A stretch of 64,000 nucleotides of DNA. Source: an uncultured Chloroflexia bacterium. Its GTDB lineage: Bacteria; Chloroflexota; Limnocylindria; Limnocylindrales; CSP1-4. This document shows positions 1-64,000 of the stretch, piece by piece. The translations under genes were made by a program, and so were the position numbers. How positions within the stretch are numbered: position 1 is the first letter of the stretch; each line of letters begins with the position of its first letter. Below the pieces are notes generated by a model. That model saw nothing but the letters and a program-made list of their open reading frames with translations, was not told where the DNA came from and searched no databases. The stretch is taken from assembly GCA_963721015.1 (NCBI GenBank), contig CAVRHM010000006.1, positions 141,399 to 205,398 on the forward strand. Reading direction: 5' to 3'.

Positions 1-144
1 ACAGGTTGGTCTGGATGTTGTGGATGTCGAGTCCCACTTCGGCGAACCACGCGTCGTCCCAGATCCTGGCGAAGAACCCGCGATCGTCGCCGATGCGGGT
101 CGGTTCGATGAGCCAGGAGTCGTGAAGGCCGGCTGGGAGCCGCT

Positions 145-1258
145 TCATACGCTGGTGGTCGCCGCCGGATGGTCGGTCGCCGGGCGGGTCGTCGCCTGGG
201 TCGCGGGGTCGCGGTCCGCGCCGATGCCTGGTCGATCCAGCCAGAAGAACCGTTCGTCGATCTGGTGGGTGGCGAGGAGATGCTGGATCTGCTTGATCCG
301 GGTGTGGCCGCGGAACTCGAACAGCTCCGCGGTCATCTGGATCGCGCTGAACACGTCGAGCAGCTGCTGGGCGCCGCGTCGAACGTCGTAGCGCGTCTCG
401 AAGCCGGGCAGGTGATCGCGGATCTTGTCGAAGTTGGCCCGGTAGTTGCGATGGTCGCCGGAGCTGTCGCCGAACACCGTCGAGCAGTCGGGGAAGACGT
501 CCGCGATGATCTCCGCGATCTCGCGGATCTGGTAGTTCTGATCGTTGCTGCCGACGTTGAGGACCTCGGCGTGGATCGCCTCGCGCGGCGCGCCAAGGAC
601 CATGTCGATGGCCTGGCTGATGTCGAGGATGTGGACGAACGGCCGCCACGGACGTCCGTCGCTGTCCATCCGGATGACCTTCTCCGTCCAGGCGTGGCCG
701 GCCAGATCGTTGACGACGAGGTCGAAGCGCATCCGCGGTGACGCCCCGAACGCCGTCGCGTTACGCAGGAAGACCGGCGAGAAGTCGGCACTGGCCAGCG
801 GCCGCACGTCGCGCTCGACGAGGACCTTGCACTGGGCGTAGGCCGTCAGCGGATGGACCTCGGACGTCTCCGTGCTGTCGCTGTCGCCGGCCGCCCCGTA
901 CACGCTGCACGACGACATGTAGACGAACCGGCTCGACGCCGGCCTCGCGGGCCAGGGTCGCCAGGCGGACGCTGCCGAGGTGGTTGATCTCGAACGTGAT
1001 GTCCGGATTCAGGGCGCCGACCGGATCGTTCGACAGCTCGGCGAGATGGACGACGGCGTCGAAGCCGCGCAGATCGTCGACCGTGATCGCCCGGACATCC
1101 TTCGAGATCCAGGAGGGTGAGCGGTCGACGCCGTGGTACAGCCAGCCGACCCGGTGGAAGCCGGTGTCGAGGCCGGTCACGTCATGACCATGATCGAGCA
1201 GGTAGCCGGACAGGACGGTCCCGATGAAGCCTTCGCTGCCGGTGACAAGGACACGCAT
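145..1258 (-). CDS. NAD-dependent epimerase/dehydratase (extended SDR), apparent frameshift near 930
   Basis: N-terminus MRVLVTGSEGFIG (in ORF 761..1378) joins MSSCSVYG...AYAQCK...LRNATAFG (ORF 145..918); one extra base in GAGCCGGTTC breaks VERFVYMSS. Confidence 0.88.
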
Positions 1259-1554
1259 CGGCCCATGATGGACCAACACCGCCCCATCCGTGGTCCGCGG
1301 TCCCGGTGGCGTGGTGCGTGCAGGCCACGTCAACCGCCCGATCCCGCCCGCGACGGCCCGGGAGTACCTTCGGGCCATGGGCCGGTGGACCCCCGCGCGG
1401 GCACCATCCTGGTGCGGTCAGGCACCGCGCCCCGGACCGGCTCCTACGGGGACCGGCCAGGGCACCGACGCGGGGGTGCGTCGAGGATGGCATCATGCCG
1501 CCCGACGCGGACGCGACGGGGCGTGGCCGCTCAGGCTGATCGGAGTGCAAACAG

Positions 1555-2337
1555 GTGAAGGTCGTTCTCTTCTGCGGCGGACGGGGGCTCCGGCTGCGGG
1601 AGCATTCGGAGACGATCCCCAAACCGATGGTCACGGTCGGCTACCGGCCGATCCTGTGGCACGTCATGCGCTACTTCTCGCACTTCGGCCACAACGAGTT
1701 CATCCTGTGCCTGGGCTACCGCGCGGATGTCATCAAGGAGTACTTCCTCCACTACGAGGAGGCGCTATCCAACGACTTCGTCCTCGCTGACGGCGCCATC
1801 GAGCTCCTCCAGCGAGACATCGCGGGCTGGCGGATCAGCTTCGTCGACACGGGGCTCGACGCGAACATCGGACAACGCCTGCTGGCCGTCCGGCGACACA
1901 TCGGCGACGAGCCGTTCCTGGCCAACTACGGCGACGTCGTCACCGACGCCCCCCTCAACGACCGGATCGACCAGTTCATGGAGACGGACCTCGTCGGGTC
2001 GTTCCTCGCCGTCCGGCCCTCGAGCTACTCGTTCCACATGGTCCGCCTGGGCGAGGACGACCTCGTCGACGGGATCGAGGACGTCGGCGCGTCCGAGCTC
2101 TGGATCAACGGCGGATACTTCATCTTCCGGCCGGAGATCTTCGACTACATGAAGCCCGGCGAGGAGCTCATCGAGGAGCCGTTCGGCCGGCTCATCGCCG
2201 AGCGTCGGCTGAAGGCGGATCCGTATCGCGGCTACTGGGCCCCGATGGATACCCTGAAGGAGCTCCAGTCGCTCCAGACCGCGTACGACACGGGCCGGCC
2301 GCCATGGGCGGTCTGGCAGCCGGAGGCCGGCGACTGA
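1555..2337 (+). CDS. rfbF: glucose-1-phosphate cytidylyltransferase
   Basis: MKVVLFCGGRGLRL, PKPMV, YGD, WINGGYF and GYWAPMDTLKE motifs. Confidence 0.9.
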   Translation: MKVVLFCGGRGLRLREHSETIPKPMVTVGYRPILWHVMRYFSHFGHNEFILCLGYRADVIKEYFLHYEEALSNDFVLADGAIELLQRDIAGWRISFVDTGLDANIGQRLLAVRRHIGDEPFLANYGDVVTDAPLNDRIDQFMETDLVGSFLAVRPSSYSFHMVRLGEDDLVDGIEDVGASELWINGGYFIFRPEIFDYMKPGEELIEEPFGRLIAERRLKADPYRGYWAPMDTLKELQSLQTAYDTGRPPWAVWQPEAGD

Positions 2338-2340
2338 TCG

Positions 2341-2979
2341 ATGCGGACCCTGGAGCTCGCGCCCGGCCGGGCGCTCGACATGCTCGTCCTGGGCGCCCAC
2401 GCCGACGACATCGAGATCGGCGCCGGCGGCACGATCCTGCGCCTGCTCGACGAGCACCCGGGCAGCCGGGTGCGCTGGGTGGTCGCCTCGGCCACGGCCG
2501 AGCGCGCGGCCGAGGCCCGAGCCAGCGCGGCGGCCTTCGCGGCAGCGGCGGCGAGCCTGGACGTCATCGTCGGCGACCTGCCGGACGGCCGGTTCCCGGC
2601 GGCCACCAGCGCCGTCAAGGACCTCCTGGAGCCGCTCAAGGCCGCGCCCGTCGACCTCATCGTGGCCCCGCACACCGGCGATGCCCACCAGGACCACCGG
2701 ACGCTCGCCGAGACCGTGTGGCAGACGTTCCGCGACCACCTGGTCGTTGGCTACGAGATCGCCAAGTACGATGGCGACCTGGGCCGTCCCAACCTGTATG
2801 TGTCGCTGGATCCCGCGATCGTCGACCGCAAGGTCACCTTGCTCGATCGGCACTTCCCATCGCAGCACGACCGGACGTGGTGGGACCATGAGGCCTTCAC
2901 GGCGATCCTGCGGCTGCGGGGCATCGAGGCGCAGGTCCGCTACGCCGAAGCCTTCCATGCGCCGAAGGTCGTGCTGTGA
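2341..2979 (+). CDS. PIG-L/LmbE family deacetylase
   Basis: GAHADDIEIG and DAHQDH metal-binding motifs; C-terminal YAEAF. Confidence 0.9.
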   Translation: MRTLELAPGRALDMLVLGAHADDIEIGAGGTILRLLDEHPGSRVRWVVASATAERAAEARASAAAFAAAAASLDVIVGDLPDGRFPAATSAVKDLLEPLKAAPVDLIVAPHTGDAHQDHRTLAETVWQTFRDHLVVGYEIAKYDGDLGRPNLYVSLDPAIVDRKVTLLDRHFPSQHDRTWWDHEAFTAILRLRGIEAQVRYAEAFHAPKVVL

Positions 2980-3096
2980 GGGCCCATCCGACCGGAGGGC
3001 GAGTCAGCGGTCCTTCACGCATACTGCGAGCCGCTCGACCGACCATCCAGCGTCATCTTCCTCATCACGGTCACCGTTCCTAAGAGGCATCCGAAC

Positions 3097-3729
3097 ATGG
3101 AGATGCGGACCTGGCTCCGTGAGATCTGGCGATACGTCCTTATCATCGTCGTGGCCGTCGTCGCCACGGCCGCATTCGCCTATGTCGTGACCAGCCTCGG
3201 CACGAAGACGTACACGGCCGACGCCCGCATCGTCGTCACGGCCGGCCTGGGAACGAACGGGGCCGGGCTCGATGACATCCTGGCGGCGCCGCAGGTCGGA
3301 CAGACCTACGCGACGATGGCGACGACGCGCCCCATCCTCGAAGAGGTCGTGGACCGCGCCCGCCTGCCGTACGACGCGAGTGGGCTGGCCGAACGACTGC
3401 GGGTCACGACCGAGGCGAATCAGCCGTTCCTCATCCTCGCGGTCACCGATGAGGACCCGGAGCTCGCAGCGGCCGCGACGGCCGCGCTCGCCGACGTCCT
3501 CGTCGAGGCCTCCACGTCGACGGTGACGAATGCATCCGGCGAGGCGACCCAGGTCCGCCTGCTGTCCATCGTCGAGCAGGCCGAGGTCCCGGCCGAGCCG
3601 TCCGGCCCGCGCGTGCTGTTCAACACGGCCTTGAGCGCTGGCGTCGCCCTGGTCGTGGTCCTGTTCGGGTTGGCGTTCGTCGCATACGTCCGGGACGGGC
3701 AGCAGGCCGAGCCGACGACCGGCACGTGA
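3097..3729 (+). CDS. Wzz/CpsC/CapA-like polysaccharide chain-length/co-polymerase protein
   Basis: two TM helices flanking a soluble loop; YTADARIVV and Pro-rich AEVPAEPSGPR before the second TM. Confidence 0.8.
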   Translation: MEMRTWLREIWRYVLIIVVAVVATAAFAYVVTSLGTKTYTADARIVVTAGLGTNGAGLDDILAAPQVGQTYATMATTRPILEEVVDRARLPYDASGLAERLRVTTEANQPFLILAVTDEDPELAAAATAALADVLVEASTSTVTNASGEATQVRLLSIVEQAEVPAEPSGPRVLFNTALSAGVALVVVLFGLAFVAYVRDGQQAEPTTGT

Positions 3730-4667
3730 AGGTCCTCGTCACCGGAGGTGCCGGGTTCATCGGCCACCACCTGGTCCGCGCCCTGGTCGCCCGCGGCGAT
3801 GACGTGGTCGTGCTCGACGATCTCAGCACCGGCCGGCTGGAGCGCCTGGCCGCGGCCCCGACCGTCCGGATCGTCCAGGCCGACCTTCGCGACGGGGCCG
3901 CCGTGACCGAAGCCGTGCGCGACTGCGACGTCATCTTCCACCAGGCGGCCCTGGCCTCGGTCGTCGGATCGGTGGCCGATCCCGTCGAAGCCAACGCGGT
4001 CAACGTGGACGGCACGGTCCGACTCATGGTCGAGGCGGCCCGAGCCCGGGTCCGGCGCGTCATCGTCGCCAGCTCGTCGGCGGTCTATGGCGACGATCCG
4101 CAGCTGCCCAGCCGCGAGACCGACCGCGCCGAGCCCGCGTCGCCGTATGCCACGAGCAAGCTGGCGGCGGAGGGCTACCTCCACACCATCGGCGCCACGA
4201 CCGGCGTCGAGACCGTCGCGTTGCGCTACTTCAACGTGTACGGGCCCGGCCAGGACCCGGATGCGGAGTACGCCGCGGTCGTGCCCCGGTTCATCCAGGC
4301 CGGCCTAGCCGGCCGCCAGCCGGTGATCTATGGCGACGGGCAGCAGACCCGCGACTTCATCTTCGTCGAGGATGTCGTCCGGGCCAACCTGTGCGCCGCC
4401 GATACGCCGGGGCTGACCGGCCTGACCGCGAACGTCGGATCCGGGTCGCGGGCCAGCCTGCTCGACCTGCTCGACGCGGTCGGGGCGGCGGTGGGGCGTG
4501 CCTTCGAGCCGGGATTCGAGACCGACCGGCCCGGCGACGTCCGCGATTCCCAGGCGGACCCGCAGCTGGCGGCGGACCGCTTCGGCTTCCGCGCGCAGGT
4601 GGCGCTCGGCGATGGCATCGGCCGCACGACGGCCTGGTATCGAGCCACCGCCGACAGCGCCGGGTGA
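3726..4667 (+). CDS. NAD-dependent UDP-sugar 4-epimerase (WbpP/GalE-like), copy 1
   Basis: GGAGFIG, HQAA, SSSAVYG, YATSK, LRYFNVYGP; GTGA overlap with upstream gene. Confidence 0.92.
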   Translation: MKVLVTGGAGFIGHHLVRALVARGDDVVVLDDLSTGRLERLAAAPTVRIVQADLRDGAAVTEAVRDCDVIFHQAALASVVGSVADPVEANAVNVDGTVRLMVEAARARVRRVIVASSSAVYGDDPQLPSRETDRAEPASPYATSKLAAEGYLHTIGATTGVETVALRYFNVYGPGQDPDAEYAAVVPRFIQAGLAGRQPVIYGDGQQTRDFIFVEDVVRANLCAADTPGLTGLTANVGSGSRASLLDLLDAVGAAVGRAFEPGFETDRPGDVRDSQADPQLAADRFGFRAQVALGDGIGRTTAWYRATADSAG

Positions 4668-4717
4668 TCGCCCCGCGATGAGCCGCGTGCCTGACTGCCG
4701 ACCCCCGGCATCGTCCG

Positions 4718-5848
4718 ATGACTAAGCCGCCGGACGACGCCCCGCCGCGCCTCACGATGTTCATCTCGTCGCTGGTGACCGGTGGCGCTGAGCGAGTCAT
4801 GATCGAGCTGGCCAACCACTGGGCCGGCCGGGGCTGGTCGATCACGCTCATCCACTATGGGTCGCCGGACGTTCCCGCGGCGTTCCCACTCGATCCTCGC
4901 GTCCGGGAGGTCCCGCTCGGACTCCATCGCGTCTCCGGCAACCCGATCGCGGCGGTGCGCAACAACCTCCATCGGATCCGGGTCGTGCGGCGGGCCATCC
5001 GCGAGTCCCGTCCGGACGTCGTGCTGTCGTTCATGGCCAATGTCGTCGCCCTGCTGGCGACGCTCGGCCTGCGCGTCCCGGTGCTGGTCAGCGAACATCG
5101 CGGACCGCGAGGCGAACTGAGCCGCACGTGGGAGCTCCTGCGGGAGATCACCTACCGCCGCGCCGCGTTCGTCGTGATGCTCACCCAGAGCGCCCTTGAC
5201 CACCTCTCCCCGGCGCTTCGTCGACGCGGGGCGATCGTCCCGAATCCGCTGCCGGCCGCCTTCCTGGCGCGGCCGCCACTGGCGACCGAGGACGCTGCGA
5301 CCACGGATCCGATCATCCTCGGCCTCGGGCGCCTTGGACCCGAGAAGGGGTTCGACGTGCTCATGGAGGCGTTCGCCCGGATCGCGCCGCAGCACCCGGC
5401 GGTCAAGGTCGTCATCTGGGGCGAGGGTGATTCGCGTCCCGACCTGGAGCGCCGGCGCCAGGAGCTGGGCCTCGTCGACCGGGTCGAGCTGCCCGGGAAC
5501 ACCGCGGAGCCGGAACGTGAGCTCGCGTCCGCGTCCATCTTCGTCCTGTCGTCCCGCAAGGAGGGCCTGCCGATGGCCCTCATCGAGGCGATGGCCATGG
5601 GCCGGCCGTCGATCGCCTTCGATTGCGAGCACGGACCGCGCGACATCATCACCGACGGCGTCGATGGCATCCTGCTACCCCCGGGCGACATGGAAGGCCT
5701 AGCGGCCGCGATGGACCGGCTGCTGAGTGACGACGCGCTGCGGACGGAGCTCGGGCGTCGTGCCGTCGCCGTCCGCGAGCGCTATACGATCGAGGCCGTG
5801 ACCGCCCGCTGGGAAGCCCTGTTCGCCGCCGCCATGAGCGCCCGATGA
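4718..5848 (+). CDS. glycosyltransferase family 4 (PglH/AmsD-like)
   Basis: GGAERV, GRLGPEKG and EGLPMALIEAMAMG (EX7E) motifs. Confidence 0.92.
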   Translation: MTKPPDDAPPRLTMFISSLVTGGAERVMIELANHWAGRGWSITLIHYGSPDVPAAFPLDPRVREVPLGLHRVSGNPIAAVRNNLHRIRVVRRAIRESRPDVVLSFMANVVALLATLGLRVPVLVSEHRGPRGELSRTWELLREITYRRAAFVVMLTQSALDHLSPALRRRGAIVPNPLPAAFLARPPLATEDAATTDPIILGLGRLGPEKGFDVLMEAFARIAPQHPAVKVVIWGEGDSRPDLERRRQELGLVDRVELPGNTAEPERELASASIFVLSSRKEGLPMALIEAMAMGRPSIAFDCEHGPRDIITDGVDGILLPPGDMEGLAAAMDRLLSDDALRTELGRRAVAVRERYTIEAVTARWEALFAAAMSAR

Positions 5849-7267
5849 CCGCCATCGCCCGACCGCCGGTCGGCCTCGCGCCGGCGGATGCGGCCCGGAA
5901 GGCGTCGCGGGCGCGCGTCTGGGCGCGCGGCCAGCTCGCGTTCGGCGTCGCGCTGGCCGTCGGCTACCTCGTCACCGTGGGACTCGGGGTGGATCAGATC
6001 GCCGTGCTATTCGTGGGCCTTGGCGCGGCCGTGGCCGTCATCTGGCCGGCGTCCGGCCTGGCGATGCTCATCCTCGTCACGCCGATGCTCGAGCCGGAGA
6101 TCCTCGTGCCGGTCCGGACCAATGCCGTCCTGGCTGGGGCCACGCTGCTGGGCTGCGCCCTACGCCTGCCGTTCGACCGGCGACCGATGCACCTCCATCC
6201 CGGGGTCATCCTGCTGATCGGCTATGTGGCCCTCTCGTTCCTGAGCATCGCGCCGGCCATCAGCGGCGACCTGGAGCCGTGGTGGCCGTCCGCGCTGAAC
6301 GAGGCGGTCCGCTTCGCCTCGGGCGTGGCCTTCTTCCTGTCCGCGGCCTACCTGTTCCGGACGGTGCCGGTCAAGCCCTACCTGGCCCTCGGGTTCATCG
6401 GCGGCGGCCGTCGTCGGCATCCTGGCGGTCGGCGACATGACCGGCGTGCCTCCGCTGCCGAGCGATCGTCGACGGGTCTGGTCGGACACGACACCGGCGC
6501 TCGTGCCGGCGGCACGTTCTCCGACCCGAACTTCCTGGGGTTGTACCTGGCGACCGTCGTCGTCTTCGGGGCCGGCGCCCTCGGCATAGCTGCGCGGCGG
6601 GACCCGGCTCGCGGTCGGGCTCATCGTCGTCCTGCTCGTGGCCGCCCTGGCCCTGTCCTATTCGCGGGGCGCCTACGTCGGCGCGACGGCCGGGATCGTG
6701 ACCCTGATCTGGTTCCGCAACCGCGGGGCGGCGATCATGTCGCTCGTCGCGGTCCTCGTCGTGGCGGTCCTGCTCTACCCGCTCTTCCTCGAATTCCGTC
6801 AGGGCCAGGCGCTGAGCCCCATGGACCTCATCGACCAGGGCCTCAGCGAAGGCAGTCGCCGGGCGGTCGTCGAAGCGGGATTCGCGATGTTCCTGGCCGC
6901 CCCGATCCTCGGCCTCGGGTTCGGGACCTTCCAGTTCCTGAGTGCGGCCTATCTGGGTGGCGCGCGGGCCGACACGACCTTCTCGCACAATCAGTTCGTC
7001 GAGATCCTGGCGGAACAGGGGATCGTCGGCACGTTGCTGGTCGCGACGATGGTCGTCGTCGCCGCCATCGAGCTCGAACGATCCGCGCACCCGCTCCGGT
7101 ACGCGGCGATGGCCATGGGGGTCGCCCTCATGGTCACGTCCGCGTTCCTGCACAGCACGTCGTCGTTCCAGGCCCTGAGCTTCGCCTGGCTTGCGCTCGC
7201 CGTCACGTTCAGTCCATGGCGGACGCCGAATGGCCGAACGCCGGCCACCACTATGGGGGAGACCTAG
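5845..7267 (+). CDS. O-antigen ligase/Wzy-type polymerase family membrane protein, several apparent indels in 6400-6610
   Basis: many TM segments; RAGGTFSDPN in one frame, then SYSRGAY, PILGLGFG and SHNQFVEILAEQGIVG in ORF 6638..7267. Confidence 0.85.
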
Positions 7268-7271
7268 CGAC

Positions 7272-8231
7272 ATGCGGATCCTGGTAACCGGCGGGGCCGG
7301 CTTCATCGGCCATCATCTCGTGCTGGCCCTGCTCGAGCGTGGCGACGACGTCGTCGTGCTCGACGACTTCAGCACCGGCCTCCGCCACCGGCTGGCACCC
7401 GTCGTGGACCGGATCGAGCTCGTCGAGGGCGACATCCGCGAACCGGCGCACGTCGAGCGGGCGATGCGGGACGTCGCCGTGGTCCTGCACCAGGCGGCCA
7501 TCCCGTCCGTTGCCCGGTCGGTCGCCGACCCGGTACGGTCCAACAGCGTCAACGTCGACGGCACGATCCAGGTCATGCTCGGCGCGGCCGCGGCCGGCGT
7601 GCGACGGGTCGTGATGGCCGGATCGTCGTCGGTCTACGGGGCCAGCCCGGAGCTGCCGCGTCGGGAGACGCAGCGGCCCGACCCACGTTCGCCCTATGCC
7701 GTCAGCAAGCTGGCCGGTGAGCAGTACCTGCACACGCTGGGCGAGCTGCACGGCATCGAGACCGTGGTCCTGCGCTATTTCAACGTCTTCGGGCCGGCCC
7801 AGGATCCGGCGTCGCAGTACGCCGCGGTCGTCCCGAAGTTCATCACAGCGGCGCTGGACGGGGTCGCGCCCGTGGTCCACGGCGATGGCCGGCAGTCGCG
7901 CGACTTCACGTTCATCGACAACGTGGTGTCCGCCAACCTCCTCGCGGCGACCGTGCCCGGGGTGACCGGCCTGACCGCGAACGTCGGGTGCGGGGGTCGG
8001 TTCGATCTCCTCGACCTGCTCGACCGCATCGGCGCCGCGGTCGGCCCCATGGAACCCCCCGTGTTCGAACCGACACGAGCCGGGGACGTGCGCGACTCCG
8101 AGGCGGACATCACGATCGCCCGCGAGCACCTGGGCTACGACGTCCTCGTCTCGTTCGATGAGGGGGTCCGGCGCACGGTCGAGTGGTACCGGGACCAGCG
8201 CGTCGCGGTGGGCGGCCGACCGGGGGGATGA
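7272..8231 (+). CDS. NAD-dependent UDP-sugar 4-epimerase, copy 2
   Basis: MRILVTGGAGFIG, HQAAIPSV, YAVSK, LRYFNVFGP; close paralog of 3726..4667. Confidence 0.92.
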   Translation: MRILVTGGAGFIGHHLVLALLERGDDVVVLDDFSTGLRHRLAPVVDRIELVEGDIREPAHVERAMRDVAVVLHQAAIPSVARSVADPVRSNSVNVDGTIQVMLGAAAAGVRRVVMAGSSSVYGASPELPRRETQRPDPRSPYAVSKLAGEQYLHTLGELHGIETVVLRYFNVFGPAQDPASQYAAVVPKFITAALDGVAPVVHGDGRQSRDFTFIDNVVSANLLAATVPGVTGLTANVGCGGRFDLLDLLDRIGAAVGPMEPPVFEPTRAGDVRDSEADITIAREHLGYDVLVSFDEGVRRTVEWYRDQRVAVGGRPGG

Positions 8232-9865
8232 CCGAACCCCAGGACCCGGACCTCGATCCCGCATCGTCGGGCCTCCGCGACCTGCCCGACGACCCCGACG
8301 AGAGCCCGTCGAGCCTGCTTCGCGGTGCGACCAAGACGGCGGCGCTGCTCACCGTCGCGGGCCTCGTCGGCCAGGTCTTCGCCCTCATCCGGGAGCTCTA
8401 CGTGGCCGACAAGGTCGGCGTCTCCCAGGACCTCGACGCCCTGCTCGTGGCCGCGGTCGCTCCGACCATCCTCGCCAGCATCCTGGCCAGCGGCGCCTCG
8501 GCGGCGATGGTCCCGAGCTATCTGGCGGTCGAGCGAGACCGCGGTCGCCAGGCGGCCGACCGGCTGCTCGGGACGACCCTGACCTGGATCATCATCATCG
8601 GTCTGATCCTGACGGTCGTCATCGTCGCCGGCGCCGGCGTCGTCATCGCCATCGCCGGACCGGGGCTGGACGCGACCGCTCGGGAGGTCGGCATCAGCTA
8701 CGTGCCGATCGTCGCCCCGATGCTCGTGTTCGCGTGCTTCGGCAGCATGCTGGCGGCCACCTTCCAGGTCCACGACCGGATGCGGGCCATCGCCGTGGCG
8801 TGGCTGCTGGGGCCGGTCGCCTCGGTCGTGGTCACGATCGGGCTCTGGGATCGCGTGGGCCTGACGGCGCTGGCCGTGAGCATGAGCGTGCAGCAGGCGA
8901 CCATCGTCATCGTCATGGTCATCGCCGCCATCCGCTACGGCATCCTGCCGCCGATCAGCGTCCGGGTCGACCCCCAGGTGAGCGGGCCATTCGTCCGCCA
9001 CGCCGCGCCGCTGATGATCAGCTCCTCCGTGCTCCAGTTCAACCTCCTGACCGACCGAGCCATCGCGACGCTGGTCACCCCGGGTGCGGTCAGCGCCTTG
9101 CGCTATGCGGAAGGCGTCATCCGCATCCCGATGAACGCGATCATCCCGGCCTGGACCGCCGCGATCTACCCCGCCCTCGTCCGCGCGTCGCTGCTCGGCG
9201 CGTCAGGGTCCCTGGGCCAGACGTCGGCCAGCGCCCTGCGCTACGTCGTCGTCATCTTCGTCCCGCTGTCGGTCGCCACGGCGGCCCTCGCGCCGGTCAT
9301 CGTCGACGTGGCCTATGTCCGCGGCGCATTCGATGAGCGGGCGGCCACGCTGACCACGGCGGCCCTGGCCGGGTTCGCCCCGCTGCTCGTCCTGACCATG
9401 GCCAACGCCGTGCTGACCGGTGCGCACAACGCCAGGCAGCGCGGCATCTTCCTCATGCAGATGGGGTTCCTGGATGCCAGCCTGAACGCGGTCTTCAACG
9501 TCGGCCTGGGCCTGCTCATCGGCGTGGCCGGCATCGCGCTGTCGACGTCGCTGACGATGGGCATCGTCCAGTTCCTGAAGGCCTGGCGCCTCGGCGCCCT
9601 CGATCGGGACTTCCCGTTGGGCGCGTTCATGGTCGTCAGCGCCCGAGCGCTGGCCGCCAGCCTCGTCGTCGGCCTGCCGATCGCTCTCCTGGCCTGGAAC
9701 GCGCCCCATGGCATCGGGACGCTGCCGTCGCTGGGCATCCTGGTCGTCCTCAGCGCCGTCGGGATGGTCGCCTACATCGCGGTCGCCTGGGTCATCGGGC
9801 TGCGCGAGCCATGGACGGTCGCGCGTGTGCTCATCCACGCGCCGCGCCGGCTGCGACCCGGATGA
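8228..9865 (+). CDS. murJ: MurJ/MviN-like MOP-family flippase
   Basis: many TM helices; LIRE...VG, DRAIAT...GAVSALRYA and RGAFD motifs; located inside the polysaccharide operon. Confidence 0.8.
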   Translation: MTEPQDPDLDPASSGLRDLPDDPDESPSSLLRGATKTAALLTVAGLVGQVFALIRELYVADKVGVSQDLDALLVAAVAPTILASILASGASAAMVPSYLAVERDRGRQAADRLLGTTLTWIIIIGLILTVVIVAGAGVVIAIAGPGLDATAREVGISYVPIVAPMLVFACFGSMLAATFQVHDRMRAIAVAWLLGPVASVVVTIGLWDRVGLTALAVSMSVQQATIVIVMVIAAIRYGILPPISVRVDPQVSGPFVRHAAPLMISSSVLQFNLLTDRAIATLVTPGAVSALRYAEGVIRIPMNAIIPAWTAAIYPALVRASLLGASGSLGQTSASALRYVVVIFVPLSVATAALAPVIVDVAYVRGAFDERAATLTTAALAGFAPLLVLTMANAVLTGAHNARQRGIFLMQMGFLDASLNAVFNVGLGLLIGVAGIALSTSLTMGIVQFLKAWRLGALDRDFPLGAFMVVSARALAASLVVGLPIALLAWNAPHGIGTLPSLGILVVLSAVGMVAYIAVAWVIGLREPWTVARVLIHAPRRLRPG

Positions 9866-11028
9866 CCACCTCGCCGCGCATCCGGGTCATGTACCCGACC
9901 ACGCTGCTGCCGGGCGGAGCCGAGCGCCAGCTCATGCTCCTGGCGGAGCACCTGCCCCGCGATCGGTTCGACGTGTCGTTCGTCATGTTCCAGGCGATGA
10001 CCCCGATGGGCCTGGAGGCGCAGCGCCTGGGCGCGACGGTCCACGCCCTGCCGGCCCCGCGCCGGGCCGGTCAGCCGATGCCGATGTTCGGTCTGAAGGT
10101 CGTGCGCCAGATCGGCGCCTACGTCCGGCTGTGCCGTCGCGAGCGCTTCGACATCGTGGATGCGTGGCTGTATCTCGGCTACGGCCTCGCGGCCCTGACC
10201 CGACCCGTGGCGAGGGTCCCGGTCCTCATCGCCGGACGACGCAGCCTCGGTGGGTTCAAGGACCGCTTCGGTCCGGTCGACCGGACGATCGACGCCATCG
10301 CCCGGCGATCGGCCGACGTCGTCGTCGCCAATGCCCGGGCCGTGGCCGACGATGCCATCCGACGCGAGCGCCTGGCGCCGTCACGCGTCCGGGTCATCCG
10401 GAACGGCGTGGCGATCCCGCCACCGACGACAGCGGACCGCCGGGCGGCGGCGCACGCGGCGATGGGGATCACGGACGATGCGCCGGTCGTCGGGTGCATC
10501 GGGACGTTCAAGCCGGGCAAGGGCCAGGACCTCGTCCTGCAGGCGTTCGCCAGCGCACGGGCCGGGACGGGCCGACCCGCCTGGTTGGTGTTCGTCGGTG
10601 ATGGCCCGACGCGGCCGGCGGTCGAGTCGGCCGTGCGCGCCGCCGGGTTGGACCGCGTCGTGTTCCAGGGCACCGTGCCTGATGCCCGGTCGCTGTATGA
10701 CGGGATGGACATCGTCGCGTCCGGGTCCGACGCCGAAGGTCTGCCGAACGTGGTCCTCGAGGCGGCGGCGGCCGGTCGGCCGGTCGTCGCCACGGCGGCC
10801 GGTGGCACGGCTGAGGTCATCCAGGACGGCGCGACCGGACGTCTCGTCCCCGTCGGCGACGAGCCAGGACTCGGCCGGGCCCTGGCCGACCTCCTCGCCG
10901 AGCCCGAGGCGGGCCGCCGCCTGGGCGTCGCGGCTCGGGCGGACGTGGCCATCCGCTTCGGCATCGACCGGTTCGTCGCCGAGACCGCGGCGTTGTACGA
11001 GGAGATGGATCGCCGCCATGGACGATGA
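9862..11028 (+). CDS. glycosyltransferase family 4
   Basis: GGAERQ, KGQD, EGLPNVVLEAAAAG. Confidence 0.92.
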   Translation: MTTSPRIRVMYPTTLLPGGAERQLMLLAEHLPRDRFDVSFVMFQAMTPMGLEAQRLGATVHALPAPRRAGQPMPMFGLKVVRQIGAYVRLCRRERFDIVDAWLYLGYGLAALTRPVARVPVLIAGRRSLGGFKDRFGPVDRTIDAIARRSADVVVANARAVADDAIRRERLAPSRVRVIRNGVAIPPPTTADRRAAAHAAMGITDDAPVVGCIGTFKPGKGQDLVLQAFASARAGTGRPAWLVFVGDGPTRPAVESAVRAAGLDRVVFQGTVPDARSLYDGMDIVASGSDAEGLPNVVLEAAAAGRPVVATAAGGTAEVIQDGATGRLVPVGDEPGLGRALADLLAEPEAGRRLGVAARADVAIRFGIDRFVAETAALYEEMDRRHGR

Positions 11029-12295
11029 TCGCGTGACCACCCCGGGCCGAGGCCGCCGTCCGCGGATCCTGCGCGTCATCACCCGCCTGTCGATCAGTGG
11101 CCCGACGACGCATGTCACCCTGGCCAACCGGATCCTCGGGGAGCGAGGCTGGGAGACCCTGCTCGTCCACGGCCGGGTCGAGGCGGACGAGGCCGAGACG
11201 CCGCTGCCGATCGATGGCGTCGCGACGCGCTTTGTCCCGACCCTCGCCCGGCCGATCCGACCCGTCCCGGATCTGCGGGCCACGGCCAGCCTGGTGCGCA
11301 TCGTGCGCGAGTTCCGGCCCGACATCATCCACACCCATCACTCGAAGGCCGGGCTGCTGGGCCGCTCGGTCGCGATGCTCGCCGGCGTCCCGAGCGTCCA
11401 TACCTTCCACGGCCACATCTTCCAGGGGTACTTCGGGGCGCGGGTATCGCGGATGTTCGTCACGACCGAGCGGGTCATGGCGACCCGTACCGCGCGGCTC
11501 ATCGCGCTCAGCCCCCTCCAGCTCGACGACCTGCTGGACCGCGGCATCGGCCGGCGGGACCAGTACGCGGTCGTGCCCCTCGGGCTCGACCTGGATCGGT
11601 TCCGCGGCCAGGACCGGGCCGCGGCCCGCGAGCGTCTCGGACTGCCGCCGGGCGGCCTCGTCGTGGTCATGGTCGGTCGGATCGTGGCCATCAAGCGGAT
11701 CGACCGGATGATCCGCGTCTTCGCGACGCTCCATGCGGCGCGGCCCGATGCGCACCTCTACGTCATCGGTGATGGCGCTGATCGCCCCGCGGCCGAGGCC
11801 CAGGTCGAGGCCGCCGGCCTGGCCTCCGCCGTGACCTTCCTGGGCTGGCGGTCGGATACGCCCGATTGGTACGGCGCGTGCGACATCGTGGCCCTGTCGT
11901 CGGACAGTGAGGGCACGCCCCTGGCGATCATCGAAGCGGCCGCCGCCGGCCGGCCGGCTGCCGCGACCGCCGTCGGTGGCGTGGCCGACATCGTCATCGA
12001 CGGGGAGACCGGCCTCCTGGCCCCGACGACCGACGAGGATGCGTTCGCGGCGGCGCTCATCCGCCTGGCGGACGATGTCGGGCTCCGTGAGCGACTAGGG
12101 GCTGCGGCGCCGGTCGCGGCCGCCCGGTTCGGGGCGATGCGCCTGGTCGACGACCTCGAGGCGATCTACGGCTCCATCCTTGCGCCGCGGTCGGCGGGCC
12201 GGCGGTCAGCGGGCGATGCCGCGCCGCTCCCGACCCGGGATGAACCGCGAGAGCCCGGCCCGCTCGACGGCGTAGACGGCGATCCCCAGCGGTAG
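11018..12295 (+). CDS. glycosyltransferase family 4
   Basis: RVITRLSISGP, HTHHSKAG, HTFHGH, EGTPLAIIEA; C-terminal part of ORF 10250..12295. Confidence 0.9.
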   Translation: MDDDRVTTPGRGRRPRILRVITRLSISGPTTHVTLANRILGERGWETLLVHGRVEADEAETPLPIDGVATRFVPTLARPIRPVPDLRATASLVRIVREFRPDIIHTHHSKAGLLGRSVAMLAGVPSVHTFHGHIFQGYFGARVSRMFVTTERVMATRTARLIALSPLQLDDLLDRGIGRRDQYAVVPLGLDLDRFRGQDRAAARERLGLPPGGLVVVMVGRIVAIKRIDRMIRVFATLHAARPDAHLYVIGDGADRPAAEAQVEAAGLASAVTFLGWRSDTPDWYGACDIVALSSDSEGTPLAIIEAAAAGRPAAATAVGGVADIVIDGETGLLAPTTDEDAFAAALIRLADDVGLRERLGAAAPVAAARFGAMRLVDDLEAIYGSILAPRSAGRRSAGDAAPLPTRDEPREPGPLDGVDGDPQR

Positions 12296-13187
12296 CGCGG
12301 CCAGCCACAGGAGCTTGGCCGCAGGACGGCGCAGCAGGCGCAGACTGCGTGCCGAAGCCCTCATCCGCCCACAGCGCGCTGCGCGAGTACTTGGCCGCCT
12401 TGAGGTAGAACTTGAACGGCGCGTCCCGGAAGTAGCGGAGGTGCTGGTCGATGACGGCGCCCGCCTCCATCCGCTCCCCCAGCGCGTTCTTGCGCGGATC
12501 CGGCACGCCCTTGGTCAGCGTGTCCGGCTGGTCGAAGTAGACGACGCCGAGGTACTCGTTGACGTAGCGGGTCAGGTAGCGCTGGCCGATGGCTCCCCAG
12601 ATCAGGTGGCTCGACATCATCCCGGTGTAGCCGGGAACCGTCGGATACGGGAATTCGCGCATGACATCGGTGCGCTGGAAGCCCCACTTCTCGCCGAGCA
12701 CCTTGTAGTGGTAGTACATCTCGGTCGGGTTGGAATCGGTGATGTCCTGCGGATACGGGTCGCCCGTCGGATCGCCGTTCTCGTCCACGGCCAGGCCGGT
12801 GACCGCGGAGTAGCGACCGCGCTGGTCCTCGGGGATCGCGTCCCAGATCGCCTTGAACCGCTCGAGCGCGGTCGGGATGGCTCCGTCGTCCGAGTCGAGG
12901 GTCAGGAACAGCTCACCGCGCGCCTCGGCGACCGCGACGTTGGACGAGCCATGGTGCCCGCGATTGGCGTGGCGGATGTAGCGGATCGGGAAGTCCGCCT
13001 CGGCCTGCCAGCGCTCGATGAGCTCCTGCGTGCCGTCGGTCGACTCGTTGTCGACGACCAACCACTCGAAATCCCGGAACGTCTGCTGCTGCAGACTGCG
13101 GTATGGTCGGTCCAGGGTGCGCGCCCGATTGCGGGTCCCCGTGTAGACCGTGAAGGTGTATCGATGGTCCGCGTCGTCGCCAGTCAT
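12206..13187 (-). CDS. glycosyltransferase family 2, apparent frameshift near 12345
   Basis: FTVYTGTRNRA, VVDNESTD and LDSDD (DXD); the shifted frame gives LLRRPAAKLLWLAALPLG ending at TGA 12206. Confidence 0.85.
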
Positions 13188-13240
13188 GGATCCCCTTGTC
13201 CGCCGGGTCGGAGCCGGTCGGCCGACATCCTACCCCGAGC

Positions 13241-14893
13241 GTGGTCCGACGCGGGCCGGCGCCGTTGACGGGGGACACCACGACCGAGGCCGACGCGCCT
13301 CGCCCGCTCCGGGTCGACATCGTCGTCGCCGGCCGCCACGGTCCGGCATGGGTCGCCGACGCCATCGCGGCCATCGATGCCGCCCCGCACGCCGTCCTCG
13401 GCGATCTCGTCGTCGAGCCCGGGCCCCCGTCGCCACTGCGCGGCGGCGCTCGGCGGCTCCTCGGCCTGTATGACCGCCTCGACCGGCGCCTGTTCGGACG
13501 GTCCGACGACCCGACACGGACGGTCGATCTCATCGCCGCGCACGCCCGGGCGGTGCGACCCCACCGTCCGCCGATCGGCGACGCGGATGTCCGCCTCCGG
13601 CTCGACGGCGTTCGCCCGACGGCGACGGCCGGCCCGATGCCGCGTCACGGCATCTGGACGATCGAGCACGGCCCGGGCCTCCCGCCCCGCGCGCGGTCGA
13701 ACGCCGCGGCGATGGCCCCGGGCGCGATGGAGCAGCTCCTGGGCTGGACGGCCATCGAGAGCCGCCTCGTCATCGACGCGGCTGACGGATCGCGCGTCGT
13801 CGACCGCGTCGTGAGTCGGGTCGACGCCCTGTCCGTCCAACGGGCAGCGCGCGGGCACCTCCCCAAGCTCGTCGGCCTGGTCGTCCGCGCCCTCGCAGCG
13901 GTGAGCACCACGAACCAGCTGCCCGCGCCGCGCGAGATGGAGCCGGTCGTCGGGCCAGGGGCGCGGTCCTCGACGACCGGCCTGGCCTTCGTCGCGCGCG
14001 GCCTCGTCAACGTCGTCGGCGGTTACCTCGCCCGTCTCGTCCGCCGTCGCCTGTCGCGTGAGCGCTGGATCGTCGCCATCGCCCGTGGTGCGGACGCGGA
14101 CCCGGACGCGCCGAGATCCGGCGTCCGACCCGGAGCGATGCGCACGTTGTCGGCGCCGGAAGGGCGAGAGTGGGCTGATCCGTTCCCGATCCGGACCGCG
14201 GATGGCGACCTCGTCTTCGTCGAGGAGTACGTCTGGGCGGACCGCCGTGGTCACCTGGCCGTCGTCACGCTCGACGACAGCCCTCGCGGCTGGCAGGACG
14301 TGCGCACGATCCTGGACCTGCCGACCCACCTGTCGTATCCGTTCGTGTTCGAGTGGGAGGGACGCTGGTACCTGTTGCCGGAGCAGGCCAGTGCGGGCGG
14401 CCTCCAGCTCTACGTCGCGGATCGATTCCCGGACACGTGGACCTGGCACGCCGAGGTCCTCGACCATCCAGCGGCCGACGCGACGCTGGCCCGGATCGGC
14501 GACCGCTGGTGGATGTTCACCGCGCACGCGATCCCGGGCGGGACGGCCGCCGACGAGCTCCACGTGTACCACGCCACTTCGCCGTTCGGGCCGTGGACCG
14601 CCCACGTCGCGAACCCGGTCGTCTCCGACGTCCGGACGGCTCGCCCGGCCGGCCACTGCTTCGAACGGGACGGCACGTGGTACCGGGTGGCTCAGGACGG
14701 CGCGGCCACGTACGGCCATGCCATCGTCATCCTCCGGATCGATCACCTGGACCTCACCGACTACCGCGAGACGGTCGTCGAGGTCATCCGTCCGGACTGG
14801 GCGCCCGGCCTGACGGGGACCCACACCCTCAATCGCGTGGACGGGCTCGTCGTCGTCGACGGTCTGCTCAACCCGCCGATCCTCCGCCGCTGA
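13241..14893 (+). CDS. GINT1-N-like (glucosamine inositolphosphorylceramide transferase N-terminal / GH43-like beta-propeller) protein, copy 1; start uncertain (13196-13265)
   Basis: WADPFP, FVEEY, HLSYPFVF, WYLLPE, GPWTAHVANPV, ARPAG, GTHTLN. Confidence 0.8.
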   Translation: MVRRGPAPLTGDTTTEADAPRPLRVDIVVAGRHGPAWVADAIAAIDAAPHAVLGDLVVEPGPPSPLRGGARRLLGLYDRLDRRLFGRSDDPTRTVDLIAAHARAVRPHRPPIGDADVRLRLDGVRPTATAGPMPRHGIWTIEHGPGLPPRARSNAAAMAPGAMEQLLGWTAIESRLVIDAADGSRVVDRVVSRVDALSVQRAARGHLPKLVGLVVRALAAVSTTNQLPAPREMEPVVGPGARSSTTGLAFVARGLVNVVGGYLARLVRRRLSRERWIVAIARGADADPDAPRSGVRPGAMRTLSAPEGREWADPFPIRTADGDLVFVEEYVWADRRGHLAVVTLDDSPRGWQDVRTILDLPTHLSYPFVFEWEGRWYLLPEQASAGGLQLYVADRFPDTWTWHAEVLDHPAADATLARIGDRWWMFTAHAIPGGTAADELHVYHATSPFGPWTAHVANPVVSDVRTARPAGHCFERDGTWYRVAQDGAATYGHAIVILRIDHLDLTDYRETVVEVIRPDWAPGLTGTHTLNRVDGLVVVDGLLNPPILRR

Positions 14894-15084
14894 CCTCGCG
14901 GTCGGTGCGTGCGCGCACCATGGCAGTCCGCACCAGAACGCCCCAGATGGCAACGGACCGGCCCGCGTTCGCCGGACCATCGACCCCGGGCGCCGCGACG
15001 CCAGCGGGACCATCTCCCCATGGCTTCCGCGCACCACGCAAGCCAGACTACCCGGCGGAGGTCGCTGGCCTGATCCGCGATCGA

Positions 15085-15163
15085 TCCACGAAATAGCACA
15101 CCCGTCGCGAGGCGGGGCCGCAAAGCCACGGGGCTCACGTAGTCAGCCGGGTTGCCGAATGGA
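15085..15163 (+). ncRNA. GEMM-I family cyclic-dinucleotide riboswitch, A20 variant (candidate c-AMP-GMP/3',3'-cGAMP, GEMM-Ib)
   Basis: CCACGAAATAGCACACCCGTC-GCGA-GGCGGGGCCGCAAAGCCACGG...CAGCCGGGTTGCCGAATGG; P2 with GNRA loop, GCAAAGCC junction, P3; Vc2-equivalent positions 20/47/92 are A15095/A15122/C15155. Confidence 0.88.
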
Positions 15164-15174
15164 GAAACGATCGG

Positions 15175-17347
15175 ATGACATTCTGGGACGGGACCCGCTG
15201 GGTCGACGAAGACGCTGTCCACCGCAACGCCACCGCCGCCCAAGCCTCCCGCCCGAAGGGGCGACGCCACCTCAAGGACATCCTGGCCACCGGGGTCATG
15301 ATCGTCGGCCTGGTCGCCCTCGTCCTGCCGAGCGTGTCCACGTCGGCGGCCGGACTGCCGTCGGGCAACCGCCTGCTGACGCGCTGGGACGAGTCCGGTT
15401 CGGTCAAGCGCTTCAACGAGTCGAGCCCGCGGATCGCCTATCGCGGCGATTGGAAGCAGGCCGACCACGAGGGCCACATGGGCGGCCACGTCCTGGCGAC
15501 CGACGCCCGCAAGGCCAAGGCCTCGTTGAAGTTCACCGGTTCGGCCGTGTCCTGGATCGGGCCGGTCGGGCCGACGCGCGGCAAGGCCAAGATCTACATC
15601 GACCACCGGTACGTGGCGACGGTCGACACCTACGCCGCCAAGTTCAAGCCGGCCCGTGTGCTGTTCACCAAGGAATGGCGAGCGGTCAAGCCGCACCGCA
15701 TCACGATCGTCACGAGTGCGACGAAGGGGCGCGAGACCGTCGCCCTGGATGCGTTCGTCGTCCGCACGTCGAAGGGCGAGGCGGCACGCTCCAGGCCCAA
15801 GCCCGACAAGCCGGACACCACGCCCCGGCCGGACAAGACGCCGGTCCCGGAGACCGACCCGTACTTCAAGCTGACCGAGGATATCGGCCCGGCCGGCACC
15901 AGGACGACGCTCAAGCTGACCGGCTTCGCCGGTGAGTCCAGCGGCGACTTCTCGTTCGATGGCGAGGTCGGCGCCTTCCCCGGCTACGAGACGCGCGCTG
16001 ACGGCACCGCCGAGGTGGACGTCACGATCCCCGAGGGCGCCGGCCCAGGCAAGCACGAGATCCGGGCCCACGACAGCAAGGGCAAGTCCCTGATCATGCG
16101 CATCTTCGAGGTCACCGCGCCGGATCCGACGGCGGCCCCGACCGCGGCGCCGACGGCTGCGCCGACCAAGGCGCCGACCCCGGCCCCGACCGCGGCACCG
16201 ACCGCTGCCCCCACGGCTCGCCCCGACCGCGGCCCCCACCTCGGCGCCGACGGCGGCCGCCCCCACGGTGGCCCCGACCTCGGCACCGACCGTCGCCCCG
16301 ACCCCATCGCCGACCCCACGGCCGACCGCGACCCCGTCGCCGACGCCGTCACCGACCCCTCGGCCGACCGCCACGCCGTCGCCGACCCCGGTCCCGACGC
16401 CCGTCCCGACACCCACGCCGACGGTCGCACCGACCCCGGCGCCGACGGTCGCGCCGACGCCCACGCCCACGCCGGTCCCGACCTCCGCGCCGGCCGGTTA
16501 TGCGGCCGTCTTCAGCGGCGACGCGACCGGCGCGACCGACGTCACGGCCGCGCTCCGGAGCTTCCTCCAGTCGCACAACGGGCAGCGCGTCGCGCTCGCC
16601 ACGAACGGCATCTACCGGGTGACCCAGCTGACCTTCACGGCCAGCAACCTGACCGTCGACTTCCGCGGGGCTCGCCTCCAGGCAGCCCAGGTCGGCGTCC
16701 ACGGCATCCTCAAGATCCGTTCCGGCTCGAACGTCACGCTCAACGATCCCTGGATCATCGGCACCGGCTATGTCTGGGGCGACTCGACCCAGTGGGAGCA
16801 CGGCATCCATGTGGATGGCGGCTCGAACATCACCCTCAACCACCCCATCACCCGGAACACGCGCGGTGACGGGATCCTGACGGGCTATGACCCGGGCCTG
16901 ACGTCGACCCCGACCGGTGTCGTCATCAACAACCCCGACATCGAGCGCGCCGCGCGCAACGGCATCGCGCCGGTAGCCGGCCAGGTGACCATCCGCGGCG
17001 GCCGGATCGCCTACGCCGGCCTGCACGGCATCGACTTCGAACCGAACGATGCGACGGAGGCCGGCAGCATCCGGGCCATCGTCGACGGCGTCGATATCCG
17101 CAAGGCCGGCAACCTCCCGGCCGTCGGTTACCCCGGATACGCCATCTCGGCTGGCTGGGGCTACATGGCCACGAAGAAGCCGTCCCTCGTGTTCGAGAAC
17201 AACACCGGTGACATCCTGAGCATCGTGGTCATGGCCACGAACAGCGTCACCATCCGGAACAACACGTCGGACACGTCGACCTTCGCCGACATCACGACGA
17301 CGACGAGCGTGACCTTCAGCGGCAATACCCGCATCACCCGCCAGTAG
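15175..17347 (+). CDS. large exported multidomain protein: TM/signal, carbohydrate-binding-like domain, Ig-like domain, Pro/Thr linker, right-handed beta-helix; apparent frameshift in the linker (about 16215-16265)
   Basis: ORF 15175..16869 N-half (YRGDW...[24 protein letters not shown]) joins ORF 16268..17347 ([28 protein letters not shown]). Confidence 0.8.
16120..16490 (+). repeat. Pro/Thr/Ala coding repeats ([12 protein letters not shown] linker)
   Basis: tandem CCGAC-rich short units translating to a low-complexity linker. Confidence 0.85.
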
Positions 17348-17397
17348 GCCAGGGCGACCGATGGTCGTCGCCTGAGGCACGCTACCCTGACGGTCCG

Positions 17398-19017
17398 ATG
17401 AGCGACCGTCGACCAAGAGCTCGGACCCGGGTCGCCCTGCGGATCGCCGCCGGCCCGGGTCCGGCGTTCCTGGCGGCCGCCGCCGACGCCGTACGGGGCT
17501 CGCCCCACGCGGACGTGGTGCTCATCCTCGTTGCGCCACCATCGGCTCGTCCCCTGACGGGTCGGGGCCGTGTCGTGGCCGCTGCCGAGGCGGCATTCGC
17601 GGCGCTCGAGCGAGCCGTCCTGCGCGGCGGGCCACCCGCCCTCGCCCCGGTAGGACCCGCGACGTGGCCGCCCGACATCCCGGTCGTGACCGCCCGGGAA
17701 GCGGATCGCCGCGCCGACGCGCTGCTCGCGGCGCGGGCGGACGTCGTCATCGACCTCGTCCCGGAGGATGACCGGGAGGCGCTACCCGTGCCTGCCGGTG
17801 GCTGGTGGCGACTCCGGTACCGGACGGGGAGTGACCCGCGCGACAGCGCGACCCTGCCGCGGCCCGCCGCGACGACCGATCTGGCCGTGTCCATGCTCAG
17901 CATCGGCCTGCCCGGTGACGTCGTCCACGAGACGGAGGTCGGCACGCATGCGCTCCACCGGATCGGGTTCGGCCGGGATCGCGACGCGGCCTATTGGCGA
18001 TCCGCACGCCTCCCGGCCCGGCGGCTCGCCCGGGCCGCGCCCGTGGCGGCAGCCAAGCCCGAGGCCGAGGCCGAGGCAAGGTCATCGCCGCCGCGCACCG
18101 TCGGACGCCGCCGGACGCCCGTGCCGCCGATCGTCGGGCTGGCCCGGGCGGTGCTGGCACGGGTCGTCGGGCGCGCGCTGTACCGGAGCGGCTGGGTCGT
18201 GTTGGTCCGCAGACGCCAGCCCGATGACGCGCCACCCGCGGACCTGTCCGGCTTCCAGGTCGTGCCCAGCCCCCGCGGGCGGTTCTACGCCGACCCGTTC
18301 GTGGTGGCCGCGCCGGATGGCCCACGGCTCCTGGTCGAGGATTGTCCGGATGGCCGCCACGAAGGGCGGATCAGCCAACTGCGCCACGACGCCGGACGCT
18401 GGCGCTTCGACCGCGTGCTGCTCGAGGACACCGCGCACCGAGCCTATCCCCATGCCATCGCCACCGCGGCCGGCCTCGTCGTGACCGCGGACAGCGGGCG
18501 CGCCGGCGGTGTGGACGTCTTCCTTCGGCCGGATCCGGCGTCCGGCCTGACACGGATCGGCCGAGCCCTCGAAGGACTGCCGGTGTCCGATCCGACCCTC
18601 CTCGTCCACGACGGGCGGTTCTGGCTCTTCGTCGCCCTGACCGAGCACGGCATGAGCCCATGGGACGAGCTGCATGTGTTCGTCTCCGCCACCTTGGAGG
18701 GCCCATGGCATACTCATCCGCGTAACCCGGTCGTCGCCGACGTGCGTCGTGCCCGACCGGCCGGCCGGATCTTCCGACGTGGGGACGCATGGATCCGGCC
18801 CGGCCAGGATTGCTCGGACGTCTATGGACGGCGGATCGTCCTCTCCGAGATCCTCGTGCTCACTCCGGACGACTACAGGGAACGACCCATCGCGACCATC
18901 GAACCGGCGGGCCTCGCCGACATGCAACGGACCCACACGTACACGTTCGACGGGACCACTGAAGCGCTCGATGCCTATCGGCGGGTCCCGCGATACCCAC
19001 GCCCGGGATCGCGATGA
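17398..19017 (+). CDS. GINT1-N-like beta-propeller protein, copy 2
   Basis: FYADPF, HRAYPH, SDPTL, ELHVF, GPWHTHPRNPV, ARPAG, QDCSDVYG, RTHT; paralog of 13241..14893. Confidence 0.8.
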   Translation: MSDRRPRARTRVALRIAAGPGPAFLAAAADAVRGSPHADVVLILVAPPSARPLTGRGRVVAAAEAAFAALERAVLRGGPPALAPVGPATWPPDIPVVTAREADRRADALLAARADVVIDLVPEDDREALPVPAGGWWRLRYRTGSDPRDSATLPRPAATTDLAVSMLSIGLPGDVVHETEVGTHALHRIGFGRDRDAAYWRSARLPARRLARAAPVAAAKPEAEAEARSSPPRTVGRRRTPVPPIVGLARAVLARVVGRALYRSGWVVLVRRRQPDDAPPADLSGFQVVPSPRGRFYADPFVVAAPDGPRLLVEDCPDGRHEGRISQLRHDAGRWRFDRVLLEDTAHRAYPHAIATAAGLVVTADSGRAGGVDVFLRPDPASGLTRIGRALEGLPVSDPTLLVHDGRFWLFVALTEHGMSPWDELHVFVSATLEGPWHTHPRNPVVADVRRARPAGRIFRRGDAWIRPGQDCSDVYGRRIVLSEILVLTPDDYRERPIATIEPAGLADMQRTHTYTFDGTTEALDAYRRVPRYPRPGSR

Positions 19018-20088
19018 GCGCCACCACGGAGGATCGCGAGCCCGTCAGGCGGGCGCTGGGACTCGGCGGGCGGGCCCTGATCGCGGTCACGGCCGTCCTG
19101 GGGTTCGCCTTGATCAGCCAGGTCCGCCTTGGACCGGGTCCGGACGAGCCCGGCACGACGACCCGGCCGGGCGGGGCCGCGGCCTCCGGCGACGTGACCG
19201 CAACGCCCGCCCCGACGCCGAAACCCGTCTACGCCGCGGTCTTCGATGGCGACGGCACGGGCGAGACGGATGTCACGGCGCAGCTCGAGCGATTCCTCGA
19301 ATCGCACGCCGGCGAGCACGTCGCGCTCGAGCCGGGCGCCACCTACCTGGTACGCGAGCTCGAGTTCACGGTCCGCGACCTGACCCTGGACTTCCGTGGT
19401 GCCCGGATCATCACCGACAAGCCGGGGTCGCTCGCCATCTTCCACCTGATCGACGGCGAGCGAGTCGTGCTCAATGACCCGACGGTCCACGGCACCGGAT
19501 TCACGTGGTCGGGCGGCGATGACAACCCGGAGCAGTGGGAAGCCGGGATCGAGATCAACGGGGGCTCGGAGGTGACGATCAACCGGCCGGTCACCCGGGA
19601 TACCCGGGGCGACGGGATCTACATCGGTTTCGAGGAGGGCACGAACCAGCCGGCCCGCGATGTCGTCATCGTGGAGCCGGACATCCAACGAGCCTCCCGG
19701 AACGGCATCTCGCCCGTCGCCGGCGAGGTCACCATCAGGGGCGGGTCGATCCAGGACGTCGGCCTGCACGGGATCGACTTCGAGCCGAACAATGACGTCG
19801 GTGCGCTGCAGCATCGTTGGCGTGGTGGACGGAGTCGATCTCCGCCGGGCCGGGGCGTTGGATGTCGCGGGCCTGACGGGCTATGCCATCGCGGCCGCCG
19901 GCTACTCGGTCGCGGACAAGCCGTCGCTGGTGCTCCAGAACGTGACCGGGGACCGTCTCGACATGCGCATCCACGACACGGCCGACCTGACGATCCGCGA
20001 CAACGTGTCTGACGAGGACGCCAGGGTCTACCTGGAGCGGGTCGAGTCCGTGGCCTTCGACGACAACGTCCGCGTCCGCCGGAATTAG
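19014..20088 (+). CDS. membrane-anchored right-handed beta-helix protein, apparent frameshift near 19805
   Basis: N-terminal TM; [42 protein letters not shown]; continues in ORF 19660..20088; paralog of the C-terminal domain of 15175..17347. Confidence 0.82.
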
Positions 20089-20117
20089 CGGCTGCCAGCG
20101 ACTAGCGGCTGCCAGCG
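20086..20117 (+). repeat. 15-bp direct repeat TAGCGGCTGCCAGCG x2
   Basis: copies at 20086-20100 and 20103-20117, beginning at the stop codon of the upstream gene. Confidence 0.8.
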
Positions 20118-20409
20118 CCGACTGCATCGTCGCTGGGGCGGTACCCTGTAGCGAGACCCAAGCGGCATTTCGACGCGAAGTCCACCGGACCGAACCGGAC
20201 CGCACCAAGTGTGGTGCGGGGAGGCAACGTCGAATCCGTTTGATAACCCAGCGGTACTGGTAACGCTAGTACGACGGGCCTATCGTAGGGTCTGGACGCA
20301 ACCCTTCGCCGCTCATCCTTTATCCGAGGCGGGGGCCGGGCGTCATTCTCAGTGGGGGCACCGATCGAATGTCAGCGCAGATGGAACGCGCTCGTGGCGC
20401 GGCACGCCC

Positions 20410-21264
20410 ATGAGCAGCTCGCTAGCACCCAAGACCAGGACGCGTCCGGAGCGGCGCGCCCGCGGCAACCTGAGCCTGACCACCACGGACCGGCTGTATG
20501 ACTCGCGTTTGACGGCGCCGGCCCAGCCGTCGACGTTGGCCGATGCGTTCGGCCCGACCGTCGAATGGCGGCCCGTCGATGTGCCCGTCCCGAATGTCGG
20601 GCAGGAGATCATCCCGCGCCGACGCAACGAGATCGCGACTCGAGCCATCAACATTGTCTTGGCCGGCGTCGGCATGGTCGTCATCGCGCCGGTGTTCGCC
20701 GTCCTGGCCGCGGCCATCAAGCTCGATTCGCGTGGGCCGGTGCTGTACTCGCAGTCGCGGGTCGGCATCGATCGGCGCTGGCGCCGCATGTCGAGTACCC
20801 ACGAGGCACGGCGCGAGGATGCCGGTGGCCGGGTGTTCACGATCTACAAGCTGCGGACGATGCATGTCGACGCGGAGTCCACGCCAGACCAGGTGTGGGC
20901 GACGGAGGGCGACCCCCGAGTCACCCGGGTGGGGCGCGTCTTGCGCCGCTTCCGGATCGACGAGATCCCCCAGCTCTGGAACATCCTGCGCGGCGACATG
21001 AACATCGTCGGTCCCCGCCCGGAGCAGCCGACGATCGCGATGCGCCTCCGCGACGACATCCCGGAGTACCGACTGCGCCATCGGGTCAAGCCCGGCCTGA
21101 CCGGACTTGCCCAGATCAACCAGTCGTATGACACCACGCTCGACTCGGTCCGCTCGAAGGTCGCCTGGGACCTCCGCTACATCCGGGAGCAGAGCCTGCT
21201 CCTGGACCTGCGGGTCATGCTTCTGACGATCCCGGCGGTCCTGCTCAAGTTCCGGGGCTGGTAG
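20410..21264 (+). CDS. priming sugar transferase (polyprenyl-phosphate glycosylphosphotransferase, PF02397 type)
   Basis: IKLDSRGPVLYSQ, FTIYKLRTM, DPRVTRVG, DEIPQLWNILRGDMNIVGPRPE, VKPGLTGLAQ. Confidence 0.93.
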   Translation: MSSSLAPKTRTRPERRARGNLSLTTTDRLYDSRLTAPAQPSTLADAFGPTVEWRPVDVPVPNVGQEIIPRRRNEIATRAINIVLAGVGMVVIAPVFAVLAAAIKLDSRGPVLYSQSRVGIDRRWRRMSSTHEARREDAGGRVFTIYKLRTMHVDAESTPDQVWATEGDPRVTRVGRVLRRFRIDEIPQLWNILRGDMNIVGPRPEQPTIAMRLRDDIPEYRLRHRVKPGLTGLAQINQSYDTTLDSVRSKVAWDLRYIREQSLLLDLRVMLLTIPAVLLKFRGW

Positions 21265-21281
21265 TCCCGGAACGAGCCTGC

Positions 21282-22109
21282 TCAGGCGGACGGTCCCTGC
21301 TCGACGACGGTGACCACGCGCGTCCCGTCCTCGGTCGACAGGTCGACGACGGTCCAGGTGTCGTTGTTCGTCTCGTCCACCTCGACGAAGTGATCTGACG
21401 GGTCCGCGATGGCCCGAAGCCGGTAGCGGCCATCCGGGACGTCCGTGATGAGGATCGTCTGGTCGAGCAGATACCAGGGATAGTTGTCGCCCCAGCCGAT
21501 GGATAGACCCATCGCGATGTCCCGGTCGGTCGGCGTGCCGCATTCCGCGGCCCCATACGTCGCCGCCGCTGGTGCACCGTCGAGCGTCGTCCGGTAGTCG
21601 ACGTTGTCGAAGAAGCAGAAGCCCGTCTTGACCAGGCTGCCGACGACCTCACCGTCCATCGTCTCGAGCTGGTGGGCCTCAGCGCCGCGGACGTGCCAGT
21701 GATCGTGTAAATCGCCGCCGAAGATGAGCGACGCGTCGGTCTGACGCTCGCTATACCCGCCCGGGGCTTCGTCCTCGATCCGCTGGCTCACCTGCCAGCC
21801 GTCGCCGAACGGCATCCGCCGGTGGGCGGCGACGAGCATGTCACCGTCCCCGACGTTGACGATGGACGCGGAGAAGCGCAGATAGACCGTTCCGTCAGCC
21901 TCGGTGCCGATGAGGATGTCGGACAGCGGGGCCATCCCGAGGTCCGGATACCGAGGCTCAACGGGCGCATCGAGCGGCGGCGGCGTCGGCCCGCCGGTCT
22001 GGTAGAGGACGATGCCGATCGCCCCGGCTGCGACGAGCAGGACGAGCAGCAGGAGGCTGACCGCTCGAAGGACGATCGAGGGAGAGGCCGGCGGCGTGGG
22101 TTCGGTCAT
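21282..22109 (-). CDS. membrane-anchored lysyl oxidase family protein
   Basis: N-terminal TM; PDL, HDHWH (Cu site), KTGFC (LTQ Lys), GLSIGWGDNY (LTQ Tyr), DQTILITDVPDGRY and EVDETNN align with the LOX catalytic domain. Confidence 0.85.
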   Translation of the reverse strand: MTEPTPPASPSIVLRAVSLLLLVLLVAAGAIGIVLYQTGGPTPPPLDAPVEPRYPDLGMAPLSDILIGTEADGTVYLRFSASIVNVGDGDMLVAAHRRMPFGDGWQVSQRIEDEAPGGYSERQTDASLIFGGDLHDHWHVRGAEAHQLETMDGEVVGSLVKTGFCFFDNVDYRTTLDGAPAAATYGAAECGTPTDRDIAMGLSIGWGDNYPWYLLDQTILITDVPDGRYRLRAIADPSDHFVEVDETNNDTWTVVDLSTEDGTRVVTVVEQGPSA

Positions 22110-22117
22110 GGCGGGCA

Positions 22118-22150
22118 ACGATAACGCCCCCGGCCGAAGCCGGGGGCGTC
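22118..22150 (-). terminator. intrinsic terminator-like hairpin
   Basis: ACGCCCCCGGC-TTCG-GCCGGGGGCGT followed by TATCGTT on the minus strand, downstream of 22179..22616. Confidence 0.7.
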
Positions 22151-22178
22151 AGGCGATCCGGTACGAGACCGGGTGAGC

Positions 22179-22616
22179 TCAGCCCTTCTTGTCGAAGCAG
22201 AAGGTGATGTGGCTCACGCCATAGGGCTTGTCGCTGTTGTCGTTCCAAGCCGCCTGCAGGTTCGTGTCGCTATCGTCCGTGTCCTGGCCGTAGATGTACA
22301 CGACGGAGCTGGTCGGGCCGCCCTTCACGATGACCGCGGCGATGTCGTACTTGCTCGAGCCGCTGTCCGTGAACTTCCAGTCGAACGAGTCGCCGTCCAG
22401 GTTCTTGATCTTGATCGGCCCATAGACGCCGTTGGCCGGGTCGTCGATCTTGAACGACTTGAAGGTGTCGCTGTCGCACGTCGCGTCCTTCCACGGCGTG
22501 ACGACGATGACACTGTCGGCATTCGGGGCGACGGACGCCGCGCTGGCCGTGAAGAAGGCGCCGCTCGCGAACATCGCGAGGGCCGAGATTCCGATGAGGA
22601 CCTTGATCTTGCGCAT
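22179..22616 (-). CDS. small secreted Lys/Asp-rich protein of unknown function
   Basis: GGAGG RBS; signal peptide MRKIKVLIG...TASA; AVIVKGG...Y.Y and VSHITFC motifs; two Cys. Confidence 0.8.
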   Translation of the reverse strand: MRKIKVLIGISALAMFASGAFFTASAASVAPNADSVIVVTPWKDATCDSDTFKSFKIDDPANGVYGPIKIKNLDGDSFDWKFTDSGSSKYDIAAVIVKGGPTSSVVYIYGQDTDDSDTNLQAAWNDNSDKPYGVSHITFCFDKKG

Positions 22617-22818
22617 GCTGCCTCCGCAATCCCCGGATGGGTGGTCGGGTACTGGCGTGCCCGAGCGGCGGGACTCCCCCCGCGTCCCTTGCAGCATCCC
22701 TAACAGTCCTGCCCGTGTCCAGTACTTTCGGTGTCAACGTGCCGTCACGCGCCGTGGTTCCGGTGCGCACGGGCAACGTTTGCAGCCGGCTTCACGGGGA
22801 TTCGGGCCGCGGGGTCAG

Positions 22819-23784
22819 CTACGGCGTATAGGTGACGCTCACCGCGAGGTAGTCGAGGCGGAACTGCTTGGTGCCCTGCGACGAGGCGTCGATGAGGCGG
22901 ACCCGGAAGTTCGCCGCCGACAGCTGGCCCGGCGTCCAGGTCCGGCCCCAGGTATCCGTCGCCGACCCGAACGTGTAGGTCGTCAGGGTCATCGTGTTGA
23001 TGGCCTGCGCTTGCATCGCGGTCCAGGTCGCCCCACCGTCCCACGACAGCTGGACGCACACATTGGAGTTGCCGCCGTTGTTGTTCATGCCCAGATCCGC
23101 CCGGACGGAGATACCGTCGATCGAGGTCACCGACCCGGGCACGCCCGTCGCGAAGCCCCAGAACCGGTGGCGGTCCTTGCGGACATCCGGCGTCGTCCCG
23201 GTGCCGCATGACTGGTTGCCGCCGGTGCCGCTGTTGTCGTCCATCGCGCTGAGCGCGTCGTCGACGCACGCCCGGCTCGGGTTCGACTCGTAGCCGTTGT
23301 CGTCGCCCGCGTCGGGCGTGTCCGCGGCGTTGCTCGCGGCGACGCACGTGGCGTAGGCGGTCGACGTGTTCGTCGAGACGGTCGCGCTCGCCTCGTTGCT
23401 GACGGCACTCGTCCACGACTCGAAGACCGATCGCAGGACATACGACCACGTCCCGTTGCCCGGGCTGTCCGTCGTCGTGGTCGCGGTCCGCGGTGTGACC
23501 GATCCGATGGCGCTGTACGGACCGCCACTGGTCGGCCCCCGGAGCACCGTATAGCCCGTTGCGTAGCCGTCGACGGTCGGCGTCCAGGTCAGGGTGACCG
23601 CGCTGCCGCCGGTCGCGGCCAACCCGGTCGGCGCGGCGAGGGTGTCGGACGCCCACGTCCCGGACACGTCGGCAGCGTCGGTCAGGCGGGCCAGCGACGT
23701 CGTGGCCGGGGCCAGCATGGCGATGGTCAGGATCGCCGCCGCGGCGAGGCTGGCCGCCCAGCGCCCCCGGTTCCGGCCCATCAC
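22819..23784 (-). CDS. secreted protein with a SipW-type signal peptide, FN3-like domain and Cys-containing C-terminal domain
   Basis: TTSLA-RLTD cleavage motif resembling the neighbouring TasA-like SLA-IFTD; LAAPTGL..VTLTW..GY.V.R..GGPY; GTGA overlap with sipW. Confidence 0.78.
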   Translation of the reverse strand: MMGRNRGRWAASLAAAAILTIAMLAPATTSLARLTDAADVSGTWASDTLAAPTGLAATGGSAVTLTWTPTVDGYATGYTVLRGPTSGGPYSAIGSVTPRTATTTTDSPGNGTWSYVLRSVFESWTSAVSNEASATVSTNTSTAYATCVAASNAADTPDAGDDNGYESNPSRACVDDALSAMDDNSGTGGNQSCGTGTTPDVRKDRHRFWGFATGVPGSVTSIDGISVRADLGMNNNGGNSNVCVQLSWDGGATWTAMQAQAINTMTLTTYTFGSATDTWGRTWTPGQLSAANFRVRLIDASSQGTKQFRLDYLAVSVTYTP

Positions 23785-24548
23785 GCGCCCTGGCCGGTCG
23801 GGCGTGGTCGCGTGCTGCGTGACGCGCGGCGCCGGACCTCCCCGGTCCGCAGCGGGTGCTGGGCGCGACGCCGGGGCGAGGCGCCCTGGTCCAGGCGAAC
23901 GGACGCCCTGGCCGGCGCCACCGGATGGACGGCCACCGCCTCGGCGGCCGGGACGGATCCCAGGACGGCCTGCGCGTGGCCACCGATCGCCGGACTCGGA
24001 CCACGAGCGGTCCGGCGCCGGGCAGCGGCCACGTCGTCGAGCCACCAGCCGAAGACGATGAGGAGGGCGCCGGTCGACAGCACGAGGATCACGCCCGGTG
24101 GCGCCGACATGAGGGCCAGCAGATAGCCGGCGTTCGGGACCATGACCGCGACCCGCCCGATGACGGCCGAGGCCGGCGTGATCGACGGATCCTTCTCGGC
24201 ATTGGCATCGCCCTTCGTCTCGATCCAGCGCTCGCCATCCTTGTCGACCAGGCGGGTGATCCGATGGGTGAACACGGCGCGCTGGCCGCCGCTCTGGAGG
24301 CTGACCACATCACCGACTCCGAGGTCGGCCTCGGAGACCGTGTCGAGGACGACCGCGGCGCCGATGGGGATGGCCGGCGACATCGAGGGACCGGCCACGA
24401 CGAAGACGGGGTGGCCGGTGGCCGGCAGGACGCGACCGAGGATGACCGAGCTCAGGCCGACAGCGACGATGGCCAGGAGCACGAGATCGACCACGCGCCC
24501 GAGCACGATCAGGGATCGTGCGGCGGTGGTCGGTCGATCGGCGGTCAT
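23781..24548 (-). CDS. sipW: signal peptidase I, SipW/ER type
   Basis: GPSMSP (Ser), THRI (His dyad), TKGDAN..D; N- and C-terminal TM segments. Confidence 0.9.
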   Translation of the reverse strand: MTADRPTTAARSLIVLGRVVDLVLLAIVAVGLSSVILGRVLPATGHPVFVVAGPSMSPAIPIGAAVVLDTVSEADLGVGDVVSLQSGGQRAVFTHRITRLVDKDGERWIETKGDANAEKDPSITPASAVIGRVAVMVPNAGYLLALMSAPPGVILVLSTGALLIVFGWWLDDVAAARRRTARGPSPAIGGHAQAVLGSVPAAEAVAVHPVAPARASVRLDQGASPRRRAQHPLRTGEVRRRASRSTRPRPTGQGA

Positions 24549-24579
24549 GGCTGGGACGCTCCTGTGCCCGGAACGGTGA

Positions 24580-24614
24580 CCGGACCGCGACCCGCCAGGC
24601 GGGTCGCGGTCCGG
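24580..24614. other. perfect 17-bp inverted repeat between the TasA-like gene and sipW
   Basis: CCGGACCGCGACCCGCC-A-GGCGGGTCGCGGTCCGG; no U-tract. Confidence 0.8.
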
Positions 24615-24633
24615 GGTGCAGCCGTGATGCGGA

Positions 24634-25233
24634 TTACGGGTTGTTGTCGACCTGCTCGGCGTCGAACGTGAAGGTCGCGCTCGACGACTCGCCCTGGGCG
24701 CTGTTGCCCGTGGCCAGCGGCAGCGTGACGCGGAAGCACAGGACTTCGTCGTCACCGGCCAGCAGCGTGCGGTCGTCGGTGTCGTCACCCTGGGCCGGGC
24801 TGCCGATCGCGGCGCCATCGAGGGCCGTGGCCGCCAGGACGGTCGAGCCGTCGAAGGTGGCGCAGTCGGTCCCCTGGGTCTTGACCGTCAGGGTCAGCGT
24901 GTCGCCCAACGCGTTGGTCGCGACGGTCGACAGCGCGTAGCGCAGGTCGGCGGTGCCGTCATTGGAGATGGTCAGGGCGGCCGTGTCAGTGTCGCCCGGG
25001 ACCATGTCCGTGACGGTGAACGCGACCGTGGGGTTCGAGTTGATGTCGACGGTCCCGGACGTGAAGGTCCCGGTCGAGGCATCGCTGTCCGTGAAGATGG
25101 CGAGCGAGAACATGCCGGCGCCCAGGCTGATCGTCGTCAGGCCAAGCAGCAGGGCGAGGATGCCCCGGCGCCGGCGGCGCGACGGGCGCTCCTCGGCGGT
25201 GATCGGCAGGACGGTACTCGGTGCGTGATCCAT
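24634..25233 (-). CDS. TasA/camelysin (M73)-family SipW-dependent secreted protein
   Basis: RRRRR + hydrophobic + GMFSLA-IFTD..STGTFTSGTVDI; MVPGD, ISNDGT..LRY, GNSAQG..FTFDAEQ; adjacent to sipW. Confidence 0.88.
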   Translation of the reverse strand: MDHAPSTVLPITAEERPSRRRRRGILALLLGLTTISLGAGMFSLAIFTDSDASTGTFTSGTVDINSNPTVAFTVTDMVPGDTDTAALTISNDGTADLRYALSTVATNALGDTLTLTVKTQGTDCATFDGSTVLAATALDGAAIGSPAQGDDTDDRTLLAGDDEVLCFRVTLPLATGNSAQGESSSATFTFDAEQVDNNP

Positions 25234-25477
25234 GGTGGTGCGCAAGCCTCGTTCGGCGGCGGCTGCCGCGGTCGTTCCCGGTGGTCTCCGGATCCATTGC
25301 CCCCGACGCTCCTGGACCCCGGTGTGGGTGTCGCGAACCGGCTGGATGCGTCGACCCCATGCAATCAGACCGATGACGTACGTCGCCACGGGACGAGTGG
25401 GTCACGGACACCGGTACCTTGGTCCGGCGCGTCACACGGTTCGGTGCCGCGAGGCGCCGCATTCGCGGTGTCGGATT

Positions 25478-25499
25478 CGGGCGTCGTGAGCGACGCCCG
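25478..25499 (-). terminator. hairpin just after the enoyl-CoA hydratase stop
   Basis: 9-bp stem CGGGCGTCG/CGACGCCCG with 4-nt loop; no clear U-tract. Confidence 0.45.
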
Positions 25500-25510
25500 G
25501 AGACCCGCGG

Positions 25511-26368
25511 TCAGCCTGGCTCGTCCGCCCCCGGATCCGTGATCTCGCCTGACCGGCCGCTGTCCGCCAGCCGCTCGTCGTAGCGCTCGTCGCGCCAGGC
25601 CAGCGCCGCCTTCAGGCCATCGCGCCGGACGATCGCGTCGAAGGCGCGCTGGGTCGCGCTCATGTTGATGATCGACTGCAGGTCGAGGCCGGCCTCGATG
25701 GCGGTCAGGAACCCGGCGGCCTCCATCGCCCGATTGAGCATCGCCTTGGTCGGGGCCATGACGTCGCCGGGCACCCGGGCCAGCCGGTCGGCCAGGGCGT
25801 CGACCTCGGCCTCGAGCGCGTCGGCCGGGACGACCCGATTGACCAGCCCGATCCGCTCCGCCCGCTCGGCGTCGATGAGATCGCCGGTCATGAGCAGCTC
25901 GCGCGTGACCTTCTGGCCGATGAGGTAGGGCATGAGGAAGGTCACCGGCGCCGATCCGAACCGGATCTCCGGCTCACCGAGCTGGGACCCTTCGGCCGCC
26001 ACGATGAGATCGCAGGCCATGGCCAGCTCCAGGCCACCGGCCAGGGCGTAGCCGTGGACCTGGGCGATGACCGGCTTGGGACAACGCCAGACGGCGAGCG
26101 TCGCCGCGACGTCCTCGGCCAGGAGCGATCGCCACGTCCACGTGTCGTCGGGCTGGGCCTCGGACAGGTCGTAGCCCGAGCAGAACGCGCGCCCGGCGCC
26201 GGCGATGACGATGACCCGGACCCCGTCGTCCTCGGTGGCCGCCGCGATCGCGGCGACCAGCGCCTCGCGGAGCTCGTGGTTGATGGCGTTGAGCTTGGCT
26301 GGCCGATCGAGGGTCAGGCGGACGCCCCACGGCATCGGCGTCGTTCGAAGGACCGGCTCGTCAGCCAT
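25511..26368 (-). CDS. enoyl-CoA hydratase/isomerase family protein
   Basis: LDRPAKLNA, AFCSGYDL, GYALAGGLELAMACD, PEIRFG. Confidence 0.93.
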   Translation of the reverse strand: MADEPVLRTTPMPWGVRLTLDRPAKLNAINHELREALVAAIAAATEDDGVRVIVIAGAGRAFCSGYDLSEAQPDDTWTWRSLLAEDVAATLAVWRCPKPVIAQVHGYALAGGLELAMACDLIVAAEGSQLGEPEIRFGSAPVTFLMPYLIGQKVTRELLMTGDLIDAERAERIGLVNRVVPADALEAEVDALADRLARVPGDVMAPTKAMLNRAMEAAGFLTAIEAGLDLQSIINMSATQRAFDAIVRRDGLKAALAWRDERYDERLADSGRSGEITDPGADEPG

Positions 26369-28670
26369 GCGCGGATGGCGCCGCCTCGCCATGGGCGCGG
26401 TCCAGGACGACCAGGGCGTCGACCGCGACGACCCCGTCCGGGGCCGCGATGACCGGATTGATGTCGATCTCCCGGATGTCCGGCCGGGCCACGGCCAGGC
26501 GCGACAGGGCGACGATCATGTCGGCCAGGCCACCCCGGTCGGCAGCGGGACGCCCACGGAGGCCGTCGAGGATCCGCGTGCCGCGCAGCTCACCGAGCAT
26601 CGTCAGCGCTTCGGCACGACTGACCGGCGCCAGGCGGATCGCGACATCGTCCAGGAGCTCGGTCAGGATGCCGCCGAGGCCGACGATGACGGCCGGACCG
26701 AACGAGGGGTCGCGCTGGACGCCGAGGATGACCTCCACGCCCGGGTCGGCCATCGGCTCGACGAGGAGGCCGTGGCTGTCGAGTCCGTGCCGACGGCCGG
26801 CCTCGAGCAGCGCCTCGCCGGCGGACCGGATGGCCTCATCGCCGACGAGGCCGAGGCGAACGAGGCCCAGGTCCGATTTATGGGCCAGGTCCACTGCGTC
26901 CAGCTTGAGCGCGACGGCATGGCCGGCCAACGGCCGGGCCGCCTCCACGGCAGCATCGGCATCGGGGACCGCGATGGCGGCGGTCACCGCGAGGCCGGCG
27001 GCGCGCAGCAGCTCGAGGCTGTCGCGCTCGGACAGCGTCACCTGCCCGGCGGTCGGCTCGGGACTCGAAGGCGCCCCGGCGGCTGCCGACGCCAGCGCCG
27101 CGGACTCGGGTGAGCGCACGTACGGGGTTCGGTCCGCCGCCAGGTCCGGCCAGGAGGTCCGCCACGGGCCGTCGTCCCGGCGACGCTCCCGCCGGCCCGT
27201 CCACCGGGCGACGGCGGCGATGGCGGTGAAGGCCTCGACCGCGCCGCGCAGCAGCGGCGCCCCGTGGCCGTCGCCGTCCAGCAGGGCCTTGGTCGCGGGC
27301 GGCGGCTCGCCGGACGTCAGGGACACGTAGACCGGCAGGAGGTCGGGGCGTGTCGCCGTCACGGCCAGGAGCTCGGCCGTGACCTCGTTGGCGGTCGCGA
27401 CCTCGGCCGGCATCGACTGGTACGGGAAGTCGTGGACGAGGCACAGCACGTCGTACGCGCCGGACGCCGCCATCGCCTCGAAGCTCGCCCGGTACGCCTC
27501 GGCCGGGTCAGCGGCTCCCCACGGGTCGAGCGGGTTGCCGATGTAGCCCATCGTCGGCAGGCGTTCCAGGATCGACGCCCGGGCCGCCGGCGGGATCGGC
27601 GGCAGGTCGATCCCGGTCCGGGGCGCGAGGTCGGCGACGAGCGACGCCTCGCCCGTGCTGACGGTCACGACCCCGGTCCGCCCGCGGCCCACCCCGCGGC
27701 CGGTGCGCCGGATGCCCTCGACCAGCTCGGCCGTCTCGAGCAGCTCATCGAGGTCGGCGCAGCGGATGACGCCGGCCGCATCCAGGGCCGCGTCCGTGAT
27801 CCGAGCCTCGCCGGCCAGGGATCCGGAGTGCGCGACGGCGGCGGCCTGGGCCTGGGCACTCCGGCCGACCTTGACCGCCATGATCGGCTTGCCCAGCGCG
27901 AGCGCCCGGTCGGCCAGGGCCAGGAACCGCTCGGGCCGCTTGAAGCCCTCGACGAACAGGATGACCGACGTCGTCTCGGGGTCGTCCAGGCAGTACGCGA
28001 GGTAGTCGCAGACGTCGAGGGCCACCTCGGTGCCGCAGCTGATGATCCGGCTGAAGCCGATCCGCGAGCCCGAGTGGATGAACGCGTCCGTCACGGACCC
28101 GGACTGGGCGATGCCGGCCACGCCGCCCCGCGGCAGGTATGGCGACACGTCGCCGATGTAGGCGGAGCTGTTGGCCGTGAAGTCGACGACGCCCATGCAG
28201 TTGGGGCCGACGAGGGCCAGATCGTGGGCGCGGGCGATGTCGGCCACCTCGGCCTGCATCGCGGCCGCTGCCTCGCCCCCCTCGACGACGCCGCCGCCCG
28301 GGATGATGACCGCCGGCACACCGGCGGCGGCCGCATCACGGGTGACCATCGCGGCCCGCAACGGATTCAGGGCCACGAGCGCGATGTCCGGCCGCTCCGG
28401 GAGCGACCGCAGGTCCGGGTAGCAGATCTGGCCAAGAAGCTGGTCGTACTTGGGATTCACGAAGTGGCAGCGCGTCTCGCTGCCCATCGCCCGCAGGTTG
28501 TCGCGCACGGTCTCGGCGATCCAGCCGCGGGCGGACGCGCCGACGATGGCGATGGACCGCGGCGCGAAGAGCGGTCGAAGGTCGATCGTCGGCGTGGCGG
28601 CCGGCGCCGGGGCGGACGCCGTGGTCACGCCGGCGGCCGGCAAGGTCGGCGAGCTCGGGCGGGCGGCCAT
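26361..28670 (-). CDS. acetate/acyl-CoA ligase (ADP-forming) family, CoA-binding plus ATP-grasp domains
   Basis: PRSIAIVGAS, GPNCMG, AQSG, AHSGSLAG (phospho-His), NPLD, HKSDLG, DINP. Confidence 0.9.
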   Translation of the reverse strand: MAARPSSPTLPAAGVTTASAPAPAATPTIDLRPLFAPRSIAIVGASARGWIAETVRDNLRAMGSETRCHFVNPKYDQLLGQICYPDLRSLPERPDIALVALNPLRAAMVTRDAAAAGVPAVIIPGGGVVEGGEAAAAMQAEVADIARAHDLALVGPNCMGVVDFTANSSAYIGDVSPYLPRGGVAGIAQSGSVTDAFIHSGSRIGFSRIISCGTEVALDVCDYLAYCLDDPETTSVILFVEGFKRPERFLALADRALALGKPIMAVKVGRSAQAQAAAVAHSGSLAGEARITDAALDAAGVIRCADLDELLETAELVEGIRRTGRGVGRGRTGVVTVSTGEASLVADLAPRTGIDLPPIPPAARASILERLPTMGYIGNPLDPWGAADPAEAYRASFEAMAASGAYDVLCLVHDFPYQSMPAEVATANEVTAELLAVTATRPDLLPVYVSLTSGEPPPATKALLDGDGHGAPLLRGAVEAFTAIAAVARWTGRRERRRDDGPWRTSWPDLAADRTPYVRSPESAALASAAAGAPSSPEPTAGQVTLSERDSLELLRAAGLAVTAAIAVPDADAAVEAARPLAGHAVALKLDAVDLAHKSDLGLVRLGLVGDEAIRSAGEALLEAGRRHGLDSHGLLVEPMADPGVEVILGVQRDPSFGPAVIVGLGGILTELLDDVAIRLAPVSRAEALTMLGELRGTRILDGLRGRPAADRGGLADMIVALSRLAVARPDIREIDINPVIAAPDGVVAVDALVVLDRAHGEAAPSAHG

Positions 28671-28674
28671 CGGC

Positions 28675-29853
28675 TCAGCCGACCACGCGGGCGACCCCGC
28701 GCTTCTCCATGGCCCGGGCGATGATGAGCCGCTGGATCTCGCTGGTGCCTTCCCAGATCCGGTCGACCCGGAGCTCGCGGAAGAACCGCTCGGCCGGGTT
28801 CTCGCGCATGTAGCCGCGCCCGCCGAAGACCTGGACGACCCGGTCGGCACAGCGGAACGCCGCTTCCGAGGCGAACAGCTTGGCCAGGGACGCCTTGGCG
28901 TGGAGGACCTTGGGATCCGTGCCGTGGTCGGCCAGCCAGGCCGCTTCGCGGGTCAGGAGTCGAGCAGCGGACGCGTCCGCAGCGGAGTCGGCCAGGGGGA
29001 AGGACACGCCCTGGAAGTCGTAGATCCGCTCGCCGAACTGGATGCGCTCCGTCGCCCAGTCGACGGCCAGGCCGAGCAGCCGCTCCATCGCTCCCGTGCA
29101 GCGGGCCCCGATGTGGATGCGCTCCTCGACGAACCACTCGTTGGTCAGGTCGTCCGCCCCGCCGACGGTGCCGAGGATGGCCGACGCCGGCACGCGCACA
29201 TCCTCGAGCACGAACTGCGGGTGTCGGTCGGCGAAGGTGTGCATGTAGTCGGGGTCGTGCTGCATGGTCAGCCCGGGCGTGTCGTAGTCGACCAGGAAGA
29301 GCGTCGGCCGCCGCTCGTCGCCGTCGATGACGTTGGCGTGGAAGATCATGAAATCGGTCTCGTCCGGTGGGCCGGTCACGAACCACTTCTCGCCGGCCAG
29401 GACGTAGTCGCCGGTCGCGGCGTCGCGGACGGCCGTCGCCTCGAGCGTTCGCGGATCGGAGCCGGCGTTCGGCTCGGTGATCGCGTAGCTGCCGAAGCGC
29501 TCGCCACGGAGGGACGGGTCCAGATAGCGGCGGCGCTGCTCGGCGTCGCAGTGGATGAGCGCGTTGTAGGCGCCCGGGATGAACGACCACAGCCCGCCGG
29601 TCCCCTGCCCCAGTTGCTCATGGACGAGGACCTGCTCGAGCATCGACCAGCCCTGGCCACCGACCTCGCGCGGCAGGGAGCCGCCGACCAGCCCGGCCTC
29701 GATCGAGGCATCACGGACGACGGCCTTCGCTTCCGCCGGCAGGCGCCCGCCGGCGCGCTCGAAGTCGGCCTCGAGGGGCTGGAGGACCTCGACGACGAAC
29801 CGTCGGGCACGGGCCTGGAGGTCGAGCTGCGCGTCCGTGAGGGTCAGGTCCAT
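28675..29853 (-). CDS. acyl-CoA dehydrogenase
   Basis: YAITEPNAGSD, GEKWFVT, RIQFG, QVFGGRGY, IWEGTSEIQR. Confidence 0.95.
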   Translation of the reverse strand: MDLTLTDAQLDLQARARRFVVEVLQPLEADFERAGGRLPAEAKAVVRDASIEAGLVGGSLPREVGGQGWSMLEQVLVHEQLGQGTGGLWSFIPGAYNALIHCDAEQRRRYLDPSLRGERFGSYAITEPNAGSDPRTLEATAVRDAATGDYVLAGEKWFVTGPPDETDFMIFHANVIDGDERRPTLFLVDYDTPGLTMQHDPDYMHTFADRHPQFVLEDVRVPASAILGTVGGADDLTNEWFVEERIHIGARCTGAMERLLGLAVDWATERIQFGERIYDFQGVSFPLADSAADASAARLLTREAAWLADHGTDPKVLHAKASLAKLFASEAAFRCADRVVQVFGGRGYMRENPAERFFRELRVDRIWEGTSEIQRLIIARAMEKRGVARVVG

Positions 29854-29939
29854 CGTGCCGAAGGATGCGGCACCCGAGTCGGTCGTCGGCCGTGGCGTCG
29901 CGGGGCGCGGGACGCCGGCGGGCCACCTACGATTGGGGC

Positions 29940-31187
29940 ATGACGACTGCGACCCTGCCGGCGCCCCACGCCGTTGCCTTGCCCGACCGAACCGATGTCG
30001 CCGTCATCGGCGGCGGCATCCTGGGCCTAGCCATCGCCCGCCAGCTGCTCCAGGAACGGCCGGGGCTGCGAGTGGCCATCCTCGAGCGTGAACGCGACCT
30101 GGCCACGCATCAGACGGGTCACAACAGTGGCGTCCTCCACGCGGGGCTGTACTACCAGCCGGGTTCACTGAAGGCCCGCTACTGTCGGGAGGGCAAGGCC
30201 GCCCTGGAGGCGTACGCCGATGAGCGGGGCATCCCGTACGAGCGCTGCGGCAAGCTCGTCGTCGCGCTCGACGAGTCGGAGCTGCCCGCGCTCGAGCGGC
30301 TGCGCGAGCGGGCCGAGGCCAACCAGGTGCCCGGGCTGGAGGTCGTCGGCCCGGAGCGGATCGCCGAGATCGAGCCGCACGTCAGGGCCGTCCGCGGGTT
30401 GCTCAGCCCCGGGACCGGGATCATCGACTATCGACGCGTCGCGCTCGCCTACGCCGACGACGTGCGGGCTGGTGGCGGGACGATCCATCTCGACCATGAG
30501 GTCACGGACGTTCGCTCGGTCGGGGACGGGGTCGTCGTCGTGACGCCTCGTGGCGAGCTCCCTGCGCGCGCCGTCGTCGGCTGCGCCGGGTTGTGGGCGG
30601 ATCAGGTCGCGGCGATGACGCCCGGGGCCGGGAGCGAACGGATCATCCCGTTCCGGGGCGACTACTACACGCTGACGCCGGACGCGGCCGCCCTGGTCCG
30701 CGGCCTCATCTATCCGGTCCCGGATCCGCGCTTCCCGTTCCTCGGCGTGCACTTCACCCGGCGGGTCGGTGGCGAGGTCTGGGCCGGCCCGAACGCCGTC
30801 CTGGCGTTCGCCCGGACGGGCTACCGACGGACGGACGTCAGCGTGCCGGATCTGGCCCGGACGTTGACCAGCCGCGGATTCCTGCGGCTGGCCATGAAGT
30901 TCTGGCAGACCGGGGCCGCGGAGATGTGGCGGGACTGGTCGAAGGGCGCGTTCCTGGCCGAGCTCCAGCGGTTCATCCCGGAGCTCCGAGGCGACCAGCT
31001 GACGTTCGGCCCGTCGGGGATCCGTGCGCAGGCGGTCGACCTGGACGGCAAGCTCGTCGACGACTTCCGGTTCCGCGGTGGCGATCGCGTCCTCCACGTC
31101 GTCAACGCCCCGTCGCCGGCCGCGACGTCGTCGCTGGCCATCGCCCGCGACGTCGGAGCGCGCGCTATCGAACGCTTCGGGCTGTAG
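29940..31187 (+). CDS. lhgO: L-2-hydroxyglutarate oxidase
   Basis: GGGILG, HQTGHNSGVLHAGLYY, IYPVPDPRFPFLGVH, GIRAQA, NAPSPAATSS. Confidence 0.92.
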   Translation: MTTATLPAPHAVALPDRTDVAVIGGGILGLAIARQLLQERPGLRVAILERERDLATHQTGHNSGVLHAGLYYQPGSLKARYCREGKAALEAYADERGIPYERCGKLVVALDESELPALERLRERAEANQVPGLEVVGPERIAEIEPHVRAVRGLLSPGTGIIDYRRVALAYADDVRAGGGTIHLDHEVTDVRSVGDGVVVVTPRGELPARAVVGCAGLWADQVAAMTPGAGSERIIPFRGDYYTLTPDAAALVRGLIYPVPDPRFPFLGVHFTRRVGGEVWAGPNAVLAFARTGYRRTDVSVPDLARTLTSRGFLRLAMKFWQTGAAEMWRDWSKGAFLAELQRFIPELRGDQLTFGPSGIRAQAVDLDGKLVDDFRFRGGDRVLHVVNAPSPAATSSLAIARDVGARAIERFGL

Positions 31188-31228
31188 CCGCCAGCCGCGG
31201 CTGGCGCCTCGTGTGGCTAACCGCCTCG

Positions 31229-32671
31229 CTAGCCGGGCTGGGCGAGGACCATGATCCGGATCTCGGTCATGTCGTCGATGGCCCAGCGCAGGCCCTCGCG
31301 GCCCAGGCCGGAGTCCTTGACCCCGCCGTAGGGCATGTGATCGATCCGGTAGGTCGGGATGTCGTTGACGATGACCCCACCGACCTCGAGCTCGCCGAAG
31401 GCCCGCCAGGCGCCGGCAAGGTCGTTCGTGAAGACCCCGGTCTGGAGCCCGAACATGCTGTCGTTGACCCGGTCGATGGCCTCGTCGAGGTCGGCGAACG
31501 GGAAGGCCACGACGAGAGGAGCGAAGGCCTCGTTGGAGCAGACCTGGGCGCTCAGCGGGACGTCCGCCAGGACGGTCGGCGGGAAGTACGTGCCGTCGGC
31601 CCGGCCACCGGCCAGCAGCCGCCCACCCATGGCCACTGCCTCGTCGACCCAACGCTGGGTCCGGGCGGCCTGGTGCTCGTCGACCATCGGGCCGACATCG
31701 GTCGCCGGGTCGAGCGGGTCGCCGACCTTGAGCTCCGCCACGCCGGCCAGGAACTTGGCCATGAACGCGTCCCAGATGGCCTCGTGGATGAACATCCGCT
31801 GGACGCTGATGCAGACCTGCCCGGCATAGGCAAAGGCGCCGATGAGCGAGCGCTTGACGGCCCAATCCAGATCCGCCGTCTGGTCGACGATGACCCCGGC
31901 GTTGCCGCCCAGCTCCAGGACGACCTTCTTCTTCCCGGCTCGCTCCTTCATCCGCCAGCCGACGCTCGGGCTGCCCGTGAAGGTCAGGAGCTTGAACCGC
32001 TCATCGGCGACCATCCGGTCGCCCAGCTCGCGGGTCATCGGCAGGATGCTGACCATCCCGGGCGGCACGCCGGCGGCCTCCACGATCTCGGCGACCGTCA
32101 GCATCGTCAACGGGTCCTTGGACGGCGGCTTGAGGACGATCGGGTTGCCGCTGGCGATCGCCGGGGCCAGTTTGTGGGCGGCCAGGTTCAACGGGAAGTT
32201 GAACGGGCTGATGCCGGCGATCGGGCCGATCGGGAAGCGCCGGGTGATCCCGACCCGATCCTTCGACGACGGCATGAGGTCGAGCGGGATGAGCTCGCCG
32301 GTCATCCGTTCCGCTTCCTCCGCCCCGAGGCGGAAGGTCAGGGTGGCCCGGTCGACCTCCACGAGTGCGTCGCGGATGGGCTTGCCCGCCTCCAGGGCGA
32401 TGAGCCGACCCAGCTCTTCGCGACGGGCCTTGATCCCGGCGCTGATCTCGCGCAGGATCCGGCCGCGTTCGTAGGCCGGCAGGTGGCGCGTCGTCTCGAA
32501 GGCCGCGACGGCCGCCTCGACGGCCTCCTCGTACTGGGCCTCGGTGGCGGTGAACGTCATGCCGGCCGGCTCATCGGGGTTGGCCGGATTGGCGACCTCG
32601 AGGACATCCGGCGATTCGACCCATCGACCGGCCAGGAAGATGGGATGCGGCTTGGTGCCGACGACGGTCAT
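31229..32671 (-). CDS. aldehyde dehydrogenase family protein
   Basis: ISPFNFP, FTGS, LELGGN, AGQVCIS, EAFAP, PYGGVKDSGLGREG. Confidence 0.95.
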   Translation of the reverse strand: MTVVGTKPHPIFLAGRWVESPDVLEVANPANPDEPAGMTFTATEAQYEEAVEAAVAAFETTRHLPAYERGRILREISAGIKARREELGRLIALEAGKPIRDALVEVDRATLTFRLGAEEAERMTGELIPLDLMPSSKDRVGITRRFPIGPIAGISPFNFPLNLAAHKLAPAIASGNPIVLKPPSKDPLTMLTVAEIVEAAGVPPGMVSILPMTRELGDRMVADERFKLLTFTGSPSVGWRMKERAGKKKVVLELGGNAGVIVDQTADLDWAVKRSLIGAFAYAGQVCISVQRMFIHEAIWDAFMAKFLAGVAELKVGDPLDPATDVGPMVDEHQAARTQRWVDEAVAMGGRLLAGGRADGTYFPPTVLADVPLSAQVCSNEAFAPLVVAFPFADLDEAIDRVNDSMFGLQTGVFTNDLAGAWRAFGELEVGGVIVNDIPTYRIDHMPYGGVKDSGLGREGLRWAIDDMTEIRIMVLAQPG

Positions 32672-32769
32672 CAGACGAGGCTCCTGGCGGCGATCACGGG
32701 TGAACGGATGGGGTACGGTCGCATCATACGACCGAGTCGATCCAGACCCTGCATCGGAGGCCGCCGACG

Positions 32770-33591
32770 ATGGCCCAACGAACCGACCTCCCGAACGCGC
32801 TCCGGGTCAAGCCCGGCTCGCGGGTCCGCCTGGCCAAGCTCGACCCCGGGGCCACCTACGGCTGGGCGAAAGAGACCGCCGCCCCGGCCCTGGACCGGCA
32901 GCTCGAACGCCTCGCCGACCTCCAGGACCGGTTCTGGGCGGAGTCGAAGCGCTCGGTCCTCATCGTCCTGCAGGGCATCGATGCGGCCGGCAAGGACGGC
33001 ACGATCAACAAGGTCATGGAGGCCTTCAATCCCCAGGGCTGCCCGGTCACCTCGTTCAAGGTCCCGAGCGCCGAGGAGCTGGCCCACGACTTCCTGTGGC
33101 GCATCCACAAGGCGGCGCCGCGGCGGGGCGAGATCGGCATCTTCAACCGGTCGCACTACGAGGACGTCCTCGTCGTCCGTGTCCACGACCTCGTCCCCAA
33201 GTCGGTCTGGTCCAAGCGCTACGGCTTGATCAACGAGTTCGAGGCGATCCTCGCCGCCAACGGGACGACCATCGTCAAGCTCTTCCTGTCGATCGACCGC
33301 GATGAGCAGCGCGCCCGGTTCCAGGCGCGCTACGACGATCCGACCAAGCGCTGGAAGTTCTCCATGGGTGACCTCGAGGAGCGCGGCCGGTGGGACGCCT
33401 ACCAGGCCGCCTTCGACGACGCCCTCTCGAAGACGTCGACGGACGTCGCGCCGTGGTACGTCATCCCGGCCAACCGAAAGTGGTTCCGCAACCTGGCCGT
33501 CGCGACGATCGTGGCCGACACGATGGCCGGCCTGCGTCCGCGGTATCCGCCCGTCGCCGACGACGTGCCCGAGGGCCTGGTCGTCGCCTGA
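32770..33591 (+). CDS. ppk2: polyphosphate kinase 2 family (class III-like)
   Basis: QGIDAAGKDG Walker A, HDFLWR, FNRSHYEDVL, KRWKF, APWYVIPA. Confidence 0.93.
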   Translation: MAQRTDLPNALRVKPGSRVRLAKLDPGATYGWAKETAAPALDRQLERLADLQDRFWAESKRSVLIVLQGIDAAGKDGTINKVMEAFNPQGCPVTSFKVPSAEELAHDFLWRIHKAAPRRGEIGIFNRSHYEDVLVVRVHDLVPKSVWSKRYGLINEFEAILAANGTTIVKLFLSIDRDEQRARFQARYDDPTKRWKFSMGDLEERGRWDAYQAAFDDALSKTSTDVAPWYVIPANRKWFRNLAVATIVADTMAGLRPRYPPVADDVPEGLVVA

Positions 33592-33722
33592 GTCCGCGTC
33601 GCTCGGCCGGTGCGCCGGCGCACCGGTCCTCCGGCGGCCGCGAGCCGATCTCGGGAGGAGCGGAGTGGTTGGACAGGGTCCGTCATGACCAATTCGTCGG
33701 GGGCGGGGTGACGATGCCGCCA

Positions 33723-33751
33723 TTGGTCGATCGCCTGCGGCGACCTAGGCT
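33723..33751 (+). promoter_or_regulatory. putative sigma70 promoter upstream of the riboswitch
   Basis: TTGGTC-N17-TAGGCT. Confidence 0.45.
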
Positions 33752-33826
33752 CTCTCCAGACAGCCAGGGGTGCAGCGCCAGGTCGCTGCGTCTCACGCCC
33801 CGGCCGCCCCGGATCGACATGTGGTC

Positions 33827-33922
33827 GCTCCGGAGACGACAAAGGCAAACCCGGTGCGAGCCGGGGGCGCAAAGCCACGGGACTGGATCCTCGCTCCAGT
33901 CAGCCGGGCTGCCGTACGGAGC
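33827..33922 (+). ncRNA. c-di-GMP-I riboswitch (GEMM-I, canonical G20/A47/C92)
   Basis: ACGACAAAGGCAAACCCGGT-GCGA-GCCGGGGGCGCAAAGCCACGGGACTGGA...TCCAGTCAGCCGGGCTGCCGT; G33844/A33871/C33912. Confidence 0.93.
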
Positions 33923-33930
33923 GGATCGCC

Positions 33931-35721
33931 ATGGTCTCCTTCCTCCGCCGACGCACGTCGGCCATGGCCGAAGGAGCGCTCGTCGCCATCATCGTCGCGA
34001 TGTTGGCCGGCCCTGCCGGGCTGACCGCCTTCGCGATGGCCGGCAGGGGCGGCCCATCGGCCACGATCGAGTCGCTCGAGGGCGTCCTCACCGTCCGACA
34101 CGGCGACGACTTCGCGACGGGCCGGGTGGTGGGCCACGCCTATTCCCTGACCAACGCAGATGGCGAGACGCAGCTCGGCTTCCTTGGCGCTCCGCCGGAC
34201 GACGCCCTCGCCGGTTCGAGGATCCGTGTCCATGGCGCCGGGCGAGCCGGCGGCCGATTCTATGTCGCAGACGGCGGGACGACCCAACTCGCGAAGGCAG
34301 CGACGACCACCGCGTCGACGGGCGCCAAGAGCGTCGCGGTCGTGTTGCTGAACTTCTCGAACGACACCAGCGAGCCCTACACACCCTCCTTTGCAGCTGG
34401 TGTGGCGTTTACCGACACGAAGTCCGTCAGGGCGTATTACGCGGAGACCTCGTGGGGCCAGCTCACGGTCACCGGCGACGTCTTCGGTTGGTACACGCTT
34501 CCTGACACGAACGACGCCTGCGCCACCAGTAGCTGGGCCCAAGCGGCCACGACGGCGGCCACCGCAGCCGGCGCCGATCTGGATGCGTACGACAACGTCG
34601 TCTATGCCTTCCCGTACGTACCGAGTTGCCCCTGGTCAGGCCTCGCCAGCATGCCTGGCCGAGTGTCGTGGCTGAATGGGCCCGCGGCGATGTCGCTTCG
34701 GACGATGGCCCATGAGCTCGGACACAACTTCGGCACACATCACGCGAGCTCCCTGACCTGCACGGAGAGCGGGATCCGCGTCGCTCTGTCCGCCACGTGC
34801 GCTTCAACGGAATACGGCGACCCGTTCACCGTGATGGGAAGCGCGAGCCACTACCAGCAGACGAATTTCTCGCGCGGCAATTTCGGTTGGCTGAGCAGAT
34901 CGCAAACCCAAACCGTGACGGCATCGGGCGACTACATGCTGAGCCCGATCGAGCTCGACGATCCGAGCCTCGTGCAGGTCTTGAGGATCCCCCGGGGTGA
35001 TTCGGGTACCTACTTGACGCTGGAGTTCCGCCAAGCGTTCGGAACGCTCTTCGATACGTTCTCGTCGCTCGACCCGGTGACGAATGGTGTAACGGTCCGC
35101 CTGACCGCCGGCCAGACCGCGATGACGCAGACGCGGCTGATCGATACGACGTCTGCCACGTCGTCCTTCACCGATGCCCCGTTGGTCCCCGGCCGCACGC
35201 TGACGGATCCCGTCAGCGGCGTCTCCATCACGACGCTGACCGTATCGGCGTCTGGCGCCTCGGTTCACATCAGCTTCGACTCGCCTGCAACCCCCACACC
35301 CGCGCCGACGGCGAGCTCCGCGCCGACCCAAACGCCGGCACCGACGCCGAGCCCCGGCGCGACCGCCACACCGGCCCCAACACCGGCTCCGACGGCCACA
35401 CCCGCCCCAACACCGGCCCCGACGGCCAGGCCGACCCCGACTCCCGTGGCCGACACCGAACCTCCGACGACACCGGCGGCCCTCAAGGCCGCCCCCGGAA
35501 AGGGCAAGAAGGTTGCCCTGACATGGTCGGCGAGCTCGGACAATATCGCCGTCACCGGCTACGCGGTCTTCCGGGACGGCACGAGGATCGGCACCACATC
35601 GAAGACGGGCTTCACGGACGCGGTCCCTGGCAGGGCCGCGACGCACTCCTGGTTCGTCGTGGCGTATGACCGGGCGGACAACATGAGTCCGCCTTCCGAA
35701 TCCATCTCCGTCTCGCCCTAG
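33931..35721 (+). CDS. secreted M11 (gametolysin-like) zinc metalloprotease with Pro/Thr linker and C-terminal FN3 domain
   Basis: signal peptide; AHELGHNFGTHH, EYGDPFTVMG (Met-turn); PTPAPT linker; DTEPPTTP..LTWSASSDN..VTGY. Confidence 0.88.
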   Translation: MVSFLRRRTSAMAEGALVAIIVAMLAGPAGLTAFAMAGRGGPSATIESLEGVLTVRHGDDFATGRVVGHAYSLTNADGETQLGFLGAPPDDALAGSRIRVHGAGRAGGRFYVADGGTTQLAKAATTTASTGAKSVAVVLLNFSNDTSEPYTPSFAAGVAFTDTKSVRAYYAETSWGQLTVTGDVFGWYTLPDTNDACATSSWAQAATTAATAAGADLDAYDNVVYAFPYVPSCPWSGLASMPGRVSWLNGPAAMSLRTMAHELGHNFGTHHASSLTCTESGIRVALSATCASTEYGDPFTVMGSASHYQQTNFSRGNFGWLSRSQTQTVTASGDYMLSPIELDDPSLVQVLRIPRGDSGTYLTLEFRQAFGTLFDTFSSLDPVTNGVTVRLTAGQTAMTQTRLIDTTSATSSFTDAPLVPGRTLTDPVSGVSITTLTVSASGASVHISFDSPATPTPAPTASSAPTQTPAPTPSPGATATPAPTPAPTATPAPTPAPTARPTPTPVADTEPPTTPAALKAAPGKGKKVALTWSASSDNIAVTGYAVFRDGTRIGTTSKTGFTDAVPGRAATHSWFVVAYDRADNMSPPSESISVSP

Positions 35722-35745
35722 CAGGATCGCCAACGTCAGGGCGCG

Positions 35746-35775
35746 GAAAGGGCCGGGCGTGCGCCCGGCCCTTTC
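35746..35775. terminator. bidirectional intrinsic terminator between convergent genes
   Basis: GAAAGGGCCGGGCG-TG-CGCCCGGCCCTTTC. Confidence 0.85.
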
Positions 35776-35792
35776 GTGCTACGAGGGGGTGG

Positions 35793-36815
35793 TTAGCTCC
35801 CGGAAGACCCGGTGACCGTCGCGACGATCGTGACCAACTCTCCACAGGTGGAGGAGTCGTTGTTGAACGCGGCGCTGTTCGACGCGTAGTCCGCGATCCA
35901 GTAGTACTTCCCGTCGCTGTTGACGGTCAGGTTGGTGATGACATTGCCACCGACTGGCGAGCCGCCGGAGGTGCCGGACGAGAATGGCGCTGATGCGTCG
36001 GCGTCGCTCGTCCAGATCAGGGTCGAGCAGGTGCTGTCACTGTAGAGCTTGAACGTCACGCTGCCCGTAGCGGTGGTCGGGTTGAGTGTTGCCGAGTCGC
36101 TCAAGGTGGCCGTCCACGCGATCGTGCCGGCCGACGTCGTCGAGACGGTCACGTCCACGCTCGCGATGCGGTGGACGCAGTCGGAGGGATCCGAGTTGGG
36201 CTCCTGCGACGGATACGAGCAGGAGTTGAGGAACGTGCCGTTGGTGAGGCCGCTGACGCCTGCTACCTCGGTATCGATCAGGGTGATGTTGCATGTCGCC
36301 TGGGTATCGCCAGGGCCCTGGTTATCGGCCGCCGGGAATGCGGCGCTCACAGGGGACGTGACGGAGCACCAGTTGCTGGCCGAAGTTGTTCCCTCTGTTC
36401 CCACGAGGGTCGCACCCGTGCAACGGTCGGACCTGTTGTCGGTGCACGAGTACACGCGCGTCGACGTTTCGACGGCCGGCTTCCCGATGGTCACACAGAC
36501 GGCGGCGTCGGCCTTGCCGTCTCCATCGGTGTCGAACAGCGAACAGCCGTCGCCCGTGTTGTTCCCGCTCCAGGAGAGGTCGTCCCATTTCCAGGCGGTG
36601 TTGTAGTCGCCGGTGACCGTGTCGATCGCCGTGGCGTCGGCGGTCAGGTCCTTCTGGTTCGGCTCGTCGTTGGCGCCGTCCTCGTCCACAGTGAAGTTGA
36701 AGGTCGTTACGGCCATCACATTGCCGACACCCACGATGCCCGTTCCGAGCATCACAACGGCAAGCAGGGCCAGCCAGCGGCGCTTCTTGTGGGGGGCGCT
36801 GGGCTGAAATGTCAC
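35793..36815 (-). CDS. secreted Cys-rich (10 Cys), Ser/Thr/Asp-rich protein with a DxDxDG loop and C-terminal Ig-like domain
   Basis: AAGGAG RBS; signal KKRRWLALLAVVML; DTDGDGKAD; GSVTFKLY...GKYYWIADY. Confidence 0.8.
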   Translation of the reverse strand: MTFQPSAPHKKRRWLALLAVVMLGTGIVGVGNVMAVTTFNFTVDEDGANDEPNQKDLTADATAIDTVTGDYNTAWKWDDLSWSGNNTGDGCSLFDTDGDGKADAAVCVTIGKPAVETSTRVYSCTDNRSDRCTGATLVGTEGTTSASNWCSVTSPVSAAFPAADNQGPGDTQATCNITLIDTEVAGVSGLTNGTFLNSCSYPSQEPNSDPSDCVHRIASVDVTVSTTSAGTIAWTATLSDSATLNPTTATGSVTFKLYSDSTCSTLIWTSDADASAPFSSGTSGGSPVGGNVITNLTVNSDGKYYWIADYASNSAAFNNDSSTCGELVTIVATVTGSSGS

Positions 36816-37158
36816 GATAGTTCTCCTTCAAGCGATGTAGGGCTTAGTTGGAGCGTCGCGGCGCTCTCTGCACGCGATCCCGTGCGTGTCCGTCTCATCC
36901 ACCCTCCTCACCACTGGGTGCGACCGACTGGGTCGAAGCCGACCTAGAGAGGCTCGCGTGTTCGGCCACGAGCCTCGATCCGGCCTCGTGGGCCGGCGGA
37001 TGGTCGAGGTCATGCAGCGCGTGGCCGACCGCGGGACGCGGTATCGCGCGCTCGTCAATGGCTCGCTCCTGTCCACCCCGGAACGACCTATGACCGGATA
37101 CGGGCGACGGGTGAGGGCCGTTCCCCACGGACGGCGACGCTCGAGTCCCGGCGCGCTG

Positions 37159-37279
37159 GGCCGGGCGGTCGTGCTCCTCTGGCGACGGCGTGCCCGGCAA
37201 CCCCTGAAGATCCGGGGCGCACTCCTTACTGGCGCCCCATGCCCTTTGGGTCGGCGTGCTCCCCTGGCGACGACCGACC
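37159..37279 (-). ncRNA. candidate structured leader RNA: three hairpins with CAG(N)GGA loops
   Basis: 18-nt near-perfect repeat at 37170-37187 and 37255-37272 plus a related hairpin at 37214-37238. Confidence 0.5.
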
Positions 37280-37334
37280 GCCCGTTGGCCTCCGTCGGGG
37301 CGCGCCCCCGGCGCTGCGACCCGATCAGACCGGT

Positions 37335-37371
37335 GGTGTAGCAGTACGGAAGTACCACGTCAAGGTGGTAC
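37335..37371 (-). promoter_or_regulatory. putative sigma70 promoter with an operator-like palindrome over the -35 box
   Basis: minus strand TTGACG-N17-TACACC with extended TG; GTACCAC-N6-GTGGTAC at 37352-37371. Confidence 0.6.
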
Positions 37372-37441
37372 GGGCACGTTGTCGGCGAGGTGACACCAGC
37401 GTGGTGCGTCCATGCACCGCTGGCCCGCTCGACGAGGCGGG

Positions 37442-38495
37442 TCAGGCGCCCTCTGCAGCATCCGCCGCACGCCGATCCAGGCGATCGGCGAAGTCAGCCA
37501 ACCAGGCGGCGGTCGCGCCGTGGTGACCGGCCATCTCGTCCGGCCGCAGGCCCCCGGACCGCACGTTCCCAGGCCGCCGCCTTGCCGATGTGGCCGAGGT
37601 CGAGGGCGAGCATCGCGATCCGGGCCAGCTCGGCTCGCGGCAGCTCCAGCGACCACGCCCCGGTGGCCGCCTCGCGCAGATCGGCGAGCTCCGGTCCGTC
37701 CAGGTCCAGGCCGGCGTGGTAGGTGAACGAGCCCATCGTCGTGGTCAGGGTCGTGAACGGGTGGGCGACGACCGCGTCGCCCCAATCGAAGATGCGCAGC
37801 GATCCGTCACGCCCGACGACGACGTTGTTGCCGTGGAGGTCGCCGTGGTCGATGGTCGGAGCCACGGAGGCGGCGAGCTCGGTCGCCAGGGTCGAGACGA
37901 GTCCGGTCCGAGCGATGAGCCGGCGGCGGGCCGTGTCCGTTCGCGCCCGATCGGCACCGTCCACGCGCGCCCAGATCGCGTCGTCGGCCAGCAACCCGTC
38001 CAGGATCTCGGGGTAACGCTCGGGTCGCTCGTCGGGGACGCCGAGGGCGAGGAGCTCGTCGATGGCGCCCTCCGTCCGGCGCTGGACCGCGGCGTAGCGC
38101 GGCAGGAAGGCCGTCCAGCGGGCAAGCTCCTGGTCCGCGGCGCGGCCGTCCGGACCAGGGCTGTCGCGCAGCGTCGGACTCTCGTCGTCCACGAGCAGCC
38201 AGCCGCGCCCTGGGTCCGTGGCGATGGCCGGCACGACCAGCGCCTCCCCGCGGGCCGCGAACCAGTCCACGAGCGGCGCTTCGTGCATGCTCCCGGGGCC
38301 GTTCGCCTTGGACCACGCCTGGCCGTCATCATCGGTCGGCAGTCGGAAGACCGTCGACCACGGTCGCGCCCGCTGCTCCGGCTCCCCGACGACGCGCCGG
38401 CCGACCGCGGCCAGACGGTCGGTGGCCCAGGCCAGATGCTCGGTGCGCCAGCCCGGATCGGTCCAGGTGGCGAGACCGCGTCGAAGCGCGCTCAG
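37442..38495 (-). CDS. aminoglycoside phosphotransferase (APH)-like kinase; probable CTG start; apparent +1 indel near 37553
   Basis: W.DP.W...RPWSTV.R.PT...W.KA N-terminus in frame upstream of ORF 37494..38288; HGDLHGNN, IFDWGD. Confidence 0.8.
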
Positions 38496-40177
38496 CGGCC
38501 TTTCCCGCCCCCGAAGAGCGTCCCGAAGATGCCCCGGACGATGTCCTGGCCGAGCCGTGACGTGGCGACCTTGCCGCCGGTCCGGATGGCCGTGTCGATC
38601 GTCCGCTGGCGAGCCTTGGCCGCTTCCTGGGCCGCCTTCGCCTCGGCCCGCTGCTGGCGCTCCGCTTCGCGTGCCGCCTTGGCCTGCGCCGCCTCGATCG
38701 CCTTCTGCTGGCGCTTGATCTCCCGCTCCACCTGGGCCGGCGTCATCGAGTTCATGCCGGCCGCAGTGGTCGGGTCCACCCCGGCCCGGATGGCGGCGTC
38801 CTGCGACGCGCTGATGGCCGCCTGGCGGGCGGCGACGATGCGGGCGCTGATGCGTTCATGGGCGCTCTCGCGGTCGACCGCGACGCCGTACTTGGCGGTC
38901 AGCGGGCTCATCGCGATGTGGCCGCGGAAGACGACCTCCTCGATGGGCGCCATGAGGGAGTCCGGAGCGACCAGGCGGGTCGCGGCGAGTGGCGTCGGGA
39001 CACCCTTGGGCGACAGCACCGTGACCAGCGCCTCGCCCGTGCCGAGCGACGTCAGCGTCGTCTCGACGTCGTAGAAGTCGGTGACCGGGAAGGTCCGCGC
39101 CGCCTTGCGCAGGTTGTCGGCATCCTCCGGGGTGAAGGCCCGGAGCGCGTGCTGGACCCGGTTGCCGAGCTGGGCTAGGACGGATGACGGCACGTCCGCC
39201 GGCACCTGGGTGACGAAGTACACCCCGACGCCTTTGGACCGGATGAGCCGGGCCGTGCGCTCGATCTGCTCCATGAGCGCGTCCGACGCGTCGTTGAACA
39301 GCAGGTGCGCCTCGTCGAAGAAGAAGCACAGCTTGGGCTTGGGCAGGTCGCCGGCCTCGGGGAGCTGCTCGTAGAGCTGGGCGAGCATCCAGAGCATGAA
39401 GGTCGAGAACAGCCGCGGCTGGTCCATGACATCCGACAGCTCGAGGATGGAGATGATGCCCTTGCCGTCGGCGTCCGTCCGCAGCAGGTCCTCGACGTCG
39501 AACTCCGGCTCGCCGAAGAAGATGTCGGCGCCCTCCTGCTCGAGGACGACGATCGAGCGGAGCAGGACCCCGACCGACGCGGACGACATGCCACCGTAGT
39601 CGGCCAGGATCGGCTTGCCCTCATCGCTCGACAGGAACTTGAGGGTGGTGGCCAGGTCCTTCAGGTCAAGCAACGGCAGGTCGTTGTCGTCGCAGTACTT
39701 GAAGACCAGCGCGAGGATCGAGGTCTGCGTCTCGTTGAGATCCAGGACCTTGCCCAGGAGCAGCGGGCCGAACGAGCTGACCGTGGCCCGGACGGGGCAG
39801 CCGAGGGTGCCCGACAGCGACAGGAACTCCACCGGATGGCCGCTCGGCTCGAACGCCAGGCCCATCGAGTCGAGCCGCTCCTGGAGCTTGGGGCTGGGCG
39901 TCCCCGGCGCGGCCAGGCCGGTCAGGTCGCCCTTGATGTCGGCCACGAAGACCGGGACGCCGGCCTTCGACAGCTGGCCGGCCATGACCTGCAGCGTCTT
40001 CGTCTTGCCCGTGCCCGTTGCGCCGGCGATGAGGCCGTGGCGATTGAGCATGGACAGGGCGACCTGGACGCGCGTGTCGTTGAACAGCTCGCCGTCGTGC
40101 ATCGCGCTGCCCAGGACGATGGTCGGCTCATCGAGGGTGTAGCCGGTCGTGATCGCGTCGCGGAACGCCTGGTCCAT
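38492..40177 (-). CDS. HerA-like ATPase (DUF853/YjgR family)
   Basis: NRHGLIAGATGTGKT, FFDEAHLLF, LIRSKGVGVYFVTQ, QLGNRVQHALRAFTP. Confidence 0.92.
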   Translation of the reverse strand: MDQAFRDAITTGYTLDEPTIVLGSAMHDGELFNDTRVQVALSMLNRHGLIAGATGTGKTKTLQVMAGQLSKAGVPVFVADIKGDLTGLAAPGTPSPKLQERLDSMGLAFEPSGHPVEFLSLSGTLGCPVRATVSSFGPLLLGKVLDLNETQTSILALVFKYCDDNDLPLLDLKDLATTLKFLSSDEGKPILADYGGMSSASVGVLLRSIVVLEQEGADIFFGEPEFDVEDLLRTDADGKGIISILELSDVMDQPRLFSTFMLWMLAQLYEQLPEAGDLPKPKLCFFFDEAHLLFNDASDALMEQIERTARLIRSKGVGVYFVTQVPADVPSSVLAQLGNRVQHALRAFTPEDADNLRKAARTFPVTDFYDVETTLTSLGTGEALVTVLSPKGVPTPLAATRLVAPDSLMAPIEEVVFRGHIAMSPLTAKYGVAVDRESAHERISARIVAARQAAISASQDAAIRAGVDPTTAAGMNSMTPAQVEREIKRQQKAIEAAQAKAAREAERQQRAEAKAAQEAAKARQRTIDTAIRTGGKVATSRLGQDIVRGIFGTLFGGGKGR

Positions 40178-40290
40178 GAGTGCCTCCGGTGCGCCGGCCG
40201 ATGGTCGAGCTGGGGACGTCAAGGGGGTGGGCAAGCGTATCATCGGGCCCCACCCCCGAACCCGAGCGCCACGCATCCGAGGCTGCCCCG

Positions 40291-40698
40291 ATGACCGAAT
40301 CACGTCGACCGTCGACCGGCGGGTTCCGGGAGTTCCTGACCAAGAGCAACGCCCTGGCGCTGGCCATCGGCGTCATCATCGGCGTCTCTCTGGGCGCCGT
40401 GGTGAACTCGCTGGTCAACGACATCATCATGCCGCCGATCGGCGTGGCCTTGGGCAACGTGGACTTCTCGCAGATCCGGACCCAGATCGGCGAGGGTCCC
40501 GACGGACCCATCTACATCAGCTGGGGCCTGTTCATCAACAGCGTCATCACGTTCCTGATCGTCGCGCTCGTGGTCTACGTGATCGCGACGGTGCTCATCA
40601 AGGAACCCGAGCCCGTGCCGACGAAGGCGTGCCCGTTCTGCAAGGAGGCGAACCACGTTGACGCCTCGAAGTGCAAGGCCTGCGCCAGCGCGATCTGA
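40291..40698 (+). CDS. mscL: large-conductance mechanosensitive channel with C-terminal CxxC..CxxC
   Basis: FREF...NALALAIGVIIG, SLVNDIIMP, GLFINSVITFLI. Confidence 0.92.
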   Translation: MTESRRPSTGGFREFLTKSNALALAIGVIIGVSLGAVVNSLVNDIIMPPIGVALGNVDFSQIRTQIGEGPDGPIYISWGLFINSVITFLIVALVVYVIATVLIKEPEPVPTKACPFCKEANHVDASKCKACASAI

Positions 40699-40716
40699 CG
40701 CCGGCGGCCGTCGCGC

Positions 40717-41196
40717 CTAGACGTAGCCCTCCGGCACCGGGCCGACGATGTCCATCTGGAACCGGTCGGCGATCGCATCGAGCTCGGCGTCGGCAACGCC
40801 CGTCGCGAGGGCCTCGTGCAGCGCATCGAAGTAGCCGACCATGCCGGACGGCGTATACAGGTTCAGCTTGCGGCTGCCGGCTGACGCCGCCTGGAACGTG
40901 TGGACGACACCGGCCGGCACGTAGATGAACGACCCGGCCGGACAGGCGTAGTCGCGCCCGTCGATGTGCATCCGATACGCCCCAGCGACGACGAAGAACG
41001 ACTCGGCGCAATCGCGGTGCACGTGGAGCGGCGGCCCACCACCGGCCTGCGGGTCGTCGGTCTCGATGAGCGCGAAGGCGCCATCGGTCGCGGCCCCGTC
41101 GGCGTGGACGAGGACGTCGAAGGCGCCGAGCGGGATCACGCGGGCCTGACCCGGCTGCAAGACATACGGCCCGTTCGCGGTCCGTTCAGGGTCCAT
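40717..41196 (-). CDS. cupin domain protein
   Basis: GPPLHVH...ESFFV..G and YVPAGVVHTF. Confidence 0.88.
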   Translation of the reverse strand: MDPERTANGPYVLQPGQARVIPLGAFDVLVHADGAATDGAFALIETDDPQAGGGPPLHVHRDCAESFFVVAGAYRMHIDGRDYACPAGSFIYVPAGVVHTFQAASAGSRKLNLYTPSGMVGYFDALHEALATGVADAELDAIADRFQMDIVGPVPEGYV

Positions 41197-41249
41197 CGAC
41201 CATCCTCCCGTCGATCCGATGTCTGGCGCGGCCGGCCGTCGGGCCCCCT

Positions 41250-42104
41250 TCAGGCCTCCGGGGTCGGGTAGCTGCCCAGGCGGCGCACACTCGTCGTGAC
41301 CGGTCCGAGCGCACCTAGCGCGGCGGCCATGGCCGGGTCGTCGATATCACCGTCGAGGTCGATCCAGAACACGTACTCCCACGCTCGCTCACGGCTGGGC
41401 CGTGACTCCAGCTTGCGCATGTTCAGGCCGTGGTCGGCGATGACCTTGAGGACGGCGAGGAGGGTGCCCGGCTCGTTGCGGACCGCCACGACGATCGTCG
41501 TCCGGCGGTGCGCGGGCGGATCGACCAGCGGCGGAGCCGCCCAGGCGGCGGCCGCGAGGACGAGGAACCGAGTCCGGTTGTCGGGCAGGTCACCGATATC
41601 GTCGGCCAGGACCTCCAGGCCGAATAGCGCCGCCGCCCTGGGGGACAGGACGGCCGCGGCGCGGCGTTCCCCGGACTCGGCGATGGCCTTGCCGGCGCCG
41701 GCCGTGTTGTAGGTGGACAGGAGCTGCCACGGTCGGTCCCGCAGGAACGCCTCGGCCTGGCCGAGGGCCTGGATGTGCGAATAGACCCGTTCGACGTCGT
41801 CGATGCGCTGCCCGGGTAGGGCGGCCAGCGCCAGGCGGACGGGCACGACGACCTCGCCGACGATGACCAGCTCGTGCTCCAGGAGCAGGTCGTAGTTCTC
41901 GCGGACCGTGCCGTGGATGACGTTCTCGATCGGGACGATGCCGGCACCCGCGTCGCCCGCGGTCACGGCTTCGAAGACGGCACGGAAGCTCGCGACAGGC
42001 GTCCGCTCCACGTCGCCGAACGCGACGAGGACCGCGTCCTCGGCGAACGCGCCGGGCTCGCCGGCGTAGGCGACGGGTGGAGACGGGTCGCGGGTCGTCG
42101 TCAC
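41250..42104 (-). CDS. pheA: prephenate dehydratase with ACT domain
   Basis: AYAGEPGAFAE, VPIEN, SHIQALGQ, NRTRF, LESRP. Confidence 0.93.
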   Translation of the reverse strand: MTTTRDPSPPVAYAGEPGAFAEDAVLVAFGDVERTPVASFRAVFEAVTAGDAGAGIVPIENVIHGTVRENYDLLLEHELVIVGEVVVPVRLALAALPGQRIDDVERVYSHIQALGQAEAFLRDRPWQLLSTYNTAGAGKAIAESGERRAAAVLSPRAAALFGLEVLADDIGDLPDNRTRFLVLAAAAWAAPPLVDPPAHRRTTIVVAVRNEPGTLLAVLKVIADHGLNMRKLESRPSRERAWEYVFWIDLDGDIDDPAMAAALGALGPVTTSVRRLGSYPTPEA

Positions 42105-42241
42105 GCCCGCGAGTCTACGGCCCTGCGGCACGGCCATGGGCCGCCTCGGACGCGACGGCGCAGCGACGCCCGCGGTCCATGATGCGCGCCTGCGTGGCGT
42201 CGGCCCGCGGACCCCGAGGACGGGAGCCGGAGGAGGGCGCG

Positions 42242-43882
42242 ATGCGGATGGGATCCCATGGCACACGGCGTGCGCGAGCCATCGTCATCGGCTCGGTCAT
42301 GACCCTCGTCGCCGCCTGCGGCGCGCCATCACCCTCGTCTGTGGCCGGCCCCGAGGGGACGTCGAGCGCGTCGGCCGGTCCATCGGCCTCCGCCACGCCG
42401 TCCGTCGCCCCGTCGCCGACGCCCGCCGCCCTGTGGACGGACGCGACGGCCGACACGATCGGCCCGACCGCCGAGTGGTCGAACAAGGTCGAGATCGCCG
42501 ACGTCACCGGCGAGGGTCGCCCGGACATCCTGTTCGCGAACGGCGGGGACTACGAGTCGCCCGGGGCGCCGGAGCCGTTGCGCGTGTTCGCGAACGGCAG
42601 CGGTGGGTTCACCGAAGTGACCACGGACATCTTCGGCGACGCGCGCTTCCTGTCCCGGGTCGTCAAGGTCGTCGATGTCGACGTCGACGACGATGCCGAC
42701 ATCATCGTCGGTGGCACGTTCGCGACGCCGACGCGGCTGTATCGAGGCGCCGGGGACGGGACCTATGTCGAGGACGCCGACGGAGCCCCGGACACGCCGA
42801 TGAGCATCGGCGACCTCGAGGCCGGCGACGTCGACGCGGACGGAGACCTCGACCTCGTGCTGGCCGACTGGGGCGAGGGCAGCCCGATGCAGAACGCCGG
42901 CGGACCGGTCCGCCTGTGGCGGAATGACGGCGGGTCCTTCACCGCCGACGATGCCGCCATGCCGTCGGTCGCCGTACGGTTCGCGTGGGACCTGGAGCTG
43001 ACCGACGTCGATGGTGACTGGGACCTGGACACGGTCGTCTCCTGCAAGATGTGCGCGGGGAGCTATCTGTTCGAGAACGACGGGCGCGGCCGGTTCACGG
43101 ACGTCACCGTCGGCCGGATGCCGCAGTTCACCAATAACTACGAGTTCGAGGCGATGGACCTCGATGGTGACGGCGACCCGGAGCTCACGACCATCAACGA
43201 TGGCCCGGACCGCGGCCGCGGATTCACCGAGCACATCTTCCGCAATGACGGTGGAACGTTCTCGGACGTGACCGACGCGTGGTGGCCGGCCGACGCCAAC
43301 CCCGGCTTCGACGACAACATCGTCGTCTACCTCGACGCCGAGTCCGACGGCGATGCCGACTTCCTCATCGGGTCGCTCGATGGTCCCGATCGACTCCTCA
43401 TCAACGATGGATCCGGAGCGCTGACGCTCCAGACCGGGATCTTCGACGGCAGCCCGTCGGGCGGGACCCTCGGCATGGCCGCCGTCGACCTCGATGGCGA
43501 TGGCCGACTCGATGTCGTCGAGAGCCAGGGCGAGGTGGCCGGCCACGAAGCGGAGCGCGTCTATCTCGGCGTCGGGATCGCCCCGGACACGGCGGCACCG
43601 CACGTCACCGTCGGGCCGGCGGTGGCTGGCGACGACGGCACCGTGTCGATCGTCGCTCGGGTCCACGACCGCCTGACGCCGGTGCGGACGATCGACTTCG
43701 CCGACGTCTCGGTCGCCCCGACCGGCGGTGGCGACCCGATCCAGCTGCACTGGGCTGGCGGCGACCTGTGGCGCGCTCGACTCCCCGGCGACCTGGGCAC
43801 GACGCCGCTCGAGGTCTGCGCGACCGACCGCGCCGGCAACCGGTCGTGCGGCGGACCGGTCGCGATCAGCCCTGCTGTCTGA
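42242..43882 (+). CDS. FG-GAP/VCBS-repeat lipoprotein
   Basis: GGAGG RBS; lipobox LVAAC; repeated D.D.DGD.D motifs. Confidence 0.85.
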   Translation: MRMGSHGTRRARAIVIGSVMTLVAACGAPSPSSVAGPEGTSSASAGPSASATPSVAPSPTPAALWTDATADTIGPTAEWSNKVEIADVTGEGRPDILFANGGDYESPGAPEPLRVFANGSGGFTEVTTDIFGDARFLSRVVKVVDVDVDDDADIIVGGTFATPTRLYRGAGDGTYVEDADGAPDTPMSIGDLEAGDVDADGDLDLVLADWGEGSPMQNAGGPVRLWRNDGGSFTADDAAMPSVAVRFAWDLELTDVDGDWDLDTVVSCKMCAGSYLFENDGRGRFTDVTVGRMPQFTNNYEFEAMDLDGDGDPELTTINDGPDRGRGFTEHIFRNDGGTFSDVTDAWWPADANPGFDDNIVVYLDAESDGDADFLIGSLDGPDRLLINDGSGALTLQTGIFDGSPSGGTLGMAAVDLDGDGRLDVVESQGEVAGHEAERVYLGVGIAPDTAAPHVTVGPAVAGDDGTVSIVARVHDRLTPVRTIDFADVSVAPTGGGDPIQLHWAGGDLWRARLPGDLGTTPLEVCATDRAGNRSCGGPVAISPAV

Positions 43883-43891
43883 CCGATCGTT

Positions 43892-45090
43892 TCAGCCGTC
43901 GGGCGTGGACCGCGCCTCGCGGATGATCCCGCGCCGCTCGGCCATCTCCTCGTAGAGCCGTCCGGTCTCGCGGATGAACCGCTCGATCCCGAAGACTCGC
44001 GCCACGTGGTCGCGGGCCGCGGCTGCGTACCGAGCCCGCAGGTCGGGCGCCTGGGCCAGGGCCACCATGGCCGCCCGGAGCGCCGCGTCGTCGCCGACCG
44101 GGACGAGCCGGCCGGTCACCCCGTCCTCGATGATCTCGACCGTCCCGCCGGCGGCCGTCGTCACGACGGCGACGCCGGCCGCCGCCGCCTCCAAGACGCT
44201 ATTGGGGAGCCCTTCGGCCTCGGAGGCGGACACGAACAGGTCGAGGCCGCCGACCAGGGGCCGGGCATCGGGCACGTCGCCGGTCATGACCACCCGATCG
44301 GCGATCCCGAGCGCCGCGACCATGCCTCGAGGGCGGGCCTGGTCGGCCCGCCGCCGATGAATACCAGCCGCGCCTCGGGCACCGCTGCCAGGACGGCCGG
44401 CATCGCTTCCACGATGCGGTCGTGGCCCTTGGCCGGCCGCATGGACCCGACGTAGCCGACCACGGTCGCGTCATCCGGCATGCCCCAGCCGGACCGGACC
44501 GCTCGCCGGTCGGCCTCGGGCATCGGGTCGGGGATGACCACGCCGCCGCGGATGATCCGGATCGACGACCGCTCGACGCCTTCGCGTCGGGCGACGTCAT
44601 CGGCGACGGCGTCGGCGTTGGCCCAGATGAGATCGGCCGACCGCCGCGCGATGGCATCTGCGGCGCGTTCGACCGGGCCGAAGCGCGCCTTGAAACCACT
44701 CAACGAGACCCGACCGGATAGCAGCACCGGGATGCGCGCCACCGGTCGGGTCACGCCGGCCAGCGCGTAGCCCTGGAACAGCCAGGCATCGACGACGTCG
44801 TACCGCTCCCGACGACAGGTCCGCACGAAGGCGCCCGTCCGGCCGACCGCTTCGACGGCTCGGCTCGGCCGCGTCGTCGGTCGCGGCCGCCCGGCACCCA
44901 GCGCGTGGACCCTGGCCCCGGCGGCCACGGCCAGGTCGGCGTTCGGGGTCCAGCCGCCCATCAGGACGAAGGTGACATCGAAGCGGTCCCGGGGCAGGCG
45001 CTCGGCGAGCAGGATCATCTGGCGTTCGGCCCCACCGACGGTCAGCGAGGCCGGGTACATGATGCGCAACGGGCGCGCGCCGACGGGCAT
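43892..45090 (-). CDS. glycosyltransferase family 4 (paralog of 9862..11028), apparent frameshift near 44320
   Basis: IMYPASLTVGGAERQ...LPRDRFDV in ORF 44284..46317 joins EGLPNSVLEA in ORF 43892..44323. Confidence 0.85.
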
Positions 45091-45134
45091 GGGCGCGAGC
45101 ATACGATGGGACGGCTCGCCGACCGGCGGACGCC

Positions 45135-45689
45135 CTACTGGTTGAACCAGTCGTTCGTGTCGATGGCCCCGGCGTCCTCGTCCAGCTCGGCCCGTCGCTC
45201 GCGGGCGACACCAGCCGGGACCGCGGCCTTCTTGCGGGCGCGTGTCCCGGTCGAGGCGGCGGCCTCCGGGGCCCCCTCCCAGTGCGCCTCGGACAGCAGC
45301 GCGTTGAGGGCCACGAGGTAGGCCTCGATGGAGGCGGCGATGATGTTCGGGCCGCGCGCCTCGCCGGCGTACTCGCCCTCGCCGCGCTCGCCGGCCACGA
45401 GCGGCGGCGCGATGCGGACGGTCACGACCCCGATCGTGTCGGTGCCCTCGCCCAGGGCATGGATGTCGTAGGCGAGCAGGCGCGGATGGCCGTCGAGGAT
45501 CTCGGCCAGGGCCTTGTCGACGGCGCGGTAGAGCGCGTCGATGGCGCCGTTGCCCTCGGCCGAGGCCCGCCAGTGGTGGTCGCCGGCATCGAGGATGACC
45601 GCGCCGCGGCTGCGCGCGTTGGAGCCGGACGTGACCGTCCAGCGCGCGAGCTGGACGGGCGGCGGAGCGGCGTGGGTGGGATCCGGCAT
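45135..45689 (-). CDS. stand-alone LeuA/CimA allosteric (dimerisation) domain protein
   Basis: AEGNGAIDAL..A, L.AYDIHALGEGTD, NIIAASIEAY; own GGAGG RBS; no catalytic barrel. Confidence 0.85.
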   Translation of the reverse strand: MPDPTHAAPPPVQLARWTVTSGSNARSRGAVILDAGDHHWRASAEGNGAIDALYRAVDKALAEILDGHPRLLAYDIHALGEGTDTIGVVTVRIAPPLVAGERGEGEYAGEARGPNIIAASIEAYLVALNALLSEAHWEGAPEAAASTGTRARKKAAVPAGVARERRAELDEDAGAIDTNDWFNQ

Positions 45690-45694
45690 GCCGG

Positions 45695-47347
45695 CTACCT
45701 CCGGGGAGTGACGGGCGCCGTCGTGAAGTGGCGCTCGTCGCGCCGGCGCAGCTCCGCGCCGGACTTCCAGATCGCGTACTCGAGCGAGTCGGCGAGAGCC
45801 GCCGCCGAGGCTGCGATGATGTTCGTGTCGGAGCCCATCGTGGACCACGTCCGGGCACCGTCCTGGGAGTCGATGATGACCCGGGTCCGCGCCGCTGTCG
45901 CGGCATCGCCATCGAGGATGCGGACCTTGTAGTCGACGAGATGGACGTCGTCGATGGCCGGATAGAACGCGCGCAGCGCCTTGCGCAGGGCGGCATCGAG
46001 GGCGTTGACCGGTCCGTTCCCATCGGCGGCGGTGTGAAGCACCTCGCCGTCGACCTCGACCTTGACGGTGGCCTCGGCCAGGAGCTCGCGACCGTCACGC
46101 TGCTCCACGAGGCAGGTGTAGTCGACGATCCGGAACGGCGGCGCGTACTCCTGGGCGTGACGCCGGATGAGCAGCTCGAAGGACGCCTCGGCGCCTTCGA
46201 ACGCGAGGCCGTCGGCCTCGAGCTGCTTGATGAGGATCGACAGCTCGCGCGCGTCGATGACGCCTTCCAGCTCGTGACCCAGTTGCCGCGCGCGGATCGA
46301 CGTGTTCGCCCGGCCACCGAGCTCGGACACGACGAGCCGGCCGGTGTTGCCGACCGACGACGGCTCGACGTGCTGGTAGCTGCGCTCGACCTTGGCTACC
46401 GCCGCGCCGTGGACCCCGCCCTTGTGGGCGAAGGCCGACCGGCCGACATACGGCTGATAGTCGTTCGGCGTGAGATTGGCGATCTCGGCGACGCTCCGCG
46501 ACAGCTCCGTCAGGCCCTCCAGCCGCCCGCCGCCGGACGGCACCAGGCCGTGGGGGGTCTTGAGCGCGAGGTTGGCCAGGATGGACACGATGTTGGCGTT
46601 GCCGGCGCGCTCGCCGTAGCCGTTGATCGTGCCCTGGACGTGACGGATGCCGGCCGCGACCGCGGCCATCGAGTTGGCGACGGCCAGCTCGGCGTCGTTG
46701 TGGGCGTGGATGCCCCAGGTGATGGGCGGGGCGTCGACGTCGCCCTCCACGGCCGCGCGGACGTCGGCGATGATCGTCGTCAGCTCGTCGGACAGCGTGC
46801 CGCCGTTGGTGTCGCACAGGACCAGCGTCCGTGCCCCGGCCTGACGGGCCGCGCGCAGGGTGGCCAGGGCGTACTCGCGATCGGACTTGTAGCCGTCGAA
46901 GAAGTGCTCGGCGTCGTAGACCGCCTCGCGCCCGCGGTCCGCGATGAAGGCCACCGAGTCGGCGACCATGTCGAGGTTCTCCTGCGGCGTCGCGCCCAGG
47001 ACCTCGGTCACGTGGAGCAGCCACGACTTCCCGAAGATCGTCACGACCGGCGTCTCGGCCGCGACGAGCTCGCGCAGATTGGGGTCGTCCTCGGGCCGGT
47101 TGGATCGATGGCGGGTGGACCCGAACGCCGCCAGCCTGGCGGTCTGCCAGGTCATCGTCCGGGCGGCCGCGAAGAACTCGATGTCCTTCGGGTTGGAGCC
47201 CGGCCAGCCGCCTTCGATGAACGGCATCCCGTACTCGTCGAGCATCCGGGCGATGCGCAGCTTGTCGGCCAGCGACAGGGTGATGTTCTCGCCCTGGGTC
47301 CCGTCCCGGAGGGTCGTGTCGTAGACGATGACCGGCTGGTCGGTCAT
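45695..47347 (-). CDS. cimA: citramalate synthase
   Basis: YDTTLRDGTQ, EGGWPGSNPKD, AAFGST, YDAEHFFDGYK, AHKGGVH, FEGAEASFEL. Confidence 0.93.
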   Translation of the reverse strand: MTDQPVIVYDTTLRDGTQGENITLSLADKLRIARMLDEYGMPFIEGGWPGSNPKDIEFFAAARTMTWQTARLAAFGSTRHRSNRPEDDPNLRELVAAETPVVTIFGKSWLLHVTEVLGATPQENLDMVADSVAFIADRGREAVYDAEHFFDGYKSDREYALATLRAARQAGARTLVLCDTNGGTLSDELTTIIADVRAAVEGDVDAPPITWGIHAHNDAELAVANSMAAVAAGIRHVQGTINGYGERAGNANIVSILANLALKTPHGLVPSGGGRLEGLTELSRSVAEIANLTPNDYQPYVGRSAFAHKGGVHGAAVAKVERSYQHVEPSSVGNTGRLVVSELGGRANTSIRARQLGHELEGVIDARELSILIKQLEADGLAFEGAEASFELLIRRHAQEYAPPFRIVDYTCLVEQRDGRELLAEATVKVEVDGEVLHTAADGNGPVNALDAALRKALRAFYPAIDDVHLVDYKVRILDGDAATAARTRVIIDSQDGARTWSTMGSDTNIIAASAAALADSLEYAIWKSGAELRRRDERHFTTAPVTPRR

Positions 47348-48483
47348 GCCGGCACCCCGGCCTCGAGCGCCTCGATGACCGCGGTCGCGAAGCCCGTCGT
47401 CCCGACGACGACCAGGCCGTCGCCCGGATCGCGAGCATCGGCCAGGTCGCCGGTCCGCCAGCCGCCGTCGAGGGCGGCCGACACGGCGGCCTCGATGGCA
47501 TCGGCGGCCTCCGATCGGCCGAGCGACAGCCGGAGCATCATCGCCGTGGACAGGATCGTCCCGATCGGGTTAGCCCGGTCCTGGCCGGCGATGTCCGGCG
47601 CCGAGCCGTGGATCGGCTCGTACAGACCGAACGTCCCATGCTCGGTCCGGCGCTCGCCGAGCGACGCCGACGGCAGCATCCCGAGTGAGCCGGCCAGCAC
47701 GGCCGCCTCGTCCGACAGGATGTCGCCGAACAGGTTCTCGGTGACGATGACGTCGAAGTCGGCCGGGTGCCGGATGAGGAGCATCGCGCACGAGTCGACG
47801 AGCTGGTGGCTCAAGGCCACGTCCGGCTGCTCGCGGCCGATCTCGTCGGCGACCGTCCTCCACAGCCGCGACGTCGCCAGGACGTTGGCCTTGTCGACGG
47901 ACATGACCCGGCCGCGCCGATCGCGAGCCAGTTCGAAGGCCAGCCGGACGATCCGTGCGACCTCTCGCTCGCTGTAGGGCATCGTGTCCAGGGCCGTCCG
48001 CTCGCCAGGTGGCCCGGACGCCTCCTGGCGCTCCCCGAAGTACACGCTCCCGGTCAGCTCGCGGACGATGAGCAGATCGACGCCATCGAGGAGCTCAGGT
48101 CGCAGCGGCGAGGAGGCGACGAGGGCCGGATGGACCGTGACCGGACGGAGGTTGGCGAACAGGCCCAATGACCCTCGAAGGGCGAACAGCGCCTGCTCGG
48201 GCCGGACCGGCGCCGTCGGATCCGACCACTTCGGCCCGCCGACGGCCCCCAGCAGGATGGCGTCGGCCTCCCCGCAGGCCGCCAGGTCCTCGGGGCGGAT
48301 CGCGACACCGTACGCATCGATGGCGATCCCGCCGACCAGGTATTCCGGCCAGTCGACCACGAAGCCGTACCGCGCAGCCGCGGCATCGACGACGCGACGA
48401 GCCGCATCGACGACCTCCGGCCCGACGCCGTCGCCGGGGATCGTCGCGACCCGGTACCTCGGAAGGTCGGCCTCCGTCGTCAT
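47344..48483 (-). CDS. leuB: 3-isopropylmalate dehydrogenase
   Basis: PGDGVGPEV, GAVGGPKW, RPEQAL, NLFGDILSDE, YEPIHGSAPDIAG. Confidence 0.96.
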   Translation of the reverse strand: MTTEADLPRYRVATIPGDGVGPEVVDAARRVVDAAAARYGFVVDWPEYLVGGIAIDAYGVAIRPEDLAACGEADAILLGAVGGPKWSDPTAPVRPEQALFALRGSLGLFANLRPVTVHPALVASSPLRPELLDGVDLLIVRELTGSVYFGERQEASGPPGERTALDTMPYSEREVARIVRLAFELARDRRGRVMSVDKANVLATSRLWRTVADEIGREQPDVALSHQLVDSCAMLLIRHPADFDVIVTENLFGDILSDEAAVLAGSLGMLPSASLGERRTEHGTFGLYEPIHGSAPDIAGQDRANPIGTILSTAMMLRLSLGRSEAADAIEAAVSAALDGGWRTGDLADARDPGDGLVVVGTTGFATAVIEALEAGVPA

Positions 48484-50113
48484 GGCATGCCCTCCTCGGA
48501 CCGCGGCGTCACGAAGGCGACCTCGATGCCATTGATCTCGGCGCCATGGAGCTTGTTGGTGGCCACGACGTACGCGTCGAGCGAGGCCTCGATGATGTTC
48601 GTGGATAACCCGTGACCGGACACGACGAGGGCCCCCGGGCCCACGTCGGACGACCGCCGGCAGCGGACCAGCACCTGGCCCTGGGCATCCTCGCCCGCCG
48701 AGACCGCCTTGATCTCGTACTCGGTCAGGGTCGGATGCCAGCCGAGCGTCGGCTGGAGGCATTCGTCGACGGCGGCGAACAGGGCGTTGACCGGGCCGTT
48801 CCCGATCGCCTCCGCGGAGCGCTCCTCGCCGTCGACGGTGAGCGTCACCGTGCCGGTCGCGTTGCCGCCGTGGGACGAGGTCACATTCCAGCCGACGAGC
48901 GCGACACTGGCCGGGACCTCCGACGCGCGCTGCTCGACGAGCGCCAGCAGGTCGGCGTCGGTGACGTCCTTCTTGGCATCGGCCAGCTCGATCGCCTGGC
49001 GGTAGATCGCGTCGAGGGCGTCGCCCTCGAGGTCGTAGCCGAGCTCCCGCAGCTTGCCCTGCAGGCCACGGCGGCCGGACAGCTTGCCGATGGTCAGCTG
49101 GCTCCCCGCCAGCCCGACGGACTGGGGGGTCATGATCTCGTAGGTCAGCGGGTGCTTGATGACGCCGTCCTGGTGGATCCCGCTCTCATGGGCGAAGGCG
49201 TTGCCGCCGACGATCGCCTTGTTCGGCTGGATGGCGAAGCCGGTCAGGTACGACACGAGCCGCGAGGCCGGGGTGATCTGTTCGGTGGCCACCCCACCGG
49301 CCGCCGTCGGGAACTGCCCCGGGCGCGTTCGAAGGGCCATGACGACCTCCTCCAGGGAGGCGTTGCCGGCCCGCTCGCCGAGGCCGTTGATCGTGACCTC
49401 CACCTGACGAGCGCCGGCCTGGACCGCGGCCAGCGTGTTGGCCGTGGCCAGCCCAAGGTCGTTGTGGCAATGGACGCTGACCGTGGCCTGGTCGCCGACC
49501 AGGTCGACGACCCGCTTGGTCAGCAAGCCGAACTCGGACGGGATGGCATAGCCGACCGTGTCCGGGATGTTGACCGTCGACGCCCCGGCCTCGACGACCG
49601 CGGCGTAGATCTGCATGAGGAAGTCGAGGTCGGTCCGCGAGGCATCCTCGGCGGAGAACTCGATCTCGGCGTCGCGACCCAACTGCTCGCGGCCATGGCG
49701 GACCCAGCGGACCGCCTCGGCCAGCGCCGTCTCGCGATCGATGCGGAGCTTGTGCTTGAGGTGGATGTCGCTCGTGGCGATGAACACGTGGAGGTGCGGC
49801 CGGTGGGCGACCTTGATGGCCTCGATGGCCCGCTGCGGGTCGCCGTCGCGGCAGCGCGCGAGCGCGGCGACGGCGATGTCCTGGGGCGTCTCCTGGGCGA
49901 TCCGGCGGACCGCTTCGAAGTCACCGGGCGACGCGGCCGGGAAGCCGGCCTCGATGACGTCGACCTTGAGGCGGGCCAGCTGGCGGGCGACCTCGAGCTT
50001 CTCGGCGGCGGTCAGGCCGGCGCCGGGCGCCTGCTCGCCATCGCGCAGGGTCGTGTCGAAGATCCGGACGCTGCCGGCCGGGACGAACGGCCCGGACGGT
50101 ACTGGGGCGGCGC

Positions 50114-50117
<4 letters not shown>
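48480..50117 (-). CDS. leuA: 2-isopropylmalate synthase
   Basis: [35 protein letters not shown]-terminal regulatory domain. Confidence 0.96.
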
Positions 50118-51177
<1,060 letters not shown>

Positions 51178-51181
<4 letters not shown>

Positions 51182-51801
51182 CGCTTGATCGCCTCCTCGA
51201 TGGATCCGGATCCCCTCGCCATCACGACGGCGCCGGTGCGGACCAATTCCTTGATGCCATAGGTCCTGACCAGCGCCGCGAAGGCGTCGATCTCCTCTTC
51301 CGTGCCGGTCACCTCGACGATGACCGAGCCGTCGGCCAGGTCGACGACCCGCCCCCGCGACAGCTCGACGAGCCGCAGGATCTCGGCTCGGGTCGAGTCG
51401 GTGGCCCGGATCTTGACGAACGCCAGCTCGTGCTCGACGGTCGGCTCCGCGGTCACGTCCTGGACCTTGAGGACGTCGATGAGCCGGTAGAGCTGCTTGG
51501 CCGCCTGCTCGACCGCGACGTCATCGCCGTGCAGGGTGATGGTCATCCGGCTGGTGTCCTCGCGGTCGGTCTTGCTGACCGCCAGCGAGTCGATGTTGAA
51601 GTTGCGCGCCCGCATGAGGCTGGACACCCGGTTCAGGACGCCCGGCCGGTTGAGGACGATGGCCACCAGCACGTGCCGGCGCAGCTCGCCACCGCCCGGC
51701 AGCGCCCGGGGCGGCGGCGGCGTGGTCGCATGCGCCGGGGCGGGCGGGTGGGGCGAGGCGGTGTCGGGCACCTTCCCGTTCGAGGAGGGATCGGCGCTCA
51801 T
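51178..51801 (-). CDS. ilvN: acetolactate synthase small subunit
   Basis: [34 protein letters not shown]. Confidence 0.95.
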
Positions 51802-53662
51802 TCGTCCGCCCCGCCCCACTTCTCGATGAGATCGGACAGGCCTTTGCCGGCGGGCATCATCGGGAAGACGTTCTGTTCCTCGGCGATCTCGAACCAGATG
51901 AGGGCCGGGCCGGGGACCGCCTGGGCGGCGGTGATGGCGGCATCGACCTCATCCGGCGTCCGCGCCCGGAAGGCGGGGATGCCGAACGCGTCGGCGAGCT
52001 TGGCGAAGTCCGGGACCGGGCAGGGCGGCCGAGTGGTAGTTGCCGGCGTAGATGATCTCCTGCCACTGGCGGATCATCCCGAGCTTCTTGTTGTCGAGCA
52101 GGGCGATCTTGACCGGGATGTCATCGGCGACGAGGGTCATCAGCTCCTGGAAGGTCATCTGGAAGCCACCGTCCCCGGTGATCGCCCAGGTCTCCCGGTC
52201 CGGCCGGCCCAGGGCGGCGCCCATCGCCGCCGGGACGCGAGAAGCCCATCGTCCCGAGGCCGCCCGACGAGACGTGGGAGTTGGGCTCGCGGAAGCCGGT
52301 GTAGCGGGCCAGCCACATCTGGTTCTGGCCGACGTCGGCGACGTAGGTCGCCCGGTGATCGGTCAGCTCGCCGATGCGCTCGACGACGTAGTCGGCCGAG
52401 AGCAGGCCGTCGCGCCACGCCCCGGACCCGTGCCACGACGAGGCCTCCGAGTCGCGCCGCCAGTCGGCCAGCTGGTCCAGGTACGCCCGGCGGTCGTCCA
52501 GCGGCGTCTCGGGGACCATCTTGGTCAGGGCCTTGAGGACCCGCCCGGCGTCGCCGACGATGGGCACCTCGACCGCGACGTTCTTGCCGATCTCGGCCGG
52601 GTCGATGTCGACGTGGATGATCCGCGCATACGGGGCATAGGTCCGGACATTGCCGGTCACCCGGTCGTCGAAGCGCATCCCGATGGCGATGAGCAGGTCC
52701 GCGCTCTGGATGGCGCGATTGACATGCTTCCAGCCGTGCATCCCCATGTAGCCGTAGGCGAGCGGGTGGGTCTCGTCCATGACCCCGATGCCCAGCAGCG
52801 TCCAGGCGACCGGGATGGATGTCCGCTCGGCGAAGACCCGCAGGTCGTCCCAGGCCTCGGCGTGGAGGACGCCGTGGCCGGCCAGGATGACCGGGCGCTG
52901 GGCGTTGGCGATCTCCGACGCGGCCAGCTTGAGCTGACGGCCGTGCCCGTCGAGGTTCGGCCGGAAGCCGGGCAGGCCGGCGATGACCTCCGCCTCGGTC
53001 GGATGCTCGGCGCGCGTCTCCTGCTGGAGCGCGTCCTTGGTGATGTCCACGTGGACCGGTCCGGGCCGGCCGGTGCGAGCGATGTGGAAGGCCTCGGCGA
53101 TGACGCGCGGGAGGTCGTCGGCATCGCGGACCAGGTAGTTGTGCTTGGTCATCGGCAGGGTGATGCCGTTGATGTCGATCTCCTGGAACGCGTCCTTGCC
53201 GATGAGCGCGCCGGGCACGTTGCCGGTGATGGCGACCATCGGCACCGAGTCGAGGAGGGCCGTCCCGATCCCGGTGACGAGGTTGGTGGCGCCCGGCCCG
53301 GACGTGCCCATGGCCACGCCGACCTTGCCGGTGACCCGGGCATAGCCATCGGCGGCATGCGCGCCGCCCTGCTCGTGACGGACGAGGATGTGGCGGAGCT
53401 CGGGGTAGTCACCGAGGACGTCGTAGAGCGGCAGGATGACCCCGCCCGGGTAGCTGAAGAAGACGTCGACACCCTGGCGGAGCAGCGCTTCGCACAGGAC
53501 ATCCGCCCCGATCCGGGTGCGCTTCAGGTCGCGGGCCTCGTGGAGCATGCCCTTCTGGGCCTTTTCGATGGCCGCGGCATGAGCGCTCCCGGCGCTGGGC
53601 ACGTGGCTGCGCCGGGTGCCGCCGGGACTCGGTGGTCGACTGTCGTCCGTCTTCGTCGTCAT
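51798..53662 (-). CDS. ilvB: acetolactate synthase large subunit, two apparent indels (about 52235 and 52015)
   Basis: YPGG, RHEQG, TSGPGATN, GMHG, DVGQNQMW, SGGLGTMGF; then GDGGFQM..NKKLGMIRQWQ and NVFPM in shifted frames; ATGA overlap with ilvN. Confidence 0.93.
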
Positions 53663-53699
53663 CCTGGGCCCTCTGCTGGTGCCGGCGTCCGTGCCGGAC

Positions 53700-53801
53700 A
53701 AACGAAAGACCCTCGCCTCCCGGCGAGGGTCCCGTTGGTCTGCGTGAGTGGTGGCGCCTTAGCGCTCGTCCCTCTGCGTTCCTCGGTCCTCTCGCCGGGA
53801 G
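53700..53801 (-). promoter_or_regulatory. transcription attenuator (terminator/antiterminator) of the ilv-leu operon
   Basis: terminator GACCCTCGCC-GGGA-GGCGAGGGTC-TTTCGTTT (53700-53731); upstream CTCCCGGCGAG (53791-53801) is an 11-nt perfect complement of its 5' arm and loop. Confidence 0.85.
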
Positions 53802-53962
53802 CCGGTAATAAGCCCAAGAAGGCCATCAAGGCTCAGAAGCGATCGAAGGAGCGCGAGGACGGATACATCAGCGAGTGGGTCGTTCCCGACCGGCAGGTGC
53901 ACGCGGCGGCCATCCGTCGTGATGACGACGGCGACCCGACGACGATCCTGTCGATCGACCAT
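53759..53962 (-). CDS. Leu/Val/Ile-rich attenuator leader peptide (67 aa)
   Basis: GGAGG upstream; VSVLALLRSLLSLDGLLGLIT encoded with six CTT, one ATT and one GTA, immediately 5' of the antiterminator. Confidence 0.75.
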   Translation of the reverse strand: MVDRQDRRRVAVVITTDGRRVHLPVGNDPLADVSVLALLRSLLSLDGLLGLITGSRREDRGTQRDER

Positions 53963-54069
53963 GCTCGCTTCGGCCTCCGTGGCGCGTGGGCCGTACGGCG
54001 GGACCGCACGGTGCGCGCAGTCTAGCAGGGTTCGTGCGGCCGTCAACGTGGCGGCCATGGCCCCTTCGT

Positions 54070-55737
54070 TCATGCCGGCATGGCCCGGAGGCGGTCGACC
54101 AGCCAGTCGCCGGACGTCGTCGCCAGGCGGGCCAGATCGACCGGTTCGGTCGTCGGCGTCTCCGATGGACGGCCGAGCAGGTAGCCCTGGCCGGCGCGGA
54201 TCCCGAGCGACCGGACGAACTCGAGCTGCTCCGGCGTCTCGACGCCCTCGGCGATGACCAGGGCGCCCCACCGGTCGGCCAGGTCCTTGAGCGTCCGGAC
54301 GACCTCCTGCGAGGTGGCCCGCACGGCGCCGCCCTGGACGAGCGACAGGTCGATCTTGACGATGTCGAAGCGCATCTGCGACAGCAGGCGGAGGCCGGCG
54401 TTGCCCGCCCCGACATCGTCCGCGGCCAGGCGCATCCCGGCGGCCCGGCAGGCCTCGACCGCCCGGACCAGGTGGTCCATGTCGTCGACCGTCTCGCGCT
54501 CCGTCAGCTCGAGCACGACCCGGGTCGGGTCGATGGCGTGGCGGCCGAGCATCTGGAGCAGCGCCTTGACGCTGAAATCGTCCGACTCGAGCGTGCGCGG
54601 GGAGATGTTGAGGGTCAGGCTGCCCGGCAGCCGGAGCGCCGCGAAGCTGGAGATCGCGGCGGACATGCAGGCGAGGTCCAGCTCGACGGTCCGGCCCACG
54701 CTCTCGGCCGCGGCGAACAACTCGCCCGGGTCGGCGAACCCGGACCCCGGCTGCGGACGGATAAGGCCCTCGTAGCCGCGCGGCTGGCCGTTCTGCAGAT
54801 CGAAGATCGGCTGGAAGACGGCCCGCAACGCCCCGGCCGCGGCGACCCGCTGGACCTCGGCCGCGACCTCGGCGATGGGCCGTTCCGTGGCGCTCGAGTG
54901 GCGCTCCGGGTCATAGGTCGTGATGCAGGTCCGGCCGTGGCGCTTGCCGAAGATGAGCGCGGCATCCGCCTCGCGGAACATCGCGGCGCGGTCCGTGGCC
55001 GCCCCGGGCAGGGCCGAGATGCCGGCCGTGAACGACCACGGCGTCCCGGGACCGGTCTGGGTCTCGCGAGCCAGGCCGGCTCGGCCTTCGAGGGCCGTCG
55101 CCAGGACGCGTCGCAGGGACAGGTAGCTCGACTCGCCGTCGGACCCGGGCATGAGCACGGCGAACTCGTCGCCACCGATCCGGAAGATCCGGTCCGAACG
55201 GCGCAGGCCGGCGGTCAACGTCGCCGCCACGCCGACCAGGACGCGGTCGCCACCGACATGGCCCTCGACCTCGTTGATCCGCCGGAAATCGTCGAGGTCG
55301 ACGATGGCCAGGGCCAGGCGTTGCTGGTAGCGCTTGGCGTAGATCCACTGGCGCTCGAACTCTTCCTGGAAGGCCCGGTGATTGCCCAGGCCGGTCAACG
55401 AGTCGCGCAGGGACTCGGCGCGGGCGCGGGCGTACGCGTCCTCGAGGATGACCCGCGCCTTGTCCAGTCGCTCCGCCGGCTCCAGGACCCGCCGGGCGAG
55501 CCACACGGTCAGGATGCCCAGGACGATGGCCAGGGCGACGATGGCGATGGCCGGCATCAGCACGCTCTCGCCGGATCGCGAGGCGAGGCTGTAGATGACC
55601 GGCGCCGCGATGGCGATCGGGATCGCGAACATCGTGATGAGGGCCAGGAACAGACGCAGCCGCACGATGCGAAGGTCCGTCGAGCCATCGAAGATGGCGT
55701 CGGTGTCCTCTCGCTCGTCGAACGCGGGCGTGCGCAA
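54070..55737 (-). CDS. membrane-bound GGDEF-EAL protein (c-di-GMP cyclase/phosphodiesterase)
   Basis: two TM; DSLTGLGN, DLDDF..IN...GH..GD, RxxD I-site, GGDEF; EGL, NIS, ELTE, DDVG, KID, EGVE, QGY. Confidence 0.93.
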   Translation of the reverse strand: MRTPAFDEREDTDAIFDGSTDLRIVRLRLFLALITMFAIPIAIAAPVIYSLASRSGESVLMPAIAIVALAIVLGILTVWLARRVLEPAERLDKARVILEDAYARARAESLRDSLTGLGNHRAFQEEFERQWIYAKRYQQRLALAIVDLDDFRRINEVEGHVGGDRVLVGVAATLTAGLRRSDRIFRIGGDEFAVLMPGSDGESSYLSLRRVLATALEGRAGLARETQTGPGTPWSFTAGISALPGAATDRAAMFREADAALIFGKRHGRTCITTYDPERHSSATERPIAEVAAEVQRVAAAGALRAVFQPIFDLQNGQPRGYEGLIRPQPGSGFADPGELFAAAESVGRTVELDLACMSAAISSFAALRLPGSLTLNISPRTLESDDFSVKALLQMLGRHAIDPTRVVLELTERETVDDMDHLVRAVEACRAAGMRLAADDVGAGNAGLRLLSQMRFDIVKIDLSLVQGGAVRATSQEVVRTLKDLADRWGALVIAEGVETPEQLEFVRSLGIRAGQGYLLGRPSETPTTEPVDLARLATTSGDWLVDRLRAMPA

Positions 55738-55898
55738 TTCCGTGATGGGGGTCCCTCCGGCGGTGTGGTGCGTGATCCGGACCGTCCTTATACCGGCCGG
55801 ACGGCCCCGCTCGAACGGACACCGTCGTACCGGGCGGCCTAGGACCTCCGGCGCTTCGGGGCACCAGCCGGACCTCTGCTACGCTCTGGCGACCGCCC

Positions 55899-57368
55899 AT
55901 GACCACGGAGAACCGCCGCCCCATGACCGCCTCCAGCCCGCGCACCATCGTCGAGAAGATCTGGGGCGACCATGTCGTCTCCCAGGACCCCGGGGCGCCG
56001 GCCGTCCTCGCCGTGGACCTCCACCTCGTGCACGAAGTGACCTCCCCGCAGGCCTTCACCGGGCTCCGCGAACGTGGCCTGCGTGTCCGCCGACCGGCCC
56101 AGACCGTGGCCACCGCCGATCATTCCATCCCGACGACGCCCCGCAGCCTGCCCATGCTCGATACCCAGGCCGCGGCCCAGATCAGCCAGCTGGAGCGGAA
56201 CTGCGAGGAGTTCGGGATCCCGCTCCATGGCATCGGGTCGCCCAGCCAGGGGATCGTCCATGTCATCGGCCCGCAGCTGGGCCTGACCCAGCCGGGCATG
56301 ACCATCGTGTGCGGCGACTCGCACACGTCCACGCACGGCGCGTTCGGGGCCCTCGCCTTCGGGATCGGGACGAGCGAAGTCGAGATGGTCCTCGCCACCC
56401 AGACGCTCCTCCAGCGTGACCCGCGCACCTACGAGGTCCGCGTGGACGGCCGGCTGGCCCCGGGCGTCAGCAGCAAGGACATCATCCTGGCGCTCATCGC
56501 CCGGATCGGCGTGGGCGGCGGCACCGGCCACGTCTTCGAGTACCGCGGCGAGGCCATCCGGGCCCTGACCATGGAACAGCGGATGACCATCTGCAACATG
56601 AGCATCGAGGGTGGCGCCCGAGCCGGCCTGATCGCCCCGGACGACACGACCTTCGAGTACGTCCACGGCCGACCCCACGCCCCCCAGGGCGCCGCCTGGG
56701 ACGCCGCGGTCGAGCGCTGGCGGCAGCTGCCGTCCGATGACGGCGCGACCTTCGACACGTCGATCACGATCGACGCCGACGCCCTCGAGCCGATGGTCAC
56801 CTATGGGACGAACCCGGGCATGGGCATCCCGATCACCGGCCGCGTGCCGTCGCCGGCGGACGAAGCCGACCCGTCCGCGCGCCGCGCGCTGGAGCGGGCG
56901 CTCGAGTACATGGATCTGCGCCCCGGCCAGCCGATCCTCGGCCAGAAGGTCGACGTCGTCTTCGTCGGCTCGTGCACGAACGGACGGATCAGTGACCTGC
57001 GCCTGGCCGCCGAGGTCCTCAGGGACCGCAAGGTCGCGGACGGCGTCGCGCTCATGGTCACGCCCGGCAGCGACGAGGTGAAGCGCGAGGCCGAGCGCGA
57101 GGGCCTGGCCGACATCTTCAAGGCGGCCGGCGCCGACTGGCGGGAGTCGGGCTGCTCGATGTGCATCGCGATGAACGGCGATCAGTTGTCACCCGGCCAG
57201 TACGCCGTCAGCACGAGCAACCGCAACTTCGAAGGGCGCCAGGGCAAGGGCGGCCGGACCTTCCTCGCCTCACCGCTGACCGCCGCGGCCACGGCGATCA
57301 GCGGTGTCGTCACCGACCCGCGGACGCTGCCGGGCATCGAGACATTGGCCGCGGTCGGGGGACGCTGA
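55899..57368 (+). CDS. leuC: 3-isopropylmalate dehydratase large subunit (alternative start 55923)
   Basis: [39 protein letters not shown]. Confidence 0.97.
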
Positions 57369-57370
57369 GC

Positions 57371-57994
57371 ATGGCCGAGCCGATCCGTCTGTTCCGGAGC
57401 AAGGTCGTGCCGCTCGACGCCGAGAACGTCGACACGGACCAGATCGTCCCGGCGCGCTACCTCAAGGTGACCGACAAGGCCGGCCTGGCCGATGCCCTCT
57501 TCCGCGATTGGCGGTTCAACGAGGACGGGACGCTCAAGGATCCGCCGTTCATCCTGGACCAGCCGGGCATGGCCGGGCGGGCGATCCTGCTGGTCGGCGA
57601 CAACTTCGGGGCCGGATCATCCCGCGAACACGCCCCATGGGCGCTCACGGCGTGGGGCGTCAAGGCCATCCTGTCGACCGGCTACGCCGACATCTTCAAG
57701 AGCAACAGCCTGAAGAACGGGCTCCTGCCGATCGTCCTCCCGCCGGACGTCCACCGGCGCCTGCAACAGCTCATCGAGGGCGATCCGGACGCCGAGCTGA
57801 CGGTCGACCTGTCCGAGGAGGGCATCCTCCTGCCGGACGGCACGACGGTCGACTTCACGATCGACCCGTTCGCCAAGCGGATGCTCCTGGCCGGGACGGA
57901 CGAGCTTGGCTACCTGCTCTCCAAGTCGGATGAGCTGGCGGCCTGGGAGGCCGCCCATCCGCCACGTGTCGACACCCTCGCTCCGGCTGGCTGA
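57371..57994 (+). CDS. leuD: 3-isopropylmalate dehydratase small subunit
   Basis: NVDTDQI.PARYL, NFGAGSSREHAPWAL, FKSNSLKNGLLP. Confidence 0.96.
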   Translation: MAEPIRLFRSKVVPLDAENVDTDQIVPARYLKVTDKAGLADALFRDWRFNEDGTLKDPPFILDQPGMAGRAILLVGDNFGAGSSREHAPWALTAWGVKAILSTGYADIFKSNSLKNGLLPIVLPPDVHRRLQQLIEGDPDAELTVDLSEEGILLPDGTTVDFTIDPFAKRMLLAGTDELGYLLSKSDELAAWEAAHPPRVDTLAPAG

Positions 57995-58377
57995 AGGCCG
58001 CGCCGGAACGATTTCATCGGAGGGACCGCTCTGGGCGGCGCGCGGATCAGCGGGCGCGAACGCGCACGCCGGCCTTCATGCAGGACGGACAACCGAAGTG
58101 CGGCGTGGCACCGTGGCGTCGATGGGCAGCGAGGACGGACGGCGCATCGTGGCGGGTCCGGATGAACGAGTTGCGAGACATCGGTCAGGTGGCTCCAGTG
58201 CTGGGTGACGGGTCGGCGGATCACGGGTGTGATGGCCTCAGCCTGCGGCCAGCCAGCGGGACGGCCCATCGGCAGACGCCCGCGACCGTCATGCGACGGA
58301 TGACGACGCGGGCGTCGACGGACGACGGCCCCGGGTCGGCCGTGGAACCCGCCGCCCCGCCCGACCGTCTCCGCGCC

Positions 58378-58884
58378 ATGCCCCGACTGCGAACAGGCCC
58401 TCGCTTCGGCGCCGGCCTCCTGCTCATCGCCCTCCTCGTCGCCGCGTGTGGGAGCGCATCGACGAGTCCATCCACCGGACCCAGCGCGGCCCCACCCGAC
58501 ACGCCGGTCTCGGCGCCGCCCGGCGGCGGCGGCGTGGACCCCGGGGTCGGCGATCTCGTCGTTCCCAAGCCCGGACAGCTCGACATCCATCCCGTCCCAG
58601 CCGAAGCCTTCACGGCCACCGTCGACGGATCGACCATCCACGTCGTCGCGTCCTGGACGAGCGGCGTCGAGCCGTGCTACGTGCTCGACTCGATCGTGGT
58701 CGACCGCGGCGAGGGCGTCTTCACGATCACCCTCCAGGAGGGCCACGGTCCGGGCGACATGGCCTGCATCGAGATCGCCAAGCAGCACCAGACCACCTTC
58801 GACATCCCGGACGTGGCGCCCGGGACCTGGACGATCCGCGATGGGGCCGCGGGCGCCCCCGACATCGAGGTCACGGTCGGCTGA
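58378..58884 (+). CDS. hypothetical lipoprotein
   Basis: lipobox LVAAC, Ser/Pro linker, WTSGVEPCY and ACIEIA Cys pair. Confidence 0.75.
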   Translation: MPRLRTGPRFGAGLLLIALLVAACGSASTSPSTGPSAAPPDTPVSAPPGGGGVDPGVGDLVVPKPGQLDIHPVPAEAFTATVDGSTIHVVASWTSGVEPCYVLDSIVVDRGEGVFTITLQEGHGPGDMACIEIAKQHQTTFDIPDVAPGTWTIRDGAAGAPDIEVTVG

Positions 58885-58981
58885 TCGTCCGGCGGACGAC
58901 CGGTCCGGGGCGGGCCTGATCGGCCGTGAGCCGGACCCACCCCTCGGCGCCCGTTCCGGTCACCTGTGCGACGATCGGCCG

Positions 58982-60166
58982 GTGAACCCGGTCGACGTGA
59001 TCGCCGTCCTGCTCGTCGTGCTCGCCGTCGTCCTCGGGTTCCGGTCCGGAGCGCTGCCCCAGGTGGGCGGCTTGCTGGGCGCCATCGCCGGTGGCGCGCT
59101 GGCCATCCTGGCGCTGCCCGCCCTCGATGATCAGATCGGCGCCCTGGACCCGACCTTCCGTCCGATCGTCGTGCTCATCGGCCTGCTGGCCGCGGTCGGC
59201 ATCGGCGAGTCGCTCGGCTCGACCGTCGGGCGGGCCGTCGCGGGCTGGCTCGGGACCGGCGTCCTGGGGGCCGCCGACCGGGTCGCCGGTGGCTTCGTCG
59301 GGGCGGCCCAGGCGCTGCTCATCGTGTGGCTCGCCGGCGGCCTGCTGGCCATCGGGCCGGTGCCGCGCCTGACCGAGGCGGCCCAGACGTCGACCGCGGT
59401 CCGCGGCCTGAATGCCGTCCTGCCGCCCCCGACCGAGATCGCCGCCGGGCTCGGCGGGATGCTCGACGCGTCCGGCCTGCCCGAGGTGTTCATCGGCTTC
59501 GAGCCGCTCCCCCGCCCGCCGGTCGACCTGCCGACGGACGAGCGGGCCCGGGCCATCGCCGCGATCGCTCGCGACAGCACGTACCGGATCGTGGCCGAGA
59601 CGTGCGGCTACGCCTCGTCAGGCAGCGGCGTCGTCGTCGATGAGCAGTACATCGTGACCAACGCCCACGTCGTCGCTGGCGCGGACGATGGTGGCGTCCT
59701 GGTCGTCAGCCCGGACGGCGACCGCCTCGACGCCCGGGTCGTCCTGTTCGACCCGGACCTGGACGTCGCCGTGCTGCGGGTCCCGCAGCTGGACGCCCCG
59801 GCGCTCCGGTTCGCCACGAGCGAACCGGCGCGCGGCACGGAGGGGGCGGCGCTCGGCTATCCCGGTGGTGGAGGGCTGGCCGTCGTGCCGGCCGCCGTCA
59901 CCGGCGCATACCCGGCCACGGGACGGGACATCTACGGCGAGATCCAGGTGCGACGTGACGTGCTGGAGCTGCAGGCCAAGATCGATCGCGGCGACAGCGG
60001 TGGGCCGTTCGTCCTGGCCGACGGCCGGATCGGCGGGCTCGTGTTCGCCGAGGCCCGAACGGACGACGAGGTCGGGTACGCGCTGGCGCCGTCGCCGGTC
60101 GCGGTGCGGGTCGCGCCGGCCCTGGGCCGGACGTCGGCGGTCGACACCGGGGCGTGCCTCCGCTGA
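58982..60166 (+). CDS. MarP-family membrane serine protease (CvpA-like TM domain plus trypsin domain)
   Basis: four TM; CG..SSGSG, TNAHVV, DLDVAVL, GDSGGP, terminal TGAC. Confidence 0.9.
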   Translation: MNPVDVIAVLLVVLAVVLGFRSGALPQVGGLLGAIAGGALAILALPALDDQIGALDPTFRPIVVLIGLLAAVGIGESLGSTVGRAVAGWLGTGVLGAADRVAGGFVGAAQALLIVWLAGGLLAIGPVPRLTEAAQTSTAVRGLNAVLPPPTEIAAGLGGMLDASGLPEVFIGFEPLPRPPVDLPTDERARAIAAIARDSTYRIVAETCGYASSGSGVVVDEQYIVTNAHVVAGADDGGVLVVSPDGDRLDARVVLFDPDLDVAVLRVPQLDAPALRFATSEPARGTEGAALGYPGGGGLAVVPAAVTGAYPATGRDIYGEIQVRRDVLELQAKIDRGDSGGPFVLADGRIGGLVFAEARTDDEVGYALAPSPVAVRVAPALGRTSAVDTGACLR

Positions 60167-60176
60167 CGAGCGGACC

Positions 60177-60593
60177 TCAGTGCGGCTGGTCCGGCTCCAG
60201 GACGAGGACGCGCTGGGCGACCGCGTGCAGGACGGCGTTCTGGATGGTCGGGAACTGGGCGAGCAGGCTGTTGAACTCGCGCCCACCCAGGACCAGGAAG
60301 CGGCAATCGGTCACGCACGTGGCCGTGGCCGTGCGGGCGACGTTGGCCAGCATCGCCAGCTCGCCGAAGAACTCGCCGTCGCCCAGATCCCGAAGGTGCT
60401 CGCCGTCACGCTCGATCCGGACGGTCCCGGACAGGATCACGAAGAACTCGCTGCCGTAGCTGCCCTGCTTGGCCACGACCCGGCCGGCCGGCAGGTCCAC
60501 CTCGTCGCAGATCCGGCCGACCTTCTCCAGATCCTTGCGGTCGAGGCCGGCGAGGAGCGGGACCTTGGCCAGCAACTCGAGCTTCTCGTCCAT
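60177..60593 (-). CDS. stand-alone cyclic-nucleotide-binding domain protein
   Basis: [21 protein letters not shown]...RTATA; no HTH. Confidence 0.9.
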
Positions 60594-60741
60594 CGCTCGC
60601 ATCACCCTCCTGGCGATCACCCGACGCGGGGTCGCGTCGGGGCAGCATATCCGCTGCGACCGGGGCCGGGAAGCGCTGGCGGGCGGCGCGGCCCGACACG
60701 GCCGGCGTCCGGGGCTGACGCCGGCCGGATATCCTCGGCGG

Positions 60742-62395
60742 ATGCGCAGCCGCCGCATCGACCTCCGTCCGGTTGCCGACGCGCTCCGCATGACGCTGGG
60801 CGATCCGGACCTGCGGCGCCTGGTGATCTCGTGGTTCGCCGTCAACTTCGGCAAGTGGGCGTTCCTGGTCACGAACCTCGTCATCGCCTATACGGCCGGC
60901 GGCGCCTTCGCGGTCGGCGTCATGGGCCTGGCCCGCTACCTGGTCCCGACCGTCCTCGCCCCGTTCGCCGGCCTGCCGGTCGCCCGCTGGTCGGCCGAAC
61001 GGGTGCTCCTGGCGGCCAATGCCGTGCGCGCCCTCGGCGTCTTGCTGGCGGCCGCGGCGGTCGCGGTCGGTGCCCCGATCGAGGTCCTGTACGTGGCCGT
61101 CGCCATCGAGGCCGGCGCCGGGGCATTCACGCGACCGCTGTACATGGCCCTCCTGCCGTGCGTCGCCCGCACGCCCCAACAGCTCATCGCGGCCAACGTC
61201 ACGTCGAGCGCGGCCGAAGGGCTCGGGACGTTCCTGGGTCCGGCGCTCGGCGGCATCCTCCTGGCCACCGTCGGGGCCGTCGGCTCCGACATCGCGGTGT
61301 TCCTCGATCTACCTCGTCGGGCTCGGCGCGCTCGTCGGCCTGCACGTCCCGGTCGTCGGCCGGTCGGATGGCTCGGTGCGGGCCGTGCTCGACCAGATCT
61401 CCGCCGGCGTCCGGACGGTCGCGGCCGTCGCCGGGCCGCGTCTCGTGTTCATCGGCTTCGGCCTCCAGACGTTCGTGCGCGGGCTGCTGACCGTCCTCGT
61501 CGTCGTGGCGGCCATCGACGTCCTGGGGATGGGCGATCCGGGCGTCGGCGCGCTCAACGCGGCGATGGGCCTGGGTGGCCTCGTCGGCGCATTCCTGGCG
61601 GTCATCCTCATGGGCCGCGATCGCCTCGCGCCGGCGTTCGCCGCGGCGATGATCGGCTGGGGTGCCCCCATCGCCGTCATCGGCCTGCTCATCAACCCGG
61701 TCGTGGCCCTCCTCGCGATGCTCGTCATCGGGGTCAGCAACGCGCTCATCGACGTGGCCGGGTTCACCCTCGCCCAGCGGACCTCGCCCAACGACAGCCG
61801 GGTCGCCGTGCTCGGCCTCCTGGACAGTGCCGCCAATGCCGGCGTGGCCCTCGGCGGCATCGTCGCCCCGGTGCTCATCGAGACGCTCGGCGTCCGCGGC
61901 GCGATGATCGTGACCGGCTCCATCCTGCCCATCGCGGCGGTCCTCGTCTGGCCGGCGCTGCGGCGGGTCGACGAAGGCGAGGCGGGCCTGTCCCATCGGT
62001 CGGACCTGGTCCGGGCCGTGCCGATGTTCGCGCCGCTGTCCCTGGCCACGGTCGATCACCTGGCCGGCCGGCTCCAGCCGCTCGACCTCGAGGACGGCGC
62101 CTGGGTCATGCGCCAGGGCGAGGTCGGCGACCGGTTCGTCATCGTCGAAGCGGGCACGCTGGAGGTCTCCCAGGACGACAAGGTGCTGCGCGACGTCGGG
62201 CCGGGCGACGGCGTCGGCGAGATCGCGCTGCTCCGCGACGTCCCGCGGACCGCGTCGGTGCGGGCCATCGGTCCGGTCCAGGCGTGGACCCTGGACCGGT
62301 CGGCGTTCCTGGAGGCGGTGACCGGCCACTCGGTCAGCCGGACCCTCGCGGTCGAGCTCGCCGACGAGCGTCTGGCCACGAGCACGCCAACCTGA
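60742..62395 (+). CDS. MFS transporter fused to a C-terminal cNMP-binding domain, apparent frameshift near 61300
   Basis: TM-rich frame from ATG 60742 ([14 protein letters not shown]), continued in ORF 61019..62395; [14 protein letters not shown]...RTASV. Confidence 0.85.
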
Positions 62396-62460
62396 GGTCG
62401 CTCCGGGTCCCGTTCCGGACATACACTGCGAATCCCCAGCTCGCGTCCCGGAGACCCGTC

Positions 62461-64000
<1,540 letters not shown>

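Follow-up and report, generated by a model that had tools for sequence, protein, structure and literature searches.

An adenine at position 20 of a GEMM-I aptamer (A20, in the numbering of the Vibrio cholerae RNA Vc2) is widely treated as shorthand for a riboswitch recognizing 3',3'-cGAMP, and, to our knowledge, no other base is known to make the pocket accessible to this messenger. We take position 20 to be the reader of the α-base of the ligand, A47 to be its intercalating adenine and C92 to be the Watson-Crick partner of its guanine. According to biochemical work on such RNAs, binding to the Vc2 mutant G20A takes place at 53 nM for c-di-GMP and at 120 nM for cGAMP, the natural A20 RNA Cbe 1-2 of Clostridium beijerinckii prefers c-di-GMP (30 nM) to cGAMP (463 nM), and A20 is protonated in complexes with c-di-GMP (PMC6140456). 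The same work describes A20 RNAs as commonly bispecific in vitro, with P1 stability as the only pointer to what separates selective from bispecific members, for which sequence rules are not established (PMC6140456). Some A20 RNAs from Geobacter, such as Gs1761, display an approximately 1200-fold selectivity for cGAMP (PMC6456294), and Gs1761, a member of the GEMM-Ib group considered here, precedes pgcA (as described in PMC6140456, PMC6456294 and PMC8835794).

With this background, we have analysed a stretch of 64,000 nucleotides, hereafter termed the window, from an uncultured soil Chloroflexota bacterium. A preceding sequence-only reading had tentatively placed the organism outside the deltaproteobacteria, in agreement with its best named EF-Tu relatives, which are uncultured Chloroflexia MAGs (86%). 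Searching the whole window with cmscan against Rfam identified two cyclic-dinucleotide aptamers, the first of which contains the following features:

15085–15159, plus strand: GEMM-I (c-di-GMP-I) aptamer (RF01051) of the 'GCACA...CCGC' subtype with a J1/2 of 5 nt
15095, plus strand: A at position 20 in Vc2 numbering, from the RF01051 alignment
15122, plus strand: A equivalent to A47, invariant in 27/27 leaders
15155, plus strand: C equivalent to C92, invariant in 27/27 leaders

This aptamer matches the full RF01051 model (positions 1–87) with 58.5 bits and an E-value of 7.2e-9 at a gathering score of 35 bits, and the Infernal search hence bears out the complete GEMM-I fold with A20, A47 and C92 that the sequence-only reading had described. 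In the alignment, 15095 falls in the unpaired column immediately 5' of P2's initial GC pair, with G as the consensus base and A in this RNA, 15122 is the A after the closing GC and 15155 the first C past P3. The G expected at position 20 of the c-di-GMP-I class is thus absent, and A20 is found together with C92 as in GEMM-Ib, with 'position 20' serving as a label for the base abutting P2, as J1/2 contains 5 nt (AAAUA) compared to 6 in the consensus. Assignment to the c-di-GMP-I-GGC variant (RF03167) was rejected: the score of 56.3 bits falls below the gathering score of 59, and the RNA has an A where the variant's consensus has G in the position-47 column; the gap in J1/2 of that alignment is due to the shorter junction. 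The second aptamer of the window (33835–33917) scores 70.8 bits with RF03167 and 68 bits with RF01051 and carries G20 in the alignment, as had been stated. G20 is also found in a third aptamer of the same genome (G000:C7:199309-199383), which in total contains one A20 and two G20 aptamers.

The fold is strongly preserved among relatives. Over 27 homologous leaders, 94.9% of the 648 cells defined by 24 pairs are paired, compared to 23–47% in slid controls. Both sides have changed in four pairs, three of them in P3 (with AU replaced by GC at one P3 pair in 7 leaders), and 49 columns are invariant, with variation confined to position 20 and the loops. The unconstrained minimum free energy fold of 15060–15200 is a non-aptamer structure with z = 0.83 and was set aside as uninformative. 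Judged by its sequence, the segment 15085–15159 is a genuine riboswitch aptamer of the known c-di-GMP-I class. With the prototype Vc2 and the RF01051 family it shares the covariance-model fold, a P2 with a GNRA loop, P3, A47 and C92, its location in a 5' leader and a Shine-Dalgarno sequence directly after P1, whereas it differs by A20 in place of G20, a J1/2 of 5 instead of 6 nt and a P2 internal loop that reads ACA/(C or U)C where the family has AAA/AC. The ACA and AAA forms of this loop never mix in 83 aptamers of the genus.

Since the ligand assignment hinges on one base, its identity deserves attention. Public runs from three studies, one of these runs possibly being the source sample, yielded contigs that cover 15095 and show an A with no other letter reported (contig X1 record 3, 14999–15101, 0 differences; contig X6 record 25, 14900–15470, 3 differences, none of them at 15095; contig X4 record 17, 15092–15125, 0 differences). 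A pattern search across the genus recovered A20 in 23 of 131 genomes, namely the one investigated here and 22 others. Base 15095 is therefore no sequencing error. Although the assembly does contain errors of the indel type, a sequencing or assembly artefact at this position can, in light of the three studies and the identical A in 22 further genomes, be regarded as refuted for practical purposes.

To place A20 into context, we surveyed the 131 genomes of the genus, where 71 pattern matches were obtained, 60 of which are of the 'GCACA' type; of the latter, 25 contain A20 by hand count. Among the retrieved loci, position 20 is a G in all 32 aptamers of the 'GCAAA' type, compared to 28 G, 21 A and 2 C in 51 'GCACA' aptamers, and its lability is limited to the latter subtype. 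The leader class found in the window, with the Shine-Dalgarno sequence right after P1, shows 15 A, 10 G and 2 C (n = 27), and the same junction contexts are found with either base (GAACU-A/-G, GAAAG-A/-G, GAACG-A/-G and GAAAU-A/-G). In one genome (G099), an A copy and a G copy are located 1.6 kb apart. For orthologs, we relied on a search of the genus genomes; a related-loci search in genome contigs with the N-terminal 332 residues of the downstream protein matched 37 stretches, none of which was confirmed. Mapped onto the best gene tree of the downstream protein and its homologs (16 sequences), the A label requires 4 changes, at least 2 of which are forced by well-supported branches, and its clustering does not exceed that obtained by shuffling (as low in 129 of 500 shuffles). 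Conservation of A20 among orthologous leaders, as expected for GEMM-Ib, is thus not found in the 27 leaders and the 16-protein tree. Within a sub-lineage, A20 is stably inherited, as illustrated by 18 occurrences of the GAAAUA junction in 16 genomes, which could reflect selection for something besides affinity to c-di-GMP.

The sequence-only reading had proposed that the organism would employ cGAMP as a messenger separate from c-di-GMP, with a synthase encoded elsewhere in the genome since the only GGDEF domain of the window retains its aspartate. Latter detail was found as described:

54928–55410, minus strand: sole GGDEF domain of the window, reading GHVGGD

A search of the assembly for Hypr GGDEF domains or CD-NTases of the SMODS type turned up neither. 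All 14 readable GHxxG-x motifs of GGDEF domains in the genome carry Asp, and the Ser/Thr pattern typical of Hypr enzymes was found at 0 sites of the genome, compared to 13 for the Asp control pattern. SMODS cyclases gave 0 matches in the same assembly, which comprises 3.39 Mb, is 77% complete by markers and contains frame breaks, so that a synthase could be missing from it; a synthase of a novel kind would escape all signature searches used. In the cGAMP-specific HD-GYP phosphodiesterase, Rxx(Q/N) replaces Rxx(K/R) (bioRxiv 10.1101/600031), and no Q/N-type was detected among the two HD-GYP domains of the genome, which read RPYK and RPYR at what is, by our own mapping made without alignment to PmGH, this motif.

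Across the genus, Ser/Thr-type GGDEF domains are found in 1 of 131 genomes and in none of the 23 with A20, and the riboswitch of this subtype in the single positive genome carries G20. The Asp control pattern matched 11, 21, 12, 13 and 10 sites in five A20 genomes of 90–94% completeness. SMODS cyclases are present in 8 of 131 genomes, distributed between 2 of the 23 with A20 (one of them below cut-off) and 6 of the 108 others, while Asn-type GGDEF domains are found in 4 of 131, 2 of them among the 23, and with 2 of 23 in each case no association of A20 with either enzyme is demonstrable. The proposal of a separate cGAMP messenger consequently finds no support in these searches or in the variation of position 20 in homologous leaders.

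These results have to be weighed against the possibility that the RNA is a true 3',3'-cGAMP riboswitch akin to GEMM-Ib. In this case, cGAMP would be made by an unassembled synthase or one of an unrecognised kind, and species would toggle the downstream glycanase-like protein between c-di-GMP and cGAMP control by exchanging G and A. With Geobacter GEMM-Ib the aptamer shares the combination of A20 with C92, here accompanied by A47, the coexistence of A20 and G20 aptamers in one genome (as in our genome and in G099) and a surface or polysaccharide target, and the end of its junction, AAUA, corresponds to A11-A12-U13-A14 listed for the cGAMP complex of Gs1761 (PMC7288161). The incompleteness of the genome equally leaves room for this interpretation. 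Unlike in Geobacter, the organism is a Chloroflexota bacterium with no Hypr GGDEF partner detected, A20 varies in orthologous leaders, and the aptamer overlaps with the Shine-Dalgarno sequence instead of acting by terminators as in the Geobacter examples (PMC6456294). Position 20 flips with no tie to any enzyme signature, whether Ser/Thr GGDEF, SMODS or Q/N HD-GYP, and the C found in two leaders fits the known reader of neither messenger. We thus regard a true cGAMP riboswitch as unlikely. In the wider form of this idea, the genus would run a cGAMP channel with an unrecognised synthase, and G-to-A flips would repeatedly rewire one glycanase family between channels; although improbable, this would add a new phylum to those with cGAMP signalling and point to a synthase of a new class.

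Alternatively, the RNA might be a deliberately bispecific sensor of housekeeping c-di-GMP and of cGAMP released by a firing CBASS-type defence cyclase. The frequent bispecificity of A20 RNAs in vitro (PMC6140456) and the sporadic SMODS cyclases of the genus would suit such a role, for which our genome lacks a SMODS match, while SMODS and A20 are not coupled across genomes and we know of no reason for a glycanase to answer to phage defence. We consider this scenario to be highly doubtful.

[quoted passage not shown] The analogy concerns the naturally bispecific Cbe 1-2 and Vc2 G20A, which share the A20 pocket, in the case of Cbe 1-2 in an organism for which no Hypr-cGAMP pathway is described (PMC6140456), and by which binding of c-di-GMP at tens of nM would be expected; the short junction and the ACA loop of the window RNA are apparently absent in Cbe 1-2, as far as its description goes.

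The direction of regulation is suggested by the position of P1 ahead of the gene that follows:

15156–15164, plus strand: 3' strand of P1 (CG, AAU, GGA), pairing with 15085–15090 and running into the Shine-Dalgarno sequence GGAG
15175–17347, plus strand: predicted regulated gene, read in two frames as assembled
17398–19017, plus strand: GINT1_N/GH43-like protein
19014–20012, plus strand: open reading frame with no family assigned
20209–21264, plus strand: Bac_transf priming sugar transferase

The Shine-Dalgarno sequence GGAG (15161–15164) lies 11 nt ahead of the ATG at 15175. In the 27 leaders, the pairs G10-C84, C9-G85 and C7-G89 are found in 27, 25 and 26 cases, respectively, and the outer pairs C6-G90 and 5-91 in 20 and 13. 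Enforcing the aptamer lowers the mean unpaired probability of the Shine-Dalgarno sequence from 0.43 in the free ensemble to 0.29, leaving it less open in 23 of 27 leaders, more open in 3 and unchanged in 1. As P1 overlaps with the ribosome-binding site, the riboswitch is probably a translational OFF switch for a β-helix glycanase-like protein. Speaking against an OFF switch, the P1 helix is short, the letters of its CC/GG pairs are invariant with no covariation, and the thermodynamic shift is modest.

The downstream gene is read in frame 1 from 15175 to about 16230 and in frame 2 from about 16220 to 17347. Its product carries an N-terminal MTFWDGTRW motif common to the orthologs. A membrane anchor and a carbohydrate-binding-like domain come next, and a Pro/Thr linker then leads to a right-handed β-helix. 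Latter matches clusters resembling pectate lyases, GH55 and GH28 with a score of 0.97, with the best ten matches all belonging to one clan, whereas the Pfam family Beta_helix (E 3.6e-4) remains below cut-off and a PDB sequence search of this part returned nothing useful. For the N-terminal 332 residues, Pfam and PDB sequence searches gave no significant match and the lead in the Atlas scores only 0.76. The domains and neighbours support the exported glycan-active protein in a polysaccharide locus claimed by the sequence-only reading, in the form of an anchored protein of a predicted glycan-active type, which is possibly co-transcribed with the genes on the same strand between 17398 and 21264.

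The two frames could be taken as a sign that a decaying or functionless aptamer precedes a broken gene, with the A being a neutral change at a position that varies freely. Public contigs list no indel at the frame break near 16220, where their cover is thin over the Pro/Thr repeats. Such breaks are a general feature of this assembly and of its long-contig sister assemblies (the reading of several GGDEF genes is divided between frames, and the orthologs in genomes G119 and G016 break early) and therefore look like assembly indels. The homolog in G109 stays open for 656 residues through the Pro/Thr linker, although its last part seems out of frame by eye; Pfam assigned no family to this protein. 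Together with the 49 invariant columns and the 94.9% of paired cells, these observations make decay very improbable.

As a whole, the locus is likely best described as a c-di-GMP-responsive A20 switch that turns off an anchored glycanase-like protein. Its fold, the A and the inheritance of this base, the variability of position 20 and the negative searches for cGAMP synthase signatures are observations, whereas ligand, OFF direction and enzyme role are inferred from them. The aptamer would represent a Chloroflexota-specific GEMM-I subtype with an evolutionarily free reader of the first ligand base at position 20. Its pocket would bind c-di-GMP, presumably supplied by the many canonical Asp-type GGDEF cyclases of the genome, via a protonated adenine with an affinity below that of a G20 pocket, and might also accommodate 3',3'-cGAMP if this were ever present. 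The bound ligand would stabilise P1, and since its 3' strand holds the first bases of GGAG, high ligand concentrations should lower the translation of this membrane-anchored, modular protein in an exopolysaccharide cluster. In this organism, A20 would more likely tune the affinity for c-di-GMP. Outside Geobacter, cGAMP signalling is poorly predicted by A20 alone, because the base toggles between A, G and C while no known synthase signature tracks the changes. The survey also delineates a candidate c-di-GMP regulon in uncultured soil Chloroflexota, to which a secreted metalloprotease and a membrane peptide of 35 residues would belong besides the anchored proteins of the glycanase-like type.

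In the surroundings of the aptamer (14800–15300), a scan with the σ70 consensus identified no promoter-like site, and the only terminator-like site, on the minus strand within P2, was dismissed as an artefact of the hairpin. An alignment of five leaders revealed a further element:

15007–15030, plus strand: block GGGACCATC..CCATGG/CATTGC, partly conserved in four orthologous leaders

Its location upstream of the aptamer would make this block a possible, putative promoter region.

Searches with Rfam covariance models locate two cyclic-dinucleotide aptamers in the window, and a third in the same genome. Positions 20, 47 and 92 follow the numbering of the Vibrio cholerae Vc2 aptamer; G-numbers denote the 131 genomes of the genus and G000 the 8-contig assembly that contains the window.

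15085-15159, + strand: GEMM-I aptamer, covering the whole RF01051 model (58.5 bits, gathering score 35, E 7.2e-9)
15095, + strand: position 20, an A where the RF01051 consensus has the G abutting the first GC pair of P2
15122, + strand: A47, the A after the closing GC in the RF01051 alignment
15155, + strand: C92, the first C 3' of P3 in the RF01051 alignment
33835-33917, + strand: second GEMM-I aptamer with G20, A47 and C92, scoring best with the GGC-variant model
33931-35721, + strand: ORF behind the second aptamer, 596 aa, with M11/reprolysin-like metalloprotease matches (E 7e-9)
G000:C7:199309-199383 (1502-1576 of fetched locus L001): third GEMM-I aptamer, outside the window, also with G20

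The alignment bears out the complete GEMM-I fold with A20, A47 and C92 that the sequence-only reading had described, as well as the G20 it had assigned to the other GEMM of the window. The RNA at 15085-15159 belongs to a local subtype with an ACA/(C or U)C instead of an AAA/AC internal loop in P2, and its J1/2 junction counts five nucleotides compared to six. Due to this short junction, RF03167 places a gap in J1/2 and the score of 56.3 remains below the cut-off of 59. The second aptamer carries A, not G, at position 47 despite its best score with the GGC-variant model, and a Shine-Dalgarno (SD) sequence again follows immediately 3' of P1. The third lies ahead of only a 35-codon ORF (L001 1588-1695) encoding a small hydrophobic peptide (MTVRLSPRARLVAHAVMNLSLVLAVLLAAAANYQG); many genus genomes contain near-identical copies of this aptamer, with an SD and a start codon behind each.

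The A at 15095 is upheld by three studies whose public soil and rhizosphere runs, one of which may be the source sample, yielded contigs with no other letter at this base (record 3 of contig set X1, record 25 of X6 and record 17 of X4). When independently scanning all 131 genomes with an aptamer pattern allowing one mismatch, with bases counted by hand from the printed matches, we obtained 71 matches in 64 genomes. The GCACA subtype of the window accounts for 60 of these, with A at position 20 in 25, G in 33 and C in two, and the remaining 11, GCAAA sequences let in by the one mismatch, all have G. An A20 copy is present in 23 of the 131 genomes.

Published A20 RNAs differ in their ligand preference: the G20A mutant of Vc2 binds c-di-GMP at 53 nM and cGAMP at 120 nM, Cbe 1-2, an A20 RNA found in nature, prefers c-di-GMP (30 nM) to cGAMP (463 nM), and Gs1761 is selective (0.53 vs 660 nM, in-line probing) (PMC6140456). 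In the same source, N1-protonated A20 is used for c-di-GMP binding, part of the selectivity may be owed to P1 stability, and no sequence rule is given for telling selective from bispecific A20 RNAs (PMC6140456). A20 thus opens the pocket to cGAMP without shutting out c-di-GMP. Cbe 1-2 had already placed an A20 GEMM-I outside Geobacter, to which the equally A20-bearing, non-Geobacter RNA described here adds breadth, with 131 genomes compared and controls included. The RNA is probably a c-di-GMP-responsive A20 variant; occasional bispecific use of c-di-GMP and cGAMP, both of which are bound by the Vc2 mutant and by Cbe 1-2, we regard as very improbable.

The sequence-only reading had instead proposed a riboswitch for 3',3'-cGAMP whose synthase would be located elsewhere in the genome; none was found in our assembly, which is 77% complete by markers. 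The Pfam GGDEF model matches 21 stretches, some being pieces of one frame-broken domain, and all 14 readable GHxxG-x motifs (13 by regular expression and one, GGHEVGD, by eye) contain Asp at the PleD D344 position, which is changed to Ser in Hypr enzymes, the GGDEF proteins making cGAMP (PMC6456294, PMC7288161). SMODS (CD-NTase) has no match in this genome, and the Rxx(Q/N) motif described for cGAMP-specific HD-GYP enzymes (bioRxiv 10.1101/600031) was not found in its two HD-GYP domains, which read RPYK and RPYR according to our own mapping. These tests would be blind to a synthase of an unrecognised kind. Throughout the 131 genomes, a back-translated pattern (GHxxG, followed by Ser, Thr, Arg, Cys or Trp codons, and GG(D/E)EF) detected one Ser/Thr-type site, GHQAGS...GGDEF in G066. 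As a control, the Asp version of the pattern matches 13 sites in our genome and 11, 21, 12, 13 and 10 sites in five genomes of 90-94% completeness bearing A20, and the Ser/Thr negative is therefore not caused by an insensitive pattern. Asn-type sites occur in four of the 131 genomes, two of them among the 23 with A20, and by the same search none in our own. SMODS is found in eight of 131 genomes (seven above cut-off) and coincides with A20 in two of the eight, G127 and, with a match below cut-off, G014. A cGAMP riboswitch, which the A at position 20 would accommodate, is possible but disfavoured, and we consider it unlikely.

The G066 site (around 1501 of locus L103, G066:C15:18797-18901) reads NNTLGHQAGS...GGDEF and agrees with the published Hypr signature; the ACA-type riboswitch of this genome has G20. 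A domain of our genome resembling it (C6:345296-345736) reads GHQAGD. In the four GGDEF domains of loci L132-L135, from G044, G070, G091 and G125, the PleD D344 position is occupied by Asn (GHxxGN...GG(D/E)EF).

Among 83 distinct genus aptamers taken from fetched loci, the two sides of the P2 internal loop change together: 5' AAA is accompanied by 3' AC in 32 of 32 cases and ACA by CC or UC in 51 of 51. Position 20 is G in all 32 AAA aptamers and G in 28, A in 21 and C in two of the 51 ACA aptamers; only the ACA form combines the 5-nt junction with a variable position 20. The leader class of the window, where the SD directly follows P1 and the ORF starts with M-x-FW(D/N)G, contributes 15 A, 10 G and 2 C (27 members), and a second ACA class with longer leader 6 A and 18 G (24 members). 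Loops and position 20 aside, the aptamer is nearly frozen in the 27 leaders (49 invariant columns, 94.9% of 648 cells paired, compensatory AU/GC changes in P3), and either base is found in identical junction contexts (GAACU-A/G, GAAAG-A/G, GAACG-A/G, GAAAU-A/G). In 17 of 51 downstream regions, tblastn detects a protein homologous to the N-terminal domain of the ORF in the window. On a gene tree of 16 homologs with at least 100 aligned residues, the A label needs four changes, at least two of them forced by well-supported branches, and it clusters no tighter than under random shuffling of the labels (as low in 129 of 500 trials). Position 20 is therefore inherited stably in some sub-lineages, GAAAUA being seen 18 times in 16 genomes of the pattern scan, yet it has flipped repeatedly. 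G011 holds four GEMM-I aptamers inside 13 kb (G011:C8:107238-120577; L041, L047, L049, L051), three with A20 and an identical core, apparently ahead of paralogous genes, and in G099 an A20 and a G20 copy are 1.6 kb apart.

The region around the aptamer comprises the following elements:

281-nt intergenic gap with the aptamer, 3' of the GINT1_N/GH43-like gene 13196-14893
15007-15030: block GGGACCATC..CCATGG, about 60 nt 5' of the aptamer, recurring in four orthologous leaders
G15090-C15156 and C15089-G15157: inner pairs of P1
C15087-G15161, C15086-G15162 and U15085-A15163: outer pairs of P1, beyond an A/AAU internal loop
15175, + strand: start of the ORF behind the switch (MTFWDGTRW, then a membrane anchor, a carbohydrate-binding-like region and a Pro/Thr linker)

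The upstream block may be a promoter of non-consensus type. The 3' partners of the outer P1 pairs coincide with the beginning of the SD GGAG (15161-15164), 11 nt 5' of the ATG. In the order listed, the five P1 pairs are kept in 27, 25, 26, 20 and 13 of 27 leaders; as the CC/GG letters are almost constant, this reflects conservation and not covariation. With the aptamer enforced, the SD is on average less often unpaired (mean probability 0.29, compared to 0.43 without; down in 23 of 27 leaders, up in three, unchanged in one), and the leader has no space for a terminator. From the P1/SD overlap, the enforced folds and the lacking terminator space we therefore infer, with moderate confidence, a translational OFF switch: the ligand-stabilised aptamer would take up the SD in P1 and translation of the ORF at 15175 would fall. 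High c-di-GMP would then repress an anchored glycan-cleaving enzyme within an exopolysaccharide cluster, whose further members are a MurJ-like flippase, a GT4 glycosyltransferase, a second GINT1_N/GH43-like gene and a Bac_transf priming transferase. Such repression would be in line with the familiar pattern of setting matrix building against matrix remodelling.

Past residue ~350, the starting frame of the ORF yields low-complexity nonsense, and the adjacent frame carries on the linker and then a right-handed beta-helix to 17347 (Pfam Beta_helix, E 3.6e-4, below cut-off; Atlas features 0.97 to pectate-lyase-fold, GH55 and GH28-related clusters, the best ten all of one clan). We read the break (~16220) as a probable assembly indel; the public-run contigs cover the Pro/Thr repeats thinly and list no indel. 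Several GGDEF genes of our assembly are likewise divided between frames, the orthologs in the few-contig assemblies G119 and G016 lose the frame even earlier, and in G109 the homolog stays open over 656 aa and past the linker region, its last part by eye also appearing out of frame. Frame-split genes are numerous in G000 (for example C7:302597-303066, C6:620565-621030, C7:328646-329044 and ~16220 of the window) and in its few-contig sister assemblies, which suggests uncorrected indel errors that may lower the completeness estimate of 77%. Two 151-nt contigs of a soil metatranscriptome run align within the coding region, at 15266-15416 and at 15454-15604, each with a single difference, a weak hint at transcription, as such libraries can contain DNA. 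The nearest named records to the EF-Tu of our genome are uncultured Chloroflexia MAGs (86% and 79%) and Oscillochloris (77%).

Follow-up and report, generated by a model that had tools for sequence, protein, structure and literature searches.

Lysyl oxidase (LOX) cross-links collagen in animals, and the locus analyzed here raises the question of what such an enzyme would act on in a bacterium. The window, that is, the whole stretch of 64,000 nucleotides, contains a LOX gene together with a gene for a small secreted protein, a TasA/SipW-type gene group and a polysaccharide locus, and the initial annotation proposed that LOX cross-links an extracellular matrix built from these neighbors. Prokaryotic LOX homologs were surveyed in PMC4448552, bacterial and archaeal members have been catalogued since 2015, and in the portions of PMC4448552 and PMC6452851 drawn on here no native substrate or linked partner gene was named and the role of LOX was left open. 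The one characterized prokaryotic LOX, HTU-LOX of Haloterrigena turkmenica, is described in the same portion of PMC6452851 as a promiscuous, lowly expressed, copper-dependent and BAPN-sensitive amine oxidase active on Lys-containing polypeptides, whose host was unaffected by BAPN; an unexplained 210 kDa species was reported in cells, and the N-terminal segment was inhibitory.

Results

LOX and its gene neighborhood

The five co-oriented genes described initially were all present as minus-strand ORFs, from the TasA-like gene through LOX (Table 1). The LOX matched Pfam PF01186 with 26.1 bits (cut-off 20.4), and a profile built from 56 LOX relatives matched human LOXL2 (5ZE3) with an E value of 4.4e-13. 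The copper His cluster (HDHWH) and both LTQ residues (Lys of KTGFC and Tyr of GDNY) aligned with those of LOXL2, as had been annotated. Judged from its sequence, the LOX of this locus is an intact member of the lysyl oxidase family with all catalytic residues kept.

Table 1. Features of the locus, in positions of the window.
Feature	Position	Strand	Basis
Priming sugar transferase, final gene of polysaccharide locus, convergent with LOX	20209..21264	+	PF02397, 199 bits
LOX (P0001, 275 aa): hydrophobic N-terminal anchor, Pro-rich linker, catalytic domain	21282..22109	-	PF01186, LOXL2 5ZE3 profile match
Tyr210, candidate LTQ tyrosine (GDNY)	21480..21482	-	LOXL2 alignment; 114/114 relatives
Lys161, candidate LTQ lysine (KTGFC)	21627..21629	-	LOXL2 alignment; Lys in 113/114 relatives, one gap
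Copper-binding His135-x-His137-x-His139	21693..21707	-	LOXL2 His cluster alignment; 114/114 aligned relatives
LOX hydrophobic segment, residues about 13-36, putative membrane anchor or signal	22002..22073	-	Sequence reading
TANNNT hexamer (TATCGT), 8 nt ahead of LOX ATG, possible leaderless -10	22118..22123	-	Spacing; function inferred
13-bp GC-rich hairpin, terminator or transcript-stabilizing stem	22122..22151	-	-36.2 kcal/mol, z -3.2
Small secreted "VKGG" protein (P0002, 145 aa), LOX partner and candidate substrate	22179..22616	-	Synteny, complex model
C-terminal Asp142-Lys143-Lys144-Gly145; Asp two residues ahead of Lys144	22182..22193	-	Asp-x-Lys counts, modelled interface
Second SipW-type substrate (320 aa), FN3-like N-terminal domain, part of tasA-sipW module	22819..23781	-	PDB 3mpc, E 0.001
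Signal peptidase I, SipW-type (archaeal-type)	23781..24548	-	TIGR02228
TasA-like protein (199 aa), module separate from LOX	24634..25233	-	PF12389, TasA 8AUR, TasA 5OF1
Enoyl-CoA hydratase, edge of conserved block beside which both modules occur	25511..26392	-	PF00378, neighbor map in relatives

The polysaccharide locus said to abut these genes is real, with glycosyltransferases, MurJ and the priming transferase, but its last gene lies on the opposite strand. In several relatives the LOX site also borders a polysaccharide locus. PF01522 deacetylase genes were absent from the window, the two of the genome lying outside it, and the neighborhood thus gave no support to the proposal that amines of deacetylated polysaccharide are the target of LOX.

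Synteny of LOX and the small secreted protein

Among distinct stand-alone copies of the partner gene, 34 of 38 adjoined LOX (27 before, 6 after and 1 convergent); in three of the remaining four the downstream DNA was shorter than 200 bp, and the fourth was a frameshifted long form. When only partner-driven loci were counted, LOX adjoined 13 of 17, and metagenome loci found via the partner had LOX alongside in 23 of 63, 10 of these divergent beside a long form. Genome loci found via LOX carried the partner in 17 of 80, and cultured strains bearing the pair included two Haloechinothrix species and one Actinophytocola. No partner was detected for 86 of the 127 distinct LOX domains examined, nor adjacent to LOX in the five loci of the genus nearest to the query (69-56% identity; G100, G108, G096, G004 and G068). 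Because 35 of 41 partner-linked LOX fell into one clade of a quick tree (no bootstrap), the synteny counts are non-independent and the Fisher values overstate the association. The gene order nevertheless provides strong indication that LOX and the small secreted protein travel together, and made the adjacent protein, as initially proposed, a good candidate for the substrate.

The distribution of LOX bears on a different possibility, in which LOX is a promiscuous surface amine oxidase for nitrogen scavenging, peroxide output or glycan amine oxidation, and the small gene is a passenger in a mobile two-gene cassette. Any LOX was present in 63 of 131 genus genomes, a patchy distribution, and the second LOX of this genome, which carries an SLH domain, adjoins a PQQ-type sugar dehydrogenase gene and no partner. 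The bordering polysaccharide locus of the relatives and the relaxed specificity and low expression of HTU-LOX (PMC6452851, in the portion cited) would also fit. On the other side, the pair is maintained in four relative orientations and in two phyla, Chloroflexota and Actinomycetota, and the window is without the deacetylase. With the tail and the complex model described below also against it, this explanation was regarded as improbable.

Of 28 related intergenic regions between partner and LOX, 27 had a long stem, and 0 of 200 shuffles were as stable as the hairpin of the locus. This conservation suggested that partner and LOX are made in unequal amounts. TANNNT at 6-8 nt spacing occurred in 6 of the 28 regions, and a sigma-70 scan of positions 20000-26000 returned 0 full promoters. 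The hairpin, named in the earlier caveat as a terminator between LOX and the upstream gene, is itself a conserved feature of the pair.

Fold, family and lysine content of the partner

The partner comprises a signal peptide, a disulfide-bridged beta-sandwich and a short lysine tail (structure model pLDDT 87.8). Its domain was matched by no Pfam or NCBIfam model, its family counted 1906 representatives at E 0.001, and the nearest rows of the fold search were weak matches to sandwiches of the carbohydrate-binding and FN3 types (best Z 5.0, rmsd 2.8, 76 aligned). The domain heads many surface proteins of the LPXTG/sortase-anchored and Ig-stalk types, fused to DUF11, SpaA and SdrD_B. It is widespread without LOX (53 of 62 long forms), so the conserved Lys56 and Lys98 probably serve some other purpose. 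The genome itself encodes a sortase and, elsewhere, a wall-anchored partner paralog with the same domain, Asp-x-Lys, a Pro-Thr-Glu stalk and an LPPTD sorting-type signal; anchored paralogs with a +4 Lys were found in 9 of 12 genomes having a close LOX versus 2 of 15 lacking one.

The lysine counts that had drawn attention to the protein were correct: the 119 partner residues beyond position 26 contain 11 Lys, the TasA-like protein has 1, and the high-GC proteome is Lys-poor (median 1.2%; 6 of 1828 high-GC3 ORFs reach 9% Lys). Overall lysine richness nevertheless failed as a ground for calling the partner a substrate, being specific to the copy at this locus, compared to a family median of 2.9% (177 domains).

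The lysine tail

The tail was scored in an 8-residue window. Asp-x-Lys straight after the last strand was found in 35 of 44 LOX-adjacent partners, being missing from that window in the other 9, and in 5 of 37 other copies, while any tail Lys occurred in 43 of 44 LOX-adjacent versus 9 of 37 non-adjacent copies, against a background of 7 in 1828 ORF ends. The commonest ending was FDPKA, and in the long anchored forms divergent beside LOX, Asp-Pro-Lys stood in the linker (9 of 9 rows). As a negative control, short family members in 301 sampled genomes of another class had neither a Lys tail nor a LOX within 1.5 kb (3 of 3). The stand-alone lysine-tailed form is thus nearly confined to LOX neighborhoods, a pattern that speaks against a passenger gene beside a promiscuous oxidase.

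According to the portion of PMC5932954 used here, the N-telopeptide site of collagen reads Asp-Glu-Lys-Ser, and among the substrates tried, an Asp-Pro-Lys peptide served LOX best (citing Nagan and Kagan 1994). The candidate substrate similarly bears its Asp-x-Lys on a short terminal extension, and among the LOX-linked partners the conserved feature is a lysine just after the domain, spaced like the telopeptide site. The traits of a dedicated exported substrate with an exposed Asp-x-Lys lysine were found in the partner at the sequence level only.

Model of the LOX-partner complex

Complex structure prediction, proposed as a check, gave a score of 0.64 for LOX with its partner, compared to 0.00 for the best of 3 controls. 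Of 157 solved complexes, 116 reached the score mark, as did 2 of 215 mismatched pairs; the mark applies roughly here, as own alignments were used. The model runs shared at least 83% of contacts, with a partner pLDDT of at least 81. The surest contacts were a beta-strand pairing of LOX residues 66-71 with partner residues 35-39, away from the active site. The modelled interface included the partner tail residues 142-143 and the LOX loop around Tyr210, while Tyr210 itself and Lys144 lay outside the confident contacts of this model, which was without copper or cofactor. Passing the controls is a further argument against a mere passenger gene.

Regular strand pairing is also what a stable complex would display, and the main rival to the substrate reading holds that the small protein binds LOX without being its working substrate, while LOX acts on other amines. 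The protein might serve as an accessory subunit, assist folding or targeting, or inhibit LOX in the manner of a propeptide, with its lysine tail plugging the active site. Such a role would agree with the 210 kDa species and inhibitory N-terminal segment of HTU-LOX (PMC6452851, same portion) and with the use of the domain as a general surface-protein module. Against this rival, PF01186 was absent from 100 longer family members scanned and unlisted for 21 longer matches, giving no partner-LOX fusion; the retained hairpin suggests unequal amounts, not a 1:1 ratio; close LOX relatives manage without an adjacent partner; and the long forms beside LOX retain Asp-Pro-Lys. We considered this rival rather unlikely.

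The TasA/SipW module

The TasA-like protein matched PF12389 with 49.4 bits (cut-off 22.5), and its best sequence match was B. subtilis TasA (8AUR, E 6.7e-6). The top three Foldseek rows were likewise TasA (best 5OF1, E 9.6e-5, TM 0.42; model pLDDT 73), with the N-terminal strand region poorly modelled (residues 30-53 under pLDDT 50). The signal peptidase scored 77 bits against TIGR02228 (cut-off 51.85). Both proteins fell below the Bacillus equivalogs, with 19.4 versus a cut-off of 450 for TasA (NF046066) and 57.5 versus 190 for SipW (NF046067). The FN3 assignment of the second substrate was a weak Fn3-like match, with no Pfam fn3 at E 0.1. In the 27 loci examined, a SipW-type peptidase adjoined tasA in all, and a second SipW-type substrate came after tasA-sipW in 20.

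The initial proposal made LOX, the small protein and TasA/SipW one system, with LOX cross-linking a TasA-based matrix. The five genes are indeed co-oriented, their contiguous order recurs in genome G098 and metagenome locus L127, and three unrelated LOX-free loci (L168, L169 and L172) encode SipW-type substrates that contain the partner domain. Nevertheless, LOX lay within 5 kb in only 4 of 42 genus genomes having a TasA-like gene, with an unrelated oxidase gene intervening in 2 of the 4, and tasA or sipW was found in 0 of 80 LOX loci from the wider genome collection. In mature TasA-like proteins the Lys count ranges from 0 to 3, with no conserved position; 8 of 23, including that of the LOX-linked G100, have 0. 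An enoyl-CoA hydratase gene was followed by tasA-sipW in 20 of 27 loci and by partner-LOX, without tasA, in 3 loci; since both modules use the site beside this gene, the shared location explains their adjacency. The one-system proposal was largely refuted by synteny and is very improbable. The tasA-sipW-FN3 genes look like a separate TasA-type fiber module at the same variable chromosomal site as the LOX pair.

Discussion

The best explanation of these results is a working unit of two genes, a membrane-tethered copper/LTQ LOX and a small secreted beta-sandwich protein. The probability that the small protein is the natural substrate of LOX was put at about 0.5. By this substrate reading, the partner would dock by strand addition to the first strand of LOX, as in the model, and its tail lysine would be oxidized to the aldehyde (allysine), as animal LOX does on the collagen telopeptide. 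The allysine may then couple to an amine of another partner copy, of the wall-anchored paralog or of a surface glycan, fixing the partner covalently at the cell surface, and the hairpin would yield abundant partner and scarce enzyme. More tentatively, soil Chloroflexota and Actinomycetota might possess their own LOX cross-linking system, in which the Asp-x-Lys tail is recognized and allysine links soluble and sortase-anchored copies into a covalent layer.

Animal LOX (LOX/LOXL1-4, PF01186) has the same three copper His and LTQ Lys/Tyr pair and is also exported, whereas the LOX of the locus has no SRCR domains or long propeptide and has a putative N-terminal membrane anchor. Different from collagen and elastin, the candidate substrate consists of a beta-sandwich of 119 residues with no triple helix and is encoded adjacent to LOX, and no repeat or polymer-forming feature was recorded for it. 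Prokaryotic LOX, in the portions of PMC4448552 and PMC6452851 considered, similarly has a signal or transmembrane segment and a LOX domain, three essential His without the first animal His, and a patchy distribution; the conserved lysine-tailed partner gene is the difference of this locus from those published enzymes. Compared to the Bacillus tapA-sipW-tasA operon (PMC9674648), the locus has a TasA-like protein with a conserved N-terminal strand region, a SipW-type peptidase and a second substrate with the same signal type, but it belongs to Chloroflexota, falls below the equivalog cut-offs, and its FN3-like second substrate has no TapA match. Sortase-anchored and Ig-stalk surface proteins share the partner's domain at their N-terminus, whereas the partner stands alone with a lysine tail.

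The locus gives a tractable case of one LOX, one 13 kDa partner and one tail lysine, and a starting point for the study of an unnamed surface domain, for which about 1900 representatives are recorded. If the tail is oxidized, allysine chemistry would occur on a bacterial surface protein, which bears on the origin of animal matrix cross-linking, and protein engineering would gain a small, genetically encoded tag bearing an aldehyde, together with its matching enzyme. If the cross-linking system is real, bacteria too would cross-link a matrix through aldehydes, with the sequence preference known for collagen, and this chemistry may be older than the matrices of animals.

Lysyl oxidase and its relatives

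The five minus-strand genes that the initial annotation had joined into one cross-linked matrix system were all recovered, encoding a TasA-like protein, a signal peptidase, a second SipW-type substrate, a small secreted protein (hereafter the partner) and a lysyl oxidase (LOX). The FN3 domain ascribed to the second substrate was reduced to a weak match.

Minus-strand genes of the LOX and TasA/SipW region
Feature	Position	Strand	Identification
Lysyl oxidase (LOX)	21282-22109	-	PF01186, 26.1 bits (cut-off 20.4)
Small secreted protein (partner)	22179-22616	-	large unnamed family
Second substrate, same signal type	22819-23781	-	weak FN3 match (PDB 3mpc, E 0.001)
Signal peptidase	23781-24548	-	passes TIGR02228
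TasA-like protein	24634-25233	-	passes PF12389; B. subtilis TasA the best sequence and fold match

Besides passing PF01186, LOX belonged to a group whose profile, built from 56 relatives, matched human LOXL2 at E 4.4e-13. In the alignment, the copper and LTQ positions of LOXL2 were occupied by His135/137/139, Lys161 and Tyr210, and these residues were kept in 113-114 of 114 aligned relatives, which bore out the earlier reading of an intact copper His cluster and LTQ Lys/Tyr pair. In a tree of 127 LOX domains built by a quick method, 35 of the 41 partner-linked enzymes fell in one well-supported clade containing all four gene orientations, and the other 6 in an actinobacterial group that stood apart and was poorly resolved. 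The linked cases were therefore treated as related rather than independent.

Database labels of close homologues read Candidatus Limnocylindrales or Chloroflexota, and the genome of the window, G000 (completeness 77%), is probably a member of that group. This genome encodes a second LOX at C2:835486-836808 (L005:6486-7808, minus strand). It has 440 aa and a C-terminal SLH domain, and its gene is directly followed by that of a PQQ-type glucose/sorbosone dehydrogenase. Longer forms resembling it were the LOX type found most often in the genus, and they clustered together in the tree.

The partner family

The partner matched no Pfam or NCBIfam entry, and its family comprised 1906 representatives at E 0.001. 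The structure model was a confident beta-sandwich (pLDDT 87.8), and the conserved positions were Cys47, Lys56, Trp80, Val-Lys98-Gly-Gly, Tyr107, Tyr109, Ser135-His136 and Cys140. Longer members carried Pro-Thr stalks, DUF11, SpaA or SdrD_B domains, or wall anchors. Foldseek with this model gave 0 matches at E 0.001, VIA-align against 48161 chains a best Z of only 5.0, and a PDB sequence-profile search a best E of 0.04; the nearest ESM Atlas clusters were unnamed (best 0.89). Such unmatched searches do not amount to evidence of a new fold. No partner-LOX fusion was found among 100 proteins scanned or 21 longer matches, all among the matches listed. At two metagenome loci (L140, L142), the partner domain occurred without LOX within short flanks and was followed by a PEP-CTERM-like ending.

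A paralogue of the partner domain was located on the same contig of G000, 826 kb away (C6 near 989315; L004, L006), where the domain is followed by Asp-Gln-Lys, a Pro-Thr-Glu stalk and an LPPTD-hydrophobic-basic ending. G000 also encodes a sortase. By a rough pattern, 7 ORFs of this genome matched an LPPTD-like ending.

Pairing of the partner and LOX genes

The synteny of LOX with the small secreted protein, proposed earlier as a test, was upheld. After removal of identical sequences, 34 of 38 stand-alone partner copies abutted LOX (27 before it, 6 after it, 1 convergent); this set was chosen partly via LOX, and partner-driven loci alone gave only 13/17. Of the remaining four, three had downstream DNA of <200 bp and the fourth was a frameshifted long form (a partner domain with extra C-terminal parts). 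LOX lay directly beside the partner in 23 of 63 metagenome loci found through the partner, 13 in tandem and 10 divergent next to a long form. In the best 80 of 298 LOX-driven loci, the partner was present in 17, from Chloroflexota and Actinomycetota, the latter including Haloechinothrix halophila, H. salitolerans and Actinophytocola. Across genus genomes, any LOX accompanied the partner in 22/28 vs 41/103 and the TasA-like gene in 25/42 vs 38/89, both comparisons being confounded by kinship and incomplete genomes. At three metagenome loci (L121, L124, L134), a single partner gene preceded a tandem of two divergent LOX genes.

The pairing was not obligate, since no partner was detected for 86 of the 127 LOX domains, some with short flanks. 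Of the genus LOX loci, the five that most resemble this one had no adjacent partner, and in each of these genomes the same lysine is found on a long form encoded elsewhere. PMC6452851 describes a haloarchaeal LOX as an active and promiscuous enzyme that is sensitive to BAPN and whose native role is cryptic. That LOX here is a promiscuous amine oxidase, with the small gene as a passenger, appears improbable.

The 69-nt spacer between partner and LOX carried a 13-bp hairpin (z -3.2 against shuffles, a test applied to this spacer only). A long stem was present in 27 of 28 such spacers and missing from one, at a frameshifted locus, and a TANNNT hexamer stood 6-8 nt ahead of the in-frame LOX start in 6/28. 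Hairpin and hexamer would fit an abundant partner and a scarce enzyme. Near-identical short contigs covering parts of both genes occurred in 4 metatranscriptome assemblies from 2 studies (word share 0.05-0.08), and they indicate neither transcription nor its level.

Lysine content and the Asp-x-Lys tail

The lysine counts given earlier for the partner and the TasA-like protein were correct on recount, and the argument drawn from them, that a Lys-rich composition marks a substrate, was abandoned. Lysine made up 9.2% of the partner against a median of 2.9% in 177 family domains; among its 19 closest homologues it was 2.2-6.5% in 18 and 10% in one, so that the richness is peculiar to this copy.

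The feature that followed LOX adjacency was a lysine in the C-terminal tail, shortly past the last strand. Among 103 sequences examined, with non-adjacent copies on short flanks left out, Asp-x-Lys occurred within 8 residues past the last strand in 35/44 LOX-adjacent vs 5/37 non-adjacent copies, and any lysine in 43/44 vs 9/37, the genome background for such endings being 7/1828 ORFs. Common endings were FDPKA, FDKKG (the partner of the window) and DKKNPDPKK. For long forms in 27 genus genomes, a lysine at +4 was present in 9/12 with a close LOX vs 2/15 without, in kin that are not independent. A 301-genome sample of the class of a Solirubrobacteraceae genome yielded 14 new loci; its 3 short members had neither a lysine tail nor a LOX within 1.5 kb, and none of its 11 long members had a LOX. 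In the class sample around G000 (29 loci analysed), the 2 short members were both lysine-tailed and LOX-adjacent, with tails the same as two known ones, and the remaining 27 loci were without LOX. According to PMC5932954, the LOX site of the collagen alpha1(I) N-telopeptide is Asp-Glu-Lys-Ser, and the best substrate among telopeptide-derived peptides contained Asp-Pro-Lys (citing Nagan and Kagan 1994).

Model of the LOX-partner complex

The complex of LOX 50-275 and partner 30-145, modelled with alignments for both, scored 0.64 (runs 0.64, 0.60 and 0.72), and the best of 3 control complexes 0.00. The benchmark for the 0.64 mark, 116/157 solved complexes and 2/215 mismatched pairs, holds roughly here. 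The runs shared at least 83% of contacts, with partner pLDDT of at least 81. The model is unlikely to reproduce an already solved pair, as structure searches gave no like complex. The most certain contacts joined LOX strand 66-71 to partner strand 35-39, and the interface included LOX 209, 211 and 213-215, flanking Tyr210, and partner 140 and 142-143. Tyr210 and Lys144 were absent from the confident contacts of this model, built without metal or cofactor. Interface columns differed modestly between linked and unlinked LOX (W212 95% vs 64%; L214 95% vs 49%); the differences track the LOX tree, and therefore no co-evolution is claimed.

The complex prediction proposed with the initial annotation supports binding of LOX to the partner, in a model where substrate and subunit look alike. 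A partner acting as accessory subunit or pseudo-substrate inhibitor of LOX would suit the same contacts, and we give this reading rather low odds.

The TasA/SipW module and the polysaccharide locus

The proposed tie of LOX to the TasA/SipW cluster was not sustained. In 131 genus genomes, a TasA-like match was present in 42 and a LOX match in 63, and by coordinates the LOX and TasA-like genes were no more than 5 kb apart in 4/42 (G000, G010, G098, G100), with a FAD oxidase gene in between in G010 and G100. The tasA-sipW loci of 27 of the 42 genomes held the three-gene module in 20/27, and a nearby LOX only in the same 4. Among the best 80 of 298 genome-collection LOX loci (flanks of at most 6 kb, some far shorter), tasA or sipW was near LOX in 0 and an FN3-like gene in 1. 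An enoyl-CoA hydratase gene directly preceded tasA-sipW in 20/27 loci; at two loci of G093 and one of G095, partner and LOX followed the same gene without tasA, and in G108, G068 and G147 LOX lay near this block, likewise without tasA. The adjacency is explained by both modules occupying a shared site by this gene. The tapA-sipW-tasA operon with donor-strand fibres is described in PMC9674648; here, a five-gene TasA system is very improbable.

The TasA-like protein scored well under the Bacillus TasA equivalog cut-off. As a LOX substrate it was rejected, its lysines not being conserved (0-3 in mature forms, 0 in 8/23 rows). The family, together with a SipW-type peptidase, was present in 42/131 genus genomes (two matches weak) and is well conserved; its C-terminal AEQxxNNP is near-invariant and two of its cysteines are invariant (alignment A4). 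At three metagenome loci of haloarchaeal appearance (L168, L169, L172), the partner domain lay within large acidic SipW-type substrates, in clusters that also encode a SipW-type peptidase and several TasA-like proteins; both LOX and the lysine tail were absent. Frameshifts in LOX, TasA-like or FN3-like genes at L035, L099, L101, L104, L107, L108 and L116, all on long contigs, may reflect errors of sequencing and not true pseudogenes.

The polysaccharide locus ends convergently with LOX at 21264. Deacetylated polysaccharide as the LOX target was set aside, as no gene of PF01522, the family searched, was present within the window. At 13196-14893, 16268-17347, 17398-19017 and 19014-20012, the locus carries two genes of the GINT1_N glycosidase-like type and two that encode secreted proteins of beta-helix-like form with Pro-Thr linkers; the ORF at 19014-20012 stops ahead of a frame that continues (19660-20088), and a frameshift is possible there.

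Discussion

The first reading was half right: the pair of LOX and small secreted protein stood, and the TasA/SipW tie fell away. The prokaryotic LOX survey (PMC4448552) considered it unlikely that collagen-like proteins of bacteria are cross-linked, and left the function open. Among the listings and abstract beginnings returned by an open-access literature search, none dealt with the substrate of a bacterial LOX or with a partner linked to it.

The likeliest reading, held at about 50%, is that the partner is the substrate of LOX. Tethered LOX would bind the exported partner, as modelled, and convert the lysine in the partner's tail into allysine. The resulting aldehyde would react with an amine, whose carrier could be a second soluble copy, the anchored paralogue or a glycan. 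The identity of the enzyme, the pairing of the genes and the tail stand on observation; the oxidation, the acceptor and any matrix are inferred. The feature itself is real and its enzyme family known; it consists of a LOX and a partner of its own, which is linked to it genetically and comes from an unnamed family.
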